Assembly: GCF_006345805.1 (NCBI RefSeq)
Contig: NC_043009.1
Location: 32,302,001 to 32,366,000 of the forward strand
Direction: 5' to 3'
Length of the DNA: 64,000 nt
DNA from: Octopus sinensis
Lineage: Eukaryota
The notes below the pieces were generated by a model, which saw only the letters and a program-made list of their open reading frames with translations, did no database searches and was not told the origin of the DNA. Below are positions 1 to 64,000 of this stretch, in pieces. Both the position numbers and the translations under genes were made by a program. The first letter of the stretch is position 1; each line of letters opens with the position of its first letter.

Positions 1-578
1 CTTTTATTGGTTGGCCCCAAGAGAGAATTCTTTTCATATTTCGTACAAGTCAGTTTTCGAAGTGTGTCTTTTCAATGGAAATCAAATAATATAAGAGAAA
101 CTCTTTGTCACAGTGTGCACGAAGAAACTGTGTATATGCTCTATCATTACCAAAAGGTTGCTTTATTAATCTGTAAACGTTTTGATTTCTTTCGAAGATT
201 TACACATCCAACAATATGCAATCACCTTGGAATGATGTTAAAGTTATTACCAAAGATCTTCATTATAGCATGATTTTCTATTCTTATATCTCCTCGAAGC
301 AAGTCTTGTAAGAATATCACGATGCTGCATATTCAAGACATGTTTAAACCAATAAAAACGTATCTGCTAAAATACTGTTTTCATGCTTAGAACTGAATCG
401 TAGAAACAGTAGCTTGGTTAGTAAAGTTGCTTTATAAGTATAAAATCCAGGTTCAATCACACTGGGACGATTTAAGCAAGTTACTTCTATCGTTGACTTG
501 ATTTGGAAACAAACTTCAGACAGGAGAATATAGTCGGGAAGTTTGCAAAACACTTTCTAAACAAAGAACTGGCACATG

Positions 579-592
579 CACACACACACACA

Positions 593-623
<31 letters not shown>

Positions 624-630
624 TACACAC
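579..630. repeat. (CA)n microsatellite
   Basis: Direct CA dinucleotide run with minor interruptions. Confidence 0.95.
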
Positions 631-873
631 ATATTCGGAAAACGATTGTGACTTCGATATTACTATCTCCTAGGAAATATTTATCTCTTTAACTCTACAA
701 TCTGCTTTGTCTTGTCTTTCTGCAGCTAAGGTTTTAAATATATATGTGTGTATGTGTGTGTGCATACATACATTCACACACACATACATACGTACATATA
801 GGCATACATATATATGTTTGTATGTATATATATAAAGTCTCTTCAGAGCGTTGGTTATATTTAATTTATTGTT

Positions 874-877
<4 letters not shown>

Positions 878-947
<70 letters not shown>
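878..947. repeat. Compound (TA)n(GA)n microsatellite
   Basis: TA run directly followed by GA run. Confidence 0.95.
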
Positions 948-1365
948 TGAACACTGTCGGATTCCGGATTAATACCGAAGTTCTTTAGGTGTGGAAAATC
1001 ATGGTTTCATGACGGTAAACCCTCCTCTTTGAACCTATGCAAAAACTGGCGTTCGAAGCATAGTTCGTATAGAAGCATGTGCAACTCAACATTAACGATG
1101 TACTAAAGTATTTCTTTGTTTTATTATTTGTCTTTCATATGTATAAACGTTTAATTTTATAGTATTCTAACCTTCAAAATCGCCTGCTGAAACGGCGTGG
1201 TTACGTTAAAATATATTATATATTAACGAATAAATAGCTATGGTGCGGAAACGTACCATAATAATATCATTTGATTCTCTGTTTGAAAAATTTCTACTAG
1301 GAACTTTTTTATATGTTTATCCAACATGCACAATTTTGTGATTCCGATTAGTAAATAAAATATGT

Positions 1366-1664
1366 GGAGGCGCAATGGCCTAGTGGTTAGGGCAGCGTAC
1401 TCGCGGTCGTAGGATCGTGATTTTGATTCCCAGACCGGGCGTTGTGAGTTTTTATTGAGCGAAAACACCTAAAAGCTCCACGAGGCTCCGGCAGGGGGTG
1501 GTGATCGCTGCTGTACTCCTTCACCACTCTTTCTCCCACTCTTGCTTCTGTTGGCCTGCTCGCTTAGCCAGCGGGGTGGCGTCATTCGAAGGCTAAAACA
1601 ATGCGAACGCATTGTGACCAGCGATGTGTAACTACATCTGATGGACTGGTCGGTCACGTGATGA
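1366..1664 (+). mobile_element. tRNA(Arg)-like-headed SINE (family C), near full length
   Basis: A-box TGGCCTAGTGG, anticodon-like CTCGC, degenerate B-box (GATTTTGATTCCC), and 3' GTGACC...GGTCAC hairpin ending in TGATGA. A second homologous copy is at 52712-52990. Confidence 0.85.
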
Positions 1665-2040
1665 TGGAAATAAGATATGCGTAATGGTGAACAAATAATA
1701 CCAAGAAAATTTTCCACCTCTTTTTTTTTATAATGTATGTATATAAGATTCAGTATTTATTATACAGGCATATTGAAAGACTGTGTTGGTAAATAGTCAT
1801 TTAGGTGTTTATGTAAATCGACGAAGAGACAGTTATGTTGGTAAAAGACTACGCTGATGATCGACTAAAGGAATTACGTTAGAGATGGAGAGAGGAAACG
1901 TTTAAAAGTAAAATGGGAAAATAAATACAGCGAGAACAAAAGCAAAACAATCCTACATTATTGGTGAAGAAACAATCTCCACGTTGTCAATTTACCTTGC
2001 TTTATTCACAAAACCGAACAATTATATAGATAGATATACA

Positions 2041-2260
<220 letters not shown>

Positions 2261-5201
2261 TGTGTGAATGACAGAGAGGGAGAGGGAGAGAAAGAGAGTG
2301 TAGGTAAGTATTATGTAAGCATGTAGGCTTGCATGTTTGTGCATGTGTGTGTGTATTATGATATCAAATCGACATTCTTTTATCGTTGTTACTTCAAATT
2401 TAATTTATTCCGCACAGACAACATTTATATGGTGTGTGTTTTCGTTTTTGCTTGTTTTATCTTTTGTTAAAATATTTCTTGTCGATTTCTAATTAAATGA
2501 ATTGCAAACACTGAACTTCCTCTTTGCTAACTTGAAAAACAATTTTCTATTTATTGTCGTTAATTGCGTATTCATTTATTTATTCATTTAGATGTCTTTG
2601 TGTTCAGCAATTATTTTATTTCAAATTCCTTGTATAAATTTCTACTTCAATCTTAATTAATTTTCAAATGTAGGATTTAATCAAATCACCGCCTGCTTGT
2701 ATTTGAAGCCATTCTAAACTTCATTTTGTCTCAGGCATATTTTTATTCAATGAAATCTTTACTCTTCACAAACCCTGTCATCCATTCAAATCATATAGCA
2801 TCATGATGACAAAAAATATCGAAACATGACGCCACTATCCTTATTTAAGTCTTTTGCTAAATATATATTAATGTCATCTTGTCACCAATAGCTTTACAGG
2901 AGCAATCTCGCGGTTAAACATTGCCAACTTTTCGTGCTTTATGAAACGAGCAACGAACTACCAGTTTCGAGTAGAAAACTCATAAAAGGGATTAATATAC
3001 ATGCTTCACGTCAGCATTTATTTATATTATTTGCATATATACGTGTATACGCGACTCATAAATGCAAATTTGTCTAAAGCGTATTGAGAAAGTGCATTTG
3101 AAGTATACTGAAAAATGTATGTATATACATATGTATATGCATATATGCATATAAACCAATACATATAAGAACAAATAAAAACAAGACCTCTTTGTCTTGT
3201 AGTCCCCATACATCGCTTTGTCCTCTAATAACAATTTAGTTAATTGTGAGGAGATATAAAATCAAGGGAGATATTTTGATGCCAACGTTGGATTTTATAT
3301 ACTAAGGCATTGAGGTCAAGATACTTGTAAATATTGATATTGTGCAACCTACTTTATGGACAAGTATTACCACGGGGCATATTTCAACGATTAAATCGAA
3401 CATCGGTGTATTGTAAAAAGGGAAATCAATATGGCGTAATAAAATATGTTCGTAAAGAGTCAATGTTTGAACTAACGTCACCTGCTTCTGTGAATATAGA
3501 GGTTGAAATTATCTCCATAATAAGCTAGAATGGCACAAATCTTCCTTTAGCTCGCAAGTATGTTGCCATCTTTGATCTCAATACTGGATCGCCAGTATGT
3601 AGTTAGCTACTATTGCAAATTCCACTTTCCAGTGATAAATGCTGAGTCTATAACTTTAGTCAGTAACTCTAGACATGAAACACGTAAAGTGTTGTGTCAA
3701 GTGAACCAACGGAAACCAGAGCTCACAATAGCCAGTATCCAAAATATACTGTTAGAATTTAAATCAAAGAAACAATATTTTGAACGGTTTAGTCGAATGA
3801 GGAATGATAGTGCAGATTTTCAATGTCTCTGTAACTTGTGGAAGCTGGGAAAATATTATTATCAGAAAAACATCAAACATGAATGCTTGCAAAGGAATGA
3901 ATTCCACCAAGAGCACTCAAGTGCCCGTTGCTGTTGTAAACCGGCCTCAGATTACTTCCACAACCCTCACCCCTAATATACGGATAAGCAATAATGTAAG
4001 AGCAGCTTCTGTTATCAAACATGAGACATCGGTATTGCAAAATAACTACAACATAATTAACCTAATGAATATGTATTGTAATTTAAATCAAACAATTTTA
4101 GTTCAGTTCCGCACGGCGTGAGTGTATAAGCATCACTTTAATTACTGGGTCATAAATAGAGATGCTGTAGTTGTGAAATTTGCAATGATATGCAAACTTT
4201 AAAATGCAAACTGTAAATTTTCTAAGATCGAAGATCGTGCCTTAGAAAGTTTTTGAAAATTTGCAAAATTTCATTGTCTCCAAGTTAGAGTGATAAAAAT
4301 AATACTGTAAAAAATGAAAAGCAAGTAAATTTAAGGTGTTAAGAAAACGCACAAAAACACTAGAATTATCATTCTATGATTGTATAAATAAATGTATTAA
4401 TTCTTGTAAAAATTTAATTACACCTATTGAAATACTTCTTTGATCGAGAATCAATTTACATTGTTTTTGTGAAATTGACTGAAAGAAAGAGATTTTAATG
4501 AATTACAGAACTTGCATTTAAAAAATGTTTCAACTAAAGAACAGTTAAAGAATCCTTTAAAAATATACAAAAGTTAGTTTAGAAAATTGACAAAAAGTGC
4601 TGGAGATTATAAGAAAAAAGTATTTCACAATACAGCAGTTTGTTAAACATAGAGAATGCATTGTATGTCAATTGTAGTCTGTGTCATTTATGAAGCAAAG
4701 AATGTGGTGAAAATAATCGTAGATTATTCTCTCTTAAATACTCTTTTACCAAATCATGTTTTTCATATAAATAGGCCTTTGTGTGTCTACTCGTGTGTGT
4801 GAGAGAGTATGTATCTGGTGTTATAGGGAATCTGGTTTCTAAAACCCAAAGAAGAATTCTCGGACGGAAAAAAACATGACTCGATGAATAGCATGAAATA
4901 ATATTTGTAAGAAAATATAAAACGGAAAGTTGTACCAGTGAATGAAATTAAAGCTGCAGCTTTTAAAATATTTCATACAAGATAAAAATCGAAAAATTTC
5001 TTGGGAAGGAAAGGTATCTTAAGTAAGATATCATAACATGCAACGGTATGAATTAGCAAACGGGGTACTTATTTTTATCAACCTTTAGTATATAGCGAAC
5101 ATCTCTTTACATTGTACTGATAGGTTTTGAAGTCACATTATACTTATATTTTCAGATTTCTAAACCGATCACATTTTCTGCATGTATTAGATTTTATCCG
5201 G

Positions 5202-5203
<2 letters not shown>

Positions 5204-5232
<29 letters not shown>

Positions 5233-5233
5233 A

Positions 5234-5264
<31 letters not shown>

Positions 5265-5295
5265 TATATATATATATATATTATATATATATAAT

Positions 5296-5333
<38 letters not shown>
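5204..5333. repeat. Interrupted (TA)n microsatellite
   Basis: Directly visible. Confidence 0.95.
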
Positions 5334-5339
<6 letters not shown>

Positions 5340-6114
5340 GGGTATGTTCGCAGTAGCAAGCCGATGAAGCATGTTCACTGCCTATGACTATCTGACGTCT
5401 TCCACGTTACTTACACAATTCTCGCTTGGTCAACCTCAAGTAATTCCTCATTGTACGTTGAGTATATAACAAATGATATAGATGGAAAATGGAATACACG
5501 AGAAACTTTATTGTTCACAACGATTGTTGATCGTTTCGTCCTATCCTGCATCGATCCCTCGCGGGTAAGATACTGCGTCATTGTTTGTGGTGCATCCTTC
5601 GGTGCAGATGCATCTCGTCAGTTGATGTTGTAAGGGCTACCACGTTAAATAAACTCTGTTTCCCTCGGTTTTAATACAGCTAGTTACAGTGTTCGACGAG
5701 TCACTACAATGGAAGATGACACGATAAGGAGTTCTGACTCATGCAGTCGGAGTCGTACTCTAACTGAAGTACGACTCAATATACACCCCCACACACACGC
5801 ACTCACATAAACACATACACACACCCTCACACACATACAAAGAGAGATAATAGACGGATACATAAAAAAACAGAGAGGGAGAGAGAGATAGATGGCTGGC
5901 TGGATGGATGGATGGATAGGATGGATGGATTGATGGATGGATGGAAAGTGGGACGGACGAAACCACCCGTCTATTTCAAAATATGGACCTTAAGTGATCG
6001 ATCAAAAGAGATTATTTTCAATGTATTAAAATGCCGGATGGTTGAGTATTCCGCAGACAGGTATAACCATTCCGTAATTCTCGAGCTAAACCATTATGGC
6101 GCGATGTAATAAGA

Positions 6115-6253
6115 GTGGAGTTTTGGTGCCTTTCTTTTTTCAGCGTCGATAGAAATAAAGTAACTGTCAAGCATTAGGGTACATGTAATAGAATAGCCTA
6201 TCTCTTTCTTGCAAAATTTCAGTCAGGTCTTGTGCCTGTAGTAAAAAGGATTA
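6115..6253 (+). mobile_element. Degenerate 3' part of SINE family B
   Basis: Resembles the TTTGCCTTTCATCCTTTCGGGGTCGAT core of the copy at 51251-51508 and ends in GTAGTAAAAAGGATTATT, matching the reversed 3' end at 17965-18033. Confidence 0.6.
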
Positions 6254-6257
6254 TTAA

Positions 6258-6476
6258 CCCTTTAGCATTCCTATTACTTTGTCAAATGCGATGTTTATTT
6301 AGTCTCAGTGTTTTGAATTAACCATGCGTTATTTTTGGCTTCAGAATGTCAATGAATTGATTGTTTATTTTCAGAATGTCATTATGGGATAGGATTGAGA
6401 GGGTGGATAGGGTCAGTTAGAACGTTAAACAGGCAGCATATTTGGCCCAGATATTGCCAGTTTAAATGCTAATGGG
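6258..6476. mobile_element. piggyBac-type MITE (~220 bp)
   Basis: TTAA on both sides (6254-6257, 6477-6480). Terminal inverted repeats CCCTTTAGCATT / AATGCTAATGGG with 1 mismatch. No coding capacity. Confidence 0.85.
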
Positions 6477-7389
6477 TTAAATCTACTGTATTCATCAAAA
6501 TTGTAAAAAGTAATACTTTAGGTTAATCGTTACCTTTCTAGTTCGAACTAATTTTCCAACTTATAAATATTCAGAATTTACAAATAAGGACATTCCGGTC
6601 AGAGAAAAGAAAGATGAGCGGCAGAACATCTTGTCCCCTGCAAGTGGGGGCGGCGTCTCTTATGTAGACAATTTCAAAATAATGTTTTGTTTACTTCATG
6701 AAAAGTGTGCAGGTTGTCTGTGATATCAACAAGCATACATTTCGAATGTGGCAGCTTTATTGCACTATAAATATTTCGTGTTACAAAAGCAATAAATTTG
6801 CTTTAGGATAAAAAAAACATGAAATGTGTTGTTTCAATAACTGAAAGGTAAGTATTAAAGAAAGTCCCAATATTTTAACAAAGAACCATATTTTTGATTT
6901 GCTATAACATTCTAAAGAACAACCAATACTTTAATTATCCGACTGACAAATGTCGACTTTTACAAATATAGTTTTTTGTTTTTAGTTTTGTTGTATTCAT
7001 GGCAGACTTGTTTCTAAAGCACAGCGTAACTCTTAGATGTCATTAAAAAAAACAGTGCTACATATAAATGCTCAGATCTGATTCAAGGTGGTATTTAAAA
7101 GCAAAAGAAACAAAATGTTTTAAAACAACAAAAGAAAAATTAGCCAAAATAAATTCAAATTTAAATGTAAATTGTTTGCAAATAAAAAAGAACATGTATT
7201 ATTCAAAAGTCTCACGAAGAATTAAAGATTCTTTCTAGCTTTCAATCAGACAAGCACCTGTTCAAAATTAATTTGCTTTAATACACAGATGAATTTATTG
7301 TTGTGAGTTTATTAAATAATGAAAAAGGCAAATCGAAAACAATAAAATAACACGTAAACAATAGCAAACCATTATTATGCATGTAAGTA

Positions 7390-7410
7390 TGTGTGTGTGC
7401 GTGCGTGTGT

Positions 7411-7490
<80 letters not shown>
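7390..7490. repeat. (TG)n microsatellite
   Basis: Directly visible. Confidence 0.95.
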
Positions 7491-8027
7491 ATGTATGTAT
7501 ATATGAGAAATAAATTACCATTTTATATCTCTTCGATATCTATAATATTTCAAAGAATTGCAGCAAGTTAACTTTTAATCTGTTGGTTTTTCTAGCATTT
7601 TACACTCACATACTTCATTTCTATATTCCTGTCTTCATACAGAAAGGAAAACATGTTTATTTATTCACGGGTTTCCTGTTTTAACTGTCGCATCAATTAC
7701 CAAATACTTTCTGGTCAACCTGATTAGTTATGTATGCCGATATTTAAGAAACGTCATCCATAAAATCAGATTATTGGTAAACGATAATAAAATGGATTTA
7801 TTTAACAGCAAAAAGTAAAACTTTGCTAATCAATAATTGTTTTGTTTTGTGGCTTTTTTTTTTCTCCAATTCAAAATTCAAATGTAATAAAATTCTTTTA
7901 TAGCTGAATCTTGGGAAAAATTATCAACTTTCTTCGCCTCAACATTCATTTCAAGAATAGAAGAAACATATGTCAAGAATGCGAAATGACAAAAATATAA
8001 GAGAAACAAAAATGAATAAAACATAGC

Positions 8028-8115
8028 ATTATTATTATTGTTATTATTATTATTATTTTTATTGTTGTTGCTGTTGTTGTTATTATTGTTATTATTATTA
8101 TTGTTGTTGCTATTG

Positions 8116-8168
<53 letters not shown>

Positions 8169-8298
8169 GATATTATTATTATCATTATTATCATCATCAT
8201 CATTATAATCATTTTTACTATTATTGTTGTTGTTATTATTATTACTATTATTATTATTAATAATAAAATCGTTATTATTATCATTATTATCATTGAAC

Positions 8299-8332
<34 letters not shown>

Positions 8333-8368
8333 CATCATTATTATTATTATTATTAAAATTATTATTAT
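8028..8368. repeat. Long imperfect (ATT)n/(GTT)n/(ATC)n trinucleotide tract
   Basis: Directly visible; source of the poly-N, poly-I and poly-L ORFs. Confidence 0.95.
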
Positions 8369-10923
8369 CGTGGATTCTTACATTATTTGCATTCGTATCT
8401 GTTGCTGGAAATGACAAATTTAAAATTTACATCTGATTGGTTTTATAACATTTAATTATTTCTTTTGTAAAATCCAAAATAAATTCTATTACATGCATAA
8501 ATTGAATGAGTACATAAAGAACAGAGTAATCGACAGGATAGTGATCATCTTTCAACCGATAGAACGAGGAATTTTCAACGTTGTCGCACGAACCGCTAAA
8601 TACAGAAGTTAAGTCTCCCTCAAAATACACTGAAATATCTAAAACGGGATATACACAGTAAACATAGTCAAAAAGCCAAGATAATCATAGTGGAATTCCT
8701 TTGATTTTTTACTTTATAGGTTTGCTGGAATAAGGGTCACTGATATATGTAGAGTTAAACAACAGCGGCTCCCAATTTTAAGACTGGTTAACTTTAAATG
8801 TTATGTTCTCCTATCTGAATTAGCTTTAGTAACTTTTGACTTGCAAGAGTAACAGGTAAGCAGTATTTACGTTTAGAGTTCCCTCTAACTTTTACCCCGA
8901 TCAGTATTGTTTACCGTCACTTCTTCTTATGGTACACTCTTTAAACATTCTATTCCGGTTTCAATCACCATCATTACGAATTTATATCTAACAGAGTCAA
9001 CCTCCTCAATACTTGATATCTTTAAACAAGGTTTAGTATTATTAGACTTTAACTAATCCCTAGGTCAGTATCACAAAAATTAGCTTTTGCACTCTGTCTG
9101 GATAACCATCCATGAGGCCATGACACCTGTATCATGAATCTCTGAATTTTGTTGGAGGGAATGTCATTCTACTATTTAATCCATCACTTTCCGCTTCAAT
9201 AACACTTTTTCTGGCGGCTCAGTATCGTTAACTTTCAGTCGTCATCACCCAATTCTGAATTGTCTACGTTGGTATCATTACCACAAGATCTCTATATGTG
9301 TGACACTATTATTAATAAGTTTTGATTTCTCCTTGGATTAACATTGCTCATGCCTGGTTCACCTTAATTAAGTTTTTGATTTTTACTGAGCTTGCACCAT
9401 TAACCACATATTTTATTCATTGCCACCAACATTACTATAGTATTTCTATTTGTGTCACCATTATTAAGGGTAACCCTGCTTGCGTCAACATAATTAAGCA
9501 GTGACGGCAATGTTTTGACTTCTTGTGACTGGATCAATATGATAAACATTCGAATTCCACTCAGCTTAGCATTACAAGAATCAGTGAGGCTGCTCCTCAT
9601 TAAAATTGTTATTTCTCTAGACCAGCGATATAAAAAAATGACATTTGCCAGTATCAGTATTATTAAAACTTGATATCTGCCTGGGTTAACATTTTTGAAA
9701 GTTGCTATGTGCATGAGTAAGCATCATTAAGATTGACGTTGGTTCAATCGAATCATTGGCAAGCAAACTTAGACCGTGCCTGCATTTTCACAGTTTCTGA
9801 TATCTTGATTGTGACTGAAGATAATATTAAGCGTACACATATCTAGAGAGCTTGTATGCTATTACGCTACAATTCAATAAGTCTAAGTATTTCTATTCAA
9901 TTTCTGTCAAGTACAGCACCAATGTTAATGAGAGGTTTATGAGCCCTTTCCACCCACTGCCCATAGTCCATAACATTATTAAACCCCAATCCCGTTTTTA
10001 TTTAAACGAGTATCAACTGAATTCATTTCTTTTTCTTTCAGTCTCTCATTTCCTGTCCTTCTCTCATTCTCGTGAAACAAAATACGTATTTGTAAACGCG
10101 TGTACGGGTATGTTTCTGTTCATATGCACATACTCATGCTTCTCCGGGCGCGCGCGTGTGTGTATGTGTGTGTATTTACATGCATGCGAGTGATGGTGTC
10201 TTTGTTGTTTGCCTCAGTGTTTGTTATTGTTATTTTGCCGAAGGGCAATTCTGAATGAACGAACATATGACCCAATACTGCCCAACCGCGAACATCCTCG
10301 TATTATTTTGACCAGCTGAGTATCTACAACTATGTTGTCCAATGCATAACTTTCTCTTTTTTAACACAGTGTAAGTTATGGCTTGAAAGAGATTTGATCG
10401 CTATTTCTATTAGATTGAGCCAGAACCTAGCGGCCTTTCCTCATTGTCTCGTAATGTCTATGTATTTCGAAATCATTGTTAGAGTAATATGTCAGAAGAG
10501 GCAGTTATATTCACAACTGTAAAGATATTGATCAATATCACCAATATATAAACGACAGTTATATCTCTTCTGTACTTTGAACAATCCAAAATATTGCTGA
10601 TTGTAACTACAATATTGTAAGTTTACAACACAAACAAAACGCTACTTTTACATGGAAGCTATTACACACTTCACCTATTTCAAGATATTCAGTTTTCATT
10701 GCAGCTTTTAAATACATTCTTCTATAAATACCTGACAATATGAACCCATGGATTTCCTGCTATGTTTTATGGATATCAATTTATTTTCCACTACTTATAT
10801 ATCTCCCCATTCTTTCTCTCTCTACTTCCTCTATCGCACTTTTTCTCTTTCCCTTTCTCTTTCTCCTCCTCTTTCTCTCTGGCTTGTATATTAACAGAGA
10901 AATATTTATTACTGATATGCCAA

Positions 10924-11055
10924 CGGAGTGGGTTGGAGGCGGTAGAGCGTTGCACAAAATACTTAGCGGTTTTCGTTACTACTTTTACGTTCTGAGTTCA
11001 AATCTCGCTGAGTTCGTCTTCGCCTTTCATCCTTCAAATTTCGGGGTGAAAAAAG
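10924..11055 (+). mobile_element. SINE family B, 5' part, degenerate
   Basis: AAATACTTAGCGGT...TTACGTTCTGAGTTCAAAT (B-box)...GCCTTTCATCCT matches the copy at 51251-51508. Confidence 0.75.
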
Positions 11056-12002
11056 GGACTCACACAAAGACATACTTATTTCTTCCTGAGTTCAACAATT
11101 CCTACTTACTTCTATTTCCTGAATTTTATATGTGAATTTCACCCGGAGAAATATATCGAAGTCTATTGGAATTGATCACGTGGTGTTTTTCTTCTTTTGA
11201 ATGCCTTTGACAACAATATCAGAGCAATTCATCTTAGTCACGCTGTTTGGAAGAATCAATATGTCCTAGAGTTTTGTTGCATTGTCATTCACTGAGATCG
11301 CTTATACTTGTATACGTTCAGACCATTTTCTCTGAATATTTCATAACCCTGGTGTAATAACAAGTGTATATCAGCTCTAACTCTATCGCTCTATCGTATC
11401 AGTTGATGTATTCACTGTTGGTTTGCTATGGGCGGCCAGACAATGGCATTCATTGGCTTTCTGATCCCCTCATAGTTTGCAATAACGGATTGTATTCGGC
11501 TGGAATATTTGATTTTAATAATTTCTGGCGAGAATTCTTTGGAAGGGTACTGCAATAAAACAGATATACTCTGATGTCAGTATTGAATTAGTTTCAAATC
11601 AAAGAATCTCTTGGTTTATCATTCCAGCTTTTTTAAGCTGCAGAAATTCTCCTGGACTTTATGCTTTAGTAAATGCTACAGAACACAAGTTTACCGATCA
11701 CCCACAAAAAGTTTGAAGTTCACTATTTCCCTTACTTCAATAATTTCCATGTCCGTGCATACGACCTTGGCTCTTATTCTGGCTTCATCGCTCCTTTTGG
11801 TAACACGTGATTTTCTCTTGCTGGGTTTCTTTTAATTCTCCTCTCCAGGCAACATAGACGTAACGGGTTTTTTCATATTAGGTCTCACATTTAAAAGGTG
11901 TGACTGCACTATGTGCCGCCAGAATCATCTGACGCAGATATGATATATATATATGTATGTATGTATATATATATATACATATGCATATATATATGTATAC
12001 TC

Positions 12003-12404
12003 TCTTTACTCTTTTACTCTTTTACTTGTTTCAGTAATTTGACTGCGGCCATGCTGGAGCACCGCCTTTACTCGAGCAAATCGACCCCGGGCCTTATTCT
12101 TTGTAAGCCCAGTACTTATTCTATCGGCCTCTTTTGTCGAACCGCTAAGTGACGGGGACATAAACACACCGGCATCGGTTGTCAAGCAATGCTAGGGAGA
12201 CAAACACAGACACACAAACACATATATATATACATATATACGACGGGCTTCTTTCAGTTTCCGTCTACCAAATCCACTCACAAGGCATTGGTCGGCCCGG
12301 GGCGATAGCAGAAGACACTTGCCCAAGATGCCACGCAGTGGGACTGAACCCGGAACCATGTGGTTGGTTAGCAAGCTACTTACTACACAGCCACTCCTGC
12401 GCCT
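12003..12404 (-). mobile_element. tRNA-derived SINE family A, full length, with central (TA)/(TG) spacer
   Basis: Minus strand reads GGAGTGGCTGTGTAGTAAGTAGCTTGCT...GGTTCAGTCCC (A/B-box head), then CTTGGGCAAGTG, an internal microsatellite, and a (GAGTAAAA)n tail. Multiple homologues occur in the window. Confidence 0.9.
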
Positions 12405-12408
12405 CATG

Positions 12409-12445
<37 letters not shown>

Positions 12446-12574
12446 GTATATATATGTATATATATATATACATACATATATATATGTGTGTGTGTGTGTG
12501 TGTGTTTGTGTGTGTATATGTGTGTGAGTGTGTGAATATATATACATGTGAATGTTTGGTAAGAAGCGTGCTTC

Positions 12575-14019
12575 TGCGCACGCGTCACCCAGAGTGCATT
12601 TGGTTTGTCGTTTTGGAGTGAGTCGGACGTTTTTTGTGCTGCTTTGAAGGTAGAGACGATGTACTCAGTCTTTAGCAGGTCGGAGTTATCTTCAGCAAAG
12701 GAGGAGCTGGTAAGGACGGTCATAAAGATGGACGGAGTATTGGAGAAGACAAGGAGTATTGCCGAGGCCACGGAAATGAAGCGAAGGGAGCTGGACTTGG
12801 CTGGTTTGAAGGAGTATGAGATGGTGCAGAAGTTGGGAGGTGACGTGAGGTTGTGGCCCCTCAAAGGCAATATGGTGCGGATGGACAGAAAAACAATCAC
12901 CTATAAGTGGTTCTCGTTAAAAGGAAAAAAGGCCGAGCAGGTGGAAGTTAAAACAGTAAAGGCGCTAAAGGTACGGTCTAAGGAAGTGACATATATAACC
13001 AAAGGAAGGAGATATGAGACGAGGGTCGTCCAATTTAGGACAGGAGAGGAGGCGAGGAGGCTGGCGAGTGTGGCGGTGAAAACAGAGGCAGTAGTGCTTC
13101 TGCCCACATACCTTGGAAGAAAGACTTCCAACGTAAGGGTAAAAACAATCCCACCTGATATAGAAGTGGCTTGGGTGACGGCGGCTGTCCTTGTTGGAAG
13201 TGAAAAGAAAGTGGCTGTACTTCAAGCCACAGAGGCGGAGGAAGGAGGTTGGAAAGGGAAGACATTGGAATTGATTATACAGACGGAGGAGAGACAACTG
13301 GAGAGTTTGGCAGAGACAGTGATGCTGGGGGAAATTGTGCTGAGAGTGTGAGTAGAGGGCAGAGTACCACGTTGTTTTAAATGTGGCCAAAAGGGCCACA
13401 TTAGAGCTTGCTGCTCTCTGCAGAGGACAATAGCAGAAGAAACAGTTGTGGAGACGGAAGAGAAAAGAGAGGAAGAAAAGACAGAGGGAGGAAAGGAAGA
13501 AAAGGAGGAAGAATGGAGAATAACAGAGTAGAAGGAAGAAAAGAAAAAAAGAACACTGAGTGTGATGTGGTACCCCAGTCCAACTCCATCTCACCCAAGA
13601 CCACTCAAACCCACCTCCCCATACAGCCACCAAACCCACCTACCCCATTTCCCCACAGGAAAAAAAATTTAAAAAAAAGAGCGGACACCTCAGAATTTAG
13701 AAGACCCCTCCCCCGGTGAAAAACGTTACGAGAGAGTGCAGTCATGAAGCAATAGCGGAACTGGAACAGAGACTAAAAGGAAATTAGGACTCAGAGGCAA
13801 CGAGTGGTGTTGCTCAGTGTTGGATGAGTAGCACTCTCTTCATATTTTCATTTTCAACTCTCACGCATGTTATCATAATTCTAATTTGTTTTTCATGTTC
13901 ATTTTCATGTCATTCATAACACCATATGTTATTTTTGTATATTTTTAATTATTACATGTCCCCACATGTGTTGTACAGTCCCCTCTATGTAAAGCCTTTA
14001 TGGCTAATTTGACGAAATA
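12575..14019 (+). mobile_element. ORF1-only Tx1/L1-like non-LTR element A (gag-like, CCHC zinc knuckle), decayed
   Basis: ORF 12605-13351, in-frame TGA, then VEGRVPRCFKCGQKGHIRACC (CX2CX4HX4C, 13373-13414), a Glu/Lys- and Pro-rich tail, a T-rich 3' UTR and AATAAA. No RT or endonuclease motif. Bounded by target repeats. Confidence 0.8.
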
Positions 14020-14035
14020 AAGAAGCCTGCTTCCC

Positions 14036-15543
14036 GAAGTTTTTGTCGGACGTGTTTGTTTCGCTGCTGGTAAGCATTTTTGCTGTTGCTGAAAACGTTG
14101 GATTACCATTTGGAATTGTTATTGTTATTTGTTGAACGTTAAATTTTGTTGTTGAGCATTGTTGAATTATTTCCCGGCTTTACCGAGCAATAACAAACAG
14201 AGAAGGAATTGTTGACCATTGTGGCATTTTATGAACGTTGTTTTGTCAAACTGTGAATAGTCTTTTGGACTAATTTTTGTGCCTGTCCCCCTAACGCGGG
14301 TGGGATTTGGAGTTTGTTAGTGAACTGTTGTCCTCTTCAAGAGGAAAATTTTTATTTCCCATTTTTGTGGGAAACTATTTAATTTGTGTAATTAACTTGT
14401 GAAATTAATTTCAGCCGAAAAATGTCGGTTGAAATTATACATGAGAGGTGTGTTCTCGTAGAGAGCAAGCAAGAAAATGTGAAAAAGTTCTCGGTGGTTG
14501 CCGTGGTGGCAACCGAAAATATCGACATTTCTGTCGATCAGCTGGAAGGTGTATTTAAAAGAATGAAAGTGGAGGGCGATGACGTTAAAATATCGCCCTC
14601 TTCCAGTGTGGTCAACACAGAAAACCGGACTGTACTGTTTAAATCGTTCTGCTCACAAAACAGAAGGTTTCAACACTTCGAGAAAGAGAAAATTGTAAAA
14701 TGCCTGTCCGCGATATGGAAAGACGTAGCCTATATTGCAAGGGTACGGGCCTACAGTACAGTTGAGGTCCGTTTTTCTAGTGGAAAGGTGGCCAGCGGGC
14801 ATTCCGTGTGTCTCTTGAAGACAAAGGAGGTGTTACTTCTACCAACATACATGGGAAGGCAGACTTTCCATGTGAAGGTGAGAGAAGTACCACCGGAGTG
14901 TGATCCGAAGGAGGTGATGACCGTCTTTTGTTTAACAAGACGGACCGTATAAAAGTCTTGAAAATTACATGCTCTGCTCTCCAGAACTGGGTTCCAGCGG
15001 AGCATTACAGCAATTGTATAGGAGACGCAGAAAGACCTTCAGGAGGTTTCCGAAAGGGTGGTCGTGGGCGAGAATGTGGCCCTTAGAGTGCAGGTGGAAG
15101 AAAGAAAACCCACCTGCTATGAATGTAGGAAAAAGGGCCACATTCGCGTGGACTGCGAAACAAGGAAAAAAAGAAAAGGAAAAGATGAAAAAAATGGCTC
15201 AGACACCAGCTCCTTCAGAAAACACTAAAATTGTCCCCAAACCTGCGCATATACCAGACCCTACACAAGTAAAACTTCCCACTCCCCCACCAGGTAAGTG
15301 AGGTCGCGTTAAGGAGTAAAGGTTCAACCCAGATGGCCGGGTGCCTTTCTTTCAACGCTCCTCATTGTGGAACGCAATGACCTATTCAAAATTTAAATTT
15401 TTTATTACATATTTCATCGATTCAATTTTTCATCCAATTGATTTGACATTTCTAAAAGGTAAAAAGCTTCTTCACACTTTATGTTTGTCTGTCCTTGTTT
15501 TTCCCCTCTATGTAATGCATGTATGGCAAATCTATATGAAATA
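14036..15543 (+). mobile_element. ORF1-only Tx1/L1-like non-LTR element B (gag-like, CCHC zinc knuckle), decayed
   Basis: ~385-bp 5' UTR, ORF 14422-14952, frameshifts, then RVQVEERKPTCYECRKKGHIRVDC (15115-15156). LLLPTYMGRQTFHVKVREVPP is homologous to VLLPTYLGRKTSNVRVKTIPP of element A. The 3' end is shared with A. No ORF2. Confidence 0.8.
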
Positions 15544-17324
15544 AAGAAGCTTGCTTACCACCCACGTGATTCCGGATTCAGTCCCATTGCGAGACACCTT
15601 GGGTAAGTGTCTTATACTATAACCTCACGCCGACCAAGAAAGAAGCCTGTTGTATATACATATATATATATACATGTTTTTGTGAGTCTGCTTGTGTGCG
15701 TGTCTGTCTGTCTGTCAGTATTTGTCCCCACCACCATCACTTGACAATTGATGCTGGTGTGTTTAGGTGTGTTTCGGTTCCTGTAACAAAAGGAATGGAA
15801 ACAATAAGTACTAGGCTTACAAAGAATAAGTCCATGGGTCGATTTCTTAGACTAAAACCCTTTAAGGCGGTGATCCAGCATGGCCGCAGTCAAATCACCG
15901 AAACAATTCAAAGAAAAAAGAATACATATTAGATATGATATAATATCAGCATAAGAGGTAGTTAGGTGACTCGTGAGTGCAACTGGTGACACACACATAC
16001 CCCTAATACATGTATGTATATATGTGTGTCTGTATATATGTAATTGTGTATGTATGCGCATTTTGAAATTCCGTTTAGGCTTAGCAATACGAATAACCTG
16101 GTGTTAGAACTCAATATACGTAGGTCTCGGAAAGAAGCGCCAGACGAGTACAACGCTTTGTAATAATGGCTTCATTCTAACATTGATACAGCGGCAGTAA
16201 CAAATGCACAAACACTCACATGTACATTTATGCATGTGTGCGTGCGTATGTGTGTTTGTGTGTGTCTGCGTGCATACGTAGTTTTATTTGTATGCGGGCG
16301 GATAAGTGTGTACATATAAGGCTGCGTATGTACACGTTGAGAACTTCGTTTTGAAAAAATATTGGAAGAAACATTACATTCTTTAGACAAATATTTTAAA
16401 GACAATTTTTGCTGAGAATATAGCCATTGGTTAGTTATATATTATATATAAAAAAAAAACTTTCTTACCTGTTTTGTCGCTAACAAACTAGCCTCGGGGC
16501 AAACTCAAGTTGAAAGAATATAACATCATTATGTGAGTCTGAATGTGTGTGGCATTTTGTGTTGTCCTTGTGAGTGTGTGTCTTTATGTGCGCTTGCATA
16601 TATGTGTGTCTGTTTGTGTATGAGTGTGTGTATGTGTGTGTGTGTCTTTATAATTCTATTTATTTCATTTGATTTCCTTCATAGCCTTTGTTCTTAGCAG
16701 TTTTTGTTGAATGTTCATTCTTTTGTATTTGCAGCCTCCAAACGTATCAATAAAAAAAACATTACACGAAAACAAGAAAATAACAAACACCGTTGTCCCC
16801 AAAATTCCCTTTTATTATACCAAATTCCTCTCTCACAAATGGATTGTTTCCTGTTTAATTTTGTAACAATAGCCCTAAATAACATGCTTTGAATGAAGCA
16901 AAGAAAGAAAGAATAAAAGAATAAGGTAGAAGAAGAAAAATACACAAAAAACACCTTTTCACAGAAATTATGAAAGCAATGTGATTATACGCTTTTGTAT
17001 AATTCGTCAGTTATAATACAATATTTCATCATATTGTTGTTGTAACACAAAAAATATTGATTCTAATAAAACTGATTCTTCATGCAAGTAAATGAAAACT
17101 CTTTTTTAATGGAATATAAAACAGAAATGAACTTATGAAAGAAAACAGCCTAACAGAAATTTTGCAATAAAATAGTATAATCAAAGTTGATATGAATCTT
17201 TTGAATTGCGCAAGTTCTCATTATTTGGTCAACCAATGTTAATAATGGTTGCTATCTCTGCATATTTTAACATACAGACTAAAATATCATTTATTTTATT
17301 TAAATAAATGAAGATGATAATAAC

Positions 17325-17592
17325 AAACCCAGTTCGAGAAATATGTCAGAAAAATCGGAATTGACATGAGAGCAGAGATAGCCCCCAAAAATCTGCTCTG
17401 CTGGGGACAGAGAGCTAGGATTTTGAGATTGGTACTTGGATTCTGAATATCTCACACGTTAGTTAACAACCAAGTATCAATGCTTATAATGTGCGAAAAG
17501 AGACACTGTGAGACCTCTGACGGCAGGCCGTTGTCCTCTCTCGCAGAATCTACCAGAGCAAATAAGACCGAGCCATATGAGAAGGAAAATGC
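17325..17592 (+). mobile_element. R4/Dong-like RLE LINE, extreme 3' fragment
   Basis: FEKYVRKIGIDMRAEI-(frameshift)-KSALLGT-(frameshift)-ARILRLVLGF* parallels the C-termini at 34.9-35.1 kb and 36.8 kb. Followed by TAA repeats. Confidence 0.65.
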
Positions 17593-17695
17593 TAATAATA
17601 ATGAGAAGAAGAAGAAGAAGAAGAAGAAGAAGAAGAAGAAGAAGAAGAAGAAGAAGAAGAAGAAGAAGAAGAAGAAAAACAACAACAACAACAAT
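17593..17695. repeat. (TAA)n(GAA)n(CAA)n compound trinucleotide tract
   Basis: Directly visible. Confidence 0.95.
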
Positions 17696-17767
17696 GGTAA
17701 TTGCAGTGGTTAAGAGGGAGAGCTACTAACCTCAATATTCCGAGTTCGATTCCAGGCAGGGACCTGG
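17696..17767 (+). mobile_element. Short tRNA-like (Ser-like) SINE head followed by (AAT)n
   Basis: GCAGTGGTTAAGAGGG...CTACTAAC...GAGTTCGATTCC (B-box). No complete acceptor stem, so not a tRNA gene. Confidence 0.6.
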
Positions 17768-17768
17768 T

Positions 17769-17964
<196 letters not shown>

Positions 17965-18033
17965 CCTTTCTAATATAGGTACAAGGCCTGAAATTTGTAG
18001 AAGCGGAGAAGTCGATTACATCGACACCAGTGC
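17965..18033 (-). mobile_element. SINE family B 3' end fragment
   Basis: Reverse complement of GGTGTCGATGTAATCGAC...CAGGCCTTGTACCTATATTAGAAAGG followed by an ATT tail; similar to 6215-6253. Confidence 0.6.
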
Positions 18034-18684
18034 ATTCTTAAGTTTACGCATGCCATGTACAATTCGTAAATTAATAAACTGAAAAACCAGAGCTTTGGCG
18101 ATGTCCATCTCTATGTAAAAACACTTGGCGTTTTCCGTGAGCTTTGACACTAAAATGAACATCATCTGGCATCGTTTTGCTGTAAAATGTTTAAACATCT
18201 CTATATCTTGTGCTGTTAAGTGTTGATATTTTAGTGCTTGCCAACCATCTGCATCTTTACCTCTCTCAATCCATCAAAAATTGCATTAGCTGTCCTGTGG
18301 CTTTTTAAAACCATGAATTGTTAAGGAACTTATGTTTTATTCACACATTATAACGTTACAATTTTCACCTCTCTGCAAATTTTGCATTATTTCAGATTTT
18401 TGGTCAAGTTGAAGTTCCATGCGCGCTTTTCACACCTTTCGTTTGTTAGTACTGGATGACATTTTTACTAATAGACGGACAATGTGCAAGTAGAAGTAGA
18501 TTCACCACACTTAAGAATTGCCTAATGTCCTTTGTAACTTTGCTGTAAACAATGGCAGAGTGGTGGCAATGGCCAGTGACCGGAGCGGAGGAACAAAAAA
18601 TATGAATTGGGAGAGCTCAGTACAAGTCAGCCGTCAACCATTTAGTTGTAACGAACTGTATATCGAATAAAATGACAAAGTATA

Positions 18685-18692
18685 CTATCTAC

Positions 18693-18740
<48 letters not shown>

Positions 18741-18786
18741 ATATCTATCTATCTATCTATCTTCTCTCTATATACACACACACACA

Positions 18787-18834
<48 letters not shown>

Positions 18835-18930
18835 CAATATATCTATCACTATATCTATATATATATATATATATATATATTTATCTTTTTATTTATTTCT
18901 CTATCATCTATCTGTTTATCTATATATCTT
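18685..18930. repeat. (TCTA)n/(CA)n/(TA)n compound microsatellite
   Basis: Directly visible. Confidence 0.9.
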
Positions 18931-18932
18931 AT

Positions 18933-19556
18933 GTCGAACGACTGCTATTGCGTGTGGGACGAGTCAGTTTATCAACCGAGTCTATCGTGAATATTATCGC
19001 GCCTCTTTTCTTGAAACGGGAAGGGAAAGCCGTTTTCATCGTACTTGTGAATATGGCGAAAGAATCTGTATGGTAGACACGTCTGAAAGGTCTAGAAACA
19101 AACACTTTCCTCTCTGGTGAATCTCACATCAGAGAAAGGTGAGAGTAGAGAGGGAAGGTTTGTCTAGTGTATGTTTCAAAAATAGATGGGTGAATGCAGC
19201 AAGGATGGCACGTGTGAATGACGGAGCCACATTGAGCATAATCGTATGAACCAGAAAAAGAAAGGGAAAAAGAGTCACTTACTGTAATGTGTTTTTGCAT
19301 GACACTATTGCCCGAGGTTACCGTGGTCTTTTCCGTGGGCTTTTCTTTCAACGAATAAACCCAGTCTGCTTCCCATTTTACACTATGACATTTCTGTGGT
19401 ACACGATCCCTATTGATTGGCTTCCCCCGCTTTTTTCACGATCCCTTTTGATCGAAATTCTACCGCTCTTTATTTTCTTCCTTTCTTCCCAAAAACAAAT
19501 GCTCGACTTCGTATTTTGTCCCCTCTCTGTTCAGCCCTGTGTGGCCAATAAAAAAA
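18933..19556 (+). mobile_element. 5'-truncated Tx1-clade LINE: ORF2 C-terminus plus 3' UTR, inserted in (TCTA)n
   Basis: VERLLLRVGRVSLSTESIVNIIAP...MAKESVW*TRLKGLETNTFLSG...RKVRVEREGLSSVCFKNRWVNAARMARVNDGATLSIIV* (stop 19247-19249). The 3' end is CCCCTCTCTGTTCAGCCCTGTGTGGCCAATAAAAAAA, with TCTA repeats on both sides. Clade assignment is from recalled similarity. Confidence 0.7.
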
Positions 19557-19676
19557 TCTATCTATCTATTTATTTATTTATCTATCTATTTATCCATCTA
19601 TTTATTTATTTATCTATCTATTTATCCATCTATTTATTTATCTATCTATTTATCTATATCTTCATCTACCTATCTT

Positions 19677-19769
<93 letters not shown>

Positions 19770-19905
19770 TTATTTATCTATCTATATATTTATCTATTTA
19801 TCTATCTATTTAGCTATCAATCTTTCTATTTATTTATTTATCTATCTATCTGTCTGTCTGTCTCTCTATATATTTATATGTCTGTCTGTCTGTTTATCTA
19901 TCTAT
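19557..19905. repeat. (TCTA)n/(TTTA)n tetranucleotide tract
   Basis: Directly visible. Confidence 0.95.
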
Positions 19906-19924
19906 GTGTGTGTGTGTATACATG

Positions 19925-20842
19925 ATGATGTGTATTGAGGTAAACAGTGGCTGCGCGTATAGTGGTATGTGTGGTGACGCTATTGAAGATTTGCGTGTAT
20001 GTGTGGGTGATGGTGTGGTGTGGGTGCTGAGAAATGTTCGGTGCTAGTGTATGTAAAGTGGGATGGTATTTTGTGGGTGTGAGTGTAATGGTGTGTGAAG
20101 TGAGTAATGAGTTGAAAAATGTGTATGGGTATTTGTATAGTGGTGTGTATGTGGTGAGGGTACCAATGTAAGCGGTATGCAGGTGTGTAGATGGAGGGGG
20201 CAGATGAATGTGGAAGGTATATGAGAATTGGTGTGGGTTGGTGTCAGTTGAAGAACGGTAGTGAGTTGAGCTCATATGGCGAAAAGGAACGAAGAAATTC
20301 CTGTTCAGGGCGAAGGTGGGAGTCCTGGTGGCCCCTGCACAGCGACAGTTCGAATATAGACTGATGTTGTAGCGAATGGCAGGGAGAGTGGATGTGGGGC
20401 GAGACCAGGGTGGCATTGCCACGTCTGACGTTTCGGAGGTACTCCGCGAACCGGTCGGCCAAGCGGTGTCCCCTTTGACCAATATACAGGGATGGACTGA
20501 GAGAGCATGAGATATAGTAAGTGACTTTACTAGAGATGCAGGTAAAGAAATCAGTGACGTGATAAGGACGGTGATGGGTGCCAGTAAAGATGGTGGTGTT
20601 GGAGAGGTAGAGACAGGTGCGACAACGAGTGAGAACAGGGGAAGGAGCCAGGCTGTGAGGCAGGGGTAGGAAAGACTGGAAAAGGCGGTCATGCTTATTA
20701 TAGGATCGTTGGAAGGAGGGAAGAGGTAGGAAGATGTGCGAGGTGTAGGACTCTGACTGGTGTCGCCGGAAGGCTCGGAGAGTGGTGCGTTGGAGGGCAG
20801 AGTGGGGTGTGGTAGGGGAGGGGTGGTTCTGTCTGTGACGCA
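19925..20842 (-). mobile_element. Penelope-like element 3' fragment with GIY-YIG endonuclease remnant
   Basis: CRTCLYLS...FTCISSKVTYYISCSLSPSLYIGQRGHRLADRFAEYLR...EQEF...PYELN (within ORF 20244-20972) has the PLE Cys-linker and GIY-YIG pattern. Followed by a C/A-rich tail. Confidence 0.85.
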
Positions 20843-20927
20843 TTGGGTAAGTGCTTTCTATCATACCACTGGGCCAGCAAATACCATATGACTGAATTTG
20901 GTAAAGGGAAATTGCACGGGTGCCCAT

Positions 20928-20935
<8 letters not shown>
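20843..20935 (+). mobile_element. SINE family A fragment (region just before the central microsatellite)
   Basis: TTGGGTAAGTG...GAATTTGGTAAAGGGAAATTG...GCCCATCG matches family A. Confidence 0.6.
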
Positions 20936-20971
<36 letters not shown>

Positions 20972-21396
20972 TATATGTATATGTGTGTGTGTGTTTGCAT
21001 GTACGTATCCATTACGTATATATGAATCTATCTATCAATATATTTTTTCTATCTCTCTCACTCTCTTTCTCTCTCCCTCTGTATATATATATATGTATAT
21101 AATCATACACATATATGTGTATATATACATATATTTATGTAAGTATGTATATATGTATATATATATGTGTGTATATTTCTGTGCATGTGTGTGTGTGTGT
21201 GTTGAGGGTGAAACCTCGGGTACGCGCTTGTGTTTATAAAAGTATGTCTGTGTGTGTACTTCTGACTAAATATGTATATTTCAAAATACCATCAACGGTG
21301 TGCTAAAATATACATTTCAAATGCGTACAATGACCATTCTAATGGTTTTGCACTTAAAACCATAAACAAACATAGACACACACACTCACGCACATA

Positions 21397-21447
<51 letters not shown>

Positions 21448-21784
21448 AAACACACTCACACACGCATACACACAGGTACTTAAAAAAATATAGGGACGAA
21501 TTATTCCTGCTGGCAAGACCATTTGTACATACATTTGGCATCCTATTATGTTCTTGAAAAATATACTAAACTCCTTCCGCAATTTTTCGCACGCCATGTT
21601 GAGAATAAGCCTTAGGACGATGTCAGTCGACAGGAAAAAGAAAGCAGAAAAAATGTTTGTTGATGATAAAAGAGACTTCAGTTCTTGTCGGAAACGTACC
21701 TTTCTATATATAGATTGACATACACGCACACACACACACACACACACACATACACACACACATATACATACATACATATATATA

Positions 21785-21833
<49 letters not shown>

Positions 21834-22126
21834 ATAGATAGATAGATAGATACATACATACATACCTACATAGATATACATGTATTCATATATATATATG
21901 CATATAAAAAATTAAACTATCGATGCAATACAATAGTATCACTTTCAAGCCAGTATACATTTCAGTGCAGCTTAACATAACAAGGTATCGATATCGGCTG
22001 CTATTTCCAGAAAATATTGGTCCCTTGTACAACTATTTCCTACTTATAAATACATACAAACATACATACATATATGCCTTCGTCTTTTGTTTATTTTCGT
22101 AAAGTTTCCCTTTATATATGTAAGAG

Positions 22127-22134
22127 ATAGATTG

Positions 22135-22169
<35 letters not shown>

Positions 22170-22325
22170 CTTATATATATATATGTATATATATATGTAT
22201 ATATATATATACACTTATATATAGATATGTATATATATATGTATATATATATAAATACTTATATATATATGTATATATATATATACATATATGCATACAT
22301 ATATATATGTATACACATATATATA

Positions 22326-22370
<45 letters not shown>
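22127..22370. repeat. Long imperfect (TA)n tract
   Basis: Directly visible. Confidence 0.9.
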
Positions 22371-22371
<1 letters not shown>

Positions 22372-22681
22372 GAAATTGGATTTTCTCTTCCTCTCTTTTA
22401 CTCTATCGCGTTCCTTTTATACATCTTCCTGTCGCCCTCTCACTCTTTCTTCTCCTCCTCTTTATTACCTATACCACTATTAAACCTTTCTCTGCCTATT
22501 CTTTGTCTTTCTCTTTGCCTCACCACAGTCTATGTGTTACTTCTTGCCTTCTTTTTATGACACACTCTCTCACCCTTCATCTATCTCTCCCTACATCTTT
22601 TCTCCCTCTCTCGCTCTTTATTTATCATAGCTATCTATCGACATATCTATCAGTCTATCAATCTCACCTTCTATCTCTCTC

Positions 22682-22732
<51 letters not shown>

Positions 22733-23282
22733 CCCTTTCCCGTTTCGATCCAATAAACATATCGTGTCCTCATTTGTGTCGGTTGTCTTCTCTTTCCTTC
22801 TCATCTGTTTTCGGGTTTTTTTCTAACCACTGAATTTCTCTATCATTTTTATTTTGTTATTTTTCGAAAATTTACATACATTTGTATATATGTATGAATG
22901 TAAGCATGTAGGTATGCTATGCGAGTACACACACATACACACACACACACACATATATATATGTATACATATATTTATGTGTATGTCTAGTATGTATTAC
23001 GTGAGATTATTATCCTTTCACTGTGTACTTTTTTTCTCTATGGTGCCTTGTAATGTATTTCATTTTCTAGTTTTCTTTTGTAATTATTTTCATTGCATTT
23101 TAAACTTATAGCTGCAAGGAAGAAGTTCACATAAGTACACACAGAGTAAACTTTCTACGATTTATCTGTTCTGGCGGACTCCTTCCACGCTGCCATACGC
23201 GTAGAACATTGATGGTGAATGCAGCAAGACCCCACACGCGCTTGCAAACGTTTGTATGTTTATGTGCGTGTATGTGTGTGTA

Positions 23283-23285
23283 TGA

Positions 23286-23351
<66 letters not shown>

Positions 23352-23425
23352 ATATATATATATGCATACATACAAACATATATATATATATAATATATAT
23401 ATATTATATATAATATATATATATA

Positions 23426-23512
<87 letters not shown>
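23283..23512. repeat. (TA)n/(TACA)n tract
   Basis: Directly visible. Confidence 0.9.
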
Positions 23513-25552
23513 ATACATCTATAGGAAGCTGAATGTGATTGATATTCAGTTTGAATGTCTGCAGGTAGCTGCCTGAGGGGTAAATTTCAACACCAGCTGG
23601 AATTCCAGAAAGATATTTAGGTACATACAGTTAAACAATTGGTATTAAATCGTTCTGAAAGTGATAAGATACAGCAGCGAGGAAGAAGATTCTGTAGGTT
23701 AGCCAATGTAGAAACACTATTCAACACAGTGTCTTTAAAAAAGCAGAAGCTATTTTAGCATTGACCGATAAAGATTAAAAATGTCGAGTATTTGGTAATA
23801 AATACCTCCTATCATGTGGATTACCATTTTGTGTAAGTCTGCTAAACAGTCGATATAAGGGCAGAATTCTAATATGAGTTGCACGTAGGGCATGCAGATG
23901 AATCATAAGTAATCAGGTAGACGTATTCTTTAAGCTTGCATGCATACATTTTGTTTAATGGATAGCTAAATTCACAGCAAAGGTTTTTTCCTTAATTATC
24001 ACTTACTGTTTGATCTCTATATTTAAAATGTTCCAATCAAATTGAATATTTTTCTTTCCACGAAACAGCACACCCAGCACATCTCTCCACAATACCGAAC
24101 CCTTCATTTTATAAGTTTAATAGTTTCTGTACATCCAGCTTTGAATCATATCCGTTGTTTTTTTTTTGTCTTTTTTTTTTTTTTGGTTTTATTTTTTTAA
24201 AATGGTAAACAGTTATAGAATACGTGTTTAAATCAGCCCTGCATCATAACTGTGAAACGCTTTAAGCCGCACTGCTTGAATCAACGTGGTTGGGGTAACC
24301 TTTCTCTATTTACGGCAGAGCTGATGCTGCCTGTCTGCTCTAAAGAACAGTGATATTTCTTTCTTCATGAATATTCTGAGACTAGCATGGCTTGGGTTCT
24401 TGTAAGTGCTATATTGAGAGCGCAGGAATAGTTGACTGTTATAGAACGCCTGTTAAGGATGATATTAAGACTGTGATAATGCAGGAAATATTTGTCTAGG
24501 ATGGCCAACATTATCCTTTCTACATTAGATTTAATGTTACATGATGAAATGTATGAGAACCAAATAATCTTTGGGAACATTTTTAATTCTTTTGATTTAG
24601 AATAGGAAATCCCCTCCTTCATTAGATTTTTTTTTCTTAGTGAAAAAGTGGAAGGGTAACTTATTAAAGATGCTTTATACGTTGATGTCATCTTATTAGA
24701 TAACATGATATATGTCTGCATTTAGTTTACTCATGTGAACATGTTCTCTGTGATCCTGCCGATGAACGATGTTTAGCAACGTTTTTCACTGATACATGTC
24801 AAGAAACTTCTGTATGGGTTTGCAAAGGAATCCTGTTATCATTATTCGAATATTTCTTCTAAGGCACCCATATTATCGGCTATTTCTAAGGCCAAACCTC
24901 AAGAGTTATTATACGTCCTGTATTGCGTTATAGACAAAGTTCAACACATCCATCAATCGAACCCTCCAAGGACAGATAGACTTCAATGGGATTTGAACTA
25001 GGAGCATAAAGAACCATAAAGAATACCAGAAAACACATAGTTCACAGCTTTAAGATTTCTACAAATTCGATGCCATGGAAGATTTATATCGGGAAAATAT
25101 GGTTATATTTCTCGCAGGTAAGCGATGATACACAAAAACCACAGATTCACATATATTGCGCATCACCTTTCTTACAATATTTGTTCTTTTTCAGTTGAAC
25201 AGAATAGAAAATGATTCTTAGATAACGAAAGAAACGGTAAATGTAAACTGACAAATAATTGGCAGTTAGAACTGTCCCTGAGTGATAATGTTCTGTATAT
25301 TTCAACAACTTGATTTCTTTTTTATTCTTCATCAAAACAAAAACATACTAACGTACAGAGAGAGGGAGTGGAGAGAGATAGGGAGAGAGAAAGATAAAGA
25401 GAGAATGAGCGAGGGAGAGGAATCTTTGATTGAGAGGAAGAAAACTGAATATACTTGGAGAAACAAGAAATGAGAAAAAGCGATAAATAAGAAAACGATG
25501 CATTTTAACAAAATAAAGATGAAATTCTCTTGATATAATTGCATCGATACAG

Positions 25553-25599
25553 TATATATATATACATACATACATACATACATATATATATATATATAC

Positions 25600-25632
<33 letters not shown>

Positions 25633-25634
25633 AC

Positions 25635-25682
<48 letters not shown>

Positions 25683-25755
25683 AGAATATATATATATAAT
25701 ATATATATATATATATAATATATATATTATATATAATATATATATATATATATGT
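25553..25755. repeat. (TA)n/(CA)n/(TACA)n tract
   Basis: Directly visible. Confidence 0.9.
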
Positions 25756-25821
25756 TTGCGTATGTGAGAATACACATGCATTTATATTCATATGTAATTA
25801 TACTGAAATTATCTACTTGTG

Positions 25822-25873
<52 letters not shown>

Positions 25874-26900
25874 TATGTGTACATGTGTATATGCGTGTGT
25901 GCGTGAAGTAAAATATATTTGCACGCTTACGCATACACATACAGACACATATTTGTGCGTGTATGGGTTTTATATAAACCATACTTAAAATAAAACAGGT
26001 GAAACATCTCATAACGCATCGACTGTTGCATACATAAATGTGTCTGTATGTCTGTGTGTGTGTTTGTGTGTGTGAGCGTGTCTGTTTGGGTGCGTATGTA
26101 TGTGAGTGTGTTTGTGTATATCCTGTGAGAGTCAGACAGACAGACAGAGAAACAGAGATCGGCATATATACAATCTATGTGCATTTTCCTCTGTTTATGC
26201 ATGCATAATTTACATTGCCCACATATACCTCCATATATGCCACATATATATATACATATATATAATACACATACACATACACTCACACACACACACACAC
26301 ACACACGCACACATATATATATTGGGTCATGCGCATCGGCATTCAATTTGAAGGCTAACTACCTTCCTATTCTTTTGCTTTGTTCAATTTTAGACAACTT
26401 TATTTCAATCTCTAAAGAATTTTAGTTTTTGATTTTTACCTTGCTTCCTTTCAGCTCCCACTAACCCCCCCCACCACCGCCACCACCACCATCACACTTT
26501 TTATGTCTGTTTGTTATTTTTCGTGGAATACTTTTCACGTTTAAGTGATCGATTGTTATGGTAGTCTGAAGGAAAATTAGGATTCTATCTTCAATTGAAA
26601 CATACGTATGTGTGCATATATATTCACGCTTACACCTTATCTGTCTACTATACATACATAGATACATACATACATACATAAGCAGATACGCTCGCATACA
26701 CAAATATATTTACATACATGGTTGTAAGGTACATTTAATTGTTCTTTTTCTTTCCAATTTTAGACATAGAGGAGCTGTAACTGAAGCACAGTCACTAGAA
26801 AGAGAAGTCTTTTTAACCGAAGTCCTCTCTAATTAGCCAGTCATTCTTATTTCTCCACCCATGAACAAAAGAATATAATATCAAAGAAGAAAGATGCACA

Positions 26901-27186
<286 letters not shown>

Positions 27187-27462
27187 TTTAAACCGTATAT
27201 GCAAATCACATCTGCAATTTCAGATATTTGAAATGTTTAAATTGATGCACTGTTTGATTGGGTGTAGTTGAGAATGAAATAAGTGCAGTTATAGGAAGGG
27301 CAACAGTCCATTATTAAAATATCTCGAGGACTGCAAATGTTCCTGATTAATAAGCAGAGAGGATGAACATCTAAGAAAATTGTGAAATGAGAAAATAATT
27401 GAGGTGTTGGAAAGGTGAAATATTTGTAGAATTAAGAATTACAATTCGATACTACCTCTCAA

Positions 27463-27671
27463 ATTATTCTTTTATTCTTTTACTTGTTTCAGTCATTTGA
27501 TTGCAGCCATGCTGAAACACCACTTTTAGTCAAGCAAATCGACCCCAGGACTTACTCTTTGTAAGCCTAATATTTATTCTATCAGTCTCTTTTGCCGAAC
27601 CGCTAAGTTACGGTGACGTAAACGCATCAACAACAGCTATCAAGCGATGATGGAGGGTCAAACACAGACAC

Positions 27672-27676
<5 letters not shown>
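27463..27676 (-). mobile_element. SINE family A, 3' half
   Basis: Close match to 12003-12225 (TTTTACTTGTTTCAGT...GCAAATCGACCCC...CCGCTAAGT). Confidence 0.85.
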
Positions 27677-27702
<26 letters not shown>

Positions 27703-27814
27703 CAAGACATTTATATATATATATACAAGACATATATATAAATACATATATATATATATATATAAAACTAATCCATTGTACTAAAAACTAATCCATTCTT
27801 GTTGCTTCTTTCTC

Positions 27815-27857
<43 letters not shown>

Positions 27858-27959
27858 TAACTGAACAATTTGAAAACTAAATGCTAATGATTTACAAAAT
27901 ATGTATGTAATAATGGTATTTAGAAGAACTGAAACTGCAGTCAAAAGAAATTAGGGAAA

Positions 27960-28115
27960 CGAAATCGACTCCAACACATGCTTGGTGTTTATTTAATTGA
28001 TTCAGGGATGATGAAACGTAAAGATAAACTAGGCGTGAATCGGATTTTAGTACTTAAAGAGCTGGAACTAAACCCCACACAGCATCTTGTCTGACTTTCA
28101 AAACACTCTGTCAAA
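27960..28115 (-). mobile_element. Highly degenerate SINE family B-like copy
   Basis: ATCGACTCCA...TTGGT...GGATGATGAAA pattern resembles 48300-48400. Confidence 0.4.
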
Positions 28116-30799
28116 CCACAACCCTAAAAACTATTACGATAATGAAATAACTTGGTGCATGTTAATGAAAGTAACTTCCACAAATTTCTGTAAAATAACT
28201 GGAAACGACATTCGCTAAGTTACCGCAACCGCGGTTCGATTTACAACACTATTGCATGGACCTCGAGTAGCAGCATTAGTCTCGGTAGGACCTCAACTGA
28301 ATGGTGTGTGTCTATTCAATTACTGTCAATGTGGTCGTGTATTCTTTCTCCTCTATTAGGATGTGGACAAGACAAGATGTTATGAAACAGATATAAGGAA
28401 TAACTCCAAATATGTTGATATAATATAAAGAGAGGAAAGAATATGAAGGAAATCAGGTAAATTTTATTTTAAAGAAATATAGAAATAAACTAATATAAGG
28501 AGGTTTACGAAAATAGATTGATAGATAAATTTATATCATTGTCTCCTTTTAATCTTTGATCTTACTACCGAAGTATCTTATCAATCAAGATCTGAATATG
28601 AAGTTGTCAATAGTTTCTTTCCAGGTTATTCCACTCAAGAGATTGTTCTAAAGAGGGTACGTGATAATTTGGTTGATAATTTCATCCTTGACCTCAAATA
28701 TTATTGCAACAAGTTCACGTGGTTAGAAGAGATTGCCGAAAGCAAGACAATAGTGGAAAATATGAATTGGTTAAATTGGCAACTTCCATAGAGAATGAAA
28801 TATCATTGAATTCAATGGTCGTATCTTTGATCTTTGCTTTCAGCTGCCCTAGCAAATATTTGCTTCTTATGGTTTCAGGAAACTTTGTGGTCATGGTGGG
28901 AAATGGCTGCATTAACCTTAGATGATCACTGACCGAACACAAATTGATTCAAAATTGATAGTACTAAAATGCCGATGAAAGTATTGTAGAATATTTTATT
29001 TGTGTATTTCTTCGTAGAGAATGGGTGCATTGCAATTATAAAGACATTTATTTCCTCTGTACATCATTCGTTGTAATTTTATCAGTACAGCATTCTACTC
29101 CTTCGACGTATGAAAATTGTGTTTTCTGTGTTAAATTTAATATTTTGAGACATATTTCAAACCTGCATTCTTTGTCGTTTGTCTCTGTGCTCTATTTATT
29201 TTTACCTTCGCTCTGCCATATTCAGAGATTAATGAATTTGCTACGACTGCTAACAACACGTTATATTTATTACCTGTTAATAAGGAGGTTTCTTGAAATC
29301 TAAAATAGATGTCCTTCTTTACAATACTAAATTTATATTTCTGTTTAGAGTAACGCATTGAATAACTTTGAATATAATAGTTTATAGCCGAGATAAAGGT
29401 GCAACTCACCGGCACATACTTACACATTCCTATACAAAATTGTATTAACGTGAATTCGTGACTGTACACAGATAGCTGTTTCCTCTTCAAAATAAAATTA
29501 TTAAACAGAACTATGTCCGAAGTTGTCACCCCTACCTACCAATATTAGACTGCACTTATTAATAGTCATTAAGTCAATACTTTGTTCTCCATACCGTATA
29601 GTGTGATTCCCTCCCGACCCATTATTTTATATGCGATGGCACACATTTTAACATCGTTTAATGTGCAGATGTCCACTCGAGATAAAATTTCCCATTCATT
29701 ACGTTAACCATAGCTACTTACCCATGCGTATCATTTCCCCACAACATATTTATCTTGTCATAAATGATGTGATAGAGTCTATGCTTTGCTTAGGAGGGCT
29801 AATAATAGTGGAATATTTTGTTTACGCTTATAAGCAAATTACAGAATAAATACTAGTTGTTAGACTAATGTTTCTCTCAACGCATGAATGATTTTAAGTA
29901 ATTAGATTCTTTCTTTTCTGCAGTTTTCCCGATGACCTTAACTTGAGTCTATTTTCAAAGATTGAGTAAGATCAGGTGCAAAATCAATCCACCTAGGATC
30001 AGATAAATCAAAGATATTTTCAGAAAATTCTAATAGCAGATGTTATGCCAAGTCACACAGTTATTATTAGAAAGTAAAAGAAATAATGAATAATAAATAA
30101 ATAACAAATATAAAAAGAAGAAAATGGATTTAGCAAGAATGGTGGAAGATGGCAAACAAGGTGATCAACATAATGACAACCTTGCAAAAGCGTACGAATT
30201 GGCTGAAGTGTCGTAAGCCCTGAAAATGAAGTAAACACGTGGTTTTTATAAGAAAAGCATGTGAATTCCAGAACTGAAATCTTGATAGATTTAATTTAAT
30301 TTATTTCTGTATATTTCATTTCGCATTACAGCATGACTAAATTATTGTAAAAAAATTGAAACCGGTGGCACGTGTTGGTAAGTATATTGTTTTTCATTTG
30401 TAAATAATAAAGATTACAAGGCAATTTTTTTCTTGTATTCTTATACAGACACACATATTTACACGTATCGGTGTATCCAGACACATATATTAACATACAA
30501 ATTTAGACATATGAATACACATATTAATTTATATCATTGTGAACTAACAATGTATATGGATGTGAGTGCATGTTTACTGCTCGTTGAACTCTCATGGCAA
30601 TAATACTTGCCTATGAACATATTAGTTATGTTAATTTTTATAGATCTTGAAAAGTAAAATAATTTAGTAAACACAGAAGCTGATGGCTGAATACATTATT
30701 GTTAATAGAATCATCAGGCGTTGATACATATATATGTGTGTGTATGTGTGTGTACGTGTGTAAGTGTTTATGTATGTGTGTGTGTAAGATTAGACACCA

Positions 30800-30918
30800 A
30801 ACAGTTTGGTGCTCGTCTGCGTAGTAAAATGATAAAAAGAGACCATTGAACTCGGTGAGGAGTGGAAAATTCAACGTTTCGGACAGCGTGCTTTTTCTCA
30901 GAGAAGTTGAAAAGAGAG

Positions 30919-30949
<31 letters not shown>

Positions 30950-31540
30950 TAGAGTCTTATATACTTTCCATTAAAAAACAAAGTGGTTGCAACTGATAAG
31001 AACGCAGAATCACGTGAGCATCAGACGTGGAGAAGTGATTGGAGAAAAAGCGTGAGAAAAGGACGGGAAGAGTAATGGAATGAGGAGAAGCAGGCAAAGT
31101 CGAGGGTGAGATGAAGGGAAAAGATTAGCTGAGAGGTGAGTAAAAGCACAGGAAAGAGTCTAAAGAAGTATGAGGAGGCGCAGAGGTGGAAGGAAAATGT
31201 TCATTTAAACCTGTCGGCTAAATGGCGCCGAGTTCGAATATAAGATATTGCTCCTTTCGTTTCTTCGCGGAAGTGGTTCAATGAAGCGCTGCATACGGAT
31301 AAATCTTTAATGGAATGGTCTGTAGTTGTAAAATTGTTTGCGACAGTTTGGCCGGACGTACGTGTTAATATACGTCGAATATGATCACGAAAGCGATCAG
31401 CTAGGCGTTGGTCTGTTTCTTCAATGTAAAGAACGCCACAAAGCTTGCATATAATGCAATATATAAGGTTACACGAGTTGGAACATGAATTTTGAGTAAT
31501 ATCATATTGTTTCTTGGGCTCTATGGTGGTGGATATATAG
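30800..31540 (-). mobile_element. Penelope-like element 3' fragment: GIY-YIG remnant plus downstream region
   Basis: Minus translation 31539-31190 gives NLIYCIICKLCGVLYIEETDQRLADRFRDHIRR...(frameshift)RKEQYLIFELGAI*PTGLNEHF. Followed by a pyrimidine-rich tail and a hammerhead-like remnant at ~30866-30912. Confidence 0.8.
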
Positions 31541-33292
31541 TTAACGGTATGTTAACTTAAAGTTGATTTATATAATTTATATTGGTATAATTGAACAAAT
31601 TATTGTGTTTAATTACAAGATTACTAAATAAGTTAATAACCATAAATTTTCCGTTTAATTTCGCTTAACTAACAGCCACTTTTCTTTACTCAAACTTAAA
31701 TGAGTAGCAGACAAATTAGCAGTCCGTAAGCCAGAAAGGAAAAATAGATGCGCAACAGAAGGAAAAATAATGAATCACTAGAACAATATGGTTATGATTC
31801 GGATGGAAAGTTTCTTCACTCGTTCTATTTTCTCTCTCCTACACCGCCCATGTGTTTACAATTTAAGCATTTGCATTGTAAGATATTTAGTGAGATAATC
31901 AATATTTTAGGTGAAAGACCCAAAACGCATATACTTTGCATATTATTTGCTTCATCATCATTAATAATTTGTGTCCTTAAACAGAAACTCTTAAATATTC
32001 TGAATACATGTGCAAGATTATTATTTTTCGGTATATCACAACATTGTTTTATAAATACTTCTGATATGTCATTGGAAGAAAACTTATTTATTTCAAAACA
32101 CAAAATACTAGTTTGTATGGTCTTGTTATTTTTTTATAGCTAAAAGCTATTAGAGTAGGAGATTTATTTCTTGCAGTTGTACACTCCATTTATTATATAT
32201 TTATGCCTGTGGCTTTCTTAAAATTATTTGTTTTCTTAGAAAGTAAATATATATATATATATATAGATAGATAGATATATAGATATATACACACACACAT
32301 ACACGTACATGTATACATAGATATATGCACATATACCTATGTAAACACGCAGGTACACACGCATATATACGTGCACACACAGATGCATCTTTCTATATTA
32401 TTTTTTTTGTTCATAGGCTGCTAAAGAAATCAGTTAACAGAGAAACAAAGGAGAATGTTTGATTTGCAAAATCTTTGGAATACTATGATATATATGCATA
32501 CATACATATACTATACTATAATGTATATGTGTTATATATATACATATATATATATAATATATATATTTATAATGCATATACTATACAATAATATAGTGAG
32601 TGCATATGTAAACATATATTCATATGTATGTATGTACGTACTACTGTGTGTGTGTGTGTGTGTGTGTAAAGATGCTATTTACTTCAAGTTTGTTAAGCTT
32701 CATCCATAATAGGCTAAGAGAATCAGACAAAACTAGAAATATAATTGGCTTATATTTGCTGTGACTGTTGCTACGTTGGTGAAGAAACCGATTTCAGTTT
32801 TCTGTTCATTAAAGATTTAATTAAAAAATTGAGATGATAATATATATGTCCTTTAGTTTTAAATGAAAAGCTGCAACTATTTTAAACTTCGACGTCATTT
32901 GTTCTAACTGTTATACGGTAGGATGGTAACCAAGTTTAATCTTATCCCGTGCGCAGCCCTGTAGTATATTGCATATTTTGTTTGTAACAATGTACACGAA
33001 TTTTCACTTGGACAACATGACAATGTTTCAACGAAGAGACGACTCATAATTTATATCCTGTCACGTATGTTATGTTTTTGAAGTAGGTTCCAACAGTCAC
33101 ACACGTAATCACTAGTAAAGCGATTTAGCATCACGTGCTAGTTTTGCGTAGTACAGATCTTTAAGTATAGACTGTAAAGGAATTCGGTTACTGAGCTCAT
33201 CATTTAATTAGATACACTCACAGTATAAAGTAAACTTCTAAATATTTACCGTTTGACTAAATGAATAGTAGTTCTACATATTCATTATATGT

Positions 33293-33386
33293 AATTATTA
33301 TTATTATCATTATTGCTATAATAATAATGATAATAACAATAATAAAAAAATAATAATAACAATAATAAAAATAATAATAATAATAA

Positions 33387-33432
<46 letters not shown>

Positions 33433-33449
33433 CATCATCATCATCATCA

Positions 33450-33483
<34 letters not shown>
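33293..33483. repeat. (ATT)n-(AAT)n-(ATT)n trinucleotide tract with strand inversion
   Basis: AAT run 33318-33386 abuts ATT run 33387-33483. Confidence 0.9.
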
Positions 33484-33484
<1 letters not shown>

Positions 33485-34759
33485 TTCGTTGATCTTTTTA
33501 TTAACTGTAATCAGTTATCATTACATATCATCGTAATCATCATCATCTTCATTATTATTATTGTTTCGCACGAGAAATAAATGGACACAGACTATGTCGA
33601 TTTAACCAAGATCTGAGAATGCCATAACACAATTTCGAATAATTTATCATTTTACGTCGAGAATAATTATATCATACAATTAAACGAGCTTTTACTAGAC
33701 ATTCGCTAAAATTGGAATAATAAAAGAACCACCTTTTGTAACATATTTCATAGAAATTATTTAATTAGTGAAGATAGTTAAAGAGTTGGAGGAAACTGTT
33801 GTCTGGAATGGCCTCATTTTTCAGTAGTATAAAAATAAATATTCGTAAAAAAATCTATTGACATCATATTTCTGATTGAAATAGCTTGTGCTGAAATCTG
33901 CGAATACAACAAAATTTCTCAAAAATCAATCAAAAATTCAATTTTGCTTCCCAAGCATTTGGTGATTAAAAATTTGTGATCAAAGACTATTGAGAATGTT
34001 GTTGATTGATGTATTTATCCATTTATCAACGACGAGGAATTGTTCAATTCTAATAAGATATAATTCTATCCAACTTCATTATGGCTCCCAGTGTATTCGT
34101 GTCCATACTTACGACAGAATGTATGTTAATTTCATTATCCCACCCCTAACTTTCCAATCTAGATTACAGCCAAAACTTCCAAAGCTTTAGCAACATGGGC
34201 CTATTCTTACTTTATTCATAAAGAAGATCTCAGGTGATAAATGTAATGTAATTTTCAGACTGAAATTATATGATATTATCCTTAATAAAACACGTTTATG
34301 TATTTGCATTTTTTTCTCTGTTGCAACTGGAAATGTATTGGTGTATTTGTGGTTATGTGTGGAGAACTAAAACACTGTAGCGACTTGTATATTATAATGT
34401 AGTTATGGGAAACCCAACAAAGGCGAAATGAAATGCAATGCACCACACTCAACAATTAGCCTCAAAAAGGCGGTACAGAGGATTGAAACAAGAATTTCAA
34501 CGGCAAACACGTATTCCTTTCCATATGAGAAACAATAGCATGATCGAAATGTAAAACTGAAATTTACTAATTATTAATCTATTTTTGTTCGTCCTTTTCA
34601 AATTCGTTCGTTGACACATCTTAGTACAGACATCGAATCGACAAGGAAACCTAAATCAATAACTGGAACATATATGTGGATGTGAGAGATTCGCCGAGTG
34701 TGTGTGTGCGCGTGTATATATACATATTATATATATATATATATATATATGTACATATT

Positions 34760-35243
<484 letters not shown>

Positions 35244-35244
<1 letters not shown>

Positions 35245-36934
35245 TCACCTCTATCTGATATGCTAAATAGAACTGGATGCGGATATAAATGTTACGGCAA
35301 AACGATCAGCCACCTTTTATATATGGATGACCTAAAACTATACGCTGCAAATGACAAACTGCTGGAAACACTATTAAAGACAGTTCATGGATTTACCAAA
35401 GAAATAGATATGAAATTTGGATTAGAAAAATGCGCCAAAGTAACCATGAAAAGATGAAAACTAGTTAAGAGTAACAACATCACACTAGATAAAACCAATG
35501 AAATAAAAGAATTAGACCAAAGCCAAACTTACAAATACTTAGGAATCCATGAACTAGATAAGACACAACACACACAAATGAAAGAGAAAATAAAAAAAGA
35601 ATATTATAGACGAGTTAGATCAATACTAAACACAGAGCTCAATGCTAAAAACAAGATAATAGGTATCAACACTTTAGCCGTCCCAGTTATAAGTTACAGC
35701 TACAATATCCCTAACTGGACACGAAATGAACTGACCAAAATAGATAGGAAAACAAGAAAAATAATGACAGGATCTAGGATGCATCACCCAAAATCTGACA
35801 TAGAAAGACTATATATACAACGTATAGAAGGTGGTAGAGGCCTTATACAGCTGGAAAACTACAATAAAATAACCGCCATAGGATTGCAAAAATATCTACT
35901 TCAGAAAAGCGGCAAAACACGAGCAAAACAAAAACTGTTCTCAGTATTTAAGGAAGCTGACAAATACAAACAAGAAATCATACCACCTAATAAACATGAA
36001 GAAGAAGAAGAAGATGAAGAAACAACAAAAGCTATAAAACTAAAATAGAACAGCAACGAACCATGATAAAACGATGGCAAGAAAAGCCCCTTCATGGTAA
36101 ATACTGCACTAAACTAAACGCAAAAGAAATAGACAAAGAAAAATCCCAGCAATGGTTGAGAAGCTCAGGACCCAAAGCAGAAACAGAGGGATTTTTAATT
36201 GCAGCACAAGACCAAAGCCTCCCCACCAGAAATTACCAAAAACATGTAATGAAAAGAAATATTACAAGTAACTGCAGAATATGTGGAGATGGACAAAAAC
36301 AATAAATCATATTATCTCTAGCTGCCCAGTCCTGGCTAAGAAGGAATATATTCACAGACATGACAGAGTTGGAACCTACATACATTGGAAGCTATGCCAA
36401 CATTATGGAATAACAACAGAAAAAAGATGGTATAGGCACACACCAGAAAAGGTCACAGAAAACGAGAAAGCAACCATACTCTGGGATATGCCGATACACA
36501 CAGACAGAGAAATTAAGGCCAACAGACCAGATATAGTTATCAGAGACCATGAAGGAAAAAAATGCTTTCTAATTGATGTATCAATACCGGCTGATGACAA
36601 CGTGTCTCTAAAAGAAATGGAGAAACTCTCAAAATACAAAGACCTGGAAATAGAGGTAACTAGAATGTGGAAGCTGAAAACAGAAACAATTCCTATCATA
36701 GTAGGTGCATTAGGCATGATAAAAAATATTCAGACAAATACATAACAAAAACACCAGGACTTACAAACACATATAACATACAGAAAAGTGCACTACTAGG
36801 CACTGCACACATCCTACGCAGAACACTTTCCATACAATAACCATCAGAGCATCAAAACAAATCACAGCACATACCCAAGGCACACAGAGCTGCGCTCGGT
36901 AGTGAAGTGAAAGCACGCTATAAAAATAAAACTA

Positions 36935-36937
<3 letters not shown>
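35244..36937 (+). mobile_element. 5'-truncated R4/Dong-like RLE LINE (RT C-terminal part, CCHC finger, restriction-like endonuclease), decayed
   Basis: SHLLYMDDLKLY, KFGLEKCA, YKYLGI, GGRGL, CRICGDG..TINHIISSC, RPDIV...LIDVSIP...EKLSKYKDL and IVGALG motifs, with stops and frameshifts. (AAT)n on both sides. Confidence 0.95.
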
Positions 36938-37026
<89 letters not shown>

Positions 37027-37027
<1 letters not shown>

Positions 37028-37712
37028 TCACCCAAAATCTGACATAGAAAGACTATATATACAACGTATAGAAGGTGGTAGAGGCCTTATACAGCTGGAA
37101 AACTACTATAAAATAACCACCATAGGACTGCAAAAATACCTACTTCAGAAGGAAGGAAAACTGATCCAGATAGCAGCAAAACACGAGCAAAACAAAAAAC
37201 TGTTCTCAGTATTTAAGGAAGCTGACAAATACAAACAAGAAATCATACCACCTAATAAACACAAAGAAGAAGAAGAAGATGATGAAGAAACAACAAAAGC
37301 TATAAAACAAATGAAATCCAAACTAAAAATAGAACAGCAACGAGCCATGATAAAACGATGGCAAGAAAAGCCCCTTCATGGTAAATACTGCACTAAACTA
37401 AACGCAAAAGAAATAGACAAAAGAAAAATCCCAGCAATGGTTGAGAAGCTCAGGACTCAAAGCAGAAACAGAGGGATTTTTAATTGCAGCACAAGACCAA
37501 AGCCTCAAACAAATACATAACAAAAACACCTGGACTTACAAACACATATAACATACAGAAAATTGCACTACTAGGCACTGCACACATCCTACGCAGAACA
37601 CTTTCCATACAATAACCATCAGAGCATCACAACAAATCACAGCACATACCCAAGGCACACAGAGCTGCGCTCGGTAGTGAAGTGAAAGCACGCTATAAAA
37701 ATAAAACTACTG
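37027..37712 (+). mobile_element. Second copy of the same R4/Dong-like family, 5'-truncated with ~510-bp internal deletion
   Basis: Near-identical to 35786-36220 and 36731-36937. Junction CAAAGCCT|CAAACAAATAC at ~37505. (AAT)n on both sides. Confidence 0.95.
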
Positions 37713-37718
37713 AATAAT

Positions 37719-37756
<38 letters not shown>

Positions 37757-38908
37757 TAATAATAATAATAATCCTCATCATCATCATTGGATGGAATTTA
37801 TAAACATTTATTGCTTCGCTACGCGCAACTCCACATATCACATGACTCTTAAGACCACAGTTGCAATATTCAATGGAGCAACTTCGGTCAGTTATATCGT
37901 TGACTTTCAATAGAGTACTTGTTATGATTTGCAATCAGAAAATAGCTCAAACAATGTGTTATATAATAAAACAAGAGAAAAAATCAAGTCTACTATTGAA
38001 TTAATGAATGTACACTATTTCCCTAGAAGATTACATTTATCGTCATACACTCGCAGTCTCGGTAAATTCACTCTAGCCAGTCCGTTATCTCTGTATATAT
38101 CTCGCTTCTTTCGAATGCTCGATAATAAAATTGCATTTATCATATTCTATCTCATAAATATACAGAGTAACACTGCAGAAATGAAACTCACTGCACGCTC
38201 CACCAGAATAACACTGTTAATGTATAAAACAAAATATATACAGGAATACTTTATTACACGAGGAATGACACCGTGCATAGTCATAAAAACTTAGATCAAG
38301 ATGGCTGAATCATATAAATTAGTTTTTTAACCGCAGTATGCACATGAACACAATTGGTGGTATTTTGCTTCGAAAGGCATTTGTTACAACAATATTATCC
38401 ATATTTAATGGTATGAATTACGTAACTGCTGTGCTTACTGAAAACCCTTTATAGAATCATGAACTCGCAAAAGAGTTAGCAATTATCATCCCAGTTAGCA
38501 AAATATCACTTTCCTGTAATATATTTGCATGATTGTAATTGCTTCTCACTGCAGTGAAATCCCCTTCTCTTTCTCGCTCTCTCTTCCCAATTCATACTTG
38601 TTCTCCTGATACAAGAAGCCATCTTCTTAAACATGACTACCTGAAATGTATGTAACCTTTAAATGATTGAATGCCCAGACAAATTAGACAATCATTTTTA
38701 AATTCAAATTCCTTGATCTTCTATTAACCTCTCCACATGTCTCATTTCTGTTCTCAATGTAATTTATTCGCATCCCCTTTAATCTCACGTTTGGAGCTAT
38801 ATCAATGATAACTCTATTGTAGAACAGAAAATGCACTCTGCATGTGTGCAAACATACATGCATACATACATACATATGGAGATTACTTTCTCTGTTCTGC
38901 AACAGATT

Positions 38909-38959
<51 letters not shown>

Positions 38960-39324
38960 CACTTAGGCATAGCATTAACTAATAACCTAGTGTAGAACTC
39001 AATATGGTCCGGAAAACAATGTTATATGAGTATAGAGTAGTATTCAAATATTACGTAATACACTTCATTAGCTTGTCGCTGTTTTGGTGGAGTGGTGGAG
39101 TCTTAGTGAATATCAGGATAACGACCTATAGCTTCATCAGAACCATGACTATGAAGTGCCCTTTATTTGGGAAAAGTACATTGTCAGAATATAGAGGTGT
39201 TATGAGTGAGAACGTTTACCTGATTGTACTAGAAAGTTCTATTCCAATGTAGAAAAAAGTATGCAAATATACGTATGCGCTGAGAGTAGAAATTATAGGG
39301 GAGACATATGGCTAAACACTCGTT

Positions 39325-39401
<77 letters not shown>

Positions 39402-40747
39402 GTGTGCGAGTGTTAAGATACATTATTGAATTTTGTTCCATTTTATATTGAAAAATTACGTATTTGTATATATATTTATATTTTCTTATAAGATAATGTA
39501 CGTATATTTATTTAATTATTTTATTGTTTTTATCTTGGACTTGATGAGTGACTATATTTAAATTGAATTGATTTAACTGTTATCAGTTGGAAAATATTGC
39601 CACGAAACACGTGTTGTGTATTTACTAATTATATACTATTTATTTATTATTTTGTACTTTATTTAGTTCTAGGTAAATGCTTTATCGTATATTTAATTTT
39701 TTTGTATATGGCATGATTTAATTATATCATTGTTGAATTGCTACACTCTCTACCATATACTTGAAACTGTGTATAAAATTATGATGACATCAACTATTGT
39801 TTACTTTCAAATTCGTTGTGCATATTGTACTATGAGTTAATTGGTTGGTCGCTTAGTGAGAAAGTGTCGTAAATGTCTGTCTGATGTAACAGTTTAAGTC
39901 AAGACGTTTACAACTTTTATGTAGAGAACGAAACGTGCATATAGTATTAATTGTTTGAAGAACTTTCTTTGATTTATGAGCTTGATTTTGTATGCATATC
40001 AGGTGCCTATTTCATGCTGGTGTCTATGATTTTGCGCCTTGAGTTCATATAGTCGGGGGAGGTCGGTTCAATGCGTTTTTAATGATATATTTAGGGACGA
40101 AAATGTAAAAGCCTTTCTCAGAACAGCACGCAGAATGTTTTGTATATATGAGGTACCATGAATATATATAAGTATTTATATGTGACTTTCTGTATGCAGA
40201 AACACGCCATGCATATTATTTTCTATTCTTGCATTTATAACTAAGAATGAGTTGGTATTTGTATCAGAATTGATGCTGGAGTATATTGGATTGCTCTCCA
40301 TCCAAATAAAGTGCTATAATATACAGAATCTTTGTAGTATTCCAGCATATGACAAATTTTGCTTTAACTTCTCACTGCACACACTGATGTCAAATTACAT
40401 TACTTATCTCGGCTACAATCGTAAATATGGTAAATATATATATTAAAAAAATAGTCAGACTTGACATTCTCTGTCAGTTCCTTGAGGCTGTTGATGATAA
40501 ACGTATTATAAAAACTGATGGCAAACTGTGCAACTTATTGAAATTTGAAAGCGACAAACATCGAAGAAAACACGAAATAACTTATTTAGCAAGAACCTCG
40601 GGTCATGTCTACAAGGACAGAACTATCATGAAAAAGTTGTAATTTATAAAAGGAATAAAACCACATTCGTCTTTGTTAATTATTATAGTAATTAATACCT
40701 TTCCTCAGAATAACGCAAAATTCATCAACATTAAGTTAACAGCTTAC

Positions 40748-40958
40748 TTAAACTGAAATAGAATTAATTAATATGATTATTCTGCCTACACTGGTTCCAT
40801 AATAGCATATCTTTTGCAACAGATACGAGCAAACAGTCTGACAGACAACCTTTAAAACTGAAATTGAATGAATAAATATGATTACACTGCCTACACTGAT
40901 TCCATGAGAGCATATCGTTTGCAACAGATATGGACAAACAACTTGACAGACAACCTTG
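40748..40958. repeat. Diverged tandem duplication, 105-bp period
   Basis: CTGAAAT at 40753 and 40858; CAACCTT at 40846 and 40951. Confidence 0.85.
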
Positions 40959-41280
40959 AAAATAACTATAAACATACATTTATGATCCGATATAGTTCGA
41001 GTGTAAATTCTGACCATAACATCATGTCATTCTTGGATATAAATATAGAAATAAGGAGTAACACATAAGTGATCGGACTCCAAACAGACTGTTTGGTCAT
41101 TTATGGCTTTTACCTTATTTCATCGACATATTATGTAGTAAAATCGATAAAAAACAGTAGAGAGAACTTACTTTACTCTTTTGCACTGATTTTAACACAT
41201 ACAGCCTCACAATACATCAACACCCAAATCAAATGGTGTATAATGAAAGGTGATTATATCTTCGAAGATGAAAAATATTT
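40900..41280 (+). mobile_element. Possible highly decayed Penelope-like RT C-terminal fragment
   Basis: IW...MSFLDINIEI...QTD...YL.S...KNS...YSFAL.L loosely follows the PLE pattern FLD.I..KPTD..YL..S.HP..K.SI.YS.ALR. Weak. Confidence 0.3.
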
Positions 41281-41400
41281 GAAGTAATATTTCTCTTTAA
41301 GCGAGATGTTATATTTTTATCTTGCAAATAATCTTTAAACAAAGAAATCTTACGTGCAGAAAATTTTAGTTAACAATTCTTTCTGAAGTCAACATTTCGT

Positions 41401-41525
41401 GTGGAGGGGCTGGTCAACTACATCGACCCCCCACCCACCAGCACTCAGCTCTTACTTATTTTCTTGACTCAAAAGGGTGAAAGACAACGTCGTTCTCGGT
41501 AGCATTTGGGCTCAGAACGTAAAAC
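41401..41525 (-). mobile_element. SINE family B fragment, degenerate
   Basis: CATCGACCCC...GGGTGAAAGACAACGTCG...CTCAGAACGTAAA matches 48480-48590. Confidence 0.65.
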
Positions 41526-44010
41526 TGAGTTTTAGTTGATAATGAATTCTCTAATAGCTAAGTAGAACCGGTCGTAGAACCATGAAAGATAAAAATCCAC
41601 AATCACATATACCACAGATGCAGCATTTATTTAAATACACGAAGCTCTCATTGTATAGGGCGATAAACATACTTTCAATTATAAATGGATATATCATTAT
41701 AAAACTCATATGAAAGAAGGTATCATGCTTCACACCTAAATACAAACTCATATGTGTTACAATAACGCCAGAAAGAAAAATCTCCTCAACGACAAGAAAT
41801 CACGAACCAGTAAACAACAAAATTTACTTCAAACAACGAATATAATATAAAAAAAAATTAAACCTGGAATTCATAAATTTTTATGAAAGTTATGTCCTTT
41901 CGTATAACTGTTTCACTGGAGACTGAATTACGATACACTCGTTGGTTGATCATGCATCGATATTACAGAACCATCTAGTTGAGGCATTTAGGAATTTTTC
42001 TGCACTTTAGTGTTCCAAGTCAAAGACCGAAAAGAACTTTTACAATATATGAAAAAAAAAAATTCTATACAACATAATATATTCTATAGAGCACACATAA
42101 ATACGTATAGACATATACATGTTTATTACTATTTAGAAATTTAATATTGCAATATATATAATAGAGAGGTAATAAACGCCAGAGATATGAATGCTGAAAA
42201 TGTAGCCCCAAGAATGATTTGCACAAATTTATCTCTCGATCAAGATCACACGATTGCTGCCTTCAAATAAATATTTCGTTTATTGTGGAAATTAAACCAT
42301 TTGAAATAACATTTCACATCATAAAACTACACCGAAATGATTTTTGACTTTGGTGCAAAGCCATCATTTATAGAGAAGGAATCGTGAAATTAATAAATGT
42401 TGTCCATATTGCTGTAAATAGCATTAGCAATGTAGGCAAAAAGAATTACATTTAACATGGAGTAGAAATCAGCTTGTCTATTTAAATCTGCAGGAACTAT
42501 TTTCACGTCACTTTCTAGTAGTTTAAATAGCTTTGCTTCATATTTTAAAAGAAACCAATCATAATTTCATTTAATGTATCTCAGAAACAGATTTTCAATT
42601 TTGCAGCAGTTTTATTAACACCACTCCGCTATGATGTATGAAGAGAAATTTTCAAAAAAAATATTGAATAGTTTTTCATTAGATTTTATTTATTGTAAGG
42701 CCAAAGCATTGCAATATAATTTATTCACTGGCTTCTACTCATCATTCTATTATGGGATTCCAATACCCTTTCTTATTTTTTCCTTTTATTTGCTAATATT
42801 TTTCTTCCCCTTTTTTCTTTTACATTTTGCATTTGCGATTTGTTTGTATTTTTAAGGGATGTCGAAATATTTTCAGCTTGGCCAGCGATTTAAGTTTAAA
42901 TACTCTCAAAACATCAAAATGTCAGAAAATTCACTGAACCATTACAATGATCAATTTCTTTTTTAAGTGATACATTTTAATTATGATTTATCAGTGAGCA
43001 TTTCTCCTACGTAGCAAACTGGAAAAAATATGTAAAGGAACATATTAAAAAATATATTATAAAACAAGAAAAAAATATCATACACGTACACAGAAGAGAA
43101 AACCTCCATCGAAATGTTATTATTACCAACATCAACTTCCCCAATTCCTGCTTCTAATGAAATGAAATATGCAGAAACTGATAGAATGTGTATTTTTCCT
43201 CTTATTTTCGGTATTTATTTGATTCCCTTTATTGTTTATTTATTCAAAAATGGATGCAATATTTAGGTGCAACTACTGCATATTAATTGGTTTAAAGGAA
43301 ATTTATGCAATATTTCATACATTTCCCATTAGAAATGGTAAGAGAACTTTTCCAATTTACAATGGTGTTAGAAACTTTTCAATTTTAGATGGCGCTACCA
43401 ATTTCAGAATTTGCAAATGATAAAACATTATATTTCTATTTATGTAATATAAAAATATTATTAACAAATTTATGCTTTTGATTCATAAAAAATAGTTTGA
43501 TATTAGCATGTTTAAATTATGAAAATTGCTTCAACTTGTATTACATGGAGCGATTTTCAGCAGATTTTCTGTTTGGAAATATTTTATAAATTCCTTAATC
43601 TGAGAATAATATAATAAATGTTGCAATTTGATGATGGTATGTAATTATTCTGTATTTCTTTTGTAATTGCTCTTTAATTTTATAATGTCCGCAGAAGTCC
43701 GATAATGAAATTTAGTATTTATAATTATTGAGTTTCGTATCGAGTCATTTGGAAACTATTGGCAGAGTTTCTGATCGTGATATATCAGTAATGAGAGCGG
43801 CTTAAGAATTATATCCTTTGGATATGTTGCAAATACTACAATTGTCTGCAAAAAAATATTATGCTCCGCTGTAGTAAAAAACAAACAAACAAACAAAAAA
43901 AACACTATAATTCTAGCATTGACATCTACGATTAATAATTGTTGCATCAATCCTTTGCAAAGATTTTTTTTAACCCTTGTGCATCGAAATTTCATCATGA
44001 ATTCTATAAA

Positions 44011-44211
44011 GGAGCAGTCGTGACTGTATGGTGTGTATGCTTCCCAAACCACATGATCCAGAGTTCAGTCCCACTGCGTAGCACCTTGTGCAAGTGTCTT
44101 CTACTATAGCCTCGAACCGACCAAAGCCTTGTGAGTGGATTTGGTAGACGGAAATTGAATGAAGCCCATCGTATATGCGTGTGTATATGTATACATATAT
44201 GTGTGAGTGTG

Positions 44212-44263
<52 letters not shown>

Positions 44264-44750
44264 CATATATATGTGTCTATAGATACATAGTTGTGATACC
44301 TGTGCCGGTGACACATAACAAAGCACCATCCGAACGTGGCCGTTGCCAGTGCAGCCTCCACTGGCTTCTGTGCCGGTGGCACATAAAAGGCACCATCCGA
44401 ACGTGACCGATGCCAACCCTGCCTCGAATGGCTTCTGTGCCGGTGGCACATAAAAAGCACCATCCGAACGTGGCCGATGCCAGCATCGCCTTGACTGGCT
44501 TCTGTGCCGGTAGCACATAAAAAAGCACCAACCGATCGTGGCCGATGCCAGACCCCTCTGGCACCTGTGCAAGTGGCACGTAAAAAGCACCCACTACACT
44601 CGCGGAGTGGTTGGCGTTAGGAAGGGCATCCAGCTGTAGAAACACTGCCAGATCAGACTGGAGCCTGGGGCAGCCCCTGGCTCCCCAGACCCCGGTCGAA
44701 CCGTCCAACCCGTGCTAGCGCGGAAAACGGACGTTAAACGATGATGATGA

Positions 44751-44786
<36 letters not shown>

Positions 44787-45020
44787 TGTATGTATGTATG
44801 TATGTATGTATGTGTGTGTGTGCCTGTGTTAGTCCTCCCACCATTACTTGACAACCGAGGTTGGTGTGTTTACGTCACCGTAACTTAGTGGTTCGGCAAA
44901 AGAAACCGATGTAATAAGTACTAGGCTTATAAAGAATAAGTCATGGTGTTAATTTGTTCGACAAAGGGCGGTGCTCCAGCATGGCCACAGTCAGATGACT
45001 TGAAACCAGTAAAAGAATAA
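44011..45020 (+). mobile_element. SINE family A copy interrupted in its central microsatellite by another element
   Basis: 5' half at 44011-44171 (GAGTTCAGTCCC B-box). 3' half at ~44815-45020 with the CAGTAAAAGAATAA tail. Confidence 0.85.
44296..44750 (+). mobile_element. 5'-truncated SINE/RTE-tail-type element with tandem ~67-bp units and (TGA)n tail
   Basis: Units begin CTGTGC at 44300, 44368, 44435, 44502 and 44565, then GGCGTTAGGAAGGGCATCCAGCTGTAGAAAC...GGACGTTAAACGATGATGATGA. RTE affinity is from recalled 3' tails. Confidence 0.75.
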
Positions 45021-47219
45021 AATAATAAAAAAGTAAACGAATACATGACAGAAGCTCAAACGTAAAGCTGGAAGTACGTGTGATACTGCTACTGGATAGC
45101 AGAGGGCGAAATCTGAAGGTGGACGATCTGTATTCTGTACTCTACTACGTCCTTAACAGAATATACCATAGCTATATGCACATATATAAATATATATATA
45201 TATATATTATATATATATATATATATAATATATATATATATTGGATGGACGGAAGGGGTGGCAGTGTGGGAGGGGTCAGTTATTCTTTAAATGGTTATAC
45301 CCACTAAATCTACACACCGTGTATCGTATTTCCATGAAAAATATTCTGCTTTCCCTCATATGAATTGATATTAAGAATCTGATACATGGAGTTTATTCGA
45401 TGGCTATAACATCGAGTGTTTACGTCATCATATCTTCATAACTAGAACGGTTAGTAATATTGCTATCTGTCTCAAACCATTTAATGAGGAACCATAATAT
45501 ATTTATCAAGAGCTGCAATATTTTCTTGACGATCCATGATACCAATGTTTAAACAAGATTTTAAAATTATTAACTAAACAAGCACGGTCTCTCTTCATGG
45601 TGTCATTACTTTAATCTGTAATTAAACTGTAATGGCAGCGCCCATACTCACTTGAAAGGACTTCGGTGACAAGCAGGTGAAATAGAGGAAGTTTTACTTG
45701 ACACGTGACCCGGCTCCAAAGCTTGTCATGAAACGGTTTCTTTCAAATGCGCCCTAACACCAAATGGTGTCAGTGACACGCTGCAGAATGAAGCCAGTCA
45801 ACTACAGATTACGTTTCTAATAGATCGAGACCAACGCTTTTCTAGAACGCAATCCCTGACTGATATATCTAGAAACGAACTATCTAAAAGGAATATGAGC
45901 CGACAAATCGTTACTAGGCAGTATCTTATATAATCTGTATTACTCTATGGATAGAATATTTTTCGTTGGTTGATGATGTTAAGTTGTAGACGGATGCCTT
46001 TTTTTTTTTACTTGGCCAGCTATGACACACATTACAAACACAGCGCTTGGAAACGCGCTCAATTAACTGTGTACTGCTGTTCAAATATTCAACGTAATAC
46101 CCGAAACAAGTTTCAAAGCTGAACTGTTAGACTAATACAATTATCCATGATGCAAGGTATGGTACAGTACTATGTGTTGGTAAGCAGGCAATGCTGACAA
46201 GTTGAGATTATACTAAACAAAAGACTAATGTACTTTAACAAAAGTAGAGAGATGTTACATTTGTATAATTATTATTTCTCAGTCAATGCACTAATAACAA
46301 TAATTAATCATGATCAATCACAAATTCCTATTTCACAACCACAACTACCATCCTATTCCATAATACACATTTCATTTCACCAATCAATGATGAAAACAAT
46401 AATCAATGCTAATGCACATTTGTTCTATATAACTAAATTCCCCAGCACCTCTAGTATGCTGCATCTTATGCATTCCACTTATTACCAATTGGTGTTCGAT
46501 AATAAAACACTGTGTTTGATAATTGCATAATAGTCAAAGATTTTGAAATATTCGACGGTATTCGTTTGATTTTGGTACACATTTAAATACAAAAGATGTT
46601 TTCACTTGTGCTCTCAAAACATTCCATTTGGTGTAACTTAAAATATAGATTATCATATTTCTGATTTCTCATTATTTGGAGTTAAGCTGGTTCTTGTTGC
46701 CTCTATCCAATCACCATTTTTCATGGACAAAACAGTAGAAAGTTGGAGAAAGTGAAATGATGTGGTTGCTTCTCAGAGACAGATTTTAATGAAAAATATG
46801 TGAATGTATACGCGTGTGAGTGTGCGAACGCACGTGTATATCTATGTGTGTGTGTATATATATATGTGTGTATATGTTTTTAAGTGTATGTATGTATTTT
46901 ATTTGTGTAGCAAGAAAGAGGGAAAGAGAAGTTGGAGAGGATGTGAAATAAACTTATAAGAAGGCGCAGCTAAGGCGTAATAAGATTGATAAATTACGAG
47001 AGGGGGAGAAAAGGAAAGAGTGGCCTATATGGAGAGGAGGAAGAGCTATGAGCTAAGTCATCTCGGGTTACTGAATCTTCATGGTATCCAATGAGGATAG
47101 AATTTTATTATGTTTTAGGGACAATTTTATGCAATGGCTTTAGTTAGATTTTCTCATATCACCATGTGGGTAGTAATATAAATTTATTGGTATTTGGTGG
47201 CAAATAAAAGAAATCGTTA

Positions 47220-47631
47220 TTATGATTAATAGTATCGTCATCATTATCATCATAACCATGTGACTTATAGTTTATTGCCATCATTGTTATCGTTGGCATC
47301 ATCGTCATCACCGCCATTGTTATCATCATCATCGTCATCCGCAGCAACAACAGAATAACGTTCTTCAACAACCTCGCCGTCTTCTTAATATTCCTGTCCA
47401 TCATATCGTGTGGATATTGTAATTTCTTGTTAAGAATATCATGTTCGTCATCACGAGCACTATCATTTTTATAACCACTATCATCATCATCATCATCATC
47501 ATCATCATCGCTATACCATCGTTATGATCGTCTTCGTCGTAGTAGTCATCAGAAACAGTCGTCACTATCACAAGAGAACCACTATTACCCGTCATTATTA
47601 TCACCGCTACTGACATCATCATCATCATCAA

Positions 47632-47675
<44 letters not shown>

Positions 47676-47700
47676 GCATCATCATCACTATCATCATTTT
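47220..47700. repeat. Cryptic (ATC)n/(GTC)n trinucleotide region
   Basis: Directly visible degenerate ATC repeats. Confidence 0.85.
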
Positions 47701-47944
47701 GACGAAAGTATTTTCATTTAAATACCACTGACATAATATCAACATTGAATATTCTATTCTGTTCAAATTAATATTTCTATTTAATAAAATTTAATTCAGT
47801 CGACCGGGACGAAACAGTCTAAACCAGCCAGTTTCAAAACGTGATAAACAGTGGTATCTTAAGTCAACCATTCTGTTTAGCTGACCCAATTACATTATTT
47901 ATAATATCCCTGTGTTTTGGTTTCGGCTGACAGACGTAACTAAG

Positions 47945-48080
47945 ACGGCGAACTGGCAGGCTCGTTCGAGCGTCGGATGAGCTCTGCGCTCTTTTCAATA
48001 AGGTCCTCAACAACTTTGCCTCTCATCCAGTCACGATCAATAAATAAATTACTGGTTCAGCACTGGGTAGTAGCCCCTAT
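47945..48080 (+). mobile_element. Degenerate SINE family B-like copy
   Basis: GGCGAACTGGCAG...CTTTGCCTCTCATCC...TACTGGTT..GCACTGGG resembles 51251-51420. Confidence 0.5.
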
Positions 48081-48240
48081 CTCTCTTTCTCTCTTTTACT
48101 CTCTCTCTCCCTCATTTAGTCTCTCTTTTTCTTTTCCATTCTCTCCCTCCCCCCCCTCTCTCTCTCTCTCTCTTCTTATTACACTGTATCTCACTGATTC
48201 GTCTTGAGTATTACTTCAACGGTACACGTGTCTATAAATA

Positions 48241-48647
48241 TTATTTCTTTATTTCCCACATGGGGCTAAACATAGAGGTGTGAAACATGGACAGAGAAAG
48301 GAATCAAGTCGCATCGACCCCAGTGCGTAACTGGTACGTATTTGATTGACACCGAAAAGCTGAAAGGCAAAGTCGACTTCGGCGGAACTTGAACTCAAAA
48401 CGTGGAGACAGACGAAATACCTATTTCATTACTACCCAAAAGGGGCTAAACACAGAGAGGACAAACAAGGACAGACAATCGGATTAAGTCGATTACATCG
48501 ACTCCATTACTTAACCGGTACTTAATTTATCGACCCCGAAAGGATGAAAGGCAAAGTCGACCTAGGCGGATTTGAACTCAGGACGTAACGGCAGACGAAA
48601 TACGTCTACGCATTTCGCCCGGCGTGCTAACGTTTCTGCCAGCTCAC
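48241..48647 (-). mobile_element. SINE family B with tandem second body unit (183-bp period)
   Basis: Complete copy 48647-48421, followed by a headless repeat 48420-48241. GACGAAATAC occurs at 48594 and 48411. Confidence 0.85.
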
Positions 48648-49734
48648 CTATAAAATGTGCATTCACTTACATGTTTATTTGCAGAGCGGATAATCATTTA
48701 GTCACAAAAGTGAATGTCGATCTTCGACACAGACGGAAGATTCACTATTTTATAATCTTTGATACTTATTTCTCACATTGGAGCTCCTTATTGGCAGATG
48801 TTACAGACTTAACACCAAAGCATGACAGACTACATTTGGTCATTACATTATTCTGAAGGAACATATTATATTTTGTGTAAAATATGTATATCTGATGCAA
48901 TCCACACAGGCATAGTTGCATTGATTATGTATTAGTTACAAAGCTACAAAATTCTGGACCAATGCCACTGCAGGTTGTATTAGTGAAGTGACTACTGCAA
49001 TAACATCCTGTCGGCCAACAGCATCTACATAAGATTCTGTAGAGAGCAGAAACATGAAAGTTGTCGGAAGGACTATTTTTGTTCCTTTAGACAGTAAAAT
49101 TCATTCTTTCCCCGATTTAATTCCCCGCCCCACATACATTACCCTCATAGTCAGCCTCAAGAAAACTTCTTTCCTTCATTCCTTCCATCAATCTGAAAAG
49201 TTCTGAAAATCTTGTGTCAGCTGTACTTGGTTCTCTTAACAAGTCATAAACCATCTATGATATTTAAGATGTTGTTATCGATTAGGAAGTTTTAATAGCG
49301 GCTGAGAAATGGGGATTGCCCCCAATGAACCATACTCAATATCTACAGTCATGACTTTTCAATTATGGTCATGTAGAGGGCAGTTCAGCGCATTGATTTC
49401 ACCAACATAGAGCTTTGTTTTTGTTTTTTTTTAAGAAAGAATAATATTTACTCGATAGATTCTTCATAAGGAAAGCTAATTAAAGTAGCAAGAATATCGA
49501 CACAGACTGAATATAAATATAAATGTAATAACCAAAACAAACATCTTCATTTTGCGGATAACTTACAAATAGGAAAACGTGGTACGAAGCAATTTTCTAA
49601 ATGGAGTGGCAAATGTTAAATTGTCACAGTCTGAATACAATTTTTTTTTTCTTTTTTGTTAATTATTTTTATCTTAAAATTAAGTACACTTAAGCGGAAG
49701 AGAAATACAATGTATAAACGCAGACACAGTACAC

Positions 49735-49740
49735 ACACAC

Positions 49741-49795
<55 letters not shown>
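49735..49795. repeat. (CA)n microsatellite
   Basis: Directly visible. Confidence 0.9.
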
Positions 49796-49796
<1 letters not shown>

Positions 49797-49927
49797 GGCA
49801 CACACATAAACATATATATGTGTTCGTTTATGTTCATACAAATGATTCTATGTTTACATGCGTCTATCTGTATGTGTGTTTATTCTTTCTTTCTCATTGT
49901 ACACATACATACTAGTCTGTATATATA

Positions 49928-50039
<112 letters not shown>

Positions 50040-51250
50040 AGTATATATGAGTATATTTATATAAATGTGTACATTTATGTAGCAGTTAATTGTGACATAC
50101 AGTTGTAATAATTGTGCTATTCATATTTTTAGGCCTTTCCTATTGAGTTGATAGCTATTTTTGTTCAGTTAACCAGACAAAAGTGTCCAAAAATGCCAAT
50201 CTTATTTTCTATGTAAATGCAGCATATGAAAACTCAACGTCGTGATTATCGATGTAGAAATAACTTGTGTTCGTTATTAAGTGCCGTCTTCTGAAATACC
50301 AGGAATCTCTTGAGATGACCACCCATTTATCAATTTATACTTAAGTTGCTTTTTACAATTATTTCACCGTATCTTCTCATTGTCTCTGAAAATAAATGCA
50401 TCACATTATATTTTACTTCATCTCTTCCAGAATTACTTGTCTTCAAATATAAATGTGTATCATTTTATGTTTTGTGTTGAACGAGGAAGTTTATAAGTTT
50501 ATGAGGGTTTCTAAATCACAAGTACATTATTCACTTTGTTACAAATTCATTGCTGCTTGTTTGTAATGTCACTGTATTTCCTTTTCTCGTTCAGTCAGTC
50601 TCTCTCCACTCTCTTGCTCTTTCTCTCTCTATATAAGAAGGTGATAATAATTAGGTCACACTGTGTAACATTGAGATGCAGATTGTCTGGCAAAAGTACT
50701 TGTCTTTTGGCTAAACAAGAAATAAAAGCGCATATCATGTAGCATTCAGTTGCTTCTCATTGATATTTTCGAAGTAGACGTAAATGGCTCCATGATCTAT
50801 TTACTGCCTTAGACAACAGATTTAACGAGTATTAATGTAATAGGAGACAAATACAGGTGATGAATTTTAACTTACTACAATGTTTGTATGCGAATCTATA
50901 ATTTCAATGTGTTACTTCAACAAAAAACTGTCTTGTTATTCTATACAATCACATTGGCAGGCAGGATAGACAAATATCAAGATTTAGATAAAGAGTTGCA
51001 CCAAACACGTTGTGTAATATTTCCATTCAATTTCCATTCAACAGCTGTGACAGGATACAACAAAAGCCATGTAGTAATATAAGGCTTGGAGTGTACTCAT
51101 GAATGTACAATTTTTATGCATTATGGAACAATGGAGTTCACTTCCTTCATCAGGATTTTGGCTGCACTACGTGATTTCTTGGATTGGTACCAGTTGACCC
51201 GATGCCTGCAGTATAAAATGGATCGACAGAAACTTACTAAAATAAGGTTT

Positions 51251-51508
51251 CGAGCTGGCAGAAACGTTAGCACGCCGGGCGAAATACTTAGCGGTATTTC
51301 GCCAGGCGAAATGCGTAGCCGTATTTCGTCTGCCGTTACGTTCTGAGTTCAAATTCTGCCGAGGTCGACTTTGCCTTTCATCCTTTCGGGATCGATTAAA
51401 TAAGTACCAGTTACGCATTGGGATCGATATAATCCATTCAATCCGTTTGCCTGTCCTTGTCTATCCCCTCTGTGTGTAGCCCCTTGTGGGCAGTAATGAA
51501 ATAAGAAA
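51251..51508 (+). mobile_element. tRNA-derived SINE family B, full length, with internal 27-bp duplication
   Basis: GAGCTGGCAGAAACGTTAG head, GAGTTCAAATTC B-box, and GGTCGACTTTGCCTTTCATCCTTTCGGG core (similar to conserved central SINE domains, from memory). Duplication at 51274-51300 / 51301-51327. Confidence 0.9.
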
Positions 51509-52560
51509 CATACTAGAATTCTATAGGATGGAATAGATTAAAGGGATCCGCATCGGCACACAGAATTGTTTCTCCCCGAGAATTTTGCAACCGTTATACA
51601 TACGCAAATGTGTAGACTACACAACTGCTTTCACGTTAACGCAATGATTATGCCATTTTGTTGATCTTCGAAGGTTTATATTAAAACTTGGGTATTTGAA
51701 AAGTAAAAGGGCGAATAATTGTGATGGTACTTTATAATCAACACCAAACTTTCAGTTAGCTGTTGACTCCTTACAGAATATATTGCTTTCCACCCGGGGT
51801 AAAGCCCCAAGCTCGGCTTGCATCAGTTTACCGGAATGTTAGAAATAAATCCACTTTAAAAGCTTCTGCAGGAAACGGTTTTCCCTTTGATATATTGATT
51901 TAAAACTATAAGAATGGAAGGCAACCCAAATCATCGATATTATTTTGGCGAAGATAGCTTCTAATTCCTTAATTATTGATTAGACTCGGTTTTGTTTTAT
52001 TCCGACAAATGATGTAGAATCGATTGATCGATTTTGTCTCTTAAAGAGAAACCTTTAATAAATTAGCGATCACAATTGCCCTAAAATCTGGGAGTCATAT
52101 TAGTTAACCTGATGTTTTTAAAGTGCTCAAATGAAGATCCGGGAACGGGGAACATTTTGTTATTTAAGAATCATCTCTGAAATAAAGCTGGGGAAATAAT
52201 TTATGAGATGAGTACCCATTGTGTCAAATGAAGGAATGGCTTCTTCTTTAAATGCAATGAACCCGATTTCTATAACATTTCGAAATTACCTGGTTTATGG
52301 ATTTATAAAGTTCTTGAATTTTTCAGGTCATACTATCTGATATACGATAATTTTTATAGCAATTTCAGCTTGAACTTTATAGATGGTTGCGTTGTGGTCA
52401 GAACCATGCTAATAGCTAAGGAGTGGAATTTAGAATTCTCGGTTTTCTGTGAATCGACTGTGATAAAACTTTCCCCAGATGGAAAGTTTACACATACACA
52501 CACACACTCACACGCACACACACACACACGCGCACACACACACACACCACACACACACAT

Positions 52561-52593
<33 letters not shown>

Positions 52594-52711
52594 AATATAT
52601 TCATATATATATATATATATATAAATATATTCATATATATATATATATATTATATATATATATATAAAAATACATTCATATATATATATATGTGTGTGTG
52701 TGTATGTGTGT

Positions 52712-52990
52712 GGAGGCGCAATGCCCATTGGTTAGGGCAGCGGACTCGCGGTTTCGATTTCCAGACCGGGCGCTGTGAGTGTTTATTGAGCGAAAACCCC
52801 TAAAGCTCCACGCGGCTCCGACAGGTGGGGTGGCGATCCCTGCTGTACTCTTTCGCCACAACTTTCTCTCACTCTTTCTTCTGTTCGCTTGCTCGTTTAG
52901 CCAGCGGAGTGGCATCATTTGAAGGCTAAAACAATGCATTGTGACCAGCGATGTGTAGCAACATCTGATAGCCTGGTCGGTCACGGTGAT
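52712..52990 (+). mobile_element. SINE family C copy
   Basis: Homologous along its length to 1366-1664; B-box GGTTTCGATTTCC. Confidence 0.85.
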
Positions 52991-52994
52991 CACT

Positions 52995-53029
<35 letters not shown>

Positions 53030-53289
53030 GGAGTGGACCAGGTTAAATCCATGTTACATGTTTCTCCTGCCTCAGTCGCTCAGTTTGGATATTTATTCGT
53101 GTTCATAGCATTGGAATTTGTCATCTATGAACTTAAAAAATTTGTTTTCCCGTCATTGAACTGCAATATGAGAATCGTCTACAGCCTTCGATGCTAATGA
53201 TTTATTATTGTTCTTGAAAGTTGTTGTTTTTTTTTACATCTACAGCGGACTGTTCAAAGCTTACAAAGTTCCTACACTAAGATCACTAG

Positions 53290-53427
53290 AGCTCAAAATT
53301 GCATATCGACATTGTTCCGGGCTCCGTTTCACTGCGTGGCAACCTGAGCAAGTGTTTTTTGCTATAGCCTAAAGCTGGGCAATGCCTTGCGAGTGGATTT
53401 GGTAGACGGAAGCTGAAAGAAGCTCGT

Positions 53428-53511
<84 letters not shown>

Positions 53512-53643
53512 TGTGTGTTTGTTCCCCAGTATCACTTGACAACCAACGCTTGCAAAAGTAAGTCCTGGGGTCGATTTCTTTGACTAAAACCTTTTAAGTG
53601 GGTGCTCCAGCATGGCTGAAACAAGTAAAAGAGTAAAAGAATA
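53290..53643 (+). mobile_element. SINE family A copy with internal deletion in the 3' half
   Basis: GAGTGGATTTGGTAGACGGAAGCTGAAAGAAGC, (TA)n(TG)n spacer, GAGTAAAAGA tail. Confidence 0.8.
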
Positions 53644-53706
53644 CATGCATATATATATGTGTATATATATATATTTATATTATATTATATTATATTATAT
53701 TATATA

Positions 53707-53751
<45 letters not shown>

Positions 53752-53976
53752 GTGTGTGTGTGTGTGTCTGTGTGTTTGTTCCCCAGTATCACTTGACAAC
53801 CAACGCTTGCAAAAGTAAGTCCTGGGGTCGATTTCTTTGACTAAAACCTTTTAAGTGGGTGCTCCAGCATGGCTGAAACAAGTAAAAGAGTAAAAGAATA
53901 CATGCATATATATATGTGTATATATATATATTTATATTATATTATATTATATTATATTATATAATGTATATATATA

Positions 53977-54022
<46 letters not shown>
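53511..54022. repeat. Near-identical tandem duplication, 257-bp period
   Basis: CTGTGTGTTTGTTCCCCAG at 53511 and 53768; the non-repetitive portion is identical. Confidence 0.9.
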
Positions 54023-54025
<3 letters not shown>

Positions 54026-54526
54026 CTTAAGTTTTTAATCATTTGAAGACTTTTTGTTAAGAAGCAATTGGTTTGAAACAATAATACAAAGTTCGTTCAT
54101 TGGTAACACAACCAACGGCATATAGCGTATTCACTCTAGAAGATGCGTTGCCTCTTTTTACTCCCCAATTAGAGATTGTATGTGTAATACAATTTATTTT
54201 TCGAGATTATCACTTAGATATTTACCTACAAAATCAAGTGCAACAATTGTTATTGGTTTATTATAAATGTGAATTTACAATGTAGATATAAAAGCTGAAG
54301 TTTTCGAATCAACTGTCCATTATTATGTTCTTACATTTTGATATTCAATGAGAAAGATAGCTCACCTCTACAACGGCACATATTTTTCTGTCTGTTCCAA
54401 ACAGCCATATCTGGCCCGTTACATGTACGTACGCTTGTATGTATAAGCATAAATCTAAAATATGTATGTATAATATAATAATCACATACACACGTACCGA
54501 CGCACACGCTCCTAGTATTGAATTTA

Positions 54527-54582
<56 letters not shown>

Positions 54583-54769
54583 TATATATATATACATACA
54601 TACACATGTACCCAGACACACAGGAATCAGTCATACGCTCTCACATATGTATAGCTGTATTAGACATCACACCTAAAAGAGAAAAGAACGAACTGGCTGT
54701 AAGGTCAACACTTTCGTTTTGCTGATCTTGAATTAAGGAGCATTTAAGGTGTGGCAAATAGAAAGAGGC

Positions 54770-54931
54770 AGGGTGGCACCATTCATTAGGTGCTAAATTA
54801 GTTACCAACCCTGAAAGGCATGAAAGACAAAACTGACCTCAAAAGATTTTGAACTCAGTGCAATCAATGAGCGGGAAGAAGTTTGGAAAACTATACGTCC
54901 GCACGTTGTAACGATTCTACTAAACGACCGC
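54770..54931 (-). mobile_element. Degenerate SINE family B-like copy
   Basis: CCCTGAAAGGCATGAAAGACAAAACTGACCTC...TTTGAACTCAG matches 48535-48582. Confidence 0.55.
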
Positions 54932-55140
54932 GTGATATGACTCATAAAGAAGCACATGCGCACCCAAACACCACACACACACCCAAACACCGCACACGCA
55001 CCCAAACACCGCACACACACGCACGCACCCATGCAAGCACGTGCACCATACACATATGTATGTATATATATATATATATATACATCATAAATACATATAC
55101 ACATCATATATATATATAAATATATATATATGATACACAT

Positions 55141-55216
<76 letters not shown>

Positions 55217-58200
55217 GTGTGTGGGTGGTGTATTTATGTATATATATGTACATGTACATAATGACATTTCTTTGAAACAGAATAATGATGGATGGATTAA
55301 TATAAATATTTGCATCAGCGTAAGTATTGGAATTGTGAAATATCATGTCCTCTGATCTACACCGAACAATGACCAGACAAAGTTGATATGTATATTAAAT
55401 ACATACCGACTGTCTACATAAATATATACCTTTGTATTGATCTATCAAAACTGTATTTTTTTATTATTATTCGAAGATGAACAAGATGTTGTATATATTA
55501 TGATTGCTTTATAGGTATATCAAAGACCACTTTTGTTGATATTCAGCCAATATTTACAATTTAGAGGCTATAAAATGTTAAACATTTCAATGCATTATCC
55601 CTACTGCATTGAAACACATAATGTACACAATTTCCATGCAAACTGTTGTATATATATGTGTGTGTATGTATACATATTTATATATGAATGTGCGTGTCTA
55701 TATACATGCAGGAGAAAATGTATAGAATACATTTGGTTGAGTTTATCAATTCACTGGAAGCTGTTGGTTCATTACAGTAGTTTCGGAATGAATCGCCAGC
55801 TATGAACGATTACATACAAATATAGGCATACACACACCGTGCGCGCGCCGACACACACACACACACGCACGCACGCGCGCGCACGCACACACACAAAGAA
55901 TTGTATATATACGTCTGCATGTGTGTATGTACATGAATATATATAAACATATATACGCATGTACATGTATATGTGTGTATATGTATATATATATCTATAT
56001 ATATATACATATATATGTATATATATATACATATATATGTATATATATATATATCCAGGCACACACACATGCACACACACACTCTCTCTCTCACATACAC
56101 ACACACACATATATAAATACGTATTTATGTATATATGTGTGTATATTTATATGTATATATATATGTACACATATATATATATTTGTTTGTGTATATATAT
56201 ATGTATGTATGTATGTGTATATACGTCTGTTCATGTGAGTGTATATGTACATTACGATATATTTACGGTTCAAGTTGAGCAAGCCACTATGGCCACGTGC
56301 TCACTCACCTACATGTAACATGCAAAGAAACTATTGAGAATATTGAAGACATAACATGTTGAATTTCTTAACTTCAAATATGTTTCTAGTGTCTGTGGAC
56401 ATAAGCGTGTCTTCGTATGTGTGTGTGTCTGTTCGTTTGCGCATGCGTTTCTGTGTGTGTGTTCTTTTACGCGTTTTAATTGATGATATTTCCAATGATT
56501 CCGGAACTGATGTGTAACTGCACACGGATGACTTTGTGATATTCGCATCAATAAGATATGCAGGTTAAAGTGACTTTGCAGCTGCAACTGGTTTAAACAG
56601 ATACAATGTCTGGATGAAAGCTAGGTAGATGACTGCAGGATGATATTTGAGCCAATAAAATGCAAATCGATGTTTTTCTTTTATGAAGGAAAAGAAGAAC
56701 ATGGAACCTTGAATTGCGCTTTGGGAACTATAAGCGGCTATTGAAAAATGAATTTTTCATAGCTGTCAATATTCTGCATGTCAACATAGAAAGAAAGTTA
56801 GTATGTGTAGAATCTATAGCAGAGCTGTAGAGAGCCTAGCGATGTTATATAAGGTTGCAAATAAGTTGTATAAAAGAGAAAATCTACCTTTTACATAGTA
56901 CAAGTCTTAAAGCATCACTGAATATATGTATACACTCGATGAACGCTTCGTGTATTTTAAAAACTAACTTAAGTTGGTAAAATGTCGAAAAAACCTCTTT
57001 GCTATTTTTCGATCTGCTAAAAAAATGGTAACCAAAGAATCGTTGTTCAGTCGCATTCTACAGTGGTACTAAAAGGAAGGATACATGGGTGAGATGGAGA
57101 AGTAGAGAGATACGTTGTTAGAAATAGAGAAGGCATGTTACTAATGAAACAGTTTCGATCATACCGGATTGATCATCACAGACCTAGGGTTAAACGTCAA
57201 GTATAAGACCTAACTTAAAATAGTTTCACGTGTCCGATTGATAGAAACGCAGCCATTACAAACTCGGGTCAATCGAGAAAGTAAATGAGGAAAACTCATC
57301 ATAATGCCACGGAGAACTCAAATCTATGTTGCTTTCTTTGAATAAGAACATCGAAGTATCAGAATCAACTGTTAAATTATAATATTCATACGTTAGAAAA
57401 AAGATTTCATAATCCAAACACCGGTAACTACAGCTCACTTTTAGAATTTGCAGTTAAAATTCCTCTAAGTTATCAGAATGTATACATTGAAATGTCAACG
57501 ACACAGACTCCAGATATAGAAGAAAGTGTCGCTTTCTTCTTTCTCTGACTTGGCACCAAAATCCACGTATCACATGATAATCTATTATATGTATCCCTCA
57601 AGCAAAGTAAAGCTGTTAGTGAGATGTCACGGTTCTATTTTGCATACATTGTTGCAACAATTTCACGCGCATTATTCATGTTTATTCCCATATAATCTCT
57701 TTCATTGTGCTTTATAAGTCTGAAAAATTTCGTTTCTGTAACAAATCAATATATTATGTAAATATTTTAAACTGCTCATCGTAATGTTCATTCTCTTGCG
57801 TCATCAATCTTTACAAAAAATGGCTTCAAAAGCAAAAATCTGTTTAAACATTTCAATTTTTTTATGTAAATATGAGTTTCTTCAACATTTTAAAAATTCT
57901 ACATATGAATCTAAAACTATATCCGTAGAAAATTATAAAAATTAAAGAAAATAATAACAGAAACAATTTATTGGATATTATTTTATATCTAGTTTAAAAC
58001 TTTGCTATCTATCTGACAGAAATCGAGGATAAAAATTTGCAAAAATAACTGCCAAACTTTACGACATAAAAAAAAATCACCAATTGATCATCAAGGTGTC
58101 AAATATTTGGAAAATATTTTGTCATATTTTAATTAGAAATTCCTGTTTTTTGACATTGACTTAGAATTGCAGGTATTAAGTTGTAAATATCTATGACATG

Positions 58201-61200
58201 TTGATACTATGGAACATTCTCTTTCTGCGCTTTGTCTATTTTGTTTTACAAAATTTCAAAAATTATGCAAAGAATTTTAGAAAAGAATGTGAAATACACA
58301 GTACAAATATTCCCGCAGCTTGATGGCTCAAGCGATATGGAATACAGAAGTGATGAATGATAGGACACACAGATGTAAATCAGTTATATACAGAATTAAC
58401 TTGTTTGGACATCATCATCATCATCATCATCATCTTTATCACCATATTACTATCACCGCTACCACAGCCACCACTATCAGCAACAGCAGCAGAAATTTCA
58501 ACTATTGTGTGCCAGTTTCAAGATGCAAACCTCTCGAAGCTGGCTTCACTAGGTTTTGTCTTGTGCCATTGTCATCGATGTGACGACGTTTATAAATGTA
58601 TTTAATTCACTTCTATCTCTGTATTGATTGTGTGAACATGTTGTCCCTCACTGTGTTTGCTATACACTCTCTTGCCCAACGATCGTCATTTACTTGGGGT
58701 AAACACCCTTCTCGCCTCCATTTCTTTTAAATAATCTTTTTATGATATCGTCTACTTTCGTTTTCTTTCATTTATTGAATTTAGTAAGCAAATAAAACTA
58801 CAAAGCATCATAAGGTTCGTTTAAATGATTCCTAACATACAACTTGCGATATTTCTTTGCATGTTTTAAAGTTTATGTTCCATGTTTGTAAACCTTGCCG
58901 TTGACTCCATAACTCGTTGCTGGTATCATGCATCAGTCAATCACTCCGTACTTTATACATTGTCACATTGTACTTTCCATGATGTAACTAACTCTATCCA
59001 ACACTTAATCCTGCGACTTCGTCCGAAATGGTTGTCTTGAACCCTTCTCGAATATTCTTTACAAATACATATGTCAGTTGCTATAGTACCATAGATGGCA
59101 TTGTCGATGTTAGTTCGCCTAAAATTCGTTTCATTTTTTGTGTGTGTGTGTGTCTCATTTTAGTGAACTACGCCGTATGACTCAAGGATTCGACAAAGTA
59201 ACTTTTGGATGCTGCGCTGCAATGCATCCTGAAAAGGTTTCAATAGGATGGAAAGTAAAAAGGCTAATATTGTCGAAAACGTGAGTCATACGGCGTAGTT
59301 CACTTAAATCGGCAAGATTTGTATTATTTGAAAGAGTAACAGAAAGGAATGAAATTACTATGAAGAATAAAGTATTAAATGTTTTGTACAAAATCTTCTG
59401 TTATAACGGGAAGGAAATAAAAAAGAAGACAGGAGTTTCAATAGAATGTCATTGCTATTGAAGGCATAAACCTAAATGAAATGGTTATTTAAGTTCTCTT
59501 TGCTTATAGATGATGTTGTATCTGACTTGTAATTGGCCGATTGTTGAAAAACAACTTCTAAATCTTTCTCATTTCTTTGGAAAATTCCGACATAATGTTG
59601 ATGCCATTTGTTAGAATTTTGGTTAATAATTTATACAAGTAAAGCAAGAAGCTCAGAGATTAGTAATTTTTAAAATCTATTACAGCTGCTTTTTTGTATA
59701 GAAAAAAATATGGAAGTCGGAAAGTGTCTTTTGTGTTCTTCAAAAAGTGAATGAGTCACTGTTTGTAGGTTACTAGTGGGTTTTTTTCATACAATGAATC
59801 AATCAAATGCAATCCCAACAGCTAAAATAATATCGTTATCAGTCTTTTATGCAATAATGCTAACATTTTCTGACTCTATTAAGTGCAAAATATTAAATAA
59901 TCAAAACATTTATCTGGTTTCTATTTGGAACTATTTCCATTAATTATAATAGCTATAATGCAATAGATATATATTTATATATATAATTACGCTGACCGTA
60001 CGGCAACAGAAATATTTATGCTTATATATATATATATACATATCTATATGTGTGTGTGTTTGTGTGTGTGCGTGTGCGTGTGTATATATGTGTGCGTGCG
60101 TGAGTGTTTGCCACAAATTATTAATTTTAAAAGTTCATCTGTGTAAATATTTTACTCAAATTGGGTCAAATTCTGGAGAGATTAAATGAATATTTTAAAG
60201 TAAATAGTCCTACATCAAATTTAAAGTAAATAGTGTCCTAGATCAATACGATAAGGTACGAGTTATAAATATAGAGTTGACCTTAAAATGTTACAAACTT
60301 ACAGACATACTTGCAGTTTGATCATATCCAAATTTGCTTCAACGAAATAAATTCTCAACGAATATTAAGCAAAAGAACCTGAAATAAAACCAGAAACGAC
60401 ATATTCTTTTCAATCTACCAGAATATATTAAATATGAAAGTTAAACCCCCCAAAAGATTAAATAAAAATGGTGTTTGTATTGTATTGCAGACATATGCGA
60501 AGATATATTTCCAGTAAGATGAGATAGAAAAGTTATGAAAGAAAAGTGAAAAAAGACTACATCTTAGTAAAAGCATTCATTACTTGGACTCTATTTAAAG
60601 AATTACTTATCTATCGAAAAAGCCTACAGTAATTGCTTATCTGTGCGCATGGCTTAGACAAGGGGGATAAAACACGATTGCTATATGCTTATAATGCATT
60701 TTCTAAAATCCTACAAAAGCTGTAAGAAAACATATAAAGTTCTAAAACGGATTAAAAAAAGAGAATGAAAATATGTCCACGAAATCTGTAAAAGAATTAA
60801 GAAAATATTTATATCAATTTGTTCCAATGGGTCTCGAGCTATTTTGAGAAGAAATGTTTCGCAATTCCTATACATTTGTTTATATTCAGCAATAGATATG
60901 TTCCATCTATGGTATCACCACCATTAAGCATACTGAATACCTTCTGAAAGATATGGATTTCTCACTGGAATAAAATAATTTTATAATTCCGAACTTTTGA
61001 ACAGAGTGTTTATTATTTGTTATCTTCATGAAATGATTACGTTTTAAACAAATACATGTGAACAAGGAAAGAAAAAAATTTTGTTTTTTCTTCGAAGATA
61101 TATTTGAAAATACAATATAAAAAGTGGCATATTGGAGTAATCGTATTCGTGAACTGAAGGCCCATGGCTGAATTGCTGATGAACGCAATCAACCCTCTAC

Positions 61201-62899
61201 TTATATTCGAGTAGCATATAGCATATTACAGTTACAAGCTTCATAAATGTTATGACAAGGCAATAAATAAACGATACAATATGTTATTGCATTCCTTTTT
61301 GGTTCAAGCTATGATCTGGGCCTACACAAGCATTGCGATACAGACATGAAAGACATTACAATGTTTATTTTCATGTCTTTGAGTATATCAATGTATACAT
61401 TACCAACTATTAATATTCTTCATGTAAAGACAGCAATGAGTAATTCGAGGGAAATCTGCGTAGAGGCTTCCTCTTCCGTACATTTTATATCGTTACTTTT
61501 GAGCTGTTAAATCTGATCAGACAGTATGGGGGCCATAGACGTTCACTTGCTTATGGATATCGGAATAATGAGATAAGCAATGGATGCTTGTATCTGGCGA
61601 GTGTCCCTGATAAAAGGGAAAAGTGTTCATCAGTGTAGATACCTGAATGACACGCTTAGCAGGCATTCAACCATAAATCTGAACAGAAACTCTTGTATTC
61701 GAAGATATTCCTTCACTTCTGAATAGTTTAATAATGAAATGAGTTTAATAAGCAATCAATTGTAGCATAGATGCCATGGCACAGTTTGTTATCAAAGGTA
61801 CAACCAGAATGATATGGCAAATTTGGCGAAGAAAATTAAGGAAGCCAGAAGTAATTCTGAGCATATGAGACGATATTTGGCACAAACAGAAGTTAAATTC
61901 AATGTAGCATAAGAATGAATCATTTCACAAAGTTACACTAGCGCCACTATTTTCCTCAGTCATAGTTAAATGGATTGGGCTATTTCAGAATTAAGTGTCA
62001 CAGTCCAAGATACAACCATGATGTTGATTATATACATACTCAGTATATAGGCATCGAGGTTATTTTTGTCGATATCACTGCTTACACCTATCTCTCTAGC
62101 GCTCTCTGTATATGTCGTTCAGTATATTAGGCTGCAGATTCCGCCAAGGTAGCACCGGTCTTCTGCAAACGTTCTGTTTGAATACATGTTTGTAAAACTA
62201 AAGAAAATGGCTAGTATCACTTTGATACCATAAATACCACGTGGACTGAGCTGAATAATAGAGGAATAAACATTAAGAGGTCTTTCTCGAATCTCTCTCA
62301 AACACTCCACCTTGCCTCATGAAATGAATATGTTCTAGATGCTCGCGAAACTTTAAGTCATGTGCAGCTGAGTAAAAGTATTATTAAAATATATGTACTA
62401 AATGTACTGAGTGCTACTCTCTCATATTTACAGAACCAATCGTTTACATGTTTATTGCAATCTGACTGATCACCAACGCGATTGAGCACTCTCATATGGT
62501 AGTCATTTGCTGTTGTTTATTAGAAAAAAATTCATAATTATTTTCTACTTGTTTATTATTTCTAGCACGTTTCTTTCCGTCTGCTGCGAGATTCATCAAG
62601 GCGCAAAATACAGTAAATACGTGATCTGTACATGCAGTTCTTTAATCGATCATTCCGCTGATGATAATTACAGAATATACGACACAATGCCTACGCTCTG
62701 AAACCGTTTTAATTCGATATTTATTTTAACACCTATCGTTATAGATTCCATTCTAAATACATAACAGCAGATTGATAAACACACAAACACACATACATGG
62801 ACAGACACGCATCAGATACACTGAAACAGTTAGTGGCACTGGGTGAAGCTCCGCGATTCACTTCATCAGTGCTTCAAACAGGAATGGAGGTTCTCATAT

Positions 62900-63037
62900 A
62901 GGCGCAAAATCACCAGTTTTTTCTGTGTTCAATCCCACAAACCATGCACACTTTGGGCAAGTGTCAGCTGCTAATGACCCGAGCCAACCAATGCCATGTG
63001 AATGGATTTCGTAGACGGAAACTCTAAGTGGCCCCTC

Positions 63038-63086
<49 letters not shown>

Positions 63087-63323
63087 CTTTTATTCATTTA
63101 GTTCTTCCAGTCATTTGACTGACGCCATGCTGGAGCACCATCTTTAGTCGAACAAACCGACCCTAAGACTTATTCTTTGTAAGCACAGTACTTATTATAT
63201 CGGTCACTTTTGGCTAACCGGTAATTAATGGGGACGTAAACACACCAACATCGGTTGGCAAGCGATGGTGGGGAGACAAACACAGACACCCCAAAATATA
63301 CATATACAAACATACATGCATAT

Positions 63324-63399
<76 letters not shown>

Positions 63400-63790
63400 C
63401 ACACTCATACGATGGGCTTCTTTCAATTTCCGTCAATTTAGTTGGCCTGGGGCTATAGTGGAAAACACTTGCCCAAGGTGCCACCAATGGGACTGAACCC
63501 CGAACCATGTGGATTGGAAGTAAACTTGTTACAACACAGCCACGCGCGCACGCGTGTTTGTGTGTGTGTGCGCGTCTGTGAGTGCACCTTTGTAGTTGTA
63601 TTCGTCTCCCACCACCTTTTGACAACTGGTGCTGGTTTGTTTAATTCACCCTAACGTAGCGGATCGGCGATAGAGATCGATACAATACGTACCAGGTTTT
63701 AAAATAATGACCACGATTGTCTATTCGCTCAACTAAATGCTGGAAAGAATTAGCATAGCAAGGCGGCAGTCCAATGATTAAAAGAAGTAA
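62900..63790 (+). mobile_element. Old SINE family A copy (5' half 62900-63040, 3' half ~63590-63790) split by an antisense family A copy
   Basis: CTTTGGGCAAGTG...GGATTTCGTAGACGGAAACT before the TA run; TTGACAACTGGTGCTGG...GCGGATCGGC after the insert. Confidence 0.7.
63085..63546 (-). mobile_element. SINE family A, full length, nested
   Basis: Collinear with 12003-12404, including head (GGGACTGAACCC) and tail. Confidence 0.85.
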
Positions 63791-64000
63791 TTGATAAAGG
63801 ATACTTTTTTAGACAACATTTTCTGAACGTTTGAAACAGTTACAAGTTGGCTGTTAAGATGGATGTCTGTATCGTTGAATATTTTTGGTTGTAGTGTGTG
63901 ATTTGTGAAGTGGCAATTGTCCAGGCAGTTGTAGCTACCCACTGCATTTTGAATGCTGAGGAATGTGTTGCGCAGGTTTTGTTAGGGAGTGTATTGTTAC

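What the first reader, a model, noticed from the sequence alone, without database searches (positions are those of the whole stretch)
12548..15924. Two different non-LTR elements inserted in tandem at one site in a SINE's tRNA-like head: candidate SINE-targeting retroelement family
The same short sequence occurs at all three junctions: AAGAAGCGTGCTTC (12561-12574), AAGAAGCCTGCTTCCC (14020-14035) and AAGAAGCTTGCTTACC (15544-15559). It is the segment just 3' of the A-box in SINE family A (compare the intact copy at 12365-12404, minus). Removing both inserts restores one continuous SINE. This pattern is expected from successive sequence-specific insertions with ~14-16-bp target duplications. The Tx1 clade has known target-specific members (Xenopus Tx1L in a DNA transposon, Keno in U2, Dewa at tRNA arrays, Kibi/Koshi in microsatellites). 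Targeting an abundant SINE would give a self-renewing safe harbour and would split A-box from B-box, silencing the SINE. The three copies differ at 1-3 positions, which fits age but leaves open that the elements carry the target at their ends. Specificity is inferred from one locus.
Basis: partly seen in the sequence, partly recalled or inferred. Interest (0 to 1): 0.9.

Follow-up and report, generated by a model that had tools for sequence, protein, structure and literature searches.

The report
Two retroelements stacked in one SINE
One old octopus SINE copy was hit twice at the same nucleotide by two distantly related, reverse-transcriptase-less relatives of an L1/Tx1-type LINE, which points to non-random site choice but does not yet show a family dedicated to SINEs.

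Summary
The motif occurs three times with at most one mismatch, exactly at the three junctions. Removing both inserts restores one SINE that aligns collinearly with other copies. Elements A (1445 bp) and B (1508 bp) are non-LTR derived but not autonomous: each is 5'UTR, ORF1 with a CCHC knuckle, 3'UTR, and no ORF2.

Their ORF1 is homologous to the ORF1 of full-length 5.3-kb octopus LINEs that I retrieved. Those carry an ORF2 with an AP-type (APE) endonuclease, RT and zf-RVT domains, and its best solved-structure match is human L1 ORF2p. A, B, these LINEs and a second SINE family in the window share a conserved 3' tail.

Same-site reuse with a target-site duplication (TSD) between the two elements is the known hallmark of target-specific Tx1 elements. 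I saw the same pattern in an O. sinensis LINE array. However, no other copy I could reach sits in this SINE head. Relatives sit in another SINE's head, in sibling LINEs' 5' ends and in a microsatellite. The first six motif bases also match the tail terminus.

SINE targeting is therefore plausible for the A/B tail subtype but rests on one locus. No genome-wide flank census was possible. Verdict: partly supported, a new member of a known kind, moderate interest.

The parts
12548..12560 (+). 5' remnant of the host SINE (SINE1) head, the A-box-like region TGAATGTTTGGT, just upstream of the motif
   Evidence: Aligns to GTGGCTGTGTGGT of other SINE1 copies. Upstream of it lies (TG)n/(TA)n microsatellite.
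12561..12574 (+). Left copy of the duplicated target, AAGAAGCGTGCTTC
   Evidence: D10. It lies in native SINE1 context, since other SINE1 copies read GGTAAGAAGCTTGCTTC.
12575..14019 (+). Element A, 1445 bp, an ORF1-only non-autonomous retroposon. 5'UTR 12575-12658. ORF1 12659 to about 13719, with an in-frame TGA at 13349-13351 and a frameshift between 13426 and 13540. CCHC knuckle about 13373-13411. 3'UTR with the conserved family tail at 13955-14019.
   Evidence: Translation. zf-CCHC below Pfam's cutoff (17.8 vs 20.8 bits). O. bimaculoides homologues at 48-67% identity. 39.8% aa identity to the ORF1 of the full-length LINE in L052. P0002 alignment shows the frameshift. Tail alignments. No ORF2 hit.
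14020..14035 (+). Middle copy of the duplicated target, AAGAAGCCTGCTTCCC, sandwiched between A's tail and B's 5' end
   Evidence: D10, D13.
14036..15543 (+). Element B, 1508 bp, a second ORF1-only element. 5'UTR 14036-14421. ORF1 14422 to about 15228, broken by at least two frameshifts and stops near 14940-15040. CCHC knuckle about 15115-15156. 3'UTR with family tail at 15479-15543.
   Evidence: Three-frame translations. zf-CCHC 21.1 bits, above the cutoff. 33.8% aa identity to A over 201 aa, with no nucleotide similarity except the last ~30 nt. Tail alignments.
15544..15559 (+). Right copy of the duplicated target, AAGAAGCTTGCTTACC, continuous with the rest of the SINE
15560..15924 (+). Remainder of host SINE1: B-box-like GGATTCAGTCCC at 15574-15585, an internal microsatellite, the body and the 3' end
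   Evidence: 68.9% identity to the SINE1 copy at 12010-12404 over positions 24-395. Collinear alignment.
12010..12404 (-). Uninterrupted copy of the same SINE family, used as reference for the empty site
18925..19558 (+). 5'-truncated copy of the autonomous LINE family (ORF2 C-terminus, 3'UTR and family tail), inserted in a (TCTA)n microsatellite
   Evidence: tblastn with the L052 ORF2, aa 1026-1130. Tail motif. Sequence.
51250..51505 (+). Copy of a second SINE family (SINE2). Its last ~65 nt are homologous to the tails of A, B and the LINEs. It is not in a SINE1 head. TSD GAAAC[T/A]TACTA.
48241..48645 (-). Tandem dimer of SINE2 with the same family tail, at a different, unrelated site (TSD about ATTT(T)ATAG)

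Best explanation
The interval 12548-15924 is one old SINE copy that was hit twice, at the same nick position, by two distantly related ORF1-only retroposons, A and B. They belong to an octopus L1/Tx1-type LINE family. Neither encodes an endonuclease or a reverse transcriptase.

Mechanism, partly shown and partly inferred: each was copied in by target-primed reverse transcription carried out in trans by an autonomous LINE of the family. That LINE recognises them through the conserved 3' tail. The bottom strand was nicked at GGT(A)|AGAAGC in the SINE head. The nicked DNA could pair with the AAGAA(G) at the RNA 3' end. The top strand was cut 14-16 nt downstream, which produced the duplication. 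The first insertion left an intact copy of the site on each side, and the second insertion re-used one of them. That gives the A - TSD - B sandwich.

A and B share a distinctive tail subtype despite very divergent ORF1s. I infer that they use the same partner, and that this partner's endonuclease or priming step has a real preference for this site in the SINE head.

Shown: anatomy, homology, tails, duplications, same-site reuse. Inferred: trans-mobilisation, a shared partner, and that the SINE sequence itself is the recognised target. The confidence given is for non-random, target-directed same-site insertion. That most copies of this subtype sit in SINE1 heads I rate at only about 0.3.
For: - Motif triple exactly at the junctions, and a restored collinear SINE.
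- A and B each have the architecture 5'UTR-ORF1(CCHC)-3'UTR-tail with no ORF2.
- Their ORF1 is homologous to the ORF1 that sits upstream of a 1132-aa ORF2 in full-length LINEs of O. vulgaris (L052) and O. sinensis (L060). That ORF2 has Exo_endo_phos, RVT_1 and zf-RVT domains, and its best PDB match is human L1 ORF2p at 2e-71.
- A conserved ~65-nt tail is shared by A, B, the LINEs, other ORF1-only elements and SINE2.
- The A and B tails are 81% identical to each other and 53-69% identical to all others. Their ORF1s are only 34% identical.
- Solitary ORF1-only relatives have clean TSDs: L053 9458-11055 with a 19-bp TSD, and L060 2495-4185 with a perfect 16-bp TSD.
- A second same-site sandwich exists. 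In L060, LINE iv is flanked by (C)AACTGAATACTCGTCAT, and LINE iii's tail abuts the left copy.
- Published precedent: Tx1-Mar and SINEU-3 insert into a mariner family with a 16-bp TSD, and 'tandem insertions sandwiching a TSD' are explained there as sequential insertion (PMC4494074).
- O. vulgaris has 13 recently active 'L1-Tx1' families averaging about 5.4 kb per insertion (PMC13282606). This matches the 5278-bp unit in L052.
Against: - The case rests on one locus only.
- Every other family member whose flanks I could read is elsewhere: the SINE2 head (L053), the first 16 nt or the 5'UTR of sibling LINEs (L060), a (TCTA)n microsatellite (window 18925-19558), and unrelated sites for SINE2.
- SINE2 carries the family tail and is dispersed, so at least some partners are not SINE1-specific.
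- In Logan contig L061 a tail also ending ...TAAAGAAG is followed by TTGTGGTG, not SINE1 sequence.
- AAGAAG may belong to the tail, which shrinks the certain TSD to 8-10 nt.
- The three copies differ at one position in three ways.
- The autonomous partner with the A/B tail subtype was not found.
Confidence: 0.5

Rival explanations
1. Neighbour-directed insertion. Members of this family insert at the junction of a resident family member, either at its 5' end or at its tail/TSD boundary, whatever the surrounding sequence. The first element landed in the SINE head more or less by chance. The second was attracted by the first, not by the SINE.
For: Head-to-tail adjacency is the most consistent pattern in the loci I recovered. 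L052 holds three units of 5278 bp. L060 holds five different elements, i to v, in a row. In L061 a family tail lies about 55 nt upstream of a LINE 5' end. L060 element i duplicated exactly the first 16 nt of LINE ii. The window structure A-TSD-B arises equally well if B inserted at A's tail/TSD boundary or if A inserted just upstream of B.
Against: It does not explain why both 3' junctions in the window read identically (GAAATAA|AGAAGC), that is, the same nick to the nucleotide, unless a sequence preference is added. L053 shows a solitary insertion into a SINE head with no family neighbour. The sampling is biased, because loci were reached through ORF1 gene calls and arrays contain more of those.
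Confidence: 0.25
2. A short-motif or microhomology preference plus target abundance. The machinery prefers sites resembling its own tail end, AGAA(A/G), because the nicked DNA must pair with the RNA 3' terminus. SINE heads contain such motifs and make up a large part of the genome. Under this view the double hit is a rare coincidence that caught the reader's eye.
For: Several target sites begin with AGAAG or AGAAA next to tails ending AAAGAAAT or GAAATAA. These are the window (AAGAAGC), L053 (CAGAAAC) and SINE2 at 51505, whose TSD GAAAC is preceded by CA. SINEs make up 11.6% of the O. vulgaris genome (PMC13282606).
Against: A 5-6 nt motif occurs millions of times in a genome of about 2.8 Gb (PMC13282606), so re-hitting one 16-bp site is very unlikely without further specificity. 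Another AAAGAAGC at 15636-15649 inside the same SINE was not used (D9). The targets of L060 i and iv do not carry the motif. A second same-site sandwich exists in L060.
Confidence: 0.15
3. The motif belongs to the elements, or A+B is a single composite unit that moves or was duplicated as a block. A related version is that the structure arose by recombination between two SINE copies, or by mis-assembly.
For: The AAGAAG part of the motif does match the canonical tail terminus. I could not obtain read-level or orthologous data.
Against: The CYTGCTTC(CC) part is absent after every other tail of the family. The left copy lies in native SINE1 context, and uninterrupted SINE1 copies carry the whole motif. 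A and B each have the complete architecture of solitary relatives with their own TSDs. Recombination between two occupied SINEs would still need same-site insertions.
Confidence: 0.05

Closest known systems
Tx1-Mar LINEs and SINEU-3 in crocodilians (Kojima 2015, PMC4494074)
   Same: L1/Tx1-type machinery. The target is an abundant interspersed repeat. TSD is about 16 bp. Non-autonomous passengers share the target. Tandem insertions sandwiching a TSD are explained as sequential insertion.
   Different: The target there is a mariner DNA transposon and specificity was shown on hundreds of copies (313 of 347). Here the target is a SINE head, seen at one locus. The passengers are ORF1-coding elements of 1.4-1.5 kb, not SINEs. 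The autonomous partner is unidentified.
Xenopus Tx1L in Tx1D; Keno (U2), Dewa (tRNA arrays), Mutsu (5S), Kibi and Koshi (microsatellites) (Kojima and Fujiwara 2004, as cited in PMC4494074)
   Same: A family in which different lineages each choose a different repetitive target. The octopus relatives seen here sit in SINE heads, in their own 5'UTRs and in a microsatellite.
   Different: Clade membership of the octopus family was not established by RT phylogeny. None of the listed elements targets a dispersed SINE.
ORF1-only (gag-only) non-LTR elements: mammalian HAL1 and Drosophila HeT-A (from my own knowledge)
   Same: They keep ORF1 and the 3' end and lack ORF2, and they depend on an RT supplied in trans. 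HeT-A also forms head-to-tail arrays at a defined place.
   Different: HAL1 is dispersed and L1-like with an A-tail. HeT-A adds to chromosome ends without TSDs. A and B have TSDs and a specific non-poly(A) tail.
Alu or L1 insertion into A-rich tails of resident Alus (from my own knowledge)
   Same: Tandem retroposons arise because the resident element's end resembles the preferred nick and priming site.
   Different: There the motif is TTAAAA/poly(A) and the new copy lies 3' of the old tail without re-duplicating the old TSD. Here the same 14-16-bp target is duplicated again.

Membership tests
Non-LTR retrotransposon (LINE), autonomous | Encodes reverse transcriptase, with an endonuclease | tested here: not met
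   There is no ORF2 in A or B. tblastn with the family ORF2 hits only 18930-19222 in the window. ORF listing and translations.
Non-autonomous derivative of a LINE family (ORF1-only) | ORF1 homologous to the ORF1 of a bona fide LINE | tested here: met
   A is 39.8% identical and B 31% identical to the ORF1 that lies upstream of the APE+RT ORF2 in L052. The family has 688 homologues at E<1e-3.
Non-autonomous derivative of a LINE family (ORF1-only) | 3' tail shared with the autonomous LINE | tested here: met
   The conserved block ...GTCCCCTCT.TGT...GCCCCTTGTGGG...AATAAAGAAAT is found in A, B, the L052 and L060 LINEs, L053 and L060 i, and SINE2.
Non-autonomous derivative of a LINE family (ORF1-only) | Flanking target-site duplications | tested here: met
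   14 and 16 bp in the window, 19 bp in L053, and a perfect 16 bp in L060 i.
Tx1 clade | RT/ORF2 groups with Tx1 references in a phylogeny | not testable with these tools
   No reference clade sequences are on hand. Indirect evidence only: L1-type domain set including zf-RVT, best PDB match L1 ORF2p, and 'L1-Tx1' being the only L1-like class in the list of recently active LINE classes reported for O. vulgaris.
Tx1 clade | ORF1 of the RRM-plus-CCHC type seen in the nearest named relatives | tested here: inconclusive
   A CCHC knuckle is present. Teleost ORF1-ORF2 relatives have ZCCHC3-type RNA-binding domains plus CCHC. The octopus ORF1 profile shows no significant match to them (probability 6.6%).
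Target-specific LINE lineage (in the sense of Kojima) | Most independent copies sit at the same position of the same target sequence | tested here: inconclusive
   2 of 2 copies with the A/B tail subtype are at the site, but in one locus. All other relatives are at other targets. No genome-wide search was possible.
Target-specific LINE lineage (in the sense of Kojima) | Tandem insertions sandwiching a TSD | tested here: met
   Window A-TSD-B. L060 iii-TSD-iv-TSD-v.
tRNA-derived SINE (the host element) | Head recognisable as a tRNA, with A and B boxes | tested here: inconclusive
   A-box-like and B-box-like motifs are visible by eye. ARAGORN finds no tRNA in the window or in L052, L053 or L060. 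Rfam gives no tRNA hit at E<=1 in 11900-16000.

The most novel reading that the evidence does not exclude
An octopus L1/Tx1-type lineage, whose autonomous member has not yet been seen, has an endonuclease specific for a 14-16-bp site in the head of the most abundant octopus SINE. It carries at least two anciently diverged ORF1-only passengers to the same site. That would be a LINE system that uses a SINE as a self-renewing safe harbour and inactivates each SINE copy it enters. It would sit within a family whose other lineages target another SINE's head and their own 5'UTRs.
Probability: 0.3. Interest if true: 0.7.

Novelty: new member of a known kind. Interest (0 to 1): 0.45.

Why it matters
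If SINE-head targeting is confirmed, it would add a SINE to the list of repeats that Tx1-type LINEs use as safe harbours. It would show LINE-derived elements disabling a SINE, the reverse of the usual parasitism. It would also provide a natural system of ORF1-only passengers with which to ask what, besides the endonuclease, sets target choice. Independently of that, this work links an abundant octopus SINE family (SINE2) to its probable LINE partner through a shared tail. It also shows that this LINE family forms head-to-tail arrays in two Octopus species, which is relevant to how cephalopod genomes accumulated their repeat load.

Tried and rejected
- **Genome-wide flank census: not possible.** The metagenome scan for the junction pattern gave 51 hits, all microbial chance matches with no SINE continuation. 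The viral-contig scan for the SINE core gave 0 hits.
- **Exact-protein look-ups.** They failed for P0001-3, P0016, P0022 and the window's own ORFs. They worked for five ids and are now exhausted, 12 of 12 used.
- **Junction peptide search.** A query built from the B tail plus the SINE1 head found no candidates at all. The protein database does not hold SINE-encoded ORFs, so this negative is uninformative.
- **Pfam on ORF1.** Only the CCHC knuckle was found. The profile comparison with teleost ORF1 was not significant.
- **A possible third occupied SINE1 head** at L053 about 14275 (minus strand), reading ...ggcaatatATAAAGCTTGCTTccc. Rejected because no family tail lies upstream.
- **Template switching as the origin of the A-B pair.** Rejected because a SINE-derived 16-mer lies between the two elements.
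- **Pol III read-through from the SINE promoter as the source of element RNA.** Rejected because B starts with a T5 run and the A and B boxes are separated by the inserts.
- **Structure prediction of ORF1.** Not run, because the link to LINE ORF1 is already shown by synteny with ORF2.
Full report
**Source and setting.** The window is AT-rich animal DNA full of SINEs and microsatellites. ORF1 homologues of the inserts are Octopus bimaculoides proteins. Copies of the host SINE in O. vulgaris and O. sinensis loci are up to 93% identical to the window's copy. The window is therefore from the genus Octopus or a close relative.

**Observation.** The three motif copies are at the stated coordinates. 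With at most one mismatch they are the only occurrences in 64 kb. With up to 2 mismatches there are 6 hits against 0.99 expected, and none of 100 shuffles reached that number. They lie exactly at the three junctions.

Joining the left flank to the right copy gives a sequence that aligns end to end with three other copies of the same SINE, which I call SINE1. One of these is the intact neighbour at 12010-12404 on the minus strand.

Three caveats apply:
- The head is tRNA-like only by eye. ARAGORN and Rfam find no tRNA.
- The SINE's first ~9 nt are missing.
- Position 8 of the motif is G, C and T in the three copies.

**What the inserts are.** A (12575-14019) and B (14036-15543) have the same plan. 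Each has a short 5'UTR, one ORF of about 270-350 codons ending in a CCHC knuckle, a 300-490-nt 3'UTR, and no ORF2.

- A has one in-frame stop and one frameshift. B has several disruptions.
- Their proteins are 34% identical, and their DNA is alignable only over the last ~30 nt.
- A profile of the ORF found 688 relatives at E<1e-3 in the representative library. None of the ten longest that I scanned has an RT fused to it.

Exact look-ups of a few relatives returned octopus DNA:

- **L052 (O. vulgaris OX597840.1).** The homologous ORF1 lies upstream of a 1132-aa ORF2 with Exo_endo_phos, RVT_1 and zf-RVT domains. Its best solved relative is human L1 ORF2p, at 2e-71 over the endonuclease plus RT. 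The unit is 5278 bp and is repeated head to tail three times at 99% identity. The third copy runs into an assembly gap.
- **L060 (O. sinensis CM016867.1).** Five different elements lie head to tail: an ORF1-only element (i) and four LINEs (ii to v). LINEs ii to iv are 76-92% identical to the L052 unit over most of its length, and the partly covered v is about 71%.
- **L053 (O. sinensis CM016880.1).** It holds a solitary ORF1-only element.

A recent O. vulgaris repeat annotation lists 'L1-Tx1' as the only L1-like class among recently active LINEs: 13 families, 421 insertions, 2.29 Mb, which is about 5.4 kb each (PMC13282606). This fits the unit found here. Assignment to Tx1 is therefore plausible, but I could not test it by phylogeny.

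**The tail.** The last ~65 nt of A and B are homologous to three things: the tails of the LINEs, the tails of the other ORF1-only elements, and the tail of a second SINE family in the window. That second family, SINE2, is at 48241-48645 (minus) and 51250-51505 (plus).

- This is the classic LINE/SINE shared-tail relation. It implies that A and B are mobilised in trans through the tail.
- A and B share a subtype. Over the last ~42 nt they are 81% identical to each other and 53-69% identical to every other tail. Given their very divergent ORF1s, this suggests a common autonomous partner.
- None of the other tails is followed by CYTGCTTC(CC), so the elements do not carry that part of the motif.
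- The canonical tail terminus is AATAAAGAA(A/G)(T). The AAGAAG of the motif is therefore ambiguous between tail and target.
- Uninterrupted SINE1 copies read GGTAAGAAGCTTGCTTC, so the target natively contains AAGAAG. The overlap is best read as microhomology that could help priming.

**Where other copies sit.** Sites with readable duplications:

| Element | Site | Duplication |
|---|---|---|
| L053 ORF1-only element (9458-11055) | Head of SINE2 | 19-bp TSD CAGAAA[C/T]GTTAGCACGCCG |
| L060 element i (2495-4185) | First 16 nt of LINE ii | Perfect 16-bp TSD GGATGTGATATAATGA |
| L060 LINE iv | A segment of the iii/v-type 5'UTR | (C)AACTGAATACTCGTCAT on both sides, with LINE iii's tail abutting the left copy |
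| 5'-truncated LINE (window 18925-19558) | (TCTA)n microsatellite | Not definable |
| SINE2 copies | Unrelated sites | Short TSDs |
| L061 (Logan contig) | Tail ending TAAAGAAG, about 55 nt upstream of another LINE's 5' end | Followed by non-SINE1 sequence |

The iii-iv-v arrangement in L060 is a second same-site sandwich. No other copy is in a SINE1 head. The family as a whole is not SINE1-specific, and different lineages appear to have different repetitive targets.

**Interpretation.** The window structure requires two insertions whose 3' junctions coincide to the nucleotide. Chance is not credible for a non-selective element in a genome of about 2.8 Gb (PMC13282606).

Kojima (PMC4494074) described exactly this signature, tandem copies sandwiching a ~16-bp TSD. 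He saw it for Tx1-Mar LINEs and their SINEU-3 passengers, which target a mariner family, and attributed it to sequential insertion by a target-specific endonuclease. By analogy, and given the shared A/B tail subtype, the best reading is that an unseen autonomous partner prefers this site in the SINE1 head.

B is more decayed than A, and the left and middle copies are the most similar pair. Both hint that B came first and that A re-used the upstream copy. The reverse order gives the same structure, so I do not rely on this.

Two rivals remain live:
- Insertion may be drawn to the junctions of resident family members. Arrays are the commonest context I saw.
- A short AGAA(A/G) priming motif, combined with the abundance of SINE heads, may account for the site. 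SINEs are 11.6% of the O. vulgaris genome.

The composite-unit and element-borne-motif readings are largely excluded by the solitary relatives and by the tail comparison.

**Consequences.** The inserts separate the A-box-like motif (12549-12560) from the B-box-like motif (15574-15585) by 3 kb. By the established requirements of type-2 Pol III promoters, this copy should be transcriptionally dead. That is an inference and was not tested.

**Limits.** The decisive census of flanks, the search for the partner LINE and the orthologous empty site could not be done. No octopus genome is searchable by DNA with these tools. The metagenome and viral scans returned only chance matches or nothing. A junction-peptide search found no candidates.

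**Verdict.**
- Observation: confirmed.
- Interpretation: partly supported.
- Novelty: a new member, with a possibly new target type, of the known kind 'target-selective L1/Tx1-type retroelements with non-autonomous passengers'.
- Interest: moderate, 0.45.
- The strong reading, a dedicated SINE-targeting lineage, has a probability of about 0.3.

Noticed in passing
window 48241-48645 (-), 51250-51505 (+); also L053 6001-6164: A second SINE family (SINE2, head GAGCTGGCAGAAACGTTAGCACGCCGGGCGAAATGC...) ends in the same ~65-nt tail as the L1/Tx1-type LINEs. This looks like a LINE-SINE partner pair in octopus. The 48241-48645 copy is a tandem dimer.
   Followed up: partly
L052 4445-19184 (O. vulgaris OX597840.1): Three head-to-tail copies of a full-length 5278-bp LINE at 99% identity. 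ORF2 is intact in one unit. The right end runs into an assembly gap of Ns. Units are joined by CAC(T/CC)GATA(A) before GGACGTTAC.
   Followed up: partly
L060 2479-20850 (O. sinensis CM016867.1): Five different family members lie head to tail. Insertions appear to go into the 5' terminal region of the resident LINE, which suggests a lineage that targets its own 5'UTR.
   Followed up: partly
L053 9439-11074 (O. sinensis CM016880.1): A 1598-bp ORF1-only element is inserted in the head of SINE2 with a 19-bp TSD. This is a second case of an ORF1-only family member interrupting a SINE head, but in a different SINE.
   Followed up: yes
window 18925-19558 (+): A 5'-truncated LINE of the same family (ORF2 C-terminus plus tail) is embedded in a long (TCTA)n microsatellite.
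   Followed up: partly
P0001, P0050, P0063, P0148 (proteins): Gene models fuse an ORF1-like segment to host-type or other transposon-type domains: a C2H2 zinc-finger array, LDL-receptor class A repeats, a Helitron/PIF1 helicase, and an RGS domain. These are either annotation chimeras or exonised ORF1 pieces.
   Followed up: no
window 44010-45022: A SINE1 copy is split in its internal microsatellite by about 500 bp of another repeat, which has ~60-nt tandem units (GGCACATAAAAAGCACCATCCGAACGTGGCCGATGCC...).
   Followed up: no
window 53500-53640 and 53757-53897: A local tandem duplication of about 257 bp contains the 3' part of a SINE1 copy plus flanking microsatellite.
   Followed up: no
It is possibly an expressed or high-copy ORF1-only element. 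The species of the runs is unknown to me.
   Followed up: no
window 12563-12574: The target contains an inverted repeat, GAAGC-NN-GCTTC. A's duplication ends exactly at the end of this palindrome. Whether this matters for cleavage is unknown.
   Followed up: no
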